From Gekko japonicus (taxonomy: Eukaryota), in the NCBI RefSeq assembly GCF_001447785.1, contig NW_015166455.1:17286-81285 (forward strand): a DNA stretch of 64,000 nucleotides, in the 5' to 3' direction. Made by a program: the position numbers and the translations under genes. Positions 1 through 64,000 of this stretch are shown here, in pieces. The notes under the pieces were generated by a model, which was given only the letters and a program-made list of their open reading frames with translations, was not told the origin of the DNA and did no database searches. Each line of letters opens with the position of its first letter. The first letter of the stretch is position 1.

Positions 1-693
1 AAACAAATAACAAACACTGACTTACCTTTAACACCGGAACTGATGCTTCTACACCTCTGGCCACAAATTCGTCCCCCTGAAAGAACTCAACAATTAGTTA
101 ATTTACTAATGTTAGCAGCAAAAATGACCATAGCAAAGAATACAAATCAAACAAATAACAAACACTGACTTACCTTTAACACCGGAACTGATGCTTCTAC
201 ACCTCTGGCCACAAATTCGTCCCCCTGAAAGAACTCAACAATTAGTTAATTTATTAATGTTAGCAGCAAAAATGACCATAGCAAAGAATTGGAAAAACAA
301 AAACTCACCAACGCTGTCTCAATGGATCAATAAGGTATGGGACATCTTCATGCTGGAGAATCTCTCAATCCAAAAACGAGTGTGAATTCTATAACCCTCT
401 CAGTATTTGGAGTCCCATCCTACAAAAAATTTCCTTGACACAATTCGATTGGTCAGACATAGCCAATGCAAAATTTAAAATAATGCTGTTTAACTAGAGA
501 TACTTAAACAACCGAATTCTCTGAACTAGACATGTAAAAGAAATAGTTGGGAAACTTAGTTACGTTTAGAAGTAGCATGAGTTGTGCACCTAACCTGTGT
601 TTATGCTGTTTATGTAGCGCTGGATTACTTATTGTGTTATAATGTTATACTGGAATGTATTCTAAAAAAATCAATAAAAAAAATCAAAAAAAA
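1..693 (+). mobile_element. L1-clade LINE 3' end (ORF2 C-terminus, 3'UTR, A-rich tail) with an internal 148-bp tandem duplication
   Basis: ORF 191-385 LLMLAAKMTIAKNWKNKNSPTLSQW resembles the AAK..IA..WK motif at the end of non-mammalian L1 ORF2; AATAAA and A-runs at ~664-693; 1-141 repeats at 149-289. Confidence 0.7.
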
Positions 694-1074
694 ATCTCCG
701 CACTTTGACCATTGGTTGAGCGAGCATTATCGGGGGCGTGAGACGTTCCTGGCAGTGCTACTGGGACGTATATTGCTGTTCTGTTGTGTTGGTATGAATA
801 ATTCTCGAATCCCATCTTGAATTCAAGTAATTTTGGAGCACCGTATTTTTAATTGAATTGTACATATTGTATTTTACATTGTTCTTATACTGTTGTACTG
901 TTTTAACTTGGCATCTATGCCTCTTGTGAGCCGCCCTGAGCCTTCAGGGAGGGCGGGATATAAATTCAAAGATAAATAAATAAATAAATAGATGTCACTG
1001 TCAGCATGAGCACCATGGCATTTTGCACTACCTGCAGTTGCTGGGTAAGATTCAAGGGCAGCCTTGTGTAAAGC

Positions 1075-1640
1075 AAGTTACAGTAATCCAGTCTGTAATC
1101 CAGTCTGGAAGTGACCATTGCATGGATCACAGTAGCTAAGTCCTGGGAGGTGAGATAGGGTACTACTTACCTGACCAGCCAAAGATGATAAAAGGCTGAC
1201 CTGGCAACAGTGGTGACTTGGGCCTCCATGGAAAGCGAGGCATCTAGGATCACTCTCAGACTCCTCACCCTCCACTGGCACCAACGGCACCCCACCAAGG
1301 GTTGGGAGTTGGAGTCCCAATCCCAGGCCCCCACAACTGAGGTACAGGACCTCTATTTTTGTTGGATTTAATTTCAGTCGGCTCTGCTGTCACCATCCAG
1401 CCATGGTGTCTAATGCCCTGTCCAAAACATCTGGGGTGGAGTTTGGCTGGCCATCCATCAACAGATGTAGCTAGGTGTTATCAGCATACTGATGTCAACC
1501 TAGCCCCAAACCCTGGACCAACTGGGCGAGGGGGTGCATGTAGATGTTAAACAGCATTGGAGAGAGGATCGCTCCCTGTGGTACACTGCAGATATCGTGG
1601 AGACAGCCTGTCTCCAAGCGCCACCCTCTGTCCTTGACCA
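1075..1640 (-). mobile_element. L2 LINE reverse-transcriptase fragment (degenerate)
   Basis: Minus-strand peptides SVPQGAILSPMLFNIYMHPL and VRSLRVILDASLSMEAQV...VIHAMVTSRLDY are typical L2 RT; contains stops and indels. Confidence 0.8.
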
Positions 1641-3774
1641 TGGAGGAAGGAGGACAGCCATTGTAAAACAGTCCCCTGTATCCCAGCATTGGCACTAATG
1701 TACTAATGGTCTTCCCATCAGGTTTGAGATCATTCCACAATATTGACTTGGATGTCAAGAATTGGGCTTACATTGATTTGGATACTGTTTGCCAGCAGTG
1801 GTCTGAGGCAGGGTCAGCACATTCCTTCTCCCCAATGTATGTTGGTCCTCTAAACAAATATGGAGTGGGCACCCCATAGAGGATTTCCATGGATAAAAGA
1901 AGGGGTGATTTTCGGCCAATCCCCCCTTCCCATGGCAGACATCCTGTCCCTCAGGAGCACCATTTCAGGGGCATTTTGTACCATTACTGGGAGAGACAAG
2001 AAAGGTTTTTTGTTTTCTTTTTAATTTTAAGCAGGGTCCGAGCCATGTTGTGTGCATAAAGCTAGACTTAACATTTCAAGTATGCCAGGAGGAAGTGGTT
2101 TGAGAGCAATCACCTCAGAATACAACTGAGTTGTGTTCTCATTAATTCCACAGAAAGTCTGTGCAGCCTCTGCAAGCTGTGCAAAGAGGGAAGAAAAATA
2201 CTGAGACATAACTTAGGATGGAGACCAGGGTTGCCAACCTCCAGGAGGGACCTGGAAATCTCCTAGAATTGCAACTGCTCTCCAAACAACAGAGATCAGT
2301 TCCCATAGAGGAAATGGCTGCTTTGGAGGTGGACTCTATGGTGTCATACCTTACTGAGGTCCCTCCCCAGGATCCACCACCAAATCACCAGGAATTTCCT
2401 AACCCAAAGTTGGCAGCCCTAGTGGAGAGTATACTGGAGGAATTATTCACTATCTTCAGTAGAATTTACCTGGAGAATAGGGTTCCTATACATTTTTGTT
2501 TTGTTTTATTTTCGTTTGTAGAATGCCTTTTTCACTGACACCCAAGGCAGGCTACAATAAAAAAAGAACACAATAACAACACTATAACAATACAATAAAC
2601 TATATAATAAATCTGGATTAAAAATTATGAAACAATACAATCAAACAATATAATGCATATAATGTACAATGTAATGAAACGGCCTGATTTTTTTCTCTGT
2701 GGGGTGATCAGTGAGGCTTGGATGTGGAAAGAATGGTAGAATCAGAGCCACTGAAAGGGAACGAGTATGAAGGAATGCCTGTACACAATATTATTTCCCG
2801 TGGCCTAATCTCTTAGAAAAGGTAGCTTTATCAAAGCTGTTCATATGAGTTTGGCATTTAACTTTTCATGGCTAGGTGGTGTGGAGAGTATATTAATAGG
2901 ATCATCGAGCAAAACGGCTTATTTTATTGTATCTGTAAGTTGGCAGTGAACAAGGTTGTACATAAAACCGATGATCCTTTTGCTGCCTTCAGCACAAAGA
3001 ATATGCTCTTCTCCTGCAAGAGCATCAAGATGTCCTTTTGGACACATGCCCCACAATGTCACCATAAAAGCAATATATGGGACATAAAATGGTGAGTGTT
3101 TTCCACTTTTAATCAACGTTTTCAGACGCTAGAATTTTACGTAGAATTTATTCTGCAGTTCAGATGGCAAATTCTAACCTGGCTCCATAAAATGGGCATT
3201 AAGAATTAATTGGACTTTACTCAGAACTTAAAAAAAAAAATCTGGAAGAATCTCAGTGTGTTATAAATAGGGATACCAACAGGAAAAAAAAATAGAGTGT
3301 CATCCTATGTTTTATGAAATTTGTTTGTTTGTGGTTGTTTGTTTGTTTGTTTGTTTTTGTCAGCCAGTTGCCAGAAATGCAGGGGATATTTCCCCCCTTG
3401 AATGAGTTTTTTAAAGCTGCATGCCAGAATTGAACAGACAGCTTTAGTATAGGACTCTGGATTCACTAAGCTCCATCCTCAGAACTGCCAAAACCTACTG
3501 GATCCTGCCGCTAATCCATCCCAAGCCTCTGGATAATACCCCTGAATCCACACAAAACAAGCTGTGTCCCAAATCTGCTCTGAGCACTGTCTAGGTTTGC
3601 CAACTCCAGGTTGGGAAATGCCTGGAGATTTTGGAGGTGGAGCCTCAGTAGGGCATGGTTTGGGGAGGGGAGGGACTTCAGTGGGGTCCCAAGAGAGGAG
3701 ATCCTCCAACTAGCTTAGATACATAGAGTATAATATCATAGAGTATAATATCATAGAGCTTCCCCCCCCCCCAG

Positions 3775-4305
3775 GAGGCTGGTTTCACATAGGAGATCCC
3801 CACGACTGTCACTCGGAAGAGTGCATAGTAACCACCACCCCGTCTTTAGTTCAGAATGGGACATATCCCCCTATAAGTTGCAGAAGAAAAGGGAAAAGAA
3901 GAAGTAAAGGCTGAAGGACTCTGAATTTGTGTCTTTGAAGATTTTGGGTTTTGGGATGATTGAGGGTACTGTTACTAGACAGTTAAATTTAAACTTTAAG
4001 GGAAAATGGCTATAAGTTTATAAAGGATCAACGATGTGAAGACTCGATGTATCTAAGCTAGTTGGAGGATCTCCTCTCTTGGGTTTTTAGTTAGTAGTGG
4101 GTTCTTTACTTTCTCCTATATATGTAGTTTCCCCCCTTCCCTGTTGTAGTTTTTTGTAGTGGAAAAAATCAATAAAAAATCCCCTCCGGGGGCTTAAAAA
4201 AAAAAAAGAATGAGACATATCGATTTTGCTGCTGCAACACCGACTTGTGCAATGTCAACTTCACGGAGAACTTTCCACCGGATCCTACTGATGCAATGCC
4301 TTTCA
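3775..4305 (+). pseudogene. BMPR2: Isolated copy of BMPR2 exon 3 (extracellular cysteine box), split by an L1-type insertion
   Basis: 3775-3867 + 4222-4305 = 177 nt encoding (G)[58 protein letters not shown](S); matches recalled human [51 protein letters not shown]; acceptor CCCCAG ends at 3774, donor GTGAGT starts at 4306; phase 1-1. Confidence 0.9.
3868..4206 (+). mobile_element. 5'-truncated poly(A) retroposon (L1-like 3'UTR) inserted in the BMPR2 exon copy
   Basis: 15-bp TSD AGAATG(G/A)GACATATC at 3853-3867 and 4207-4221; AATAAA at ~4171; poly(A) tail. Confidence 0.8.
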
Positions 4306-4634
4306 GTGAGTTGGACCTTTACAGCTCGTTCCATAATTCCAAAGCAGCCATTTTCTCCAGGTAAACTGATCTCAGTTGTAATCTCAGGAGATCTCCAGCC
4401 ACCACCTGGAGGTTGGCAATACTAGCATGGTCTCAAGGCTCTGTTCACTGCTGGATATCCCAGGCTGATTGCCTTGATTGCATTGCTTTTTAAAGTATGT
4501 AGTCTGCTTTGAGTCTCAGCAAGAAAGAAGGGTCATTACATTAATACAGTTAAGGAAATCAATAAATACATGTAGATAATGATCATAATGCTCCTGCTCA
4601 GTTCTGTAGGGAAGAATTTTATGATTGGAATGGG

Positions 4635-4636
<2 letters not shown>

Positions 4637-4677
<41 letters not shown>
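4637..4677. repeat. (GT)n microsatellite
   Basis: Direct inspection. Confidence 0.95.
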
Positions 4678-4678
<1 letters not shown>

Positions 4679-5134
4679 TTTTATGGTTTAGGTTGCCTGA
4701 AATTTTTATGGTTCAGGTTGCTTGGAAAGTAGTAAATAACTCCCAAAATTATACTGCGGAACAGGAAGTTGTGATTTGAAAAATTGACCCGAGCCCGAGT
4801 GCCAAGCCTCTATTACTGGAAGTGTTATTGGATCTTAAATATTCAAGCGGCACTTAAAGGACTCTCATTAGTTCCAGGTTGGAAAAGTCCATTTCCTAGA
4901 ACACACCCTAGGTAGCCATCCATCAAGGACTGCTGCAACTGTAATTCCTCCACCTTTTTCTTCAGCAGGTCTCGCCCACAAAAAAGCCTTTTTAAAAGGA
5001 ATGGAGGCTGCACAGTAGCAGTTGTTAAATCCTACTGGAACCAGTCTTTCCTCCCTGAAGGGCACCACAATGCTTGTTAACACACAGTTCTTCTTCAAGG
5101 GGTTCCATCTGGGGGAAACAACTCTTAGTCTAAC

Positions 5135-5247
5135 CTACTTTACAAGGGTTGTTGTGAGGATAAAAGGGAGGAGAGCAGAACAATGTAAGCTATTTTGGGT
5201 CCCCACTGGGGACAAATGCAGGGTATCAGTGAAGTAAATAAATAAAC
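5135..5247 (+). mobile_element. MIR/Ther1-derived (Squam3-like) CORE-SINE fragment
   Basis: CORE motif AGGGTTGTTGTGAGGATAAA and (TAAA)n tail; related pieces at ~6415-6479, 22205-22410, 26225-26610, 38415-38600, 50620-50855, 57610-57740. Confidence 0.7.
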
Positions 5248-5871
5248 AACAACACTTAAGGGTTAGCTGCTGTAGGACTAGAGGCAGAACAGTTGTTTGG
5301 TCTCCACCTGGAGATCCTGAGACAAAAAGGGAGAAGATGCAGCCATTGTGCCTCCCACTGTATCCCTCCATCATTCTTCTCAGTCTCCCTCTCCTCTTGC
5401 TAGCTCCGTGGTAGGTGAGAGAAAAGGGGGAGTGAACTGACCAATGGAAGAATGAGGTGGGAAAAAGAAGCCACTGCAAATGCCGATGGAAATCTCCTGA
5501 GACTACGGTTCATGACCTCTGTGGCCATTTGGAGGTTTCTAAGAAACAACAATATTGAGGCTTCAGTGCCTTGGTTGGTGTCAGCTGATGCGGGGAAACG
5601 ACTAGAAAACATTTGTACCTAAGTGGGAGGGAAGGAAACAGGGAGAGTTGTTGAAAACTGGGGGACCCCAGTAACGCTAGAGAGACATGGGGGTGGGTGG
5701 GAGGGAAGGAAGCAGAGAAAGGGGAAAGGGTGGGGCTTTCAGGGGAGGAAAGGCTGAGAGATGGTGGAAAGGGGAGACAACATGGAAGAATGTAATCCCC
5801 TCCATGAGTCCCCTCCTTATAGAAATGTAATGATGGTTTTCAGGGACACATATACATTTGTCTTATTATAT

Positions 5872-6080
5872 TGACTAGGAATCAAGCCTGTTGTAGGAAT
5901 GAAGACAACGGGAGCTAGTCTGGCCTCCCGACTGCAGGCCACCGGGGCCCCCAGTCGCCTGAGTCCAAGGCTGTCGGAACGGGCCCCTGCCGCACAGTCG
6001 AGGCACCAGCGGGTCAAGCTGGCCAGCTTGTTGGGCCCGCCTCGCACGCTCGAGGCATCGTCATCGGCCGGGGCTCACCC
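5872..6080 (-). mobile_element. Possible Helitron 3' end fragment
   Basis: ACTAG (CTAG|T on minus) next to imperfect hairpin CCTGTTGT...ACAACGGG, followed by a GC-rich body. Confidence 0.4.
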
Positions 6081-6887
6081 TCTCCAGGCTCCATCTCTCA
6101 AATATCCAGGAATTTCCCACCTGGAGTTGGCAACCCTATCTCCTTCCCAGCCAAGCATCAACCTACCTTCACTTCCCCCTCACTGATCAGCTGTCCACCC
6201 CCCCACCAACAGCCCCCACCATGCTCTGAATCCCTGACTGCCACATCACCTTGGCTGTCATGGGGGGGCTATCTCAGCAGGGTATAAGGACACAGAGTCC
6301 ATCATTTTCTCCAGGGGAACTGATCTCTGCCATCTGGAGAGAAGTTGTAATTCCGAGTGTTCTCCAGCCCTCACCTGGAGATTGGCAACAATGGTTTTCC
6401 AGGAGGAAAATTAGTCTTTCTCTGCAATGGGGACCAAAGCAGATAACATCATTCTCCTCTCCCCCTTTTGACTTGCACANNNNNNNNNNNNNNNNNNNNN
6501 NNNNNNNNNNNNNNNNNNNNNNNNNNNNNNNNNNNNNNNNNNNNNNNNNNNNNNNNNNNNNNNNNNNNNNNNNNNNNNNNNNNNNNNNNNNNNNNNNNNN
6601 NNNNNNNNNNNNNNNNNNNNNNNNNNNNNNNNNNNNNNNNNNNNNNNNNNNNNNNNNNNNNNNNNNNNNNNNNNNNNNNNNNNNNNNNNNNNNNNNNNNN
6701 NNNNNNNNNNNNNNNNNNNNNNNNNNNNNNNNNNNNNNNNNNNNNNNNNNNNNNNNNNNNNNNNNNNNNNNNNNNNNNNNNNNNNNNNNNNNNNNNNNNN
6801 NNNNNNNNNNNNNNNNNNNNNNNNNNNNNNNNNNNNNNNNNNNNNNNNNNNNNNNNNNNNNNNNNTCCTTGGGCTACCCCCTCCCTT

Positions 6888-7440
6888 TGTTACTGTGCAG
6901 AGCGGGGGAGACTATGTGGTCAGAGCACAACGCAGATTATTAGCCCAAATAAAAGATTTTATTTAAGTATTTTCACAGTTATGGAGCGCACACACACACT
7001 AAATAAGGCACAGCTGTAGGAGTGAGGACACACTATGAACCCACATGGGCATAAATCTACAGGGGTTAAACGCCATCCCCTACACACCAGATTCTGGCTC
7101 TGTGCTCCAGCCTCTCTCTCTCTCTGGCCAAAGAGAGCAGGGAAACTTCCATTCATTCCCCAGTCCAGCCGACTGTGGAGTGGCTGAATTTCTGCTGCCT
7201 CCCAGGGTTCCCCCACGTCTGTGGCTTCTGGCCTGGACAACCTGGTCAGCGCAGGCAGCAGAAGCCTTTCCTAACCTCCTGTAGGACGAAGACTGCCTCC
7301 ACCCTGTATGGGCTTCAGTCTATATTGATGCTGCCCTGCCCCTTGGGACAGTCCCTCTTTTCCCGCTCTTTTTGGCCTTGGGGCAGCTGGGAATTGTAGT
7401 CCAGCAGATGAGAAAGCCCCATTCAGCCCAGTGAGTGACA
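6888..7440. mobile_element. LTR-like segment
   Basis: TGTTAC...GTGACA ends and AATAAA/TTTATT motifs; no TSD match found. Confidence 0.3.
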
Positions 7441-8622
7441 GGCCCCTCTCTGGAATTACAGCTCAAACCTTATGGCGGAACATTTTAAACAGACAGCAGC
7501 CAGGAAACTGCCATTTCGTTAGGAGAAGCATCTTCGTCAAGAGAGAAAGTCGTCGGCAAGTATTCTGACAGGGCAGAGTGGCTGAAGAGGGAGTGGGCGG
7601 GAAAGAACAGCCGACCCAGCACCCGGCCAATGACACGCGAGTACTCTTGAGTGGCGACTGATGGGCCAATGGCTGTGGGAGGGCATTTTACAGCCAATGG
7701 GAGCACATGGAATGTTGCCACTTTAAAACAGCATTATTATATAGAGAGATACAAGAGCATCCATTTGATCATATTAACTGTATATTTTAAAATTAGTTTT
7801 ATAAACCATATTTTAAAACATACAGTATGGCTTCAAACATACATGATGAAAATGATTTATCTACAGAAGTTACCGGAAGTTTGATAATAATTGTGGAAGG
7901 ACTCATATGACTGGGAACAAGGTGTATTTCTGGGCGTTGGAATGGAACCTGTATAATTGCTATCATAAAATGTAAATATATTGGAGAAATCCTACATTCA
8001 CTTTCCTGCAGGCATCATAAGCTTTGAGGTTCTGTCAAATATGCTTTCACATCTGCCCAAGCCTGTAGCAACCCAGCTATAAAACCAATTAGCTGAGGTA
8101 GAAAGGCTTCTCTCGGAGCTCTAAATAATGCAAAGTATCAAATTATCTTACACAGTTCCTTCTGTTCTGTTACATGTTTGAAATGAAGAAAGTTTCTCAT
8201 TAATTTTTATGCAAAGTAGCGGGTTCTTGTCAAACTCTCATAAATGCATACCCTTGTTTTGGTTCACCACCTGAAGTAAAAGTGAGTTTCGCTTCATCCC
8301 CCCCCCCTCCAAATTCAGGCCATGTAAGAGCCTCTCAGCTTGGCTTGCTCCAGGACCACTTTCACTTCTGGGAAACTTGGCTTCGATCACAAGTGATAAG
8401 AGAAAAAGGAATATCTCCAGGTACTTATAATAAACATAACTTCACTTTAAAATACGTAGCACATTTTGAGTTCCTACAGGCCCTTCATCAGGGAATGAGA
8501 AAATGCACACATTTAATTTACATTAGTATTATTTTTACAATTTTTGTATTCCACCCATTTCCAGAGATTCAGACTATTCATTACTAGGAAACTGAAGGAC
8601 ACAGAGAAGGCACTGTTGGATC

Positions 8623-8906
8623 TAGGGTTGCCAAGTCGTTTTCTTGCTGCAGTGGGGGACTCCTGGCTGGCGGCTGTATTGCGCGCATGCTGGAATGCAC
8701 GTCACCTGGAAGTGATGTGACGCCGCCGAAGAGTTTTCCCTCGGATGACCGTGGCCCCGCCCCCAGCGTGCTCAGCGTGGTCACGTCACTTCTGGGTGAC
8801 CTGCACGTTGGGGTGGGGTTCCCCCAAAGGGCCCGATCTGCTGGCGGCGGGGAACGGGCCTCTGGGGCAGGGTTTTCCCCGCCCCCAGGGGGACTTGGCA
8901 AGCCTA
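8623..8906. mobile_element. hAT MITE (TAGGGTTGCCA TIR), CpG-rich interior
   Basis: TIRs TAGGGTTGCCAAGTC / GACTTGGCAAGCCTA; perfect 8-bp TSD GTTGGATC. Confidence 0.9.
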
Positions 8907-10260
8907 GTTGGATCACACTGGTGCTGCAGGATCAGGATTGACACTCCCAGCAAGGGGGAAATTGTTTCCTCCCTCTTGAACAACTGAGTCCTCTGTGGAA
9001 GACCATAGCTTAACTTTATGTTTCTCTTCCTCACAATGTAGAAGGGTCCTTCCCCTGTGTTCACAACTGAAAGCCCCAGTGGCAGCTGGGAAATACATGT
9101 TGGCAATGATAAAGAAGCTTGAGCTAATGTGCTTGAAGAATTGGGAAAAAGGGATTGGTATGCACTGCTTCAATATATGTTTTATTGTATTTTATATCTC
9201 GGCTTTGCCGCATGTGAGCCGCCCTGAGCCTCTGGGAGGGCGGGATACAAATCAAATAAATAAATAATTAATTAAATAAAATAAATTTAGGGAAACCAAT
9301 GAAACAATATCCTATTGCACCTGTTTTGTGTGTACCAATCCTCAGTATGCTACCCATGTTTGTACACTGAAAGAAGCAAAGGCAGAGGCTTTGGACACCA
9401 GGAAGTGGTGAATAGCACCCACTTAATGTGGCAGCAACAGAGTCTATTTTTCTTCAGCTGATGTCTGTGGGACTTAACTGTCAGGTAAATATAGGCTTTA
9501 CCACACCTGGCAGAAGGCCAAACTAGATCTGACAATGGGAGATCCCTAAATGGATCCCAGGCTTAAAGGGGGGAAAAAAACTTTTTAAATTGTGTCCGCA
9601 TTTATCAAGGCTTAGGGCGAAGGAGGTTAACTTTGTCCTACTTCCAATTTTCAGTTTTTCAATCGACCCTCATGCTTCGTGAGAGAAAACATGCAGGTAT
9701 TATAACCTGTACCTGTTGAGCAAACAGCTTTCTAGGGGTCAGGAATCAGATCAGAGATAAATGATATGGGAGAAAAGAAATAATCCCTCACCTTCATGCA
9801 CTGTGGTCACAGGCCGAACTGGACCCCATGACTGTGGTTTCAAGATTAAAAAACAATAGGGGGCTATTCATGGATGTCCTATCATCACATCTAGTTTGGC
9901 CCTGAGAAAAAGTTTCTGTAGATCGGTCAATCCTAGAGGTATTCACTGGAAAAAATGCTGTTTAAATTCTGTATTGTAATTTAAGAAAGGGAAGGTGTAT
10001 TGGTTTTAAGAATTCTGAAAATATTGTATTGTGAAGACTCATCAGGTTCCATTTTCATTTGCATTAAGATAACACTGTATCTCTACTTATAGTTTTCTAT
10101 GGCAGATTTTCCTGAGAGGACCTTTTTCCCACCACGCTTTATGAAAATATCAGGAAACCTTGTCCACCTTCTCTTCTAAAGTCTCCCTAAATTTCAAGTG
10201 ACTTGGACAAAGGTCTGATTTTACAGCCCCCTTTGACTAAGATGACACAAGCTGCTCTCT

Positions 10261-10599
10261 AAAAGGTAAAGGTCCCCTTGCTCGAAAGCCAGCCGAATCC
10301 GACTCTAGGGTTGCGGTGCTCATCTCCGTTTCAAAGCCGAAGAGCCAGCGCTGTCCAAAGACGTTTCCGTGGTCATGTGGCCGGCATGACTAAACACCAA
10401 GGCGCACGGAACACTGTTACCTTCCCACCAAAGTGGTACCTATTTATCTACTTGCAATTTCTTGCTTTTGAACTGCTAGGTTGGCAGGAGCTGCAACTAG
10501 AGACGGGAGGTCACTCTGTCATGCGGCAACTCGGGTCTCGATCGAACCGCTGAACTACCGACCTTCCACAGCCTGCAGTTCAGTGTCTTAACCACTTGA
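10261..10599 (-). mobile_element. Sauria SINE
   Basis: (ACCTTT)n tail on minus, GGTACC core, tRNA-like head; flanked by a ~48-bp direct repeat. Confidence 0.9.
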
Positions 10600-11119
10600 G
10601 TCTGATTTTAGAGCCCCCTTTGACTAAGATGACACAAGCTGTCCTCTACATAGTGGGAAAAGGCATGAAAATAGTTGTCAGTTTTTGGGTGTGGCTGTTT
10701 TAAAAAACCAAGCTTAGTAACTGTGAATAGAAGTAGTCTTTACAGAGTGTCTGTCTAGGGAGGGGGCCACCTGCCCCATCAACTGCATTGTGAAGAAAGG
10801 CAGCCTTACCAATCCAAAGTAAACCAATGAAAAATGCGATGTTAGTGAAGATCAAAACAAACCAAATAGTAAACCACACAGAAGCCAAAGCAACAACAAA
10901 AATAACACCTGAATTCCCCCCAGTGACCAAATGTCCCTCCCCCACTAACCTTCCCTGCTGGGGGAAAAGGATAGAGGAAAGGCTAGCTAGTAGTGACAGT
11001 CAGACCAGTCTGCCAAGAAGCACCATTCCGGCAGGATTTGTCCAGCCGAGGTCTAGCATAATCCAAGCAAGGTGTCTCTCCCAAGACACAAGGATCAGTG
11101 AGTGCAGTGCACACGCAGC

Positions 11120-11345
11120 TAGGGTTGCCAGGTCTGGGTTGGAAAATACCTGGAGACTTTGGGGGTGGATCCAGGAGAGGGTGGGGTTTGGGGATGGGAG
11201 GGGCCTCAGCATGGTCCAATGCCACAGAGTCCACTCTTCAAAGCAGCCATTTTCTCCAGGGGAGCTGATCTCTGTCGGCTGGAGAGTGGAGATCAGTTGT
11301 AAAAGCGGGAGATCCCCAAGCCCCACCTGGATGCTGGAAACCCTA
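11120..11345. mobile_element. hAT MITE (common short TAGGGTTGCCA family)
   Basis: TIRs TAGGGTTGCCAG / CTGGAAACCCTA; TSD CACGCAGC/TAGGCAGC (6/8); related copies at ~2227-2421, 6080-6390, 41760-41986, 57025-57427. Confidence 0.8.
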
Positions 11346-13053
11346 TAGGCAGCCGACATGTTAGCACAAAATGGCTAACGTAATGGATGGCTGCAGTTTA
11401 AAATCTCCCTTCCTTCCAAGAAATACTGTGTGATTGGCCAAAGCAAATTTTCTGATCAGTTTCATGGCTAAGATTGACTGGGAGAAATGCTTTTTCCTGA
11501 GGAATAGGGAGAAACATTTTTTAAGAACTGGTCAGGCAGGCTCCATTAAATTCATGACAATTAATTCACAATGTTAAGGGATCTGGGAGCTGTTCTAGGA
11601 GGGCTTTGACTGACTTGGAGACAGCCTACCTTAGCCTACAGCTAAGTCAGACAATTTTTATGATTGGCAATAGCCCACTGCACACCCCTAGTCAATCCTA
11701 TGCTTGTTGACTCAAAAGAAAGTTTGACTGAGTCTAATAGTGCTTACTCCCAGGTATGTATGTATATAATAATACAGCAACACTGATTTATTTCTTCAGC
11801 AGTATTCCAAAAAGATGTTTGGAAGTCATTCTTCTGGTCCTTTTCTTCAGCATATGGTTACATTTTTGCATCATTTCATAATTTGTAATGTTCTGTATTT
11901 TTGCCCTCGTCATTAAGATGATTTTATTTGCTTGTCAAACTTCTAAATTTTCATCTTTCCATCTAGCAGGTGGAAGATGTTGAATTGGGGCTCAGAATGT
12001 CTATATAATATGGCCCATATGCTGGGTTTTCTGTCTTGCCAGATGTTAATGGAATTTTAACAATGGAATTTTAACAATGGACAAGTGATTTGTTAGCCTT
12101 CAGTGCCTATTTTTTTCTTGCATCGGATACATTTTTATGCATTTGCTGTCATGTAGCAAAACTGTACAAGAATTAGTGGCTTCAAATGGCTGATGTGAAA
12201 AAAAATACAGTGTTCATAAAGATTTGAGCAATTCTGATGAATGGCTTTAGAAACTGGTACTAATTAAAATTAGTCCCCTGTCACAATTTTTTTCGTGCCT
12301 TTTTTGTTTTAGCCTGGAGAAATCTGTGCATTGGGAAGTCAGATTCTGACATTGCAGTGACTGGCACCGGTGTCAGAAGTGCCCATAGCATAACATAGAG
12401 CCCCAGCAGATGTAGTTTTCTACAGCTAGCTGGCTGAAATGGAGAAATAATTTCCTGCAGCTAGCTGGCTGCTATTTATTTTGCAAATGTGATACATTTT
12501 TATGCATTTGCTGTCATGTAGCAAAACTGTACAAGAATTAGTGGCTTCAAATGGCTGATGTGAAAAAATACAGTGTTCATAAAGATTTGAGCAATTCTGA
12601 CGAATGGCTTTAGAAACTGGTACTAATTAAAATTAGTCCCCTGTTACCAGGGGTCATTTCGTAATGAGGGGCAGGGCTGGGCGTGCACTTGGTGGGAAAC
12701 TGCATACTGGCTTGAGCAGCAGTGACTGAAAGGGTCTTGATGCCCTTAAAGAAGCAGACAGCTGGAGAGAGGGCTAACATATTGTAGTCAGGAAATCTGA
12801 TGCGGGTTGCTCAGGTCTAGGTCTGGACTTGGATGGGGAAGGGGGTTAAGAAGCAACCTAGAGATACACATGAAGAGAGCATGGTGCTAATTTCTTTCCC
12901 TCACTAACTCTTATTAGCCAGTCTCCCTCATTGTGTGTTTATCAGTTCATGTGTCTTGTTTAACTGTTTTCAATATGTATAGAAATATTGATTTCTAAAA
13001 GCCTCCTGCATTCTCCTGTTCTGTCTTCTGATAACAGGCTGTGCCTTATTTCC

Positions 13054-13708
13054 TGTTACCAGCCAAATGGTGGGCCACATGGCCTCCATAGCCATGCCAT
13101 AAACTCACATTCTTCACACTTCCATGCTAGAAGCTAGACTGTGAGGCACCCCACTAGGCCCACATGCAAGAAGTCATGTAGCCGATGGAGAAGCTGGAGT
13201 TTGGCGTGTGCTGACGTTGGTCCCCAATCTCTTAGCCTATCCCCACACGTAGCCATAACAACCAAATCTTGGGCACTCCCATTCCCACTCGCAATTGGCT
13301 CCTGGCCAGGGCTAAGTTCTGACTGGAATTGGCCTATAACTGGTCATTCCCTATGGGAGAGACTCTCTCTCAGTTCTTGCTCTCTGTTTCTGCTCTGTGC
13401 TTATTTATTGCACCTGGAAATGCTGTCCTTTGAAGAGACAAAGGACTGGCTTTGTGAATTGGACCACATGGTTGAGCAAAGATGGATTTTGCCTTCAAAA
13501 TCCCTTGGACTGTTTGGATATTCCTCAACTTGGTAAATATGTATCTTTTACTGTGTAGTTAAGGCAGATTGCCTAAGGCTTGTTATTTTGGTAAACTCTG
13601 GTAGTCTGTGCTAAGCTCTGTACTAAATAAAGATTCCTGGTTGTTAAAATTGTCTTTGATGTTGTACCTGAATTCCAAGGCTAAATCTTGTGGCCTAAAC
13701 GCTCACCA
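13054..13708 (+). mobile_element. Probable solo LTR
   Basis: TG...CA ends, TATA-like CTATAA at ~13334, AATAAA at ~13626; TSD not confirmed. Confidence 0.45.
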
Positions 13709-14263
13709 TATACCCTACTATTGGAGAGTAAAAAGTGTGCATCTCTGGGAATGAGTTGCTAAAGTGTTAAGCCCTAGATGCCAATTGAGATTTTGAACCT
13801 CTAATCTCAGGTTGGGAGGGGGATTATTGTAGAGGTTCTGGTGACATATTGTTCTGAATCCAGAGAGGGTATAGACCATCTTGTGGTTTGTTGTTTAATG
13901 TACTGCAAAAGTACAGGCTTCCTCTCATCCCTGGACTGGCTTGAGGGGCAAAAACCTGTACATGGCGGCAGCAATGCTGTACATACAGGATTCCCTCTCA
14001 TCCCTAGACAGGTGTGGGTGGGCTATCCTGTATACAATATTTTTATACGCACACATACACACTTGGTGTTTTTAATGTTTGAAATATTTTATATTTGTTT
14101 TTATGGTTGCTGCTCTGGGGAGCCTTGGTCAAAAGGCAACAGGCTCCACCCTCAATTGTCCAGGAATCTCCTAACCTGGATTTGGGAACCCTGTATTGCT
14201 GGCAGCAATTGTGATCCTCAAGTGGTGGAGGAGCTTTTCCTTAAAGTATGAATGAGCTGTGAG

Positions 14264-14469
14264 CAGTGTTCCCCCTATGCTGAGTTAGTGTGAGCTAGCT
14301 CACAGTTTTTTAGCCTCTGGCTCACATATTTTTGTCTTAGCTCAGGAAGGATGGCTCCAGAGCAAACTAATTTATGCAGTAGCCAAATCACTTGCTCACA
14401 ACTTTAATGCCAGTAGCTCACAAAGTAGAATTTTTGCTCACAGGACTGCCTAGCGTAGAGGGAGCATTG
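14264..14469 (+). mobile_element. hAT MITE (CAGTGTTCCC TIR family)
   Basis: TIRs CAGTGTTCCC / GGGAGCATTG; TSD GCTGTGAG/GATGTGAG; close copies at 60599-60804 and 62942-63148. Confidence 0.9.
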
Positions 14470-14803
14470 GATGTGAGGTCTGGATAACCAAGATCCCACC
14501 CTGTTGCACTTTTTAAAAAGATGGTAGTGTGTGTGTGTGTGTGTGGGGGGACTTGAACAAACAAGACCTTTGCACCATTTGGTATTGGCATGAAAGTTGT
14601 ATTGAGGAGAGATATATTTGCCATGAACAATAACATTTTATGGTAAATATTGTCTGAATTTTCTCCAATTGATGACTATTTAGAAAAGAGTTGCCACTGA
14701 ATATGGGGGGAGGGGGGAATTGGGCATCATGCAGCAGCAGTTAACAACTCCTGTGCCATGGGTTTCATAGCTCTGGCAAGTAACTTGCAATAAGATTGAG
14801 TAG

Positions 14804-15303
14804 GGCTGTGATCATATGCACAGTTAGACCTGACATAGGTGCGAATGCTGGGTGGATTTAAAAGGCGCGATCAGACAACAACATCTGGGAAGCGCCCTGC
14901 AGCCATCGGCAACCCGTTCTGCTCCGCCGCAGAAGCGGAGTTAAAAGACACCAGGGGAAATCTGGTAGTAAATGGGTTGCCACGGGCCACGGATGGACTT
15001 TCCCATGTCTGAGTGCTCCAGCGCGTTCTCATGGCGTCCGGATGGTCTGATCAGGCCATCCCGACTCTGTGCCGTTGTTTCCCCCCCTTCACAGTATGCG
15101 CATCATCGCAGACTCCATAGGGAGCCCTCGGTGCGGAGGTGCGATTCATCGATCCCTTGGTTAAGCGCATGGGGGGGGATCACACACTGATGGACTGTGC
15201 CCACAGCTTCAAAGGGAGGTGTGATCATGCAACTACGGGTCAAATTCCTCCGGAGGAAATAGCCTCCCCCCCCCCATTTTTTCTGGCCCATGTGACCACA
15301 ATC
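14804..15303. mobile_element. PIF/Harbinger-like MITE
   Basis: Imperfect TIRs GGCTGTGATCATATG / CATGTGACCACAATC; 3-bp TSD TAG. Confidence 0.5.
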
Positions 15304-16304
15304 TAGGTTTTATATTCTTTTTATCTGTGAAGCAATAGGGAAACATCTCTTTCAATCATTGACAGGAATTTAAAAAGCTTGAATTTTGGCAGCAAAACGT
15401 CAACATCGATAGCTGGGAAATTGCTTTTGTTTGAGTCCAAATGATGACTGGTAGATTTTTCTCTCGTGCTTCAGAGGCATCTTTCCCAATGAATATCTGT
15501 CACAAATATCTCACCATTCACTTGCATGTTGCTTTCAGGGGGTTCACTATTTTTGAAGTTTTCACCCTTTTCCTGACTGCAAGCAAGAGTGGACTGCCCA
15601 TTTAAATGACAGGGAGATTTCCTGATGGGCTGCTGCTCTGGAGTGGTTCCCAACCTTTTTGGGTGACCCACAAGTCCAAATTTACTTGGTATGGTGAACC
15701 GTTGAGGGCTGGCCCAAGGTTTTTTGGTGCCCTCAGCAAACTATGATCTTGGCAACCATCTAGTTCAGCATTTTCTACAGTGGCTAACTAGATGTTGTTG
15801 AGAAACCAAGAAACAGCACACAAAGAGTGCAGCTGCCCCTGATATGAACCCCAAGCAAGTGGCATTCCAATATATTTAGCCTTTGCAAATGGAGGTTACG
15901 TCCCAGCCTTTGACCACCTTAAACCCCCCCCCCCCCATTCTAAGAAACTCACTCTATTAACCATCAGGGCATGTTTACTTGACCCACATGTATATGCAGT
16001 GAAGGAAAAAAATACCAACTAATGTAGGACATGGAAGATACTGTTTCCAGGTTCAGATCCTGGTTTCTAAAATACAAAAGAGAGCAACGGAAAGGGCAGG
16101 GGCAGACATTAGGGAGGGCTGGCCCACAACTCACTTTTAGAGGTTTTCCAGCCCACTTTTGGGTCCTGACCCACAGATTGAAAAGCACTGCTCTAGAAGT
16201 GTCCATGGACCAGCAGAGCCAAGCCCCAGCCATTTTGCCTATGCCTCAGGGGCCACTGGCTTCAGACCATTGACAGAGGTAATTGACATCAGGTTACCTA
16301 TCAT

Positions 16305-16650
16305 TGGTGCTGTGTTGGCTCATGTGGTTAAGACCCTGAACTGCATGCTGTGGAAGGTCAGTAGTTCAGCAGTTCGAGACCCGAGTTGCCGCATGATGGA
16401 GTGAGCTCCCGTCTCTAGTTCCAGCTCCTGCCAACCTAGCAGTTCGAAAGCAAGAAATTGCAAGTAGATAAATAGGTACCACTTCGGTGGGAAGGTAACA
16501 GCATGCCTTGGTGTTTAGTCATGCCGGCCACATGACCACAGAAACGTCTTCGGACAGTGCTGGCTTTTTGGCTTTGAAACAGAGATGAGCACCGCAACCT
16601 TAGAGTCGGATTCGACTGGCTTTCGAGCAAGAGAACCTTTACCTTTTACC
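16305..16650 (+). mobile_element. Sauria SINE, full length
   Basis: tRNA-like A/B boxes, ACCTTT tail, 11-bp TSD TTACCTATCAT. Confidence 0.92.
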
Positions 16651-17775
16651 TTACCTATCATCTCCTCCTGCACTGCTACCAGCTTACCCATTTTGCGCAT
16701 TGTTGGCACCACTAAATAAAGTGGCCACTCAGCTTGCCCTACTCCAGGGTCATTTTAACTCTCAGTACATCTGTGACTGCAACTGATAAAGCACTAAGGT
16801 TGCAATCTGCAGGATGCTTTCCTGGGAGTAAGTCTCATTAAATAAAATGGAACTTACTTCTGAGTAGACCTACTTAGGCTTGCTCCGTCAAATACTGGAC
16901 ATTTTATTTGCCATTCTATAATTCAGACCATGTCAAGAATCAAAACGAAGCAGGTATATTTTGTTTTTCTGCAAGGGCTAAAGCTGACAGAATAGGTTGT
17001 CATCATGATTAATAGCAATAACTTCCGTCTTTCACCTTTGGTGTCAAGCTGACAGTCATTCCCCATTATTTTCCCTAGAAAAAAAGAAAGATCTCATCTA
17101 AGTGGAGGAAATACATCAAAAAGGCAGAGAGAAAAGATATCCCTTGGAGAACAGAGTTACAGCATTCCCCCTTGGAAGGACTAGAAGACCCAGATGTGTG
17201 GGAAACTCCCTTTCCTTCACTTTTGGTGGCAGGAACTCCAGCTTTATTGTTCCAGAGGGGAGGAGTTCCCCCATCTCCCCTTCTCTTCCTGCCTATGGAG
17301 AAGGCAGTGTTTGGAGAGAGCATTCATCCTTAACCTTCAGCAATCTCTCCTATCTCTCGAAGCCATTCCTAATTCAACACCAGCAGTTATAGGTAAATCT
17401 GGGCTGGCTCTGCTTCCAATATCGTCCTCAGTCCATAATGCTGTTATTAATTTTTGGCTGATAATTTAGTTTGGTCCAAGTTCAGGTTTCTTAATCTTTC
17501 CTTATATGGAAGTGAAAGCTAGCCCATGGCAAAGCCATATACTAAATCAAGTAGCCAAACTTGGGTTTTCAGAAGATTATTTAAAGAGGCTTGACTTTTT
17601 TTGCAGTGAAACAATTAATATACCAAAAACTGTTGGATGTAAATGTTTAGGTGGATGCTACACTATTGGATACCCTGAGATCAGCTTCTATCTACAGGCA
17701 GCTTGCTCTCTTCCCTTTAATCCTTCCATCTTATTTTACCAATTTATTAAATTTCAAGCATAGGAAAGCATTCAC

Positions 17776-17986
17776 TTTTTTTAATCAATAAAATTTTAAA
17801 TCGAGATTTCAAAAGCATTACGAAATTTCAGAGACATTCTCAAACAAAACCAAACATCCCAAAAAAGGCAACAACAACAACAATTAGGAGTTAACATTAA
17901 GTTAAAATTGAAATTACAGGAACGAAAAGGTGTACCATAAATCTAAACCAGTAACAGTAAAAAAAAATCAAATATAACTCTTTAAA
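17776..17986 (-). mobile_element. Short poly(A) retroposon (L1-like 3' end)
   Basis: 14-bp TSD AGGAAAGCATTCAC (17762-17775, 17987-18000); T-run at left end. Confidence 0.75.
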
Positions 17987-18484
17987 AGGAAAGCATTCAC
18001 CAAAGCACGGTTGGATATTTTACAACTGGCAATGTTAAGAGGTCGTTATAATAGGACCCCATATAATGAACATGTCTGCTCCTGTGACCAGAAATCTATT
18101 GAGGACCTAGTCCATGTGGGTTTCCATTGTCCAAGATTTGTAGTAGAATGTGAACAATATCTTGGGAATATTCTATCATGATGTCCAGGGAGATCGGATC
18201 AGAGCAGACTTATAATATTGCTCGCTGATAAAAGTAAATGGGTAACATCCACAAATGGCAAAGTTTATCACATGGGTGATAAAGACTCTGTCAACCATCT
18301 ATTGCTAGCGTAGTTGATGGATAAACGGTAAGTACTATGCTGGGCTCAATGTATTAATACAGGAACAGTAAGTTGCCTCCAATTTTCTATTTTGTCGCTG
18401 TGATTTTAGTTATTTATTTAAAATTTAAACAGGCATTTTAAGGGTTTTAATTGTTTATATTGTAATTTTCTCCTGGTGTCATTT

Positions 18485-19047
18485 TAGGGTTGCCAAGTCC
18501 TATCTTCACCCCCAGGGGGGACTTTGGGGGGCGTTTCTGGAGGGGGCGGGGCATCCCCGACATGGTGATGTCACTTTGATGACGTCTCCCCCACCCGCAC
18601 CCAATCTCTGCGGAGATTGGGTGCGCGGGAAATGCCGGCTCCCTGCATTTAAAGGGGGCCCTTTAAGTGCAGAGAGCTGTCCCTCCCCCGCGCACCTGAC
18701 AGAGATCAGGTGCGTGGGAAACACTTGCTTCCTGCACTTAAAGGAGCTGGCGTTTCCCCCCTGCGCCCCTCTCCCTTCTCTCTGGGAAACGCCAGCTTCC
18801 TGCACTTAAAGGAGCTGACATTTCCCCCCCTCCATGCACCCCTCTCCCTCCTCTCTGGGAAACGCTGGCTTCCTGCACTTAAAGGAGCTGGTGTTTCCCC
18901 TCCAGCACTGAGAGAGAGGAGGGAGAGGGGTGGCTGTGGGTGTTGGGGCTTGGCGGCAGGGCTTCCCCCGGCGGCCAGCTGGACGGCAGTGTGTAGAAAC
19001 CCCCCAAAAGTGGGGGGCCCTGCCAAACCGGGGGGTTGGCAACCCTA
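18485..19047. mobile_element. hAT MITE (TAGGGTTGCCA TIR) with internal ~70-bp tandem repeats
   Basis: Perfect 8-bp TSD TGTCATTT; unit containing CTTCCTGCACTTAAAGGAGCTG repeated 3 times (18715-18900). Confidence 0.9.
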
Positions 19048-20024
19048 TGTCATTTGCTAAGGTTATGAGCTAATGCAATAAAGTGTGTGTATGTATGTAT
19101 ATATGTATGTGAGAAGCAGTCTATTATAATGTTTATTTTATATATCGCCTTCCTTTCTACTGCATTGTTTTCTTCTTTTGTAACTTGTATTATGTTATGT
19201 CATGTCTTAGACAGTTTTTTGTTTGGTTGAACGTTTTCCAGTTGTGGAATCCTAGTCCTACCGCTCTGTTTATTGGATGTCTTATACTGTCTGGTTAAAT
19301 TATTTTGATACTTTGTAATCTGCCTCAAGTCTCAGCAAGAAAGGTGGGCTATGAATGAAGTATATGAATAAACAAGTAAAAGTTTCATTTCAAATACATC
19401 AGAATAATGAACACTGTTTGAGCATGATCCAGATAGACTCAAACACTTTTAAACACCATCAGTTTGAACAGGAGAGATTTAAGGAAGAGCTGAACTCTCT
19501 CACTGGAACTGTATTCTTGTGCCCATCTGTAACAACCAACTGCATAAAAATAGAGTTCATATTCTTGAATTTATGTGCTGGGTCACAACCCAGCTGGGAA
19601 GTTGGATCAGATTGCGCCAAACAATACATCCACATGCCAGTGCTGTATGTCAAATCTAGTCCATCTGGCTTGGTTTTTCATTTGCCATTAGGCTGTAAAT
19701 TACATTTTGGTAAATAAACTTAGTTCTACAGTTGTTGGGAGCTGTTCTAGCAGGAACCATCTGTTGGTTCTGTGCCTCTGTTTGGCTATCTGAATATAAA
19801 CTGGCCTGTGGCCTGGAAGTCTTTAAAAAGCTGTAAGAAAGGACACAATGGAGGGGAAGAGAACAGTCTGAGGAAAGCAAAGTCACCTGAGGAAGAATGG
19901 TTTGAAGAGATCTTGAGGAGAATGTACACCTGACATAGAGAATCCACACCTGACATAGAGTTAACAGGAGGCAACAAAGTGTGAGGGGCTCCTCATTCAG
20001 TAAGAGGTGAGGCTGCCCAGCCAC

Positions 20025-20317
20025 TAGGGTTGCCACGTGAATTTCACTCACTGGCGGGGGAGCCTCGCCGTGCTCCGGGAGCTGTCCCTCGTTGTGTGTG
20101 TGCGCGCGCAAAGCGCGCGCATGCCACCAGCTCATCACTGGAAGAAACGCACGACGTCGATCACGTTGAGGCCGTGGCCCCGATCGTCGAAGGAAAAACC
20201 ATAGAGTTTTCCCTCCGACGATCGAGGGGGGCGGAGTTCCCCCCGGGGCCCGATTCCGCGGCGGCGGAAATTGGGCCTCCAAAGCGGGGGTTTACCCACC
20301 CCCACTTGGCAGCCCTA
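20025..20317. mobile_element. hAT MITE (TAGGGTTGCCA TIR), very CpG-rich interior
   Basis: Perfect 8-bp TSD CCAGCCAC. Confidence 0.9.
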
Positions 20318-20709
20318 CCAGCCACATAGAATGAGAGCCAAACTAGATGTGATTGAGTCTCCATGTCTGATCCAGGAATGGCACCACCATTTTAAAGCTT
20401 AACACTGACCATTTAAAAATGCTGCAAGGGCTTAATGTTAATTGAGGCTGTGGCACCATGAGATGAGTTGTCCTTGTCTGTCTGTCCCCCGCCCCCCACT
20501 CCTTTTCAAGTGCTGAAACAGCTACATCCCCTCACCTTTACATGCCTGGATATGCAGGCTATACATGTCCTCAAAGGTCTATTTTTTTAGTCTTAGGCTG
20601 ATAGATAAACCCATTGTAGTGGCGAATCACTCTGTGTCTACCTTCCTGTTGACTACGTGGAGAATGGTCTTCTGTAGGAAGCTGTGCAGATTATCAGTGA
20701 CCAGTGCTG

Positions 20710-21612
20710 GTGATCCCCAGCTCTAAAGCTATCCAGCTGTCCTCGACCAGGGCCAGGGACTTTTTGGTCCCGGTCCCAACCTGATGGAACTCTCTGCCAA
20801 ATTCCATCAGGGCCCTGTGGGATCTGATGCAATTCTGTAGGGCCTGCAAGGCAGAGATGTTCCACCAGGCTTTTGGTTGAGGACAGCGATGGTTCCATCT
20901 TGACTGGCACCTTTCCCTGTTCTCCGTTGTTTACACCTATTTTGCCCTCGTCCCCCCGTCCACGAAGTAGCTGACAGTGGGAGTTGGAATGGGGACTAGA
21001 TATTTGTCATCTGATGTTTATTAATGCATCTAATGTTTATTAATGTTTTAACTGATTTTATCTTTAGAGTCCAGTGGCACCTTTAAGACCAACGAAGGTT
21101 TATTCAAGGTATGAGCTTTCATGTGCAAGGCACACTTTTTCAAATACCCATTGGGATTCAGTTATCTTGTTCTATCTGTGGTTTATCTCTTGAGAGTCCC
21201 TTGGACTGCAAGAAGATCAAATCAGTCAATCCTAAAAGAAATCAACCCGGACTGTTCCCTGGAAGGCCAGATAATGAAACTGAAGCTCAAATCCTTTGGC
21301 CACCAAATGAGAAGGGAGCACTCACTGGAGAAGACCCTGATGCTGGGAAAGATTGAAGGTCAAAGAAGACGGGGACGGCAAAGGATGAGATGGTTAGACA
21401 GTGTCATCGATGCAACGAAATTGAGCCAACTTCAGAGGACGGCGGAAGACAGGAGGGCCTGGCGGGAGCTGGTCCATGGGGTCGTGAAGAGTCGGACTCA
21501 ACTGTGCGACTGAACAACAACAATCTGTGGTTTGTACATCACCCAGAGCCCTGCAGTAGCCCGGATTGGGCGATTCATAAATACAATTGATGATTATGAT
21601 GATGATGGCAGC
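20710..21612 (+). mobile_element. L2 LINE 3' end with nested insertions
   Basis: Degenerate (W)NSLP..IRAL.DL.QFCRACKAEMFHQAFG* terminus, then 3'UTR and (GAT)n tail. Confidence 0.65.
21185..21522 (+). mobile_element. Bov-B (RTE) LINE, 5'-truncated
   Basis: LRVPWTARRSNQSILKEI...GRQRMRWLD; (CAA)n tail; 11-bp TSD ATCTGTGGTTT. Confidence 0.93.
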
Positions 21613-24600
21613 CTATTTTTTTAGTCTTAGGCTGATAGATAAACACATTGTAGTGGCAAATCAACCTGTAGCTACCTTCCTGTTGACTACATGGAGAATG
21701 GTCTTCTGTGGGAAGGTGTGCAGATTATCAATGATCAGTGCTGATACAAGAACTTTTGTCCCTACTTGGTAGCAAGGAGAGCGTTGTGATGAGAATCTCC
21801 ACAGGGATCAGGTACTATGATCCCTCCCATGGTACACGCTTTCTGGCATCAGCATATAAGAAGGATGGCCTTTGTATGAGTCTTGTTTACATACTTCCAA
21901 ATGAGCCAAGACACTTTGCCTTACCCTCGTGTTTCTGATATTAAAAAGGCAAACCACTTCATGATCAAACTGATAACCATAAACGGTAACTTAATTAATT
22001 TAGTCCCAATGGTTGAAAATCAGCATTTGCAGATCAGAAGATGCAGGTGAAGATACCACTTCTTAAGATTGCCTTTCCCACTATACTAATTCTTGTACTA
22101 AGAACTTTGTGATCCTCTTGCAACCTACGGAAGGTATGGCTGCCATTTCCTACCTTCATTCATATGGGTGGAAGCACTGACTTTGAACTCCCCTCCCCAC
22201 TCTATTATTTCTTTACTTCATGTATGCCCTGTCTTTTCCCCAAATGGGAACTCAAAGCAGCTTACATCATTCTCTTCATCCTCATAACAACAACTCTGTG
22301 AGGCAGGTTAAGCTGAGTGCATGTCTGGCCCAAGATTACCACATGGGATTCCATGACAGAGTGGGGATTTGGGTTTCCTAAATCCTACTTTGACACACGA
22401 TACTAACTCTTGAGGCTAGGGATGAGCAGATTTCCACCATTCTGTTCCTTTGTTTCTTTGCTATGTTCTACATTTTACTCCTCATTAATTTTGGTGCAAT
22501 GGGTATAATTTCTAACATTAATTCCAGGAGTGGTGCATAGATAGTTTGCAACTGCTTCAGGTTCATTGAATGTCTCTGCATTACTGATGTGCAATTCTCC
22601 CTGGATTTCGGAGTTTTAAATGATCTTATCTATCCCTAAGGAATCTTTATTATTCCATTTTTTTAACGACTAAGATGTGTATAGAGCACTGTGTGGATGA
22701 GTAATTCCATTCCTTCAGATAACTGGTATTTTTCTTCCCCTCTGCTCACAAAGTGCATGAAAAACACTGTAAATGGGAAATCATGATGTGGCTGAACATA
22801 TGGTTGCACCATGATTATTACTGTGTGATGCTTACTGACATGTTCGCGCCCATTCCTTTGCAAAGTAAAATCTGCACAAAAATAATCTGCTTTTTAAACT
22901 TCATGTAAAGTTTGGGAGATCACATCACAGACCCCCCCCCCGCCCGATATTGTGTGCTGACCCCCAGAAATCACTATCTGAAAAGTGTTTCAACAAAAGA
23001 AGACACAGCCTTGATTTGATTTCAGTTATCTGGGGCTTCTTTAGGGACAAACAGATATATATTAAATAGAACTGTCTATAAATGCACATAAGCAATCCAT
23101 ATCTGACTAGTTTATGGCAGTCATTCATCAGAACTGCCATGGTGACTTGATCTGTAACTCAAACCCAAGAAAGGCATAACTTACGTCACATGAGTTGGTC
23201 AAACAGAACATCAGTACAAAACTACCATCCCAAATAAACTATAAGCCACAAATTGTATATTCTTCTCAGGAATTTTATTAGTATCCCCAGTTTCAAAAAT
23301 GTAAAAATCAAAGAAGTGCAAGTAAAAGGTATTGCTACCATTTTGTCATCTGACTCTGTTATTACATGAAAGAGACTGAAATAGGGTCGTGGATATTTAG
23401 AAAATCAAACCAACTGGGTTTGAGGGTGACACCTTTCATTTTGAATGATACACATTCTCTTAGTTTTTCTTGGTCTGATTGGAAGAAAGCAATTGTTTTG
23501 CATGAATTATTTTGTATCAGCCAGTTTCTTTTGAAGGCATTCTCATTTGAACAGCGTGGGCTGCTCAAGTGAGCTTGTTTGAATCCTGATTGAATCCTGA
23601 GACTATTTATTCATCTATTTATAAAATTTGTTTGCCGCCTCTCCAGACCTGCTTGAAGCACCTCAGAATGAAAACAATTTAATAAGATGCCTTGCATGTT
23701 CTGATGTGATTTCATTTCAAGATTAAAATTAATTGACAATAGTTGTTTATATCTTGTTCCTTTCTACCTGGAGCCCCCCCCCCCCGAATATCTGTGGAGT
23801 AGTACCTTCCATTTTTCCTTCAAAACTCATTTGCTCAATCATGGCATGTGGCCCGGCTCCCAGATTCAGGGGGATAAGATGGCCGAGACCTGAGGATGAA
23901 CCGCATCACTTTAGTCTGCAGGTGGAGGATCATGTTTTGGAATGCTCCCTTATATGAAAAGCTCCCTACAAATAGAACAGCAGCTCAGCAAGCAAAGAGA
24001 TGGTGCGGAAGTTCTTCCTCTTGCTGTGCTAGTTTTTGGTTTTCATGGAGGGTGGGGGTCTTTTTGGCGAAGGATTTGGCTGTCAGCAGTCTGAAATGAT
24101 GCAACTCTGTTCTCTCCTCTCAGGTCTCTGCCACCTCATTTCTGCCTTGCTTTCGTGCATGTTTGAACAGGCCTAAGTATGTTCATTCATATCCGCTGTC
24201 CTTTCCCTCCCAAGTGCTATGTACCAGGATGCCATTATATAGACCAACTGCAGGCTTGCAAACAAAGATCTGACTGGAAAATGTCTGGCCCAGAGTCTCT
24301 CAGCCTGAACTTTCTCTGTGTCACTCTGCTCCAGCTGAGGTCTCCTGACAGAACTGTCGTATTAGCTGCACAGAATACCTGCTCATCGTAAATTGGTAGG
24401 AGAGACTCTCATTGACTTTCCGCTCTCAAGTGTCATGTCTACATGGAAGTTTTCCAAGAGGAAAACAGCAGCCCCTAGAGGTGTTTCAGGATGGGAGGAG
24501 TGGAAGGCTGAGTCTCCTCTACATGAACCAGTCCACTGCATGAACCAGTCAGAAATGGAACTCCCAATGCAGAGGTGGTCTTAGGAACCAGGAACAGCAA

Positions 24601-24839
24601 TGGAGTCAGTCTGGGAGACTGGCTCCTTTTATGCTCTCTGGCCATACACAGAAGATTTCAAAAAGAAACACCTTCTGTGATTGGCCAGAGATCAGATGCC
24701 AAAAAACCCTATTGGCCACTAGTGCTCCTTCCCTGGGGAAAGAGCAAGCTAGTGCAGCAGCACAACAGCCCTGCAATAAAGTTACAAAGTTTTGCAAACT
24801 GCAATGCATTTTGCTCAATAGAGAGCATTTTAACATAGT

Positions 24840-25215
24840 GCGTCTGTGCCTGGTTTGCCAGTTGTACGGCTGTGGATAGGAAAGCACTCCAGAGAGTTAT
24901 CATCACAGCCCAGAAGATTATTGGCTGCCCTCTCCCATTCCTGGAGGAATTGTATAGTTCTCGATGCTTGAAAAAAGCAAAGAACATTCTGCAGGATTTG
25001 TCACACCCTGAACACTCCCTGTTTGAACTGCTGCCTTCGGGTAGAAGATATAGGACAATTAAAACAAAGACAAACAGATTAAAAAACAGTTTTTATTCGA
25101 GAGCTATTATTGCTTTAAATGCTGTATGAAATTGGAATTTGGGTGACATTGGTGGTTTAAGTTGCAATGTGAACCTTAAGGGAGTTATGGGATGGTTGTG
25201 AATGGTTGTGTGAGT

Positions 25216-25252
<37 letters not shown>
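24840..25252 (+). mobile_element. Rex1/Babar LINE 3' end
   Basis: DRKALQRVIITAQKIIG...SHPEHSLFELLPSGRRYR...RLKNSFY is typical of the Rex1 ORF end; (ATT)n tail. Confidence 0.8.
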
Positions 25253-25253
<1 letters not shown>

Positions 25254-26274
25254 TCGGGATCCCAAATTCTTACAGTGGCCACAAGTGAACTGCCCCGCAC
25301 TTAACATGAATTTTGCAACGTACTACAACCTATAATTTGATGTGAGGTTTACCGGATGGGAAATGTGAAAAAAACCAAAGTCTTCAAAAATGGTTCTGAT
25401 TTAAGGCACACTGCCTACAGCTGCACAGGGGAGAATTCTTAATTTCCCATCCCTGCTGTTGCGATCTGAAAAAAATCACCATTTCACTTTTTCTTCTCTC
25501 TTGTGTTTATTGAACCTAAAATCCTTTCTTTTTAGTGCCATTTTCTGTATCTTCAATGAAAATCTTTACATTTTGCGATGTTCTTTTGTGTCAATCTCAA
25601 CAGGCACCCAGATTTGAATCTTAAACCCAGATATGTGGACAGGAACAAACAAGACAGATGTTTCTACAAACCTAAGAAAAGTCCTGAGAAAAGATTTGCA
25701 GAAAAAACCCTGAAATCTTAAAAAAAATACTTTGAGAAGTTAACCCTTAAATAATAGAAATAGTGCCTGTATCTTTAAGAAATGAATGTCCTGTGTGATA
25801 TCGGTAAGCATGGGGGGGGGGGGCAAGGCAAACATGAAAATATTGACAGCCTTCAAACCTTGGTTTCTGTCTGTAAAAGGCAGGGTGAGAGGGCAGGGCC
25901 CTTTCAGGGATGTTTTGCCCTCCCAGTCCACCCATGCTCTCCTACCCCCTGCTCTGGAAGGAGGACTCATCAGGACCAGGCCTGGCAGCAACCACTGGGC
26001 AACTTGCTACCACACAACTTGTGCAATTCACCCAGACACAGTCTGACAGTGACTATCTCGTGACTCGCTACTATATGACAGCAGCCACTTCACAATCCAC
26101 CCAGCGATTTCCTACCATAAGATTATGAAATTTGCCCATGGCTGGCAGCTAGATAACTTGATGTCACACAACTCACTTGGGCCCAGCATCAGCCGCTGCA
26201 CAACTTGTATGACTTGGCTGCCAGGAGAGACTCAAAACAGCTTACAATGTTCTCCATTTTATCTTCACAACAAC

Positions 26275-26484
26275 CAGGGGTCATTTGGGGGGGGGACGCG
26301 GGGGGACGCCATCCCCCCGGGTGAGATGCAGGAGGGCGGGGCCTGGAGCTCCCTGCTGGTGCCCGCTGGAGGTCGCCGCCGGCTGTGGGGAGGACACACT
26401 TCCGGTGATGTCAGGGGGTGTGGCATATGCTAATGAGTTATGCTAATGAGTCCCCCTAGCTCTTTTTCTACGAAATGACCCCTG
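26275..26484 (-). mobile_element. hAT MITE (CAGGGGTCATTT TIR) nested in a CORE-SINE
   Basis: Perfect 8-bp TSD ACAACAAC; short relative of 53735-54198. Confidence 0.9.
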
Positions 26485-27419
26485 ACAACAACCCTTGGAG
26501 GTAGATTAATCTATGTGACTGGTCCTAGGTTTCCATGGCAGACTGGGGATTTGAATTTCTGTCTCCCACATCCTAGTCTGATGCTCTGACCACAACACCA
26601 CACTGGCTTTCCCCTCTCCTAAAGTGGGAGAAATAGAATGGCATTCTCAGTTGTGTAAAAGTGTACTTGCACCAACATATTTTTTTTAATGATGACTACG
26701 ACAAGCAAGTTGGAGGCTGACAACCAGTCATGCAACCGAGCCACACTTGAGAAAATACAACACCATTCTGAGAACATGGTGAACAAATAGTTAGGACCAT
26801 TTAACAAAATGGTGCCTCTATGCCACACAATGGAAAACAACACTCAGCAAATCAGTTCTTACAAAAAAGGAACTGCAACAGAATAGAAAGCAAAAACTGA
26901 TGATGATGCTCTCCAGAACCTTTGTTGTAACTGTGGATTCAAATAATGCTAATTGCACTATATTTGATGGATGCGGAACAATCTTTAATTTGCAGTGTAG
27001 TCATTCTGATTTTTTCTCGTATAAGGGCCAGATTAAGGCCAACTGATGCCCTAAGTACAGCCCAACAATGGTGCCCCTTGGACCTTCCATTGCTTAATTG
27101 ACAAGACATTGGTCAATTTCAGACAGCCTATGTATTCAGTTTCAGGAACCGATCACCAACGGGTTTTTTCTGATTTCAGACAGACCTGTTTTAGTAACTG
27201 GTCCCTGATGGAATATATTTACCTGTTCAGACAAACACACTTCTGTCCCTTTCAGGAAGCATGCCTGAAGCATTGTTGACTTGAACTGCTTTACTCCAGT
27301 CTTCAATCCTTCTGAAGTGCTATGGGGTGCTGTATAAAATGCCCTGTAGTGCTTCCTGCAGTGACCATTCTTTTTGCACCCTTTTTCTCCCTACGTACGA
27401 TCATCCTCTTTCCCCCCTG

Positions 27420-27868
27420 AACATTCTATTGGAAGTGCTATGGCGCTAAAGCAGGACTACAAATCAGCATCATAGCGACCCCATTTAGACACACTGACAT
27501 TTGCTTCTGCTGTCACTTGGAACAAGTACCTGATTGGACAGCATGTTTAAATGGGAAATCAGGGGCATAAGTGAATGATGAGACAGATGTTTGGTCGATG
27601 TTTTAAAAGTTTGCTTTAGAGGAAGTGTAGACTCAGGTGCACACACACAAGTCCATGGTTTGTGGGAGTTAAGGAAGGAAGGAAAGCTTCCTGGGTTTCA
27701 ACCCCCCCCCCACGCTTGAACTCTGTATCCAGTGAGATCCTTGTTTCCAGGTGACAGCAGTAGTGAATGTCAGTGTATCTAAATGGAGTCCAGGAATCTC
27801 AATGGGCTCACTATGGCGCTGATTTGTAGTCCTGCTTCAGTGCCATAGCGCTCCCAATACAATGTTTT
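27420..27868. repeat. Long imperfect inverted repeat (old MITE-like foldback)
   Basis: 27420-27526 is reverse-complementary to 27740-27868 (e.g. GCAGGACTACAAATCAGC / GCTGATTTGTAGTCCTGC). Confidence 0.75.
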
Positions 27869-28563
27869 TTAAAAAAAAAACTGTCAGGGAGATCATGTGC
27901 GCAGGAGGGGGAATGGTGGGAAAAGAAAGTGACACAGTTTGAAATGCCACACTGCTTCAGAGATGGCTCCTTACTGGAAGGGAAAGACTGTGTGAAACAG
28001 CCGTCCCTGTACCGGTTTATTCCATGACAGTACAATAACAGTTTAAAAAGGGTAATGTGAAATTCCACATTAAGACACAATAAGTGCTAAAGGTGAAATA
28101 AGAGATTAAAAATTCAGTTTTCTTCCAGGCCATCCCCCAGGACATACCCCACAACTATATTAAATTAAACTTTGTTTAAAAAAAAAATTCTTTAACACTA
28201 AATAATAGAAAGCAATATAAGCAAATTATTTATAACTAGAGCAACAGAAGAATGCAAATTTTCAACACTTTTAAATGCATTTTTAATAAAATTATTGTAA
28301 GAGAAAATACAAAAATTTATCGAAAACTATTTTTAATCACCCTCTCAAAGATTATAAGGCAAAATATGATCTGATATCATCTCTACTGAAATTATGTGAT
28401 CATGAAAGCATACTTTTCAATTTTGAAAATCCTTTTTCTACAGAAGTTGATGTTGGTGGACAATTTTTTAAATAAGATATTCTAATGGAGAAATATCATT
28501 AAGAAATATCATTATTTGTACAAAACAAAACATCTTTTATTCCACTGCTTTCTCACCTTGAAG

Positions 28564-28891
28564 TAGGGTTGCCAGGTCTCTTACCAACTGAGGCGGGGGA
28601 GGGGGGAGAAGCTCCTGGTCTGGGACATTCACGCATGTGCTATTGCACTAGGCATGTTGCTGGTGGACGCTCTAGCATTTGGCTTGAAAACCTTGTGACA
28701 CCATAGAATTTTCAGGGCAAATGCAAGAGCGCCTCCCTGGCGATCTGGCTGTCAGGGGGAATCCTGTCCCCCAAATGCCCAGATCAGGCCACATGCCCAG
28801 CATGATGATGTCACCCGGAGATGCTGGCTGGTGAGTCAGGGACTCCTTGAGTGGTCAAACCCCCGCCCCCCTGGGGGACCTGGCAGCCCAA
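28564..28891. mobile_element. hAT MITE (TAGGGTTGCCA TIR)
   Basis: TIRs TAGGGTTGCCAGGTC / GACCTGGCAGCCCAA; perfect TSD CCTTGAAG. Confidence 0.88.
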
Positions 28892-29364
28892 CCTTGAAGA
28901 TGTATAGCATTTCAATATACATGGATCAAAAGATGCAAAATAATGCTTATAGTTGCCTTCTAACTTTATTTATAGTTTAAAAAGTTTTTTCCTGCTTTTC
29001 TAAATGGCAAAGTTTTTGATCAAGTCCTCAAAACTAAGCTGGCGTAACCAATCTGCTTCTATACTTAGCAGAGACAAGGCATCTGGCCTGTCTTGTCACC
29101 TAGTTGCCCTTGCTGCCCCCACCCCCTTCTCAGTGCTAGTGGTTCCACTGCCCATCTTTTCCTATGACTAGCCATAACAGAAGGAATGACGGAGAAAAAT
29201 ATTTCATCTTCAAGGTCCACACTTCCCTTGGTGCCCTAAGTATGTGCTTATTTTGCCTAATGGTTAATCCAGAGCTGAATATAGTCCAATTATAGAGTTC
29301 ACTGACAATGAACTTGAATTTGCAATAACTGACTATATTTGGGAGATATATATATATATGTGGG

Positions 29365-29401
<37 letters not shown>

Positions 29402-29732
29402 TGTTTTCCTGTACATGTGGGGATATACTCAGGCAGAAGTATTTTACATATTATTCAGCTAGCACAATATTTCAGTCATAGTTCTCATTAAAGGTAAGTA
29501 TTCTGAAATGTATTGTTAGAAGTTACAAATAACCTGACATACTTATTGTGCAAAGGTTCCCCACTGGTGACATTTATATTCCATAAATGTTAAATTATGA
29601 CTTTATCACAGGAAATTGTGAGCCATACATCAAAACGAGTAAATAATAAACTGTGGACATTTACTATCCCCATTTATTTTTATGTAGATTCTATAACTTT
29701 TTAAAGCATGAGAGCACTTTAAAGCAAGCTGT

Positions 29733-30776
29733 CCTCCCTTCAAGAACGCAGTGGATGTCACGACAGCCCTGGTGGAATGAGCCCGCACCGGGCCTGGCAG
29801 CGGCTGCCTCGCCAGTAGGTAGCAGAGTTCTATCAGACCTACGATCCACTTGGATAGACATTGGGCAGTGATTGGAGTGCCCACACGAGGTGTAGCGTAA
29901 GAGACAAACAGCTGTGACGTTTGTCTGGTGGAGCGTGTCCTATTCAGATAGAAGAGGAGGGCCCGCATCACGTCCAAATTGTGCATAAGTCTGTCTTCCT
30001 GTGATTTCGGGTCAGGATAGAAATAAGGGAGGAAGACTTCAGACTGCAGATAGATTTCAGAGACCACTTTCGGCAAGAATGAAATGTCCGGCACCAGGCA
30101 GACACCATCTGGGAGGAAGGATAAGTATGGTGAGTCATGCCGGAAAGCCAGGAGTTCACCGACTCGCCTGGCCGAGGTGACTGCGACGAGGAATGCCATC
30201 TTCCACGCCAGGAGCTTCAGCTGACAGGTGGNNNNNNNNNNNNNNNNNNNNNNNNNNCTGGCGCAGGACCAAGGGAAGGTCCCATAAAGCTGTTGGAGCT
30301 TTGACTGGAGGGTATAAACGTAGCAAACCTTTCAGGAAATGTTTGGTAACCGGATGCGAAAACAGAGTGCAACCATCAATATGAATGTGGAAGGCCGATA
30401 ACGCGGCCAAGTAAACTCTTAACGAGGAGTGGGTAAATCCCGAGTCAGCCAGGGATAGGATGAACATAAAAACCTTATCGAGGCCAGCAGTTGTGGCTGT
30501 AAAGGTGTCAGTGTCCAAAAAGGAACAGAAGCATTTCCACTTGTAATCGTACGACTGATGTGTGGACGCTTTACGAGAGTTCATAAGGACCTCAATCACA
30601 CGAAACGAGAACGCCGGGCCTGTATCCGCCACGCAGTCAGCTTGAGCTGCGGAAGGTTGTGGTGGAGCACAGGCGACTGAGACAGGTGGAGCAAGTCTGG
30701 AGACGGTGGGAATTGGTGATACATCCCAGCCGACAGTTCCAGGACCGTGGAGAACCACAGCTGCCTTGGCCACCAA
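29733..30776 (-). pseudogene. DIRS tyrosine recombinase, spans an N-gap, C-terminally truncated
   Basis: SRKASTHQSY..KW, WDLPLVL, LVAVTSARRVGEL (catalytic R), FLPKV, AHSTR (H-x-x-R); similarity stops before the W and catalytic Y. Confidence 0.9.
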
Positions 30777-30790
30777 GGCGCTATGAGGAG
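30596..30790 (-). pseudogene. DIRS pol C-terminal remnant (methyltransferase-like domain)
   Basis: LIAPWWPRQLWF...PDLL...LKLTAWRI is typical of the DIRS ORF2 end; overlaps the start of YR. Confidence 0.75.
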
Positions 30791-30859
30791 ATGCACCAAG
30801 AGTTCAGACATCTTTTCCCACAAGGTGTACTGGTATCGACTCATACAGGCAAGATAGTT

Positions 30860-32557
30860 TTACACCTTCACGGCCAACGCTCCCGTTGAGTAGAAGCGGC
30901 GGCCAAAGGCATCCAACTTCTTGCCTTTCCTATCTGAAGGAGCGGAATGTGACTTTTTCAACTTGGATGACGAGGTGACGACTAAGGAGTTTGGTTGTGG
31001 ATGGGAGAGGAAGAACTCTGCCGCAGTTCGCTGAATGTGGTACATGTGGTCTAACTTTTTTGTAGAGACGGGGGCGGACGACGGTTTGTGCAAGACTGAC
31101 GACATTGGAAGCTCGACGACTGAGGACATGTCCAGTTGGACGATATCATAGAGAGAATCCGTAGATTGAGGATCCGTTTGAACAATTGACAGTCCCAATG
31201 CGTGGGCCATACCTTTTATGAGGTCGGTGTATGACAACAAGTTATCCGACGGGGATATTGGGAGGTTCTGAAACACGTCGGTATTGGGAGACGAATTATC
31301 TGGCGACGTTGGGGCTTCGGAAGGCTCGGTATCGGAACCAGATTCCGAAGGCTCTGAAGACTCGGGTTCCCCAGCTGGGGCAGGTCGACGAGGAGATGGA
31401 GCAGGCGGCTGGATTGGTGCAGCCGGTGTGTGCTCCAAATGCTTCCGAGGAGGAGGTTGGACAGAAGATGTTCCCGACAGTGGAACATTGTCCGGTTGAG
31501 AGGGACGAGAGACCGTAGCAGATGGAGAACGAGACCTGTGGGAAGATCGACAGGAGTATCTGTCCCAGTCAGTGTATCCCGTAAGGCCGAGCCAAGGCAT
31601 AGGAGGATGGTAAGGACCGTACAGGTAACGGAACTGCCTTTCATCCCAAGACATCGGAGGCGGCATGCACGACCTCGGGGAATGGCTCCTCGACCTTGGA
31701 CGACGTGGGGAAAACCTTGACGGAAGAGCATACGTGGCCCTTCTACAGTCAAAGGCGTCGATATCGACAGACTCAGGCGACAAACGGGGAGGCCGATGCT
31801 CCGCACTGGATCTTGAGCATCGATGCCGTCGGCCATCGGTGTCGGGTGGCTCTGAGACGATCGAAGCCGACGAGCTTGTTGGACCAGGAGAAGACTCTGC
31901 ACCCAGCTGGTGACTTACGAGTTCCATTTGGTCGATATCGTACAAGGCTGTCTCCACCTGATGGTCTGGAGAGTCTAGCACAAGTACCGTAGTCTCAGAC
32001 ACGACCTGGTTCACCGGTATCGATGCAATCGGTGTCGAACCAGTCGGTATCGATGGCGTCGATGGTGGAGGAAGGGCCGGAGCTGCTGGCACAGAGTCCT
32101 TCTTAGCAGGCTTCGCAGCCTTGACCACCTTCTGCGTCGCCACTGCAGGGTTGGACTTCTTGGCCTTCTTAGCAGGGGTGGACGCTGTGGAAGGAACGTT
32201 TGGTACCTTAGGTTTTGGTTTCGACCTCTCGGTATCGGAAACAGACTTAGCCTTCGACGTCGACGGTTTCAAAGCCGATGCGTCGGTGGCGGAAGACATA
32301 GCGACGGATGAAGTGACTGACGGGTCAGCCATCGGGTGAAGCGCTTTCTCCAAGAGGAAAACTCTCAAGCGTGCCGCTCTGTTCTTCCGAGTTTGGTTTG
32401 AAAATGGCGCACAATGTTCACAGGAGTCTGGATTGTGGGTCTCCCCAAGACAGAAAATACAGTACTTATGACCGTCTGGAGGAGCCAATTTACTTCCACA
32501 AGTACGACAACGATTGAAAAATCCCCACTTCTTCAACTTTTTTTTCTTTTTCTCCAT
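30860..32557 (-). CDS. DIRS ORF1 (gag-like): N-terminal Cys/His finger, low-complexity linker, LAP2alpha-like domain
   Basis: 565 aa open; CRTC..DGHKYCIFCLGETH..SCEHC; HPQPNSLVV and PSDRKGKKLDAFGRRFY motifs; ends at an in-frame TAA followed by NYLACMSRYQYTLWEK. Confidence 0.85.
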   Translation of the reverse strand: MEKKKKKLKKWGFFNRCRTCGSKLAPPDGHKYCIFCLGETHNPDSCEHCAPFSNQTRKNRAARLRVFLLEKALHPMADPSVTSSVAMSSATDASALKPSTSKAKSVSDTERSKPKPKVPNVPSTASTPAKKAKKSNPAVATQKVVKAAKPAKKDSVPAAPALPPPSTPSIPTGSTPIASIPVNQVVSETTVLVLDSPDHQVETALYDIDQMELVSHQLGAESSPGPTSSSASIVSEPPDTDGRRHRCSRSSAEHRPPRLSPESVDIDAFDCRRATYALPSRFSPRRPRSRSHSPRSCMPPPMSWDERQFRYLYGPYHPPMPWLGLTGYTDWDRYSCRSSHRSRSPSATVSRPSQPDNVPLSGTSSVQPPPRKHLEHTPAAPIQPPAPSPRRPAPAGEPESSEPSESGSDTEPSEAPTSPDNSSPNTDVFQNLPISPSDNLLSYTDLIKGMAHALGLSIVQTDPQSTDSLYDIVQLDMSSVVELPMSSVLHKPSSAPVSTKKLDHMYHIQRTAAEFFLSHPQPNSLVVTSSSKLKKSHSAPSDRKGKKLDAFGRRFYSTGALAVKV

Positions 32558-33840
32558 AGACTGAGGAGGAAAAAGTCCAAACGACGAGAAGGGTTGGGGG
32601 GGGGCAGCGGCCCGAAGGCCTGAGGTAATTTTACCTCAGACGACGAAAAAAGAAACTCTCCTTTTTTTAAAAAAAAGAAAAAACACGACAAGAATAAGGA
32701 AAATAGAAGAGAAACTGAGAGAGAAAATTGAGAGCTGATCACTAAAAATGACGAAAAACAGCGATCCGGACAGACCTCTCGAAGACAGGTCTGCTCAGCG
32801 CAGCGGTAAGGAAAGAACTGGCGGGATGTCCGTGCCTGCCCTTCTGGGCATGCTCACTGGGGCTCCTGAGCATGCTCAGTTGGGCCAGGCACGAAAATCC
32901 TTTTAAGAGAGCTTGCTACGGCACCGGCAGATCCAGCGCAGGCGCACTAGATCCCATTGGTGTGAAGCACAGAGACCACGAAGAAGATCAGTTGTGTTCC
33001 TAAAGCTGTTCCTAAAGCTGTTGCAGAAAAACCAGGGTAGGGAATGACTTCAGCACTTCAGAAGTTCTTCCACCCTTGTATTTACAGAGCAGATGAGGAT
33101 TCTCTGGGGACAACTACCAAGAGGTAATTTATCAGAAAAGTAGTGGCCCCTCTGTTTTGTAGTTTAAACATATGTGGCCGAGTCTCACCTGAAATGGCTG
33201 GATTGCAGACCCAGGCTCTGGAGTGGTCTGGAGTAGGATTTTTCTGCCCTTAGCTGAATGGCCAGCAAGGGTGGAAGCCTCAGACCACTACACTGGCTGG
33301 CCACACATCATCTCAGGGAGGTCGGCTGTTTGGCAGGCAAAGGTTTTGGTGGGCTCTACATATGGATTAGATAGTGCTTGCTCAGCTCTATTTAAACTGT
33401 GCTGCCTGGTGGGTCTGCCCACATGGTTTTTCCAGATCCTGGAGGCATCCTGCAGCTGCATGTCCTCGCTTGGCTCTTTGGCTTGGATTCTTTCTTTGGA
33501 TCATCTCGGCTCTGCAGATTGACCGTTCTACTCAGCTCCTTGGCAGCTGCTCCTTCAGCTCTCTCTGGGTTATTTTTTCGGCAGGCTGGGTTGGCTCTCC
33601 TGGATCTTGTTGGCTGGTGGTCCAGAGCATCTGTGATCTTTGGTACTAAAGACTTCCTGGTTTGCTGCTTTTTCCTGCTTGGCTTAAGGCTGCCACCTGG
33701 GGTGCATTCCTTGCTCCCAGAGCCACAAGACCTCCTTCGTTAGTGCCCAGTCTTGGGGTGGATTTCCCACTCCTTTCCTGGTGGGTGAGTCTTTTTCAAT
33801 TAAGATTGTAGCATACAATCAATAGTATTGTAGATGTAAA

Positions 33841-34186
33841 AAAAGGTAAAAGGTAAAGATTCCCTTGCTCGAAAGCCAGTCGAATCCGACTCTAGGGTTG
33901 TGGTGCTCATCTACGTTTCAAAGCCGAAGAGCCAGCACTGTCCGAAGACGTTTCCGTGGTCATGTGGCCTGCATGACTAAACACCAAGGCACACTGAATG
34001 CTGTTACCTTCCCACCGAAGTGGTACCTATTTATCTACTTGATATTTCTTGCTTTCGAACTGCTAGGTTGGCAGGAGCTGGAACTAGAGACGGGAGCTAA
34101 CTCCGTCATGCGGCACACTCGGGTCTCGAACTGCTGAACTACCGATCTTCCACAGCCTGCAGTTCAGCGTCTTAACCACTTGAGCC
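33841..34186 (-). mobile_element. Sauria SINE
   Basis: Highly similar to the 10261 and 47716 copies. Confidence 0.9.
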
Positions 34187-34740
34187 ATTTATTAAAGCAC
34201 TTTTAAATTTTATTAATTAGAAAGTTTTACAAAGATCCATTTATCATACTATGCATAATATAAAAACTATAACAGAACATGAACAAGGTAAAAAAATTCA
34301 AAAGGTGGCTTTGTCAAAATGGGGCTTTATCAAACAGGCTGGCATTTGAGTTTACATAATCAGAAATATTTCATCAAATTGGATCTTACAAAAGACAAAA
34401 GGGTAATATATAAAACAGCTGACTAAATGAAGAGTGTTATGAGTATCTCAACACATTAAAGATCCATAAAATAAGTTCTATTACATCTCAGAGAGGTACT
34501 GAGGAACAGTTTCCTACTGAAAATTGGCACCTGAATTTACTTAGGGTCACTTTGAAACACTGGTGCTTCCGAAGTACAATTCTGACACATAAATAATGCA
34601 AAACAGGACAATAAAACACATGGGTCCATAAGCATGTGAAAAGCTAAACCTCTCAGAGTTACAAGGCTTGGGTTAATCCAAGATCTTATTTATTATATTA
34701 TTTAGCAAAGCAAGGAATTAATTGATTTGGTACATAACAT

Positions 34741-35298
34741 TTGATGGTATTGCAGCTGAGCTATTCAAAGTCTTGAAAGAGGATGCTGTTAAAGTGCTGC
34801 ACTCAATATGCCAGCAAATTTGGAAATGCAGCAGTGGCCACAGGATTGGAAAAGGTCAGTTTACATTCCAATCCCAAAGAAGGGCAATGCCAAGGAATGA
34901 TCAGACTATTGCACAATTGCACTCATTTCACATGCTAGCAAGGCCATGCTCAAGATCCTTTAAGCTAGGCTTCAGCAATACGTGTATAGAGAACTGCCAG
35001 AAGTACAAGCTGGGTTTCAAAGAGGTAGAGCAACTAGAGATCAAATTGCCAACATTCACTGGATTATGGAGAAAGCAAGGGAGTACCAGAAAACCATCTA
35101 CTTCTGCTTCATTGACTACACTAAAGCCTTTGATTGTGTGGATCACAACAAACTGTGGCAAGTCCTTAAAGAGATGGGAGTACCAGACCACCTCACATGT
35201 CTCCTGAGAAACCTGTATAAGGGTCAAGAAGCAACAGTTAGAACAGGACATAGAACAACTGATTGGTTTAGCATTGGAAAAGGAGTACGACAAGGATG
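34741..35298 (+). mobile_element. Bov-B internal RT fragment (frameshifted)
   Basis: DGIAAELFK..., ELPEVQAGFQRGR..., CFIDYTKAFDCVDH..., KGVRQG. Confidence 0.92.
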
Positions 35299-35375
35299 CC
35301 CAGGATATTGAGGTGGGCCTTAAGTTTGCTGGAATACCAGTTTGAAGTCGAGCATTTAAAGGGGAAGGAAAATGT
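35299..35375 (+). mobile_element. Ty3/Gypsy RNase H fragment
   Basis: PRILRWALSLLEYQFEVEHLKGKENV matches the Gypsy R..RW.L.L.EY.F...H..GK.N motif. Confidence 0.7.
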
Positions 35376-35396
35376 GCTCTCTTTATTTCTGAGCAC

Positions 35397-35930
35397 TGTA
35401 GGCCCCCCGAATCAGGACCTCAATTTATGCTGGGGACTCAATGTTAATCAGGTAGCGTGCTCACATATCCTGAGTCCCCTTTGTTTCCCCAGGCTAACGG
35501 GCTCAGCTTAGGAGAGATGAAGAGGGCACATGAACAGTCTCTACTGCCCAGAGATTCATTCAGACTCCCAGCTCATAAAACATAAAGGTTTATTTGGAGT
35601 GATTAAAACAAATAGGGGGAGTTTACAAAATAAAATAGACAATAGACAAAACCTAACCCTAACTATGCTAGCTATTCTAAACAAATGGTTTGTTGTTCCT
35701 TTCTCCCTGGAACTCCACCTCCGATTTGGCTCGGCTACTTGCTTCAGGGTCTGCTCACAACTTGAGCCGTACCTCCCAGGGCTTGTTGCCACTGGCCTGT
35801 TCCGACTGTCCTGGAGACTTCCTCTAGTCCCTTAGCACAGCCAAAGCTTGCTTGCTTGCAGACACTTGTGGTCTTCTAAGCAGCCCCTGCACCCAGACTA
35901 TACCTCACGGTGTGCAGTTCAGGAAGATTG
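35397..35930 (-). mobile_element. LTR-like fragment
   Basis: Begins TGTAGG; TTTATT (AATAAA on minus) at ~35589; the other end is cut by Bov-B. Confidence 0.45.
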
Positions 35931-37152
35931 AACTAGGCTTCAACAGTACTGCCGGACGTACAAGCTGGGTTTCGAAGAGGTAGAGGAACTAGAGATCAAA
36001 TTGCCAACATTCGCTGGATTATGGAGAAAGCAAGAGAGTACCAGAAAAACATCGACTTCTGCTTCATTGACTATGCTAAAGCCTTTGACTGTGTGGATCA
36101 CAACAAACTATGGCAGGTCCTTAAAGAGATGGGAGTACCAGACCACCTCACATGTCTCTTGAGAAACCTGTATAAGGGTCAAGAAGCGACAGTTAGAACC
36201 GGATATGGAACAACTGATTGGTTTAGCATAGGAAAAGGAGTACGACAAGGATGTATATTGTCACCTTGCTTATTTGATATATATGCAGAGTACATCATGC
36301 GAAACGCTGGCCTGGATGAATCACAAGTAGGAATTAAGATTTCTGGGGAAAAGATCAACAACCTCAGATATGCAGACGATACCACTCTAATGGCAGAAAG
36401 TGAAGAGGACCTAAAGAGCCTCTTGCTCAGGATAAAAGAGGAGAGCGCAAAAGTGGGCTTGAAGCTCAACATCAAAAAAACTAAGATCATGGCATCCAGC
36501 CCCATCACTCCTTGGCAAATAGAAGGGGAAGTCGTAGAAGTAGTGACAGACTTCACATTCCTGGGATCCCAGATCACCACAGACGGTGACAGCAGCCATG
36601 AAATTAAAAGACGCCTGCTCCTTGGGAGGAAAGCGATGGCGAACCTAAACAGCATGATAAAAAGTAGAGACATCACCCTGCCAACAAAAATCTGCATGGT
36701 CAAAGCAATGGTATTCCCAGTAGTCATGTATGGCTGCGAGAGTTGGACTATAAGGAAGGCCAAGCACCGAAGAATAGATTCTTTTGAACTGTGGTGCTGG
36801 AGAAGACTCTTGAGAGTCCCTTGGACTGCAAGAAGATCAAATGAGTCAATCCTAAAATAAATCAACCCGGACTGTTCCCTGGAAGGCCAGATAATGAAAC
36901 TGAAGCTCAAATCCTTTGGCCACCAAATGAGAAGGGAGCACTCACTGGAGAAGACCCTGATGCTGGGAAAGATTGAAGGCCAAAGAAGACGGGGACGGCA
37001 AAGGATGAGATGGTTAGACAGTGTCATAGATGCAACGAACATGAAATTGAGCCAACTTCAGAGGACGGCGAAAGACAGGAGGGCCTGGCGGGATCTGGTC
37101 CATGGGGTCGCGAAGAGTCGGACTCGACTGTGCGACTGAACAACAACAACAA
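35931..37152 (+). mobile_element. Bov-B (RTE) LINE 3' 1.2 kb with RT core
   Basis: ORF 36021-36860 with QGCILSP and YADD; one GAA>TAA stop at 36858 (GAA in the 21185 copy); (CAA)n tail. Confidence 0.96.
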
Positions 37153-37579
37153 AAAGGGTGTGGTGGGGGGATTGCTTGGGGAGAATATTTAGTCAGGGGC
37201 CAGGGGGCTCTGCTGTCCCCTGGTCCTCTGTGTTATGTTCCCAGTTTGTTCCTGTTTATTTGATTGCAGCACAGGGTGGGAAAACTGGGACTGAATTCCT
37301 GTTTCTTACATCAAGTGTTTTTGCATTGCAGGAGAGTCTCCTGCTGCCTGCTTTCTTGGTGGTTTCTCTTCCTTTCCCCCCTCATTTTATACCCTCCTCA
37401 TTTGAACTTCAGTGGAGGGATTCTTTTGGGGGGATTATTTTGAGAGGGCTTCAACTTAGTTCTACTTAGTTCTCCCCTCTCCCCCCCCCCCCCCCCCACA
37501 CTGGGCTGCCATTTGTTTTGGGGCTACCTCTGTTTGTCATTTCCTGGGTGCCTCACTTTGCTGCTCTCTACTTGAAATC

Positions 37580-37668
37580 TTCAGAGGATGGCGGAAGACA
37601 GGAAGGCCTGGTGGGATTTGGTCCATGGGGTTGCGAAGAGTCGGACTCAACTGTGCGACTGAACAACA
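37580..37668 (+). mobile_element. Bov-B extreme 3' end (89 bp)
   Basis: Matches 37058-37150; TSD ACTTGAAATC. Confidence 0.9.
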
Positions 37669-40600
37669 ACTTGAAATCCTCCTAGTTACCTGTTTTTATT
37701 TTGGGGGGGGGGGGGATCTGTGTTTTCAAGCCTGCCTCCCTGCACCCAGCCTGCCTTTGGAGACTGTGTGTGCAGAGTCACTGGGGTACCTTCCCTTTAC
37801 TTCCAGCTTTCCATTTCAAACCTCCCCCCATCTACTTCTATTTTGTGGGTTAACTTAGTGTCCAGAGGTACTGGGGTGATTTGACTGCCAATTCCACATT
37901 TCAAACCCCACTGACTGTGTCCAGAACTGCTGGGGTGACTTCCCTGTACTCCCACCTCTCCATTTCAAGCTTCCCTTATCTGCTTCTATTTGGGGTGCCA
38001 GCTGTGAGTCAACATCTCCTGGGGTGAACATTGCTGCCAGCCATCCTTTTCAATGCCTCAGTGGGAGCGAATTTTTCACACCTGCCCTGTCCTACACCTG
38101 TCTGTCTGCCACCACTAGGCAGACAGACCCAGCCATTGGGTTCCTCACTTGAGGGCCCATATTCAGATATGCACTCCCCTGAGTTGGCAGTGAATTCTTC
38201 ACACCTGTCCCCTACTGGGGCGGTGTCTGGTGGGGTCAGGGCTCTGACCCACACCTGTCTGTCTGCCACAGCTCGGCAGACAGACCAAACTACTGGGTTC
38301 CTCGCCTGAGGGCCCATATTTCTTTATACACTCCTTCTAGTTGGGAGTGATTTTTTTTTTGCCACTGTCACTCATTGAGAGGGGGTGGGCCCAGGCAGTC
38401 TCTACCACCCACAAGAGAGCCAGTTTGGTGCAGTGGTAAAGAGTGGCAAAGTCTAGTCTGGAGAACTGGGTTTGATTCCCCAATCCTCTGCATTAAGCCA
38501 GCAGGGCAATTTAGGGCCACTCATAGCTCTTTCTGAGTTCTCTCAGACCCTCCAACTTCAATGGTGGTCTGTTGTGGGGAGAGGCAGGGAAGACTCCTTC
38601 TGTTAGTAAGGGGAGTGTTGGTATAAAACCAACTGTTCTTCTGCTGCTGCTGCTTCTGCTTCTGCTTCTTCCCTATCACAGGTGCAGTGTTCAGACAGGC
38701 TGGCCTGTTCCCTTCCTGACATGGTCTGCAGAGTGCCATGGTTATTTAGAAGACACATCTGGACTGTTGCTTTCCTGACCCTGTGTGCACCTGATCCTGG
38801 TCTGCCACCTGTTTTCCCTTCCCATTCCCATTGTTCACCTTGCCAATGATGGAAGGGTGGGCCTGGGGAGGTGCAATGACCCATAACTATGTGGGTGGCT
38901 CCCAAGACCCAGGCAGGTTGGGAGGACTGGTCCCATGCAGTTACCAGATTGCCAGCATGTGAACTTGGCCTGTTCAGAAAACAATGGTTTGTGAACCCAA
39001 ACGAGACGAAACTGGTTTGTGCCCATCCCTAGCAATAAATACCTGGGGTGGGGGGTGATAAGGGACAATGATGGTACTTCAAAAGGTATACCCCAGTGTT
39101 GTAGTGCCAGGGTCTTCAGCCCATCTTCAATCCTTGGGTCAGGATCCTTAGGTCAGTTGTGAAGCAGCACCTGCTGGGCCATAAGCCTCTATGAAGCCAC
39201 CATTTTGTTCGCTGTTTGGAAGGATCTGCTGTTCCTGTACATACATAGAGGAAAGGACATCACATCTCCTGCCACTCTGAGAGAAGCAGAGCTGTGATGT
39301 AGGACTGATTCATTTCCATCCCTCAAATAAATTGCATAGTACAGGTCAATTTCCTCAATCCTGAACATTTCTTTCAAGTAATGCAGGGATCAGGGAGGCT
39401 GTTTTCTATACTGATGTGCTATTGTAATATATCACTGCAGCACTCTGGTTACATAACACAAAACTGAATCTATAAATTTCTAGAGACTTCATTCAAGTAA
39501 ATTTATGCTTACATCTATCTTGCTTGTGGCTTTTCTGTATCACTTCTGAATGCACAGAATTATTTTCTTAGTGACTTGGTAGAAACTCCTGGCTTTTTAA
39601 ATAAAAGATTTCAGTTCTTATTAAAAATCTTCTGAGTGAACACTGATAAATGTTGAGAGCTACTGTGGGCTTTGTGAGGATAAACTGCAGGAGGGGAAGA
39701 GTGGGATTAAAAGGGGGTAGATGGATAGATGCATCAAGGAGTAGGCAGACTGAACTGGATTCACTCTTCTGTTTCTGGAGCAAGCACTGCAGGCAATTGA
39801 AGCCCTTTCTTGATGTTCCAAAGAGACTTCATGAACTTTGGAGTAAGACCATAGTGGCAAGTTCTGTTGACAACCTATTCAGTGTTCGTGGAAACATCTG
39901 TGCAGAGCATATACGTGTAGGGCTTTCCCTGCAGGCTCCAGAATGCTGGAAAAGGCAGGGTTCTCGATTATGCAGCAAGCTAAAGACACTTAGCCTTTAT
40001 ACAGGACCTCCAGTGAATCCACATAGGTTGGGAGTAAGCTTGCTGGTGTGTTCCTACTTCTTCCTTTTTGCAAATGTATTAACCTCCACTGCCAGATGTC
40101 TGAAAAAGCCTTTCTGTTACAGGTATACTATTTAAGCAATTAAAGATACAGTGAGTGCTGGTGCAGTGCCGTGGTGAAGAGTCTGAGCCACAATGTCCTT
40201 GGTGCCAATGCCACTTTAGGCACCTAAGGCAAGCCACCATTTTCTTATCCTCAGCTCCACCTCATCTGCAATAGAATAATAATGCAGCTACCTTCCAGAA
40301 ACATAGGTATAGCATCAGCAGAGCATGACAGTGTCTTTGTGCCACCAGTTTTGCAGAAACTTCATGGCCGGCCCCATAAACCATGTTCTGCCTCTTTGTT
40401 TTTGACGGGCTGTTGCTGGCCTTGCCCATCAGGTAGAAATGAATGAACAACCCAAACCAAGCTATAGTATTCCTATCTTTATGCTTGTTTTCATACTCTG
40501 CATCCAAACTTGGCCCTCACCTCAAGGTCAAGTCTCATTGGTGATAGCATGGGCACCGTTTTTTTATTTTTCAGTCACAGTGCAGGAGGTGTTCTGGTGC

Positions 40601-42027
40601 ACATGGCCTTAAGCAATCAGCCTACCTCCATACACAGGAGCTGCTGTTGTACTTTAAACCCTTTCATTTACTTTATAAATAATAAACACTACTATTAATT
40701 GCTGTACTGGCTGCTCCAGATAGAATATTGAATGGAAAACTGATGGAATGTTGAATGGAAGCCATGTTGTACTTCTCAGTTTACTAGAGTGGTCGGTCAC
40801 CTGCTTCCATTCCAAATACTCATTTACAGTAATTAAGACATCTATGGTTGTTTGGAAACAAATGGAATTGCAGAGAATATTGAATTCTTAAAAAACAGGA
40901 CAAAGTTTAATTAGGGCTTTAAAAAGCCAGAATGATTCTCTTGCATAGGTCTCCAGACTATCAATAATTGTAAAGAAGCAAAATTTAATATGATTTCTTT
41001 ATACAGGCAGCATGAACTACATGCCCTTGTAAAAGCAATTACTTAATAAACAATGCTTCTGCAGAATGGTATAATGTACACAAATTGTTTAAATCATGAC
41101 AGCGAGGTGCAAAAGGAATGTGGAAAAAGAAATATGTTGGGGGGGAATTGAGTGAATAAAGTCATACACAACCTTAACAAAACAGCACTATAAGAGCACC
41201 GGCATGGCTGTAAAACCATGTGCAATTCTCAGGTTCTCTGCACATACACTTAACTTGTGCGATGTTCCCTCTCCTACCTTTTTTGAAGAGAAAGGATCAT
41301 GTAAACCAGTCTACGCACATACAACCTATGCTAGGATCTGAGCTGCACAATATTGTCTGCACTTCTGAGGCAGGATGTACCCACTCACTCCCAAGCTGCA
41401 CATGGGAGAATTCTAAGCTGGAGGAGAAACGTTCCTTCTGCTACTACTTTGTATGCACTGGAGCTAGGCCTCTGATCTCAAATGACAGAAGCCCAGTCTA
41501 CACATGAAGCAGAATGAACCGTACCAGTTCAGACTGTACCACTTCAGACCTTAAATGGTATGTCACATTTTTATTGTTCCCTCAATATAAAAAAAGATCC
41601 CTACAAGTTTAAGTTAGCCTTTATTGGCATAAAAAGATCCCTACAAATAAAAAAAATAGGGCATCGGACAGAGATGTTCTAGCTTTGCCCTTTGACTGCT
41701 GTGTTAATTTCCCACTTAATAATTTCTCACTTCTCAACTGCGGTCTGAAGTTGCACAGCTAAGGTTGCCAGTATACCTGGAATAGTGGGAGGCCTCCTGC
41801 TGCCACCCCCTGCCCCCTCTACTGTTTGAATGAGCAGTGGGAGGAAAATGGGGGGGGGGGTTGAGGTTGATCAGCATTGTGATCTTTCATCTGGAGATGA
41901 TGTCACGACATCAACTGATGCTTCCTCTCCTTGTACCTCACCGCCAAAATCTCCCAGGCATTGAGGATAGAGGGCTGGCAACCCTAAGTACAGCCCATTC
42001 TATCATTTCAGAACTCTGTCACCTCAA

Positions 42028-42671
42028 TCTATATATCTAATACCCAAGTCGCCCCGTCTGTGCGGATCGCTAAATCCGCGCTCCGGGGCGACCTGGGGGG
42101 CAGGGAGATTTTTGGGCACACGTGGGGAGGTCCCCACGTGTGCACAAAAATGCTAAACCTTGGAAAAAAATTCGGGGGGATGTTTAAATCCCCCCGAAAC
42201 TCACAGAGCGTCCCCTGCGCACGCGCAGGGAACTCTCTGCGAACGCCGCCGCCGCCGTTTGAAAGGCGAGCGGCGAGCAAGGAGGGGGGCCCTCGCTTTG
42301 GAGCGAGGGGGGGAGAGAGCAGCGAGGCCTCACTTTGGAGGGGGGGGAAAGGGTAGAGATTTACCTCCTCCACAGTGAGCAGCGGCTCCTCCTGAAGCAA
42401 CAAGAAGTTCTGGAGCCGGCCTCGCCGCGGGCGGGCAGGCGAAGACCGGCCTCGCCGCCGCCTCGGTGCCGGGCGAGAGGGCAGACCGNNNNNNNNNNNG
42501 AGCCGGGCGGGGGGGAGGACCAGCCTCGCCGCGGCCGCCTCCGCCTCGGAGTCGGGCGGGGGGGAAGACCGGCCTTGCCGCTGCTGCCGCCGCGGGGAGA
42601 TCGAGCGGGGGGGGGGTTGGAGGAGACGGAGCTCTTCTCCCCCACCCAAGTATTGTGGGTCCCCTTACTTG
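42028..42671 (+). mobile_element. Candidate non-autonomous Helitron, GC/CpG-rich
   Basis: A|TC 5' end; 3' hairpin ACCCA-agtattg-TGGGT, then CTTG|T; no TSD or TIR. Confidence 0.6.
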
Positions 42672-43031
42672 TTACTCCTAATTTTGATTCCTGTCCAGAC
42701 CAGACCTAAGCAGTGGCTGGCTGACTTATTTCCTGACATTTCCTGTTTTCCATCTCACTCTCCTATTGTAGGTTTGTTCGAATTATTTATTCCATCCATC
42801 ATTTCAAAATATTGAAGGGAGAGAAGGCAGGAAATAGCACATCTGTCTATTTAAGACCTACTGGCTCCTCTCCTACCCCTGCTCAGGAAGGTTTGATGCA
42901 TTTCTCCACCCCAAGGAGCCTTCCACCAGCAGAAGTGACTCTTCTGAACAGGGCAGTAGGATATAACAAGCTTTGTCAAAACTGAACAACTCTCAAAGCA
43001 ATATCTCTCTCAAAGCAACTCTCAAAGCAAA

Positions 43032-43795
43032 ACATGATAGAGGTTTACTGTAAAGTACTGGGTTCGCCGCATGGAGGACTCGGACGACGACATGCTTTTG
43101 CACACGTTTATTGTACTTCACTCCAACTAAGACTAACTCTTAACGGCCTGACAGGGCCAACTATATACATATCCACCCAGCACCCCCTATTCCCATTGGA
43201 GGGTTTGAATGTCCCACCAAGTGGCTATTGGTTGGGGCTGGGGGAAACCAGGATCCAAAGTTTCCTTTGTTCCAGGAGCCAAGCTCCTGCATGTGCCACA
43301 GACCCCTGGTGGCGGTCCACGTACATAACATTTACAAAATTATGCATGGGATAGAGAAGGTAGAGAAAGATGTACTCTTCTCCCTTTCTCACAATGCAAG
43401 AACTTGTGGGCAATCTATGAATTTAAGGAGCAGTAGGTTTAAAACAGATAAAAGGAAGTACTTCTTCACCCAAAGAGTAATTAACACATGGAATTCAGTG
43501 CCGCAGGAAGTGGTGGCAGCTACAAGCATAGACAGCTTCAAGAGGGGATTGGATAAACATATGGAGCATAGGTCCATCAGTGGCTATTAGCCGCAAGGTA
43601 TAGATGGAACACTCTGTCTGGGGCAGTGTTGCTCTGTATTGTTGGTGCTTGGGGGACAACAGTGGGAGAGCTTCTGGAGTTCTGGCCACGCTGGTGGACC
43701 TGATGGCAACTGGTTTTTGGCCACTGTGTAACACAGAGCATTGGATTGGATGGGCCATTGGCTTGATGCAACATGGCTTCTTTTATGTTCTTATA
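43032..43795 (+). mobile_element. CR1 LINE 3' end interrupted by a solo LTR
   Basis: MIEVY|KIMHG...RKYFFTQRVINTWNSVP..SFKRGLD; TTATGTTCTTAT tail. Confidence 0.9.
43049..43330 (-). mobile_element. Solo LTR (282 bp)
   Basis: TGTAAAGTAC...GTACATAACA ends; 5-bp TSD TTTAC; removing it restores the CR1 reading frame. Confidence 0.88.
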
Positions 43796-45851
43796 TTCTT
43801 CTTTGCACCTCAGATGGCAAAACTGCATGTTTTTAAAAGGTGGTCCTGTATGGCTAATCCGTAATTCTCAGATGTGCACTGTGAAAAGGAAAGAATATAA
43901 ATAAGAACAATTTTGCCCCTCAGCAGTCTCTTGTGTGGGCCACTGTTAGTTCCAAAGACTTCACACAAATCTAATCCATCAATCAATTTCAAGGAATTGG
44001 TTTTCAAGAGCCACAGGTTAAACAAAAATTCCAGCTGTACAGAACCTTAATTGTACCGGAACTCACAGGGGTTCTGTCAAAGATGTTGTATTTAAGGAGG
44101 TTGGATTTGAGATTAATTGGAAAAAATATAAACTTTGATAGCTTGATAAGATATAATCTCCCTTAATAAACAGTAATTCGTGCTGTTAGCTTTTTCATCT
44201 TCCTGAAATTCAGACAGGTACAAATCTTGCTGCAATCTGAATCAGGAGTACTTGTTAAATATATCATTCCAACCTTACAATTCCCCCTCCAGAATATGAA
44301 CAAAAATTCTACCATTGATTTGAATATTAGAGAAATTTAGAGCAGCCCTTCATCAACAAACAGTCTTACAAATGCAGTATACTTCCAGATCAGCAAGGCA
44401 TTGTTGGTGAATGATGGCATAAATCATATTAGAAGGTACAAAGGCAAATGAGCCCTTGATAGTACTGTTGTTGCTTGGTCATGTGTGACAGGGAAAGTGG
44501 CCAAATTAACCCTAAATTGGGATCGATGGGAAAGGGATCCAATTGAACAGACCAGTGGTTGAAATTAATTCCTTTAGTCAGTGCACTGTGCATCATTGCA
44601 TAGCACCTATGTCTAACAGAATATGAGGGCAACTGCAACAAACTCCAAAAGGCAAGGTTTTTCATAGTATTCAGTTACATAGTATTCAGTTACATCACAT
44701 TCTGCAGCAAAAATCCCCCAATCATAATAAGACAACTCAATACTGCAGCATTTCTGAACCAATTGCCGCTAAATTTGCAAACTTGTTAAACTCCTTACTG
44801 ATGCTACTTTCAAGAATACCATTAACTTTTACTTATTTTGTGCTAATAGTGTACTCGTAGAACCAGTTACACTTCCCTCTGCCAGAAATGTCCATACAAT
44901 AAACTGCTCAATTCTCAGTATTTTACCATTCTCCTTCAAGTGATATAGAGCCAGCACTGACACTGGAGTTTGTTACAAAGGCTTGTTCCTAGAGTTTGCA
45001 TCTCTGGTAGCCCATTTTTTAAGATGAATAAGCTGCTTCAGGCAGAGGGCCTCTTTTGTAAGTAGTGACACGTCTGCCACTCTAGTCTTATGAGGAGAAA
45101 GGATCATTTTCTAGGATGGACTGTAGACCCTGATGATGTCCTGAGGAGATTTTAGCAGAGACCTGTAAATGGCCTCTTCAGCAGATGTCCATCCAATATC
45201 ATTTTTGAAAGAATTCCGGGGGTGGGGGAGTAACTTGTTTTCAGCTCCTCTGAGGGGCCCATCAGAAACAGGGCTTGCAAAATAAAAGGCCATTCTTGCT
45301 TCTGATTTGATGCAGCATACAAGGTCTCTCAGGCCTTTCTTGGAATCCAGATGCCAAATCATGTATCCTTTTGCATGTCCTGCAGCGTCATTTTATTTAG
45401 ATGACAAGATTAGGTTTCAAAGGCCACAATCCCCAACTCTCATTGGCCTTTTGGATACTGGCCCATACAGATTACCAAAAGCAGACTTTATTTACAGTCT
45501 CAAACAGCAGCCATGACAATAAATTTCCAAGGAAAGAAGTTATTTCTCACAGAACCCAGGATATTCTTCCTCCTCAACTCTTTGCTTTTCCCCCCAGCAG
45601 CTGCAAATGACTCTTTTCAAATGCCCTGATTCCTGAGTCTAGGTTCTTCACCTGAATGCTAATAGCCTTCATCTATTTGAGACTAATTGGTTGTGTCTGA
45701 GATGCCACACACATTCTAAACCTTCTACAATCAGTCAGACCCAGAGAAACCAATGCAAAGCTGCAAACACCAACATAACCTTTATTAATTCTCTACAAAA
45801 TAATTACTTTCCTTGTCATACCCTATGTTATGCCACTATCTATGGTAGCCT

Positions 45852-46012
45852 GGGCAGTTTCACACGTCCTGAATAATGTACTTTCTATCCACTTTCAACG
45901 CACTGTAGCAATCATTTGCAAGTGGGTTTTGCCATTTCAGACAGTAGAACCCAGTTGCAATGTGCATTGAAAGTAGACTGAAAGTGCCTTATTCAGCATG
46001 AATGAAAGGATC
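45852..46012. mobile_element. Short palindromic MITE
   Basis: Arms CTGAATAA..ACTTTC...ACTTTCAA pair with TTGAAAGT...GAAAGT..TTATTCAG. Confidence 0.55.
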
Positions 46013-46872
46013 TGCTTCCCTGAATTTGGGTATTTGTGATTATTTCCATAACCACAGCACCCCTATTGGTGATGGAGAAAACTGTGGGTGAGGGTACCTA
46101 ATTGGATCTTCATGGCTGTTTTCTCGGGGGTAAATAGTCTTCCAAACATGACAGACCCCAAAGAGCTCAAGAGCTCTTAAATCAATTCAAGAGGAAAGCT
46201 AAGGAGTCACACTTTTGTGTTTGTCTGCCTGGGTCTTTGAAACAAGATGATCTCTGCCATAAATGTGACTCTGGGCACTGCAGCCGAATGTTCCAGCACT
46301 GTCTGTCTGCACCCATCTGCCAGCACAAGATAAATAATACAACTGGGGAGTATATTTTAAAAGAATAAGCCTCACAGTTAAGGCCTACCCGAACAATTTT
46401 GTCTAGAGTGCATTAAAAACAGCATGTCTAGTCTGAAACCATGATAATTTTGTTCAATTGTGCTGAATAATTAAACATGCTAAGAGATCGATGCCCTCTG
46501 AAGTATTTTCCATGCACAAACAACTTACATTATGTCGTGTACCTCTGCATCTTATGCGGTGAATAATTTATTGCTCAGTTTTATGGCTTGCACCGTCCCT
46601 ATAACTTGGCTTCTCATAGTTGGGATTTATTGCTTGCAAAACTTTTGGCAAGTGGCATTTGATGTGGTAGTTTAGGCCCCCTTGATCTCAAGGGAACTGC
46701 TTTTCAGCAAAGGGTGCTTTGGTCTGCAGCAGATCACTGAATTCTTTTAGCAGAGCTCATTCTGAGCTTAACTTTGGGAGTGTAAACCACCACTGGTATC
46801 CCACTCTATTCATACTTCGCACATGGCCTCTGTCCAAATTATTGCTAGCTAACAAAACATGATGGTTCTAAG

Positions 46873-47211
46873 CAGAGCTCTTTTTGTAGAAAAAGCCCAG
46901 CAGGAACTCATTAGCATAATAGACCACACCCAACAGCAGGAACTCATTAGCATATTGGGCCACACCCCTGACAGCACAGCTCATTAGCACATTAGGCCGC
47001 ACCCACATGTTACCAGAAGTGTGGTTATCCAGCCACACCCACCTTTTGCTTGTTATTCTGTTTACCTTGTTTGGTGTCAAAACCCAAGGCCTTCTTTTGT
47101 AGCAGGAACTCCTTTGCATGTTAGGCCACACACCCCTAATGTAACCAATCCTAATGAGTTTCTGCTGTTGGGTGTGGCCTATTATGCTAATGAGTTCCTG
47201 CCCAAAAATAG
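46873..47211 (+). mobile_element. hAT MITE (CAGGGC family), internally deleted relative of 59633-60010
   Basis: Colinear with the 59633 copy; lacks the segment between two GTTCCTGC repeats and the final TIR bases. Confidence 0.75.
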
Positions 47212-47715
47212 CATCAAAGTGACCTCAGAGGATGGATTAGCAGTTTTCAAATCTCACTGCACCTTTAGCGACGAGGGATCTTGTGTGCCTCTGCTAGGTT
47301 CGCCACAGTTTGTTATTTTGTATTGAAATTTTGCACCGGGGGAGCACAAAACAACTTTACTTTTATCTATTATAAGGATGGCATATTCTAAAACTGTTAA
47401 TGTTCTGACACATGTCTGCAGTGCTCTACAAATTTGCCCAATCTCTATGCTTTTTACCTGAATGTAGCATTGCCATATCAGCAGTGCCCCCCCTTCTCCA
47501 CATTCCACGCCCCAAAAGCTCCCAGGGGTTGCCAGCCCAGGGCTAGCAATCCTACATATCTATCTTTATGACTTGCTGTGAGGCTTCGTGTGCCCCACTT
47601 CCTTATAAAGGCTTCACAACAACTTTATGGATTATTAACATGTTGATTATGCATCATGCTATATTGTATATTTTCAGGTATGCAAATGAGTTTTCTTATA
47701 CTGGCTCTTGGTTGG

Positions 47716-48061
47716 TAAAGGTAAAGGTTCTCTTGCTCGAAAGCCAGTCGAATCCGACTCTAGGGTTGCGGTGCTCATCTCCGTTTCAAAGCCTAAGAGC
47801 CAGCGCTGTCCGAAGACATTTCCGTGGTCATGCGGCTGGCATGACTAAACACCAAGGCGCACGGAATGCTGTTACCTTCCCACCGAAGTGGTACCTATTT
47901 ATCTACTTGCAATTTCTTGCTTTCGAACTGCTAGGTTGGCAGGAGCTGGAACTAGAGACGGGAGCTCACCCCGTCTTGCGGCACCCGGGTCTCGAACTGC
48001 TGAACTACTGACCTTCCACAGCCTGCAGTTCAGCGTCTTAACCACTTGAGCCACCGCAGCT
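47716..48061 (-). mobile_element. Sauria SINE, full length
   Basis: Head and tail intact; GTTGGTA repeated at both flanks. Confidence 0.92.
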
Positions 48062-49048
48062 TTGTTGGTAGGTTGCTCTTAATTTTGCCATAGTGTGGCT
48101 GTGGCTGTGGCACTGGGGGCAGGAAGAGGTCAAGGTGCCTTTAAGGGTTGCATGAGGGACCACAACTGAGGGCCGTAGGCTGGCGGCCTGGGTATGACCA
48201 GAAGGGCACCATCTAGGAAGAAGATGGCTGTTAGGGGCTGGAGCTGCTTCATCTGGACAGGACATGCCTCTTGTCTGGAGAAGTCATTGATCCCAGCGGG
48301 GAGGGGGGGGGCTCTGCCCAGAACCTGCAGGTTTTGGGCCGAAGCCTGGGGAGGATTTAAGAACAGCCATGGAGAGGTTGGATGGTGCAAGATGAGAGCA
48401 ACATACATGCCTGACAATGTGAGAGGTGAGGACAAGCACGCAGGCTAGGAAAAAGACAAGAGGTGTCCGGGAAAGTGAATGCTGTGAACCTGAATGTAGC
48501 ATTGCCATATCAGCAGTGCCCCCTTCTCCACATTCCCCACCCCAAAAGCTCCCAGGGGTGGGGAGAAAGCCCTGCTAGCTGTAAAAGTTTCTGAATAAAG
48601 AGTTTGTTGCTGCAACCCACACAACATCCATGTCTTCTTCCTGTTGGGGATGGGGAGTCATCTGTGACCAAGCTTGGTGAAGCCATCTGCTCTGGCCTCG
48701 GCAAGCAGTGTGTGGGAATGTGGAACAGAGCCCGAAGACTACAGCGGCCCTTTAATTATAAAAGGCTGCTGACTCCTGCTCTATACCTGTGTCACACTTG
48801 TAGCGTGTAGTCTTCCAGTGGGTTCAGTGATTCTGGATCTTGTGAGAAAGAATGAAATTCAGTTGAGATGTGCTCTGCCTGCTCACCTAGGAGATGTATC
48901 ACTGGACCTGGATTTGCCTTGAATGTGAGACCATTTTGAACCACTCCCAAAGTGAAGATTTGTCTAGGTATTAACAGTGAAAAAGGTGGTTGTATGAATC
49001 TGTTTGTAGTCTGAGGGGTACAGGCTTATTTGATAGTAACAGTGATAT

Positions 49049-49446
49049 AGGAGCTGCGGTGGCTCAAGTGGTTAAGACGCTGAATTGCAGGCTGGAAGGT
49101 CGGTAGTTCAGCAGTTCCGAGACCCAAGTGCCGCATGATGGAGTGAGCTCCCGTCTCTGGTTCCATCTCCTGCCAACCTAGCAGTTCAAAAGCAAGAAAT
49201 TGCAAGTAGATAAACAGCGTTCCGTGTGCCTTTCGAGCAAGGGAACCTTTACCTTTTTAAATAGGTACCAATTCGGCGGGAAGGTAACAATGTTCTGTGC
49301 ACCTCAGCATCTAGTCATGCCGGCCACATGACCACGGAAACGTCTTCGGACAGCGCTGGCTCTTCGGCTTGGAAACGGATATGAGCACCGCAACCCTAGA
49401 GTTGGATTCGACTGGCTTTCGAGCAAGGGAAACCTTTACCCTTACC
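49049..49446 (+). mobile_element. Sauria SINE with an extra internal tail
   Basis: 12-bp TSD TAACAGTGATAT; 43-bp insert at 49215-49257. Confidence 0.9.
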
Positions 49447-52037
49447 TAACAGTGATATGCACTTTTCTCTGTTGAGATGCAGGTAAGCTGTGAAGGAAAT
49501 TACATCTTCTGAATACAAAGTAATATCTAGTTTACTTCAGCAGGGGATATCACATAGTTTTGGGGAAACTGAGAAGCAGCCACTTCATTCAAATTTTCCT
49601 TTCTGCAAAGTAAGTGCAGGAATTTGGAACAGATCTTTCCGGTCATTATCCAGCTGCTTGGGAGAAACCAAGTCCCCTCTTAGGAAGAACGACCTGTTCT
49701 GGCCAGTATGACATTTCAGATTTATAGAGGAAGCTGAGTATTACACATTTCACTCACAGAAAGGCCAACATATAAACATTAGGACTAAGAGGTCTGAAAG
49801 GAACCAAAATTACTTTAATGTGAACTGATATTGAATTTCAGGCCAGAAATACCGTGTCATTATAATCTGTCCTAAGAATGCCTTCAAAAATGGAGTCCAG
49901 CAAATCCACCTGAAACTTGTATTAAGTGTTCTATTGCGCTATTTGAGCAATTGCCTTCTTAGCAAAGATCTGTTCCTAGACTTGAGAACACCATTTCATT
50001 ACAAAAAGAGGTGAACAGTAATTTAGTTTGGATTTGAATTGCTTTTTTGGTGCAGTCTGTTTTCAAGCATAATGTGAAGACACAACAGCAGGGTTGCCAG
50101 CCCTGGGGGGCCAATGGTGTGACATCACTCCCAGGGAAACCTTGGAAGTGATGGCACTCCTTTCTAGGAATCACTGGAAACTAGCTGACAACCTCCTTCT
50201 GTCCCCCCCCCCCCATCTCTTGCAGTTATCTCTGTGGTTTAAGGAGTTGTGCTTGGCAGAGTTGAGAGTGAGGTTTATGTGCCTCGGTGGTTCCCCATCA
50301 ATAGGCAATTTCCTTTTCATCATCTTGCAAGAGGCCCCTTTTGCAAGACTAATTAATTTATAATTGTCTACTTTGCACAGTCGGACTTTGGTGCTGCTCG
50401 CAGGCTAAAGTGTGAGGTGCAACATAAACATAAATAGACACAGTTACTCCATTATGTATTCTATGGTTGTCTTTGAAGGAAAGTTTATTAAAAGCCTTGA
50501 TAATGATATAGTACTTGAGTTAAAAGTCTGGATCTGTGTTGTGGTAAGTAATGATATGACCGGAAGAGATAAATAGGCCACACAACAAGACTTGGAATGA
50601 AAAGTATGTACTTAAAGAACATTTATTTATATATTTCATTGTATATTCCACTTCCTCACCACCAACGGGGATGCAAAACAGCTTACAAAACTCCTCCATT
50701 TTATCCTCACAACCATCATCCTGTGAGATAGTGGGTTAGGCTGAGAGAGAGTGACTGACCCAAGGCTCTCCCAGTGAGCCTCCCTGGCAGAGCGGGGATT
50801 CAAACTTGGGTCTCTCAGATCCTAGTCCAACTCTCAGATTGCTTTATGACACTGACATCACACTTTAAAACAAATAAAGTAAATGAGCAGCAACTTTTTG
50901 GAGGGATTGTTGGGGGGTTTCTGATCATGGAAAATGCACTGGGGTGGAGGGGAGTGATAATTGCTACTTATTAGGAATACTCCAAATCTTCCAACCCAAA
51001 AAGAGGATGTTTTGATCAGTTTTTTGAGAAAAGAGCCCAAAAGAGGACAGACATCAAAAAGAAAGAGGACATCTGGTAAGTGGTGACCCTAGATGTACTC
51101 AACCTGCTGCTTTACCTGAACCTTCATTGCCCTATGGAATGTGAGATGGTTTGAGGTTTCTCCACCAGAAATGATTGTGTAGGAATTACTACATCAAATG
51201 GTTGCATCCACAGACATACACTACGACACTGTCCTCCTCTTCATCCTGTCAGCCTAATGGAATGTGGCTGCATGAGTGTTGTGAGCACGCATTGCACCAT
51301 GTTCCTTGTGAGAAGCTATCAAACATATCTTTCCCTTCTGTGTCACACCACTTTGTAAACCATTTGTTTTATTAACTTCTTTGATGGCTGCTGAAAGTTA
51401 ACATTTTGCAGCCATAAAAAGCTGAACTACAACTGAAGTACCAAGTTCCTGCTTAAAAGTCTGACAGCTTGATTTTCTGAGCAACGGCCTTCTTGTCTTG
51501 TCTCAAAGTGAGTGAACTGGATGAATGCACTTTAAAAAGGTACAAAAGGACCATAGTTGCTGGTATCTGTTTTCGTCTATTGGCTCTGACAAGTCTATGT
51601 GCTTGAGCAACTTCTCCTCCAGACAGTGAAATTACCTCAAGTTCTCCAACCTGAATAGCAAGATGATTAGATAAGGGCAAAAGGACATATGTTTCCAAAT
51701 GAAATAGAATCCTACCCTACCTTCAGTCTTACTCATTCTTTCTTTTCCTCCTATCTTCTCATGATAGTTGGTGTGTAAAGTTGCCAAAACATGGCAGTAC
51801 TCGGAAGAAACAATGAACATATAGTCAGAAATGCTCTTGATCATGCATTGCATCCCTAACAGAAGGCTAAGAGACCAACCTGCTCCTCTACAGAAGTTTT
51901 CTGATTTCAATAAGCAAGATTTGATATACTGATTAGGGATGGGCATGACCTGAGAAAATCGAGGTTCGGTCCATAGTTGATGGGGCCACACGAACCTTCA
52001 CAAACCTTTCTGTTTATTGAACTGGTTCATTTTGTGA

Positions 52038-52388
52038 AGGAGCTGCAGTGGCTCAGTGGTTAAGATGATGAACTGCAGGCTGGAAGGTCAGTAGTTCAGC
52101 AGTTCGAGACCCAAGTGCTGCATGATTGAGTGGGCTCCCGTCTCTGGTTCCAGCTCCTTCCAACCTAGCAGTTCAAAAGCAAGAAATTGCAAGTAGATAA
52201 ATAGGTACCGCTTCAGTGGGAAGGTAACAGCGTTCCATGCACCTCGGCGTCCTAGTCATGCCGGCCACATGACCATGGAAACGTCTTTGGACAGTGCTGG
52301 CTCTTTGGCTTAGAAATGGGGATAAGCACTGCAACCCTAGAGTCAGATTTGACTGGCTTTTGAGCAAGGGAAACCTTTACCTTTACCC
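52038..52388 (+). mobile_element. Sauria SINE (nested)
   Basis: 11-bp TSD TCATTTTGTGA. Confidence 0.92.
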
Positions 52389-52782
52389 TCATTTTGTGAG
52401 GTTTGTGATGTGGTAGAATGGCCCCCCTGTGGGGGTAGAGACCCAAAACTCACAGTGAGTCTCCAGCTGACTCTCCTCTGCCTGCCCTCCAAGTTTGGTG
52501 AGGATTGGATGGGGAGGCGAGTTACAGCACCTCAGAGCAGGTGCCCCCAGGAAAGTGATAGTTACAAAGTTCAATGTGTGTGGGGGTGTCTTCAGCTGAG
52601 GAACTAATGAAGCTAAGTCCCTCTGCTTGGTGTTAGCAAAAAGACAGGTACCTCAGAGCCCTGAGTAAGCACCAAACACCCCCAGCAGCACTGTTCACAC
52701 TGAGGAATGACTTCTAGTTCCCTTCCCTCTCTGCCTCTAACTCCCATGTAGTGCGCCTGCTGCCAACAGAAAAAAATGGCTG

Positions 52783-53460
52783 TGTCCTGACTCGGGCCAG
52801 GACTTGGCACCGAGAGGCAGCAGGAAGACCCAAGCAGAAGCGCCGCAACCCCCCACTGACCTGCAACTCATGACTCCAGAGGCAGTGCGACCAGGAGACG
52901 GTCGCAAGAGTGATGGAAGCCGGAGTGACGGTGGCGGCAGCAAGGAAGAGAGGCGGCCCTCGCAAGCCGGGTCCTCCATGCGGTGCCACCCATGAGGGGC
53001 AGCAGAGGCGGGCCTGGAGAGGCTGAGGCTGGTGACATTGGGGCCGGAGGGGCCGGCGTGGGGAGAGTGCACTCGGGGCCGGGTCCAGCGACGCCAGGGC
53101 GGGGCGAGTGGAAGTGGCCTCAGTGTGCTTCCCTTTGAAGGGGGGAGGGGCCCGGATGCAGGGGGAGTCACGGGGTTCAAGGGAGTAATAAAAGGAGAAG
53201 TCGGGAGGCAGCTGGGGAGGAGGACTGGGCTGGCTGGGACATATAAGGTTGCTCAGAGAGAGAGACCCCAGAGTCACCGAGGAGTTGGTGCAAAGGCCAG
53301 ATACCCAGGATGGGCAAGGGTTGCGGAGGACACACTCTGAATACCCCGTCATCTGAAGATGCTCCTCCCTCTTCACCCGGAGAACGCCTGACCACTGGAG
53401 GTGCGATCCCGGAAACTGCCAGCAGGGGGCGAACCCCTCGAGAGGAGCCAGGGCATGACA
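52783..53460 (+). mobile_element. Solo LTR (678 bp, Gypsy-like), GC-rich
   Basis: TGTCCTG...CATGACA ends; 5-bp TSD GGCTG; TATA-like CATATAAG at ~53240. Confidence 0.85.
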
Positions 53461-53734
53461 GGCTGCATGTGAGCTGGGGGTATATATGCCATTCTGCTCC
53501 CATAGAGCAGAATGGGAGCTCTCTTATTGGCGGCCAGCACTGCCTGTCGAGCTTTGGAGGGCCATTATTAGTGTTTCCAGGGCTGCAGAAAATCTTCCCC
53601 CCATTGCTTTGATGATCGTGATTGTTCTGTGCCAGACACCAGTGTGTCTCCTATGGAGGCTGCTGGCACACACCACCACAAACCGCTTGAACCTCTAAAA
53701 ACCATGTAAAGGGTCGTGGGAGGTTAATTGCAGG

Positions 53735-54198
53735 CAGGGGTCATTTCGTAGAAAAAGAGCTAGGGGAACTCATTAGCATAACTCATTAGCATATGCCACA
53801 CCCCCTGACATCACCGGAAGTGTGTCATAAGGCCACACCCCCTGACATCACCGGAAATGTGTCATAAGGCCACACACCCCGCCCCCAACGGTCCCGGCCG
53901 CCACTGCCGGCCTTGCAGCTCCACTGCCGAGCCCCATGAGGGTGGTGGACCTGCAAGGCTGGCGGGAGTGCAAGGAAGCCCCGCGTAGGCCCTCCCTGGC
54001 CCCAGGCAGGCAGGGGTGGGGAGAGGCAGGGAGGAAGCAACTTACCCTCCCTCTTCTCCTGCCTCCTCCTGGCTGAATGAGGGCCGGAAGTGGGGCGGCC
54101 GGAAGCAGGGGGTGGGGCTTCATCATGTGCCCCGCCCCTCAGTACCTCACCCCGGGGGAACTGCGTTCCCCCGCATTCCCCTCCCGAAATGACCTCTG
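53735..54198 (+). mobile_element. hAT MITE (CAGGGGTCATTTCG TIR)
   Basis: Perfect TSD ATTGCAGG. Confidence 0.92.
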
Positions 54199-54334
54199 AT
54201 TGCAGGTGAGATTTCATGGACCTTGGCTAACGAACTACAAACCAGGCAATTTTCATCACCAATTTAGGTTTGTGGCCCAGTTTGTGCTCATCCCTAATAC
54301 TGATTCTTTCCCATGCCTCCTGATTGTCCCAGCT

Positions 54335-54660
54335 GCAGTGCAGCTTACTATAATGTTACTCTATTTGGGGCTGCCCTTAAATACTTCCTGGAGACATCAA
54401 ATGGCTCCATATGTGGCATCTAGAGTTTTGACTGGTACTACCAGTTGTGCTCATATTACTCAATTCAAGGTGCTGGTTTAAGCTTTAAAGCCACAAATAG
54501 TCTGGAACAAAGTTATTTGAAGGAACAGTTAGTGCCATCTTAAGAACTTCTGCAGAGCCTTTACTCCAGATGTTCCTGCCTCCTGAATGGAAGTGAGTGG
54601 TGGTTACTCAGGACAGAGCCTTTACACAATGACACTGTGTTTATGGAATAGCTTTCCTTT
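54335..54660 (+). mobile_element. Old L2 fragment
   Basis: Degenerate YYNV.LYLGLPL, QFKVLV.(S)FKA and LWNSF motifs. Confidence 0.55.
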
Positions 54661-54678
54661 TCCTTTTGGCATTAGGAA

Positions 54679-54885
54679 GGGGCTGTGGCTCAGTGGTAGA
54701 GCATCTGCTTGGCATGCAGAAGGTCCCAGGCTCAATCCCCAGTATCACTAGTTAAAAGATCTTGCAGTAGGTAATGCAAAAGACCTTTGTCTGAGACTTT
54801 GGAGAGCCACTGCCAGTCAGGGTAGACTATACTGACTTTGATGGACCAAGGGTCTGATTCAGTATGATGCATTTTCACGTGTTCG
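54679..54885 (+). mobile_element. tRNA(Ala)-derived SINE (Squam2-like) with CR1-like tail
   Basis: Head GGGGCTGTGGCTCAGTGGTAGAGCATCTGCTTGGCATGCAGAAGGTCCCAGG; tail GATGGACCAAGGGTCTGATTCAG. Confidence 0.75.
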
Positions 54886-55312
54886 TTAGGTGAAGACGTT
54901 TTATTTCCATTGGCTTTTTCATAGTTGTTGGGTGACCCCATCTCCATGGATGGGGAAAGGGGTTTCAGTTGTATTATTGGCAATTACATTTTTTGAATTT
55001 TCTACTCTCTGTTGAAATGAACATTGTTGAACTGGATGCTGCTCTTGTACTTATTCATGTTGTCCTTTGTGATGTTTATGGTGCTATAATTGTCCTTAAT
55101 GGTTCACAGAAAAATTTTGATACAATTATTGGTTACTACTGGTTATTTTAGAGATAGTGTACATTGGTTTTACATCTTTTGGGCTGCCTTGAAGGTGTTA
55201 TGAAAATGTGGGATACGACTTCAAAATGCACAAATAAAATAAGAACTGGGGACATCCCCATTCATTCTTAGGCTCTGCACCATATGAGCTCCATGAGAAA
55301 ATGGCTCTTGTC

Positions 55313-55767
55313 CAGGGGTCGTTTCTTAGAAAAAGAGCTAGGGGAACTCATTAGCATATGCCACACCCCCTAACATCACCGGAAGTGTGTCATAAGGCCA
55401 CACCCCCTGACATCACCGGACGTGTGTCATAAGGCCACACACCCCACCCCCAACGGTCCCGGCCACCGCTGCTGGCCTTGCAGCTCCACTGCCGAGCCCC
55501 ATGAGGGGCCCGGCGGTGGACCTGCAAGGCCGGCGGGAGTGCAAGGAAGCCCCGCAAAGGCCCTCCCTGGCCCCAGGCAGGCAGGGGTGCGGAGAGGCAG
55601 GGAGGAAGCAACTTACCCTCCCTCTTCTCCTGCCTCCTCCTGGCTGAATGTGGGCCGGAGGTGGGGGGGCCGGAGGCAGGGGGCAGGGCTTCGTCATGTG
55701 CCTTGCCCCCCCGTACCTCACCTGGGGGAACTGCGATCCCCCGCGATCCTCCCCGAAATGACCTCTG
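55313..55767 (+). mobile_element. hAT MITE, close sister of 53735-54198
   Basis: Perfect TSD CTCTTGTC. Confidence 0.92.
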
Positions 55768-57903
55768 CTCTTGTCTAATGTGTGTTGACTATAGGGTTGC
55801 CAGGTCCACAGCATCTTAGGGAATTATAGGGTGGGCTGTGATGTCACCAAATAGCAGTACTAATGATGGCAATTCCACACACCACCAAGTACTGTTCCAC
55901 GTGTGTAGTCACAATAACTTTGAGGAGATTGATTGTTTACCATACTAATCTCCCCCCCCCCCCACATACCATGATAATTGACTACACAGAATGTGCAACT
56001 GATGGTTCACATGATTTATTTTAATTTGGTTTTGAGATTGTATCAGAAGAATTACCTTGTGCTATGTCTTGCACACTTTCTCTGAGCATAAGCAGACAGT
56101 GAGGAATGACATTTTCATGCTTCCACTTGCACAAGAACTGTTAGACACATAAAAATCTTCCACAGGAAGATTTCCCCCAGATATTTCCACCCATCATCAC
56201 GCTCTTGGTTTGGGAAACAAAATATTTTGTAATTGTAATTATTTTCTCATTGTAACCATCTTGAAGGCCTCTTGTCAGAGAGAAAGTCAGCATGGAAAGA
56301 CTTTAAATATATTGATAATCAATAAGTAGACACTGTGTTCCTGTCACCTCAATGTATTGCTATGCACTGCTCCTGAGACTGGCAGAGTTGCTCGGAAAAC
56401 TCTGTATATGAGCAGTCTTTCAGCATTCAAAACAGGTTTCAAGGCTTTCCTTCAAGAAGTCCTATAGATTGCATTTATCACACTGCTTTGCTGGAGATAC
56501 GTTACATTTATCACACAGCTTTTATGTGTGATAAATGGAATGCGTCGTTCATAAAACAGATCTATACTTCTCAAAAGGCATGATTATGGGCAGTGAGATG
56601 GAGAAGATTAATCTTTTTGTGCTGTGGCATTATCCTTGTGCTTTTGGACCGAAGGGATCGAGCTTTCTTGTTTTAGTATCTTGTATAGTTTTGTAAGGTT
56701 TCTCATGGTTTGTGGACATTGGTTGGATTTTGCAGAAGGATTAGTAGTGTATGTTTGCAATGGGGAATAACATTTTGGGTGGGAAGTGGGTGATTGGAGC
56801 ATAACTGAAGCCTCCCATGCAGCTATTAAGGGTCAGTGTGCTGTAAGTGACTTATTTTATGCATGTCATAGCTTGAGTGAATTGTCCTAATTAAGAGTGC
56901 ATTAAAATGTGGAGAGGAGCACACATACTGTGGTTAAATCTCCTTGAGCAGGGATCTGTGCTTTCACAATGCAACCAAGTGATGTCATCTGAAATTGTTT
57001 ACAGGGAGTGGATTGGATTCAAACTAGATTTGCCAGCTCTGGATTAGTAAATTCCTGGAGATTTGAGGGTGGAGCCTAAGGTGGGTTTTTGGAGAGGAGA
57101 GGGACCTCAGTAGGGTATAGAGTCCGCTCCCTAAAGCTGGGAATAGTGGGGAGAGCATTTGTAAATCCAGGAGTTCTCCAGGCCTAATATTAGGGTTGCC
57201 AGCCTCTAGGTGGGGTCTAGAGATCTCTCGCTATTACAACTGACAATCCAGACAGCAGAGATCAATTCTCTAGGACAAAAAGGACAGCAGAGATCAATTC
57301 TCTAGGACAAAATGGCTGCTTTGGAGGGTGGACTCTATGGCATTGTACCCTGCTGAAGTCCCTTCTTTCCAGGAATTTTCCAACCCAGAGGTGGAAACCC
57401 TACCTCACATGGAGGCTGGAAACCCTAACCTAAAGGTTGTTTTTTTCCCCTAATGGTGGAGGCTTCATCTGGTGGAAGAGGCAGGTACTATTAGAGGAAG
57501 AATTCTTGTACCAGAGAAAAGCTCCATCTTCAGTGGAATAGAGGTTTTGGATCTACCAAATAATTCCCAGAGGTTTGTGTAGTGATGTTAGGATGTGCAG
57601 TGAGAATTCTCAGGGTTGTTGTGAGGACAAAATGGAGGAGTGTGGGATAATGCATGCCACCTTGATCTGTGTGGATAATGCACGCCACCTTGAACTATGT
57701 GAATATAGATGGGATAAAAATGTACTCAATGATAATAAAAGCAATTAATCAAGAAATGGATCCAACCCATCCCATTTGTAATTATTGTTATAACTAATAC
57801 AAATTGGGGGGAAAGCCCAGCTTTTGGATTTCGTGTTCAGGAAGGTCATCTGGTTCGACCAGACTCCGTATTGAGTTAATGAGTGGCAGTACACACACAC
57901 TAA

Positions 57904-58193
57904 GGTCCTTTCCGCATTGGCTTGCCACTCTGGATTTTCTCAGTGTTTGAGTTGAGGCAATTTAAGTCCAGGGTAAAACAGCATCCAAATAACCTGGGGA
58001 AACAGTAGGCTGAAAGCAGGCTGACCACTGAAGGGAGGTGATGTAATGCAGAATGGGGGGGGGGAGACAAAAGAATAAAAAAGAAGGTTTAGCTTAATTT
58101 TAGTGCAGAATGGGGAAAATCCTGATTTTTTTAAAAAAAGGTTGAATTAAATTTTAGTGCAGAATTGATTAAAAGGAGAGTGCAGAAAGGGCC
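57904..58193. mobile_element. PIF/Harbinger-like MITE
   Basis: TIRs GGTCCTTTCCGCA / TGCAGAAAGGGCC; TSD TAA. Confidence 0.7.
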
Positions 58194-59632
58194 TAAGAAA
58201 GCAGCACCACAGAACCCATTCCAATGGGAGAGGTAAAGGATATCTGCCTCCTGCAACGCTGTTTGCATCCCCCCCCCCTGAAATAACAGAACAACAGGCA
58301 AAGCCCTCCTCCCAAACCAACAATGTGATTAGTATAAACCACAGTTTGGAAAGACAGACCTATCAGAACTATCCTCTTTGGTGGGCTTGGCCTGTGCATA
58401 ACCTTGCTGATTGGCTACTGTCCTTGCCCCTGTCCTTGTCAACCCAAAGCTTGTCATTTACATATCTTACTCTCTCCTTTCCTTCTGACAGATATGAGAG
58501 TTCTTGATGTTTTTAATGTTCCTAGAAAGCAGCGGAGGATGGGAGTTCTTAGTCCACACGAGTTAATGCCATAATGAAATTATTATTCTTTAAAGGACCA
58601 TAAGGCTCACTTTTATGCTTACATAATAAATAGACCCGTTGTGGGAGCTTTTAAATCAATTGGATGAAGTAGGAGTTACTTGTGAAAATATATGGAAAAA
58701 CTTCAGTTGATGAACAACTGGATAACAAACTATTTTGTAACACAGTGGTATAGGATGCACTTGTATCCTGTTTCAGATTTGCATACACTTTAACTATATG
58801 ATAGCCAACTGAGATTCTAAATGTCTCCCAGATCCTTTTCAGTTTAGGTATGTCAATAAGAAAAGCTGAGTTTAATCCTCTTTGCTGTAACCATTGTAAT
58901 TACTAATTTCAGAAATCATGTGATTATACTGCTGAAAATTGAAGTCAGACACATCCCTTCATTTCAGCCGGCAAAATATTGCCATAAAATGAAAATTAAA
59001 AGTGTAATCTTTCATTAGCTTCACCAAGACATTCTGATGCGATTCTGGTGCTTCCACTTTCCCCTTGACTTGCTTAAAGGAAGCTGTTGACTGCACTGCA
59101 CTGAAACGCAAAACAACAACAACAACGAAACCCTTTTGCTAAGGTTAACATTTTACAAATGCTGAACTAGTAACACTGTAATAAAAGCCATATTAACACA
59201 CGAAAACAAGTAATTAGGAGTTAGTATGTTCTACTCTTTTTGTCTCTGGAAACGTTCGCTTCCCCCAGTCTTGTTATGAGCTTTGTTAACAAATCCCTGG
59301 GCTTCCATTTCATTTTAAGGTAGATTTGGAGGCTTAAAGTTAAGTCATTCTTGGGATCTTGATTATTCCGACTAGGCCTTCTCTGCCTCTCTAATAAAGA
59401 TTCTTTTTTTCTGCTTCCACTACCAGAATATTATATCAAGTTTTGTCCTATGCGCAAACTAAGAGAGAGTCCATGGCTCAGTGATAAAATACCAACTTTC
59501 CTGCAAAAGACCACCGATTCAGGCTCTTGTGTTTCCAGTTTTAAAGTTCAGGTAATAGAAGTGAAAGATCTCCATGTGAGACCCCGGGAAGCTGAGCTAA
59601 GTGGACAGTACCTTAAACAGAACAGTGGCCGC

Positions 59633-60010
59633 CAGGGCTTTTTTTGTAGAAAAAGCCCAGCAGGAACTCATTAGCATAATAGGCCATACCCAACAGCAGG
59701 AACTCATTAGCACATTAGGCCACACCCCTGACAGCACAGCTCATTCACATATTAGGCCACGCCCCCATGTTACCAGAAGTGTGGTCATCCAGCCACACCC
59801 ACCTTTTGCTTCTTATTCTCTTTACCTTGTTTGTTGTCAAAACCCAGGGCTTTTTGCATGTTAGGCCACACACCCCTAATTGTAGCCAATCCGAATGAGT
59901 TTCTGCTGTTGGGTGTGGCCTATTATGCTAATGAGTTCCTGCTGGGCGTGGCCAACTTGGGAGCCAGCCGGAACTCCATTCCTGTGCGTTCCTGCCCAAA
60001 AATAGCCCTG
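59633..60010 (+). mobile_element. hAT MITE (CAGGGCT TIR)
   Basis: TSD GTGGCCGC/GTGGCCAC. Confidence 0.85.
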
Positions 60011-60598
60011 GTGGCCACAATGTAAAGAAGCTTTAGGGGTTCATCTTGTCCCCTTTCTAAAAGATGTATGCACTGTCGAAAGACAAAATCATCCTTTGCT
60101 TGCATTCAGATGTCTGTAAACAAGGCTATGTGTTCTCTGCACTAAAACAAAACAACAAAAACTGAATACTGTGCCAAAAAGGTAGAATTTTGCAACCTGT
60201 ATAAAATTAAACAGAATGCCTTGCTTATTGTACATAATTTATTCAGCTTCTGCAAGACACAAAAAGAGGCATGGTCAAAGGAGAGGCATAAAGCACTCCT
60301 CCTCATCACTAGAAACCCCACCAAGTATTTTGGCTCTGGATGCATGAGTACACTTGGTGCACAGGTCTCTTACCTACAAGGGCTAGAAACCTGGTTTTGA
60401 AAGACAAAAAAAAAAAAACCGAAAATTTCATTTTAGTAGGTTGAATTCTTTTCCTAATACTTTCCTGCACTTGTGAGTGCCCCGTGAGTAAGATAGCATT
60501 TGGTGAGTAGTGTTGCGTGCCAGAAGGGGTATTGGTGAATAAAAAATGTGATGAGGCTAAAGTAAATGATATTAGCAATGGTACAGAGTAGATGTGAG

Positions 60599-60804
60599 CA
60601 GTGCTCCCTCTAAGCTGTGGAGTCTTGTGAACAAAAATCCTACTTTGTGAGCTACGGGCATTCAAGTTGTGAGTGAGCGATTTGGCTACCACATAAATTA
60701 GTTTACTCTGGAGCCATCCTTTCCAAGCGAAGACAAAAATGTGTGAGCCATAGGCTAGAAAACTGTGAGCTAGCTCACACTAACTCAGCTTAGAGGGAAC
60801 ACTG
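60599..60804 (-). mobile_element. hAT MITE (CAGTGTTCCC family)
   Basis: Perfect TSD GATGTGAG. Confidence 0.9.
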
Positions 60805-61137
60805 GATGTGAGTATTTACCCTCCCGTGATCACATAGGTATTCAGGATTGAATGCTCCTTTGATATCACTGATCAAGAGGTTTCATGTGTCCACCAGGAG
60901 AGCTTTCAGTCATTTGTAGCAAGGAGATCCTAACACCCCGGTGATGTAACAGGGTGGAGGGATGTAGAAGACAGGTTTATTTTGGCTGTATTGGCACTTG
61001 CTGTACTCCATGTATTTAGGAAAGGGCAATATATTAACTAATATATATATATCTGATCTGAAGATTCATGTTGTGTGACAACCCATAGACAATGTCCAGT
61101 ACTAAGCTATGTTGTTGTTGTTGTTGATGATGATGAT

Positions 61138-61362
61138 GTGTGTGTGTGTGTGTGTGAGTGAGTGTGTGTGTAAAGTGCCATTAAGTCACAGCCGACTTAT
61201 GGCGACCCCATCAAGGGACTTTCAAGGCAAGTGAGAAGTACAGGTGGTTTGCCATTGCCTTTCTCTGCAGAATCTTCCTTGGAGGTTTCCCCTCCAGGTA
61301 CCAACCCTGCTTAGCTTTCAAGGTCTGACGAGACTGGGCTATACCATGCCGCCTTCCCTCCC
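61138..61362 (-). mobile_element. 5S rRNA-derived SINE (SINE3) with RTE-like tail and (CA)n
   Basis: Minus strand reads AGCCCAGTCTCGTCAGACCTTGAAAGCTAAGCAGGG (5S A-box region), then GGCAATGGCAAACCAC...GGGGTCGCCATAAGTCGG. Confidence 0.75.
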
Positions 61363-61647
61363 ATTAAGCTATGTTATCAACCTGTATTTCATAGTATACA
61401 CCAAACTTGTAGTTTTCTTATGACATATGCTTTTAAATAAACAAACATTAATTGGCTAAATACATAGTGGTAGGCCATACACATGCTGTAAATTAATGGG
61501 GTTACAGTAAAGGTTCCTCAATTTATTTATCACATTTGAATCCCTCAAACTCAAGCCAGCATACAGGGTTTTTCTTCCCCCTCTTTCTCCTTTCAACACC
61601 CCTGTAAGGTAGGTGCAACTGAAAGAGAGTGACTGGCCCATGGTCAC

Positions 61648-62561
61648 TGTGATGGACAGTAAGTGGTTAATGCTTTAACTCATTCTGAGAACCTTGAGTA
61701 ACAGGGGATTCAAACAGAATTCTAAGAAGGACAGTTAAGAAATGACAGTTGACTAGGAAGGAAGGTTGAGAGTGTGAGAGAATCAAGAAGGATCCCCATT
61801 CACACCTGAGGGTAATAGTTCCTAGTAAAGGGGCTGATCCTTATTAAGTGGTTAAGAAGGGATATTGGAAGATGTGTGAATGTTCCTGCCTTCACCAAAT
61901 TAAGTGTCTTGAAGACAAAGAAACTTATATTTGTTTATTGAAGCCGAAACTGACAAGAAATCTCTCCTCAGTGTTTAAAGACCTGTCTGTATAACTAAAC
62001 AGCTATGTGTTTGTGACAAACGATCTTTTGTTTGTTTTTATACAATGTTACCTCATCCCTGTTGCCAATTCACCTTCTAAATCCTAAACCTGATACTTAC
62101 CTGACCATTTCCCCTCATAAATAAAATAAAACAGTTTGTTTGTTTTGAATTACCATCAGCCTCTTGTGTGCCATTATCACACAAAGACAAAAGAAGGGTT
62201 TTAGTTGGTCCCTCAGATCCCTGCCCTAACTTTGATAGCCCAGGCTAGCCTGATCTTGTCAGCTCGGAAGCTAAGTAGTATTTGGAGACCTCTAAAGAAT
62301 ACCAGGGGCGTGATGCAGAGGCAGGCAATGGCAAACCACTTCTGGATGTCTCTTGCCTTGAAACTCCCATGAGGTCACCATAAGTCAGCAGTGACTTGAC
62401 GGCACTTTCCATTACCACTCAGATATCTAGGCTGGTTCAGCAAGCATATAACTATATACATTTAAACAACTGGGTGGGAGAGACAGAAGAACAAAGATGG
62501 GAAAGAAAAAGAGCTGCCCAGCCAAGAAGAGGATAAAAGGATCCCAGGGGGAATCATTATA
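61648..62561 (+). mobile_element. Solo LTR inserted in a CORE-SINE
   Basis: TGTGATG...CATTATA ends; 5-bp TSD GTCAC; AATAAA at ~62120; the SINE resumes after it. Confidence 0.75.
62219..62417 (+). mobile_element. 5S rRNA-derived SINE nested in the LTR
   Basis: GCCTGATCTTGTC..CTCGGAAGCTAAG 5S head; TSD CTCAGAT. Confidence 0.75.
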
Positions 62562-62941
62562 GTCACTCAGAAAGCTTTATGGCAGATTGGAAATTTGAAC
62601 CCTAGTCTCCCAGAATCTAACCTGATACTCTAACCACGACAACACACTGTTTCTCCCTCAACAGAGAAAAGCACAGGAAGTTTTCAGCATATGTCTGCTC
62701 ATTCATGTGCTTTTCAATAAGAATGTTGTGTGTTTGTGTGACTTCACCTCACAGTGCACACAGATGTAGAAAACTGCATGAACCATTAACTTGGCTGTTG
62801 CTGTTACCAACTTACATTTATCTATCTTTTCCTATTGTGTTCAGGCAATTCATACTAAACACAGGATACTCTGTTCATCAACTATTTCCCCCACAAGGGA
62901 GCAGATCAATGGATTAGTCCACATTAGTCATGTCTTCCAAT

Positions 62942-63148
62942 CAGTGTTTCCTCTAAGCTGGATTAGTGTGAGCTAGCTCACAGTTTTTTTAGCCTCCGGC
63001 TCACACATTTTTGTCTTAGCTCAGGAAGGATGGCTCCAGAGCAAACTAATTTATGCAGTAGCTAAATCACCTGCTCACAACTTTCATGCCAGTAGCTCAC
63101 AAAGTAGAATTTTTGCTCACAGGACTCCAAAGCTTAGAGGGAGCATTG
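62942..63148 (+). mobile_element. hAT MITE (CAGTGTTCCC family)
   Basis: Perfect TSD CTTCCAAT. Confidence 0.9.
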
Positions 63149-64000
63149 CTTCCAATAAATGTTTAAAAACACATCCAGAAACTTGTTTGCTGTCAACTAT
63201 ACCATAATATTCCATTGCTAGTTGCTATAATGTCATTTAGCAGCAGCAAAGGAAGACAGTATTCCTCATCTCGCTTTCTCTTTGGGTTACATGATGATAT
63301 AACATAATGATGAAAAATAACACATGATGAAAAATAACAGTATTTCATTTTCTGGCAATAATGACAAGTTATACAGTAATGACAAGGCAGGCAATGACAG
63401 CTTACATGGTTCACAGACAGTGAAGGGAATAACTCAACTAAAGTCACATGTGTCAGGTTCACATGAAACAAACAGGCATGGACAAGTTCTATCCACAGGA
63501 CCTAATTCTATTTCTCATCAATGAAGCACTCTTACCTGCAATTCTGTTTTTGGGCTTTCCATTACTATACCTAGTAGGTCTGTGGATGCCTGTTGTTAAA
63601 AAAAAAAAAAAATCCCCCAAACACCCCCCCTTTACAATCCAAATGACAGAGAACAGTGTTTTGAATTCTACATATCTCTTCATCAAATTGGATATTACAA
63701 TGCAGTGGAAGGCAGAAAAAGACTCCGAGCAATTGGGGCATATTTCTTGTAGTCTGAAAGGGGCAAGTTAGAGAGGGAGGTGAGGGAAAGGAAGACCAAA
63801 CAGACCAAACTGAGGGAAAGTAGGCCACAGCTTTTATTGACTACAGCAGAACAATCATTGGCACAGCATAGGGGCAGATCCTGCACTGGCCAACCCGAAC
63901 GTCATGCTGTGGGGAAAAACTGTAAGAGTGGCAAGCCCTGGGATACTATTTGGGTGCAGGTTGCTGTGTCACCTGGTGGTGAGAGCCAGCCAACAGCCGC

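Follow-up and report, generated by a model that had tools for sequence, protein, structure and literature searches.

How did a complete exon of BMPR2, with its splice signals, come to lie inside a hAT-type MITE, and did the resulting chimera ever move? The first-pass annotation of this DNA had described the structure as the capture of an exon by a TIR element and as a possible vehicle of exon shuffling. The whole stretch analysed, a window of 64 kb, was used to establish what the chimera is made of, in which order its parts were probably assembled, and which of several origins accounts best for it. A one-off patch made by DNA repair is better supported than a mobile carrier of the exon.

A single MITE copy and its foreign block

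The element at 3592-4424 is a hAT-type MITE copy with terminal inverted repeats at both ends, starting with TAGGTTTGCC... and ending with ...GGCAATACTA. Its left arm (3592-3688, + strand), which carries the terminal inverted repeat TAGGTTTGCCAAC, corresponds to family positions ~1-98 with 75% identity to the copy at 11120-11345, and its right arm (4338-4424, + strand), which carries the terminal inverted repeat ...GTTGGCAATACTA, corresponds to positions ~120-226 of the same copy. Both arms belong to a single MITE copy, because they are collinear with this family member and are bracketed by an 8-bp target-site duplication (TSD) matching at 6/8 positions, gcactgtc at 3584-3591 and gcatggtc at 4425-4432. 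The left arm diverges by ~20% from the in-window consensus and the right arm by ~16%. The family core reads CATAGAG / TCCACCC / TCCAAAGC, and at the arm junction ~7 nt of it (TCCACCC) are absent or blurred.

Elements of the hAT superfamily have short terminal inverted repeats beginning with a YARNG motif. The termini TAGGG/TAGGT and ...CCCTA/ACTA, present in all copies of this MITE family in the window, fit this motif, and the length of the TSD is likewise that of the superfamily. Each of the four full copies in the window shows an 8-bp TSD with 6/8 matches, for a total of 24/32 (P ~4e-9), and shifted registers score merely 5-13/32 across the same copies. A Tc1/mariner reading of the termini, based on a 'TA' target, was rejected, the 8-bp register being a far better fit. 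The family makes up ~2% of the window and all of its copies there are 13-20% diverged, which makes recent activity unlikely. No autonomous partner with a hAT transposase was seen within the 64-kb window, and no host gene was identified by Pfam around the element.

The interruption of this MITE by a foreign block at 3759-4337, as proposed in the first-pass annotation, was confirmed with small coordinate corrections. The block lies in the MITE core and measures 579 nt including a later retroposon, ~200-225 nt of it being derived from BMPR2. It opens with a pyrimidine tract and splice acceptor (CTT, 11 C and AG; 3759-3774, + strand), followed by the first part of the exon 3 copy (3775-3866, + strand; 92 nt, codons 83-113). 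Beyond the retroposon, the last part (4221-4305, + strand; 85 nt) carries the CCCxxDxCN box and leads into the splice donor GTGAGT (4306-4311) and ~20-30 nt of BMPR2 intron 3 (4306-4337, + strand). Both halves are stop-free and together form an exon of 177 nt, phase 1-1, with edges reading AG|GA GGC TGG (3773-3782) on the left and A|GTGAGT (4305-4311) on the right. Both boundaries are in phase 1, the first at codon 83 and the second close to codon 140. All the parts listed in the first-pass annotation are thus present, from the pyrimidine tract to the intron. In human numbering, BMPR2 exon 3 is c.248-418. The edges of the block are ambiguous by a few nucleotides: the C-run at 3759-3774 may include the TCCACCC of the MITE itself, TCCATAAT at 4328-4335 may come from the MITE, and the right end lies between ~4324 and ~4337.

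Judged from its sequence, the captured exon is BMPR2 exon 3. The two halves were searched separately. In the PDB, the first half matched the BMPR2 extracellular domain with an E value of 2.6e-11 (residues 54-82 of 2hlq_A) and the second half matched BMPR2 with an E value of 9e-10 (residues 83-100 of 2hlq_A, 88-111 of 7ppc_I), so that the halves correspond to contiguous residues of 2hlq_A. The activin receptors 2A/2B scored far more weakly than the BMPR2 chains (E 0.7-1.6). The reading of the peptide as the extracellular region of BMPR2 with its CCCxxDxCN box is borne out by these matches. The exon boundaries given earlier also hold: in other species, ORFs that read through the real exon 3 end in ...LLFT|G at the acceptor boundary of the window copy and lose similarity at both of its edges. 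On the donor side, the read-through SELDLY resembles SKSLDFF, the intron read-through of the most similar real exon (P0002), but the likeness is confined to the first ~6 codons. A protein-representative search with the second half returned short exon-3 read-through fragments and no full-length BMPR2.

The acceptor AG, the donor GTGAGT, the intron-like flanks and the lack of any joined neighbouring exon rule out a processed retrocopy, in agreement with the earlier claim. These flanks dispose of a copy of processed mRNA, but a patch templated by unspliced RNA is compatible with them.

Decay of the exon, later scars and relative ages

The exon copy is dead and is not the functional BMPR2 locus. 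Its peptide was aligned to 18 vertebrate peptides, among which Cys84 and Ser119 never vary between fish and primates; a stretch of 60 residues is identical in five exon-3 peptides of sauropsid type whose intron read-throughs differ. In the window copy, codon 84 is GGC (Gly) at 3777-3779, replacing Cys84, and the second half shows Ser119Asn and the deletion of one Pro codon. The copy has in total ~9 private substitutions and the one-codon deletion, those at Cys84 and Ser119 included.

The surroundings of the exon lead to the same conclusion. No other BMPR2 exon (1, 2, 4-11) was found in the 64-kb window, in which 386 bases (6480-6865) are masked. The tblastn queries, namely turtle exons 1-3 (P0019), a primate BMPR2 of 453 aa that includes the transmembrane and kinase regions (P0025) and two partial sequences from fish, recovered the two exon-3 halves only, all their remaining matches in the window having E > 0.2. 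The BMPR2 parent is absent from the 3.7 kb upstream and the 59.6 kb downstream of the element. The first-pass annotation, which had already noted the lone exon and the GGC codon and had rejected a functional locus, would have recognised the real gene by exons 2 and 4 on either side; both were looked for and neither was found in 64 kb.

It is accordingly highly improbable that the window represents the genuine BMPR2 locus or that the junctions are an assembly chimera. The correct exon boundaries and intact splice signals are what such a locus would show, just 3.7 kb is in view upstream, and the masked bases lie downstream. Against this, in addition to the missing exons, the conserved disulfide Cys is gone and the exon is broken up by a retroposon that introduces in-frame stops. 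Moreover, the intron ends ~16 nt and ~30 nt from the exon, where the halves of one TSD-bracketed MITE begin. A misassembly would yield neither a retroposon with its own TSD nor an inverted patch.

This poly(A) retroposon (3867-4206, + strand; 340 nt, with AATAAA ~21 nt before the tail) sits between exon codons 113 and 114 and is flanked by a 14-nt TSD at 3853-3866 / 4207-4220, with a 13/14 match. It adds in-frame stops, the first of which lies 15 codons into the insert in the exon frame. The window contains no further copy of it and nothing else similar. Because of the lost Cys and these stops, the exon is now unusable as a shuffling module, and the proposal of an exon-shuffling vehicle does not hold for this copy.

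A second, smaller scar was detected in the MITE core. The segment 3688-3729 (- strand) is an inverted templated insertion copied from retroposon positions 4042-4083, the two forming an inverted repeat of 42 nt (98% complementary, 37 nt exact) with a spacing of 312 nt. This segment, which ends in the imperfect microhomology CAT(A/C)GAGT, is not present in any other copy of the MITE family in the window. The adjoining remnant of the MITE core (3722-3758, + strand) consists of CATAGAGTATAATAT twice in tandem, then CATAGAG. The 15-nt tandem duplication (3722-3751) is 100% identical, and the family consensus has GTATAATGCCATAGAG once; the left breakpoint of the MITE lies directly after 3758. Neither the inverted repeat nor the duplication appears in the first-pass annotation. 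Two templated-repair scars are found within 70 bp of the MITE core. Twin priming was rejected as the origin of the inverted 37-nt copy, which lies 130 nt outside the retroposon TSD. A break at the tip of a MITE hairpin was rejected as well: in the fold predicted for the family copy at 2228-2420, the position of the breakpoint is in the 3' side of an internal stem (TTTGGTGGTGGA / TCCACCTCCAAA) and not in a loop. That predicted fold is significant for the copy 2228-2420 (z -3.96), not for 11121-11344 (z -0.89).

The divergence of the parts gives some indication of their relative ages. The MITE arms differ at 30 of 169 consensus-supported sites (16-20%), and the exon copy shows ~10 changes in ~135 non-synonymous sites (~7%; Fisher p = 0.01). 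With a consensus drawn from 3-6 in-window copies and an exon counted at the protein level, this comparison is suggestive, not decisive, of arms older than the exon copy. The youngest marks are the retroposon TSD (13/14) and the inverted patch (37/37). The sequences thus suggest the order MITE, exon, retroposon, inverted patch. Arms older than the exon they enclose would argue against mobilisation of the chimera.

Origin of the chimera

The chimera is probably a single-copy 'Pack-TIR', in which a resident, immobile hAT-type MITE was patched with a BMPR2 exon during the repair of a break. In this scenario, the old MITE would have been in place before the exon arrived, and a double-strand break would have occurred near its centre. 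Repair synthesis would then have switched template to the BMPR2 gene and copied ~200-225 nt into the break, comprising exon 3 in full with the last part of intron 2 and the first part of intron 3, at the cost of at most 7 nt of MITE sequence. Neutral decay may have followed, with the loss of Cys84, Ser119 and one codon and the gain of ~7 other private substitutions. L1-type reverse transcription would next have placed the 340-nt polyadenylated retroposon between codons 113 and 114. Finally, a small error-prone repair in the MITE core would have added an inverted copy of 37 nt from the retroposon and left a 15-nt duplication. We infer that the exon was gained by a repair mechanism and that no later transposition took place. 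Of the earlier proposal of exon capture by a TIR element, the anatomy and the fit to Pack-TIRs are retained, and no sign was found that the chimera was ever mobilised.

A true mobile Pack-TIR, in which a hAT MITE captured the exon elsewhere and the chimera then transposed to this site, is quite unlikely. The element did have what a hAT transposase requires, since both terminal inverted repeats and the 8-bp TSD are kept, and multicopy Pack-hAT cases are known in frog and alligator (PMC8277862). Such a carrier could contribute to exon shuffling, and further copies of it would be expected. However, no second copy of the foreign block was detected by blastn in the 64-kb window and no second MITE+exon chimera was found there, the exon copy looks younger than the MITE arms and TSD, and the divergence of the family copies speaks against recent activity. 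Multicopy cases are moreover rare, amounting to only 4/281 unique animal Pack-TIRs (PMC8277862).

A patch unrelated to the transposon is unlikely. Here, a chance break in the MITE would have been end-joined with a free DNA fragment or with cDNA of unspliced BMPR2 pre-mRNA, which corresponds to a class 2 templated sequence insertion. The junctions have features of this class, namely no TSD around the foreign block, a microdeletion of <=7 nt and possibly added C residues; transcribed sequence is over-represented in class 2 patches, which seem to derive from RNA (PMC5110952), and nascent RNA would account for an exon with short intron flanks just as DNA would. On the other hand, a chance hit at the centre of a MITE is a priori unlikely when the family occupies only ~2% of the window, and the presence of another templated scar 70 bp away suggests that the site is locally fragile. 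The outcome of such a patch looks the same as that of gap filling unless the parent sequence is compared. For gap filling in a resident MITE, two templated scars within 70 bp are as expected for a fragile site.

There is only a slim chance that the chimera, either in its present form or in the one that preceded the retroposon insertion, was mobilised or exonised. If it was mobilised, several MITE+BMPR2-exon copies with different TSDs would constitute a transposition-dependent, exon-carrying Pack-hAT in a squamate; if it was exonised, a frame-symmetric exon with intact splice signals would for a time have been spliced into a host transcript. On a smaller scale, this MITE family may have a core that is repeatedly broken and patched, as the two templated scars within 70 bp would suggest.

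Comparison with known systems

On present evidence, the exon copy is dead and is single within the 64-kb window in which copies were searched, and it illustrates a known process and not a new one, as Pack-TIR capture is already documented in animals. Its value is that of a clean, fully resolvable squamate case, with a whole frame-symmetric coding exon and both splice signals inside a DNA transposon. Such DNA-level copying of exons into transposons is raw material for exon-shuffling models. The stacked repair scars additionally provide a relative time-line and support the view of old MITE cores as fragile sites that are ectopically patched.

The closest comparison is with the 370 animal Pack-TIRs, 208 of them hAT, described by Tan et al. 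2021 (Nat Commun 12:4280, PMC8277862). In that survey, two parts of one TIR element, each with >=10 bp of the terminals, flank an internal non-transposon sequence of 100-5000 bp that is not an intronless retrocopy of a multi-exon gene; its parent has to be unique, located elsewhere without flanking transposons, >=90% identical and within a length ratio of 80-120% (PMC8277862). The window element fits in its flanking arms, its insert length and in not being a retrocopy. In the animal cases the host elements are relics with a median divergence of 18.3%, the median insert is 224 bp, breakpoints are internal and the median gap is 4.6% of the element; 98.6% are single-copy and attributed to transposition-independent gap filling (PMC8277862). 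The chimera described here is likewise an old hAT-type relic with both termini kept, an insert of ~200-225 nt, an internal breakpoint, a tiny gap and apparently a single copy. Exon sequence occurs in 13.4% of animal Pack-TIRs, and in the human ERP44 case a coding exon is accompanied by portions of the introns on either side (PMC8277862), taken at the DNA level as in the present chimera.

The window chimera also departs from the published cases. Its insert was later split by a retroposon, with which the length ratio would be ~2.6, so that it would fail the 80-120% filter of Tan et al. and perhaps the 90% identity filter. No parent lies within 3.7 kb/59.6 kb, whereas 57% of published Pack-TIRs are within 15 kb of theirs (PMC8277862). 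As to reptiles, the earlier statement that such capture is little described was too strong, since 38 Pack-TIRs are reported from the American alligator (PMC8277862). Anolis gave zero because only 77 TIR elements are annotated in anoCar2 (PMC8277862), and squamates were thus lacking from this, the one large animal survey, only through poor transposon annotation. A literature search for transduplication in squamates gave nothing relevant.

Plant Pack-MULEs are likewise non-autonomous DNA transposons whose terminal inverted repeats enclose a gene fragment, but they are Mutator elements with a 9-11 bp TSD, unlike the hAT element and its 8-bp TSD. They are often multicopy (36% in rice, cited in PMC8277862) and have been mobilised, whereas nothing shows mobilisation of the window chimera.

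Class 2 templated sequence insertions (Onozawa and Aplan 2016, PMC5110952) share with the exon block a patch from elsewhere, a microdeletion and the lack of a TSD. The inverted 37-nt copy and its short duplication resemble snap-back or in-trans templated insertion by polymerase-theta (PMC4912351, PMC5068794), even if 37 nt is long for a scar of this polymerase and the enzyme responsible is not inferable from sequence. Unlike the window case, templated insertions are known from human cells and mutagenised worms (PMC5110952, PMC4912351, PMC5068794).

Among lizards, the hobo/hAT elements of Anolis carolinensis (Novick et al. 2011, PMC3014272) are comparable as hAT-superfamily elements with extraneous DNA. 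Their filler consists mostly of other transposons and their composite families were amplified (PMC3014272); the cargo of the window chimera, in contrast, is a host coding exon carried in one old copy.

A hAT MITE family and other repeats in the window

Direct reading of 3300-4700 delimits an element at 3592-4424 that starts with TAGGTTTGCCAAC, ends with GTTGGCAATACTA and is bordered by gcactgtc (3584-3591) on the left and gcatggtc (4425-4432) on the right. Simple repeats lie upstream, (GTTT)n at 3325-3358, and downstream, (GT)n at 4640-4677. Self-BLAST of the window and alignments revealed further members of this MITE family, whose unit measures ~200-225 nt: full copies at 11120-11345 (+), 2226-2421 (-) and 57191-57402 (-), the last with an internal tandem duplication, and partial copies at 6076-6137, 6260-6389, 14140-14192 and 57026-57116. 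The 8 nt outside the termini agree at 6/8 positions in each of four full copies, that is 24/32 in sum (P about 4e-9), against 5-13/32 in shifted registers. This 8-bp target-site duplication and the termini, of the YARNG type, assign the family to the hAT superfamily, as the first-pass annotation had claimed. The same duplication shows that the left arm (3592-3688) and the right arm (4338-4424) are opposite ends of a single insertion; they are collinear with positions about 1-98 and 120-226 of the family (counted on the copy at 11120-11345). Elsewhere, a minus-strand 5' arm (6076-6137) lies 120 nt from a plus-strand 3' part (6260-6389), and the lone 5' arm at 57026-57116 faces the full copy at 57191-57402, which is inverted relative to it; both arrangements may be further rearranged cores.

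Other features of the window were recorded as well. Some 2 kb beyond the right end of the element, a run of 386 N (6480-6865) makes the long ORFs 6251-6943 and 6468-7019 artefacts; shorter runs occur at 30232 (26 N) and 42489 (11 N). A 279-aa reverse transcriptase ORF at 36021-36857 (+) matches Pfam RVT_1 (E 5e-26), with best identities of 84% in Podarcis muralis, 82% in Varanus komodoensis and 76-81% in bovids. This squamate-plus-ruminant spread, as expected of a BovB-type LINE, suggests such an element, the family name coming from the spread of the matches and not from searches. On the minus strand, an intact 564-aa ORF (30860-32554) has no Pfam match, its only lead being a weak Atlas match to a chordate 'putative GAG protein' cluster (0.76), and is followed by a 205-aa ORF (30156-30773) with a sub-threshold match to a phage-integrase SAM-like domain. 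This pair (30156-32554), in a GC-rich 4-kb block, is possibly a tyrosine-recombinase (DIRS-like) retroelement. Two GC-rich minus-strand ORFs 1.6 kb apart, 53825-54217 and 55413-55814, have very similar translations (…GGRRRGRVSCFLPASPHPCLPGAREGL…) and look like repeat copies rather than exons.

A copy of BMPR2 exon 3 inside the element

Between the arms, a remnant of the family core (3722-3758; CATAGAGTATAATAT twice in tandem, then CATAGAG) is followed by a block foreign to the family, which extends from 3759 to about 4337. This block opens with CTT, eleven C and AG, a candidate intron end (3759-3774), and continues with the first half of an exon copy (3775-3866, 92 nt, open), a 340-nt retroposon (3867-4206) and the second half (4221-4305, 85 nt, open); GTGAGT and about 20-30 further nt, directly 3' of 4305, form its right end. 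The retroposon, which finishes with AATAAA, a spacer of about 21 nt and a poly(A) tail, is bounded by a 14-nt target-site duplication (3853-3866 vs 4207-4220, 13/14). The exon copy totals 177 nt and is of phase 1-1, with two codon bases at its start and one at its end. Only 7 nt of family sequence, TCCACCC, are lost at the block. Its limits can be placed only to within a few nt; a blurred TCCACCC may survive in the C-run at the left edge and in TCCATAAT at the right edge. The anatomy described at first pass was recovered in this reading and by comparison with the copy in 10900-11600.

The two exon halves were translated and searched separately, never joined. In the PDB, the first (30 residues) matches BMPR2 extracellular-domain chains only (E 2.6e-11; residues 54-82 of 2hlq_A), and the second (28 residues) takes up the BMPR2 match at the very next residues (E 9e-10); for activin receptors 2A/2B, E is only 0.7-1.6. 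Protein searches, one of 1.84 billion representative proteins and one word-indexed, both returned short ORFs from many vertebrates that read through the genuine exon 3. Among these ORFs, and between them and the window copy, similarity ends exactly at AG and GT, which confirms the exon boundaries; the identity and limits initially proposed for exon 3 are thus upheld. The closest read-through ORF, P0002, has Glu93Asp in common with the window copy, and their intron read-throughs (SKSLDFF and SELDLY) are alike for about six codons, so that at least about 19 nt 3' of the donor derive from the intron. The exon copy is of sauropsid type (TPSL.QNGTY, PPDPTD). This type and the matches of the reverse transcriptase at 36021-36857, taken together, point to a squamate as the likely host.

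Four proteins served as tblastn queries against the whole window: P0019, from a turtle, spans exons 1-3; P0025, a primate BMPR2 of 453 aa, includes the transmembrane segment and the greater part of the kinase; P0014 and P0022 are partial fish sequences. Apart from the two halves of exon 3, every match had E > 0.2. BMPR2 exons 1, 2 and 4-11 are therefore absent within 3.7 kb upstream and 59.6 kb downstream, the 386 masked bases at 6480-6865 excepted, in agreement with the earlier view that this is not the gene itself. Five sauropsid-type exon-3 peptides, all with different intron read-throughs, are identical over 60 residues; the window copy departs from them by about 9 differences and one missing Pro codon. 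Its changes include Ser119Asn and Cys84Gly (GGC at 3777-3779, the altered first Cys codon already noticed), at positions invariant in 18/18 aligned vertebrate sequences, and the retroposon brings an in-frame stop after 15 codons in the exon's frame. The private changes, the Pro codon loss and this stop mark the copy as a pseudo-exon.

Order of events and origin of the insert

A repeat search detected a 42-nt inverted repeat, 98% complementary, between 3688-3729 in the left arm and 4042-4083 in the retroposon, a scar absent from the first-pass annotation. Nucleotide-level comparison gives 37 identical nt, and the match ends in CAT(A/C)GAGT, also the MITE's own CATAGAG motif. Position 3688-3729 breaks the arm where every other copy reads GGGTATAATGCCATAGAG; it is therefore the copied segment, its likely template being the retroposon at a distance of 312 nt. 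The patch adjoins a 15-nt tandem duplication. Small templated insertions at end-joined breaks have been described for polymerase theta (PMC4912351, PMC5068794), and the patch bears the signature of such an insertion. It must be younger than the retroposon, itself younger than the exon block.

Divergence points to a coherent order. The arms differ by 16-20% from a consensus drawn from the remaining copies in the window (30 mismatches/169 supported sites), the other copies lie 13-15% from the in-window consensus, and 2/8 positions have changed in each of the four MITE target-site duplications. The exon copy carries about 10 changes over about 135 non-synonymous sites (about 7%); as the real exon is almost constant, nearly all of them are private to the copy. 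The difference between arms and exon (Fisher p = 0.01) is a rough one, based on a few-copy consensus and an exon counted at the protein level. The retroposon duplication retains 13/14 positions and the inverted patch 37/37. These values fit the succession of MITE insertion, exon capture, retroposon and inverted patch, by which the exon would have entered a MITE already resident and ageing. Of the capture first envisaged, the BMPR2 exon inside a hAT MITE stands, and its mobilisation by the element is not supported. Most likely, an old resident MITE would have suffered a break, gap filling without transposition would have brought in the exon copy, and this copy would then have decayed neutrally. 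The block is possibly instead a class 2 templated sequence insertion, perhaps from unspliced RNA (PMC5110952); the retroposon displays class 1 features listed in the same work, a target-site duplication and an AATAAA located 10-30 nt upstream of the tail.

Comparison with known Pack-TIRs

Transposition-independent gap filling is the route documented for most Pack-TIRs. Tan et al. (2021) reported 370 cases in 100 animal genomes, 208 of them hosted by hAT elements (PMC8277862). The hosts are relics (median divergence 18.3%), the insert has a median of 224 bp, the gap a median of 4.6% of the element, with breakpoints biased to the interior, and microhomology is found in two thirds of the cases (PMC8277862). 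Exon sequence is present in 13.4%, as in human ERP44, where a coding exon was taken up with parts of both adjoining introns, and only four Pack-TIRs are multicopy (PMC8277862). Since 94% of primate cases have a plain element at the orthologous outgroup site, most were attributed to gap filling without transposition (PMC8277862). The rarity in reptiles presumed at first is not supported by these counts, with 38 Pack-TIRs in alligator (25 in frog); Anolis has 0, with only 77 TIR elements annotated (PMC8277862, supplementary file 4), and its hobo/hAT elements take up filler DNA (Novick et al. 2011, PMC3014272). On every feature tested, the window element agrees with single-copy Pack-TIRs: it adds a case to a known class, and the mechanism is not new.
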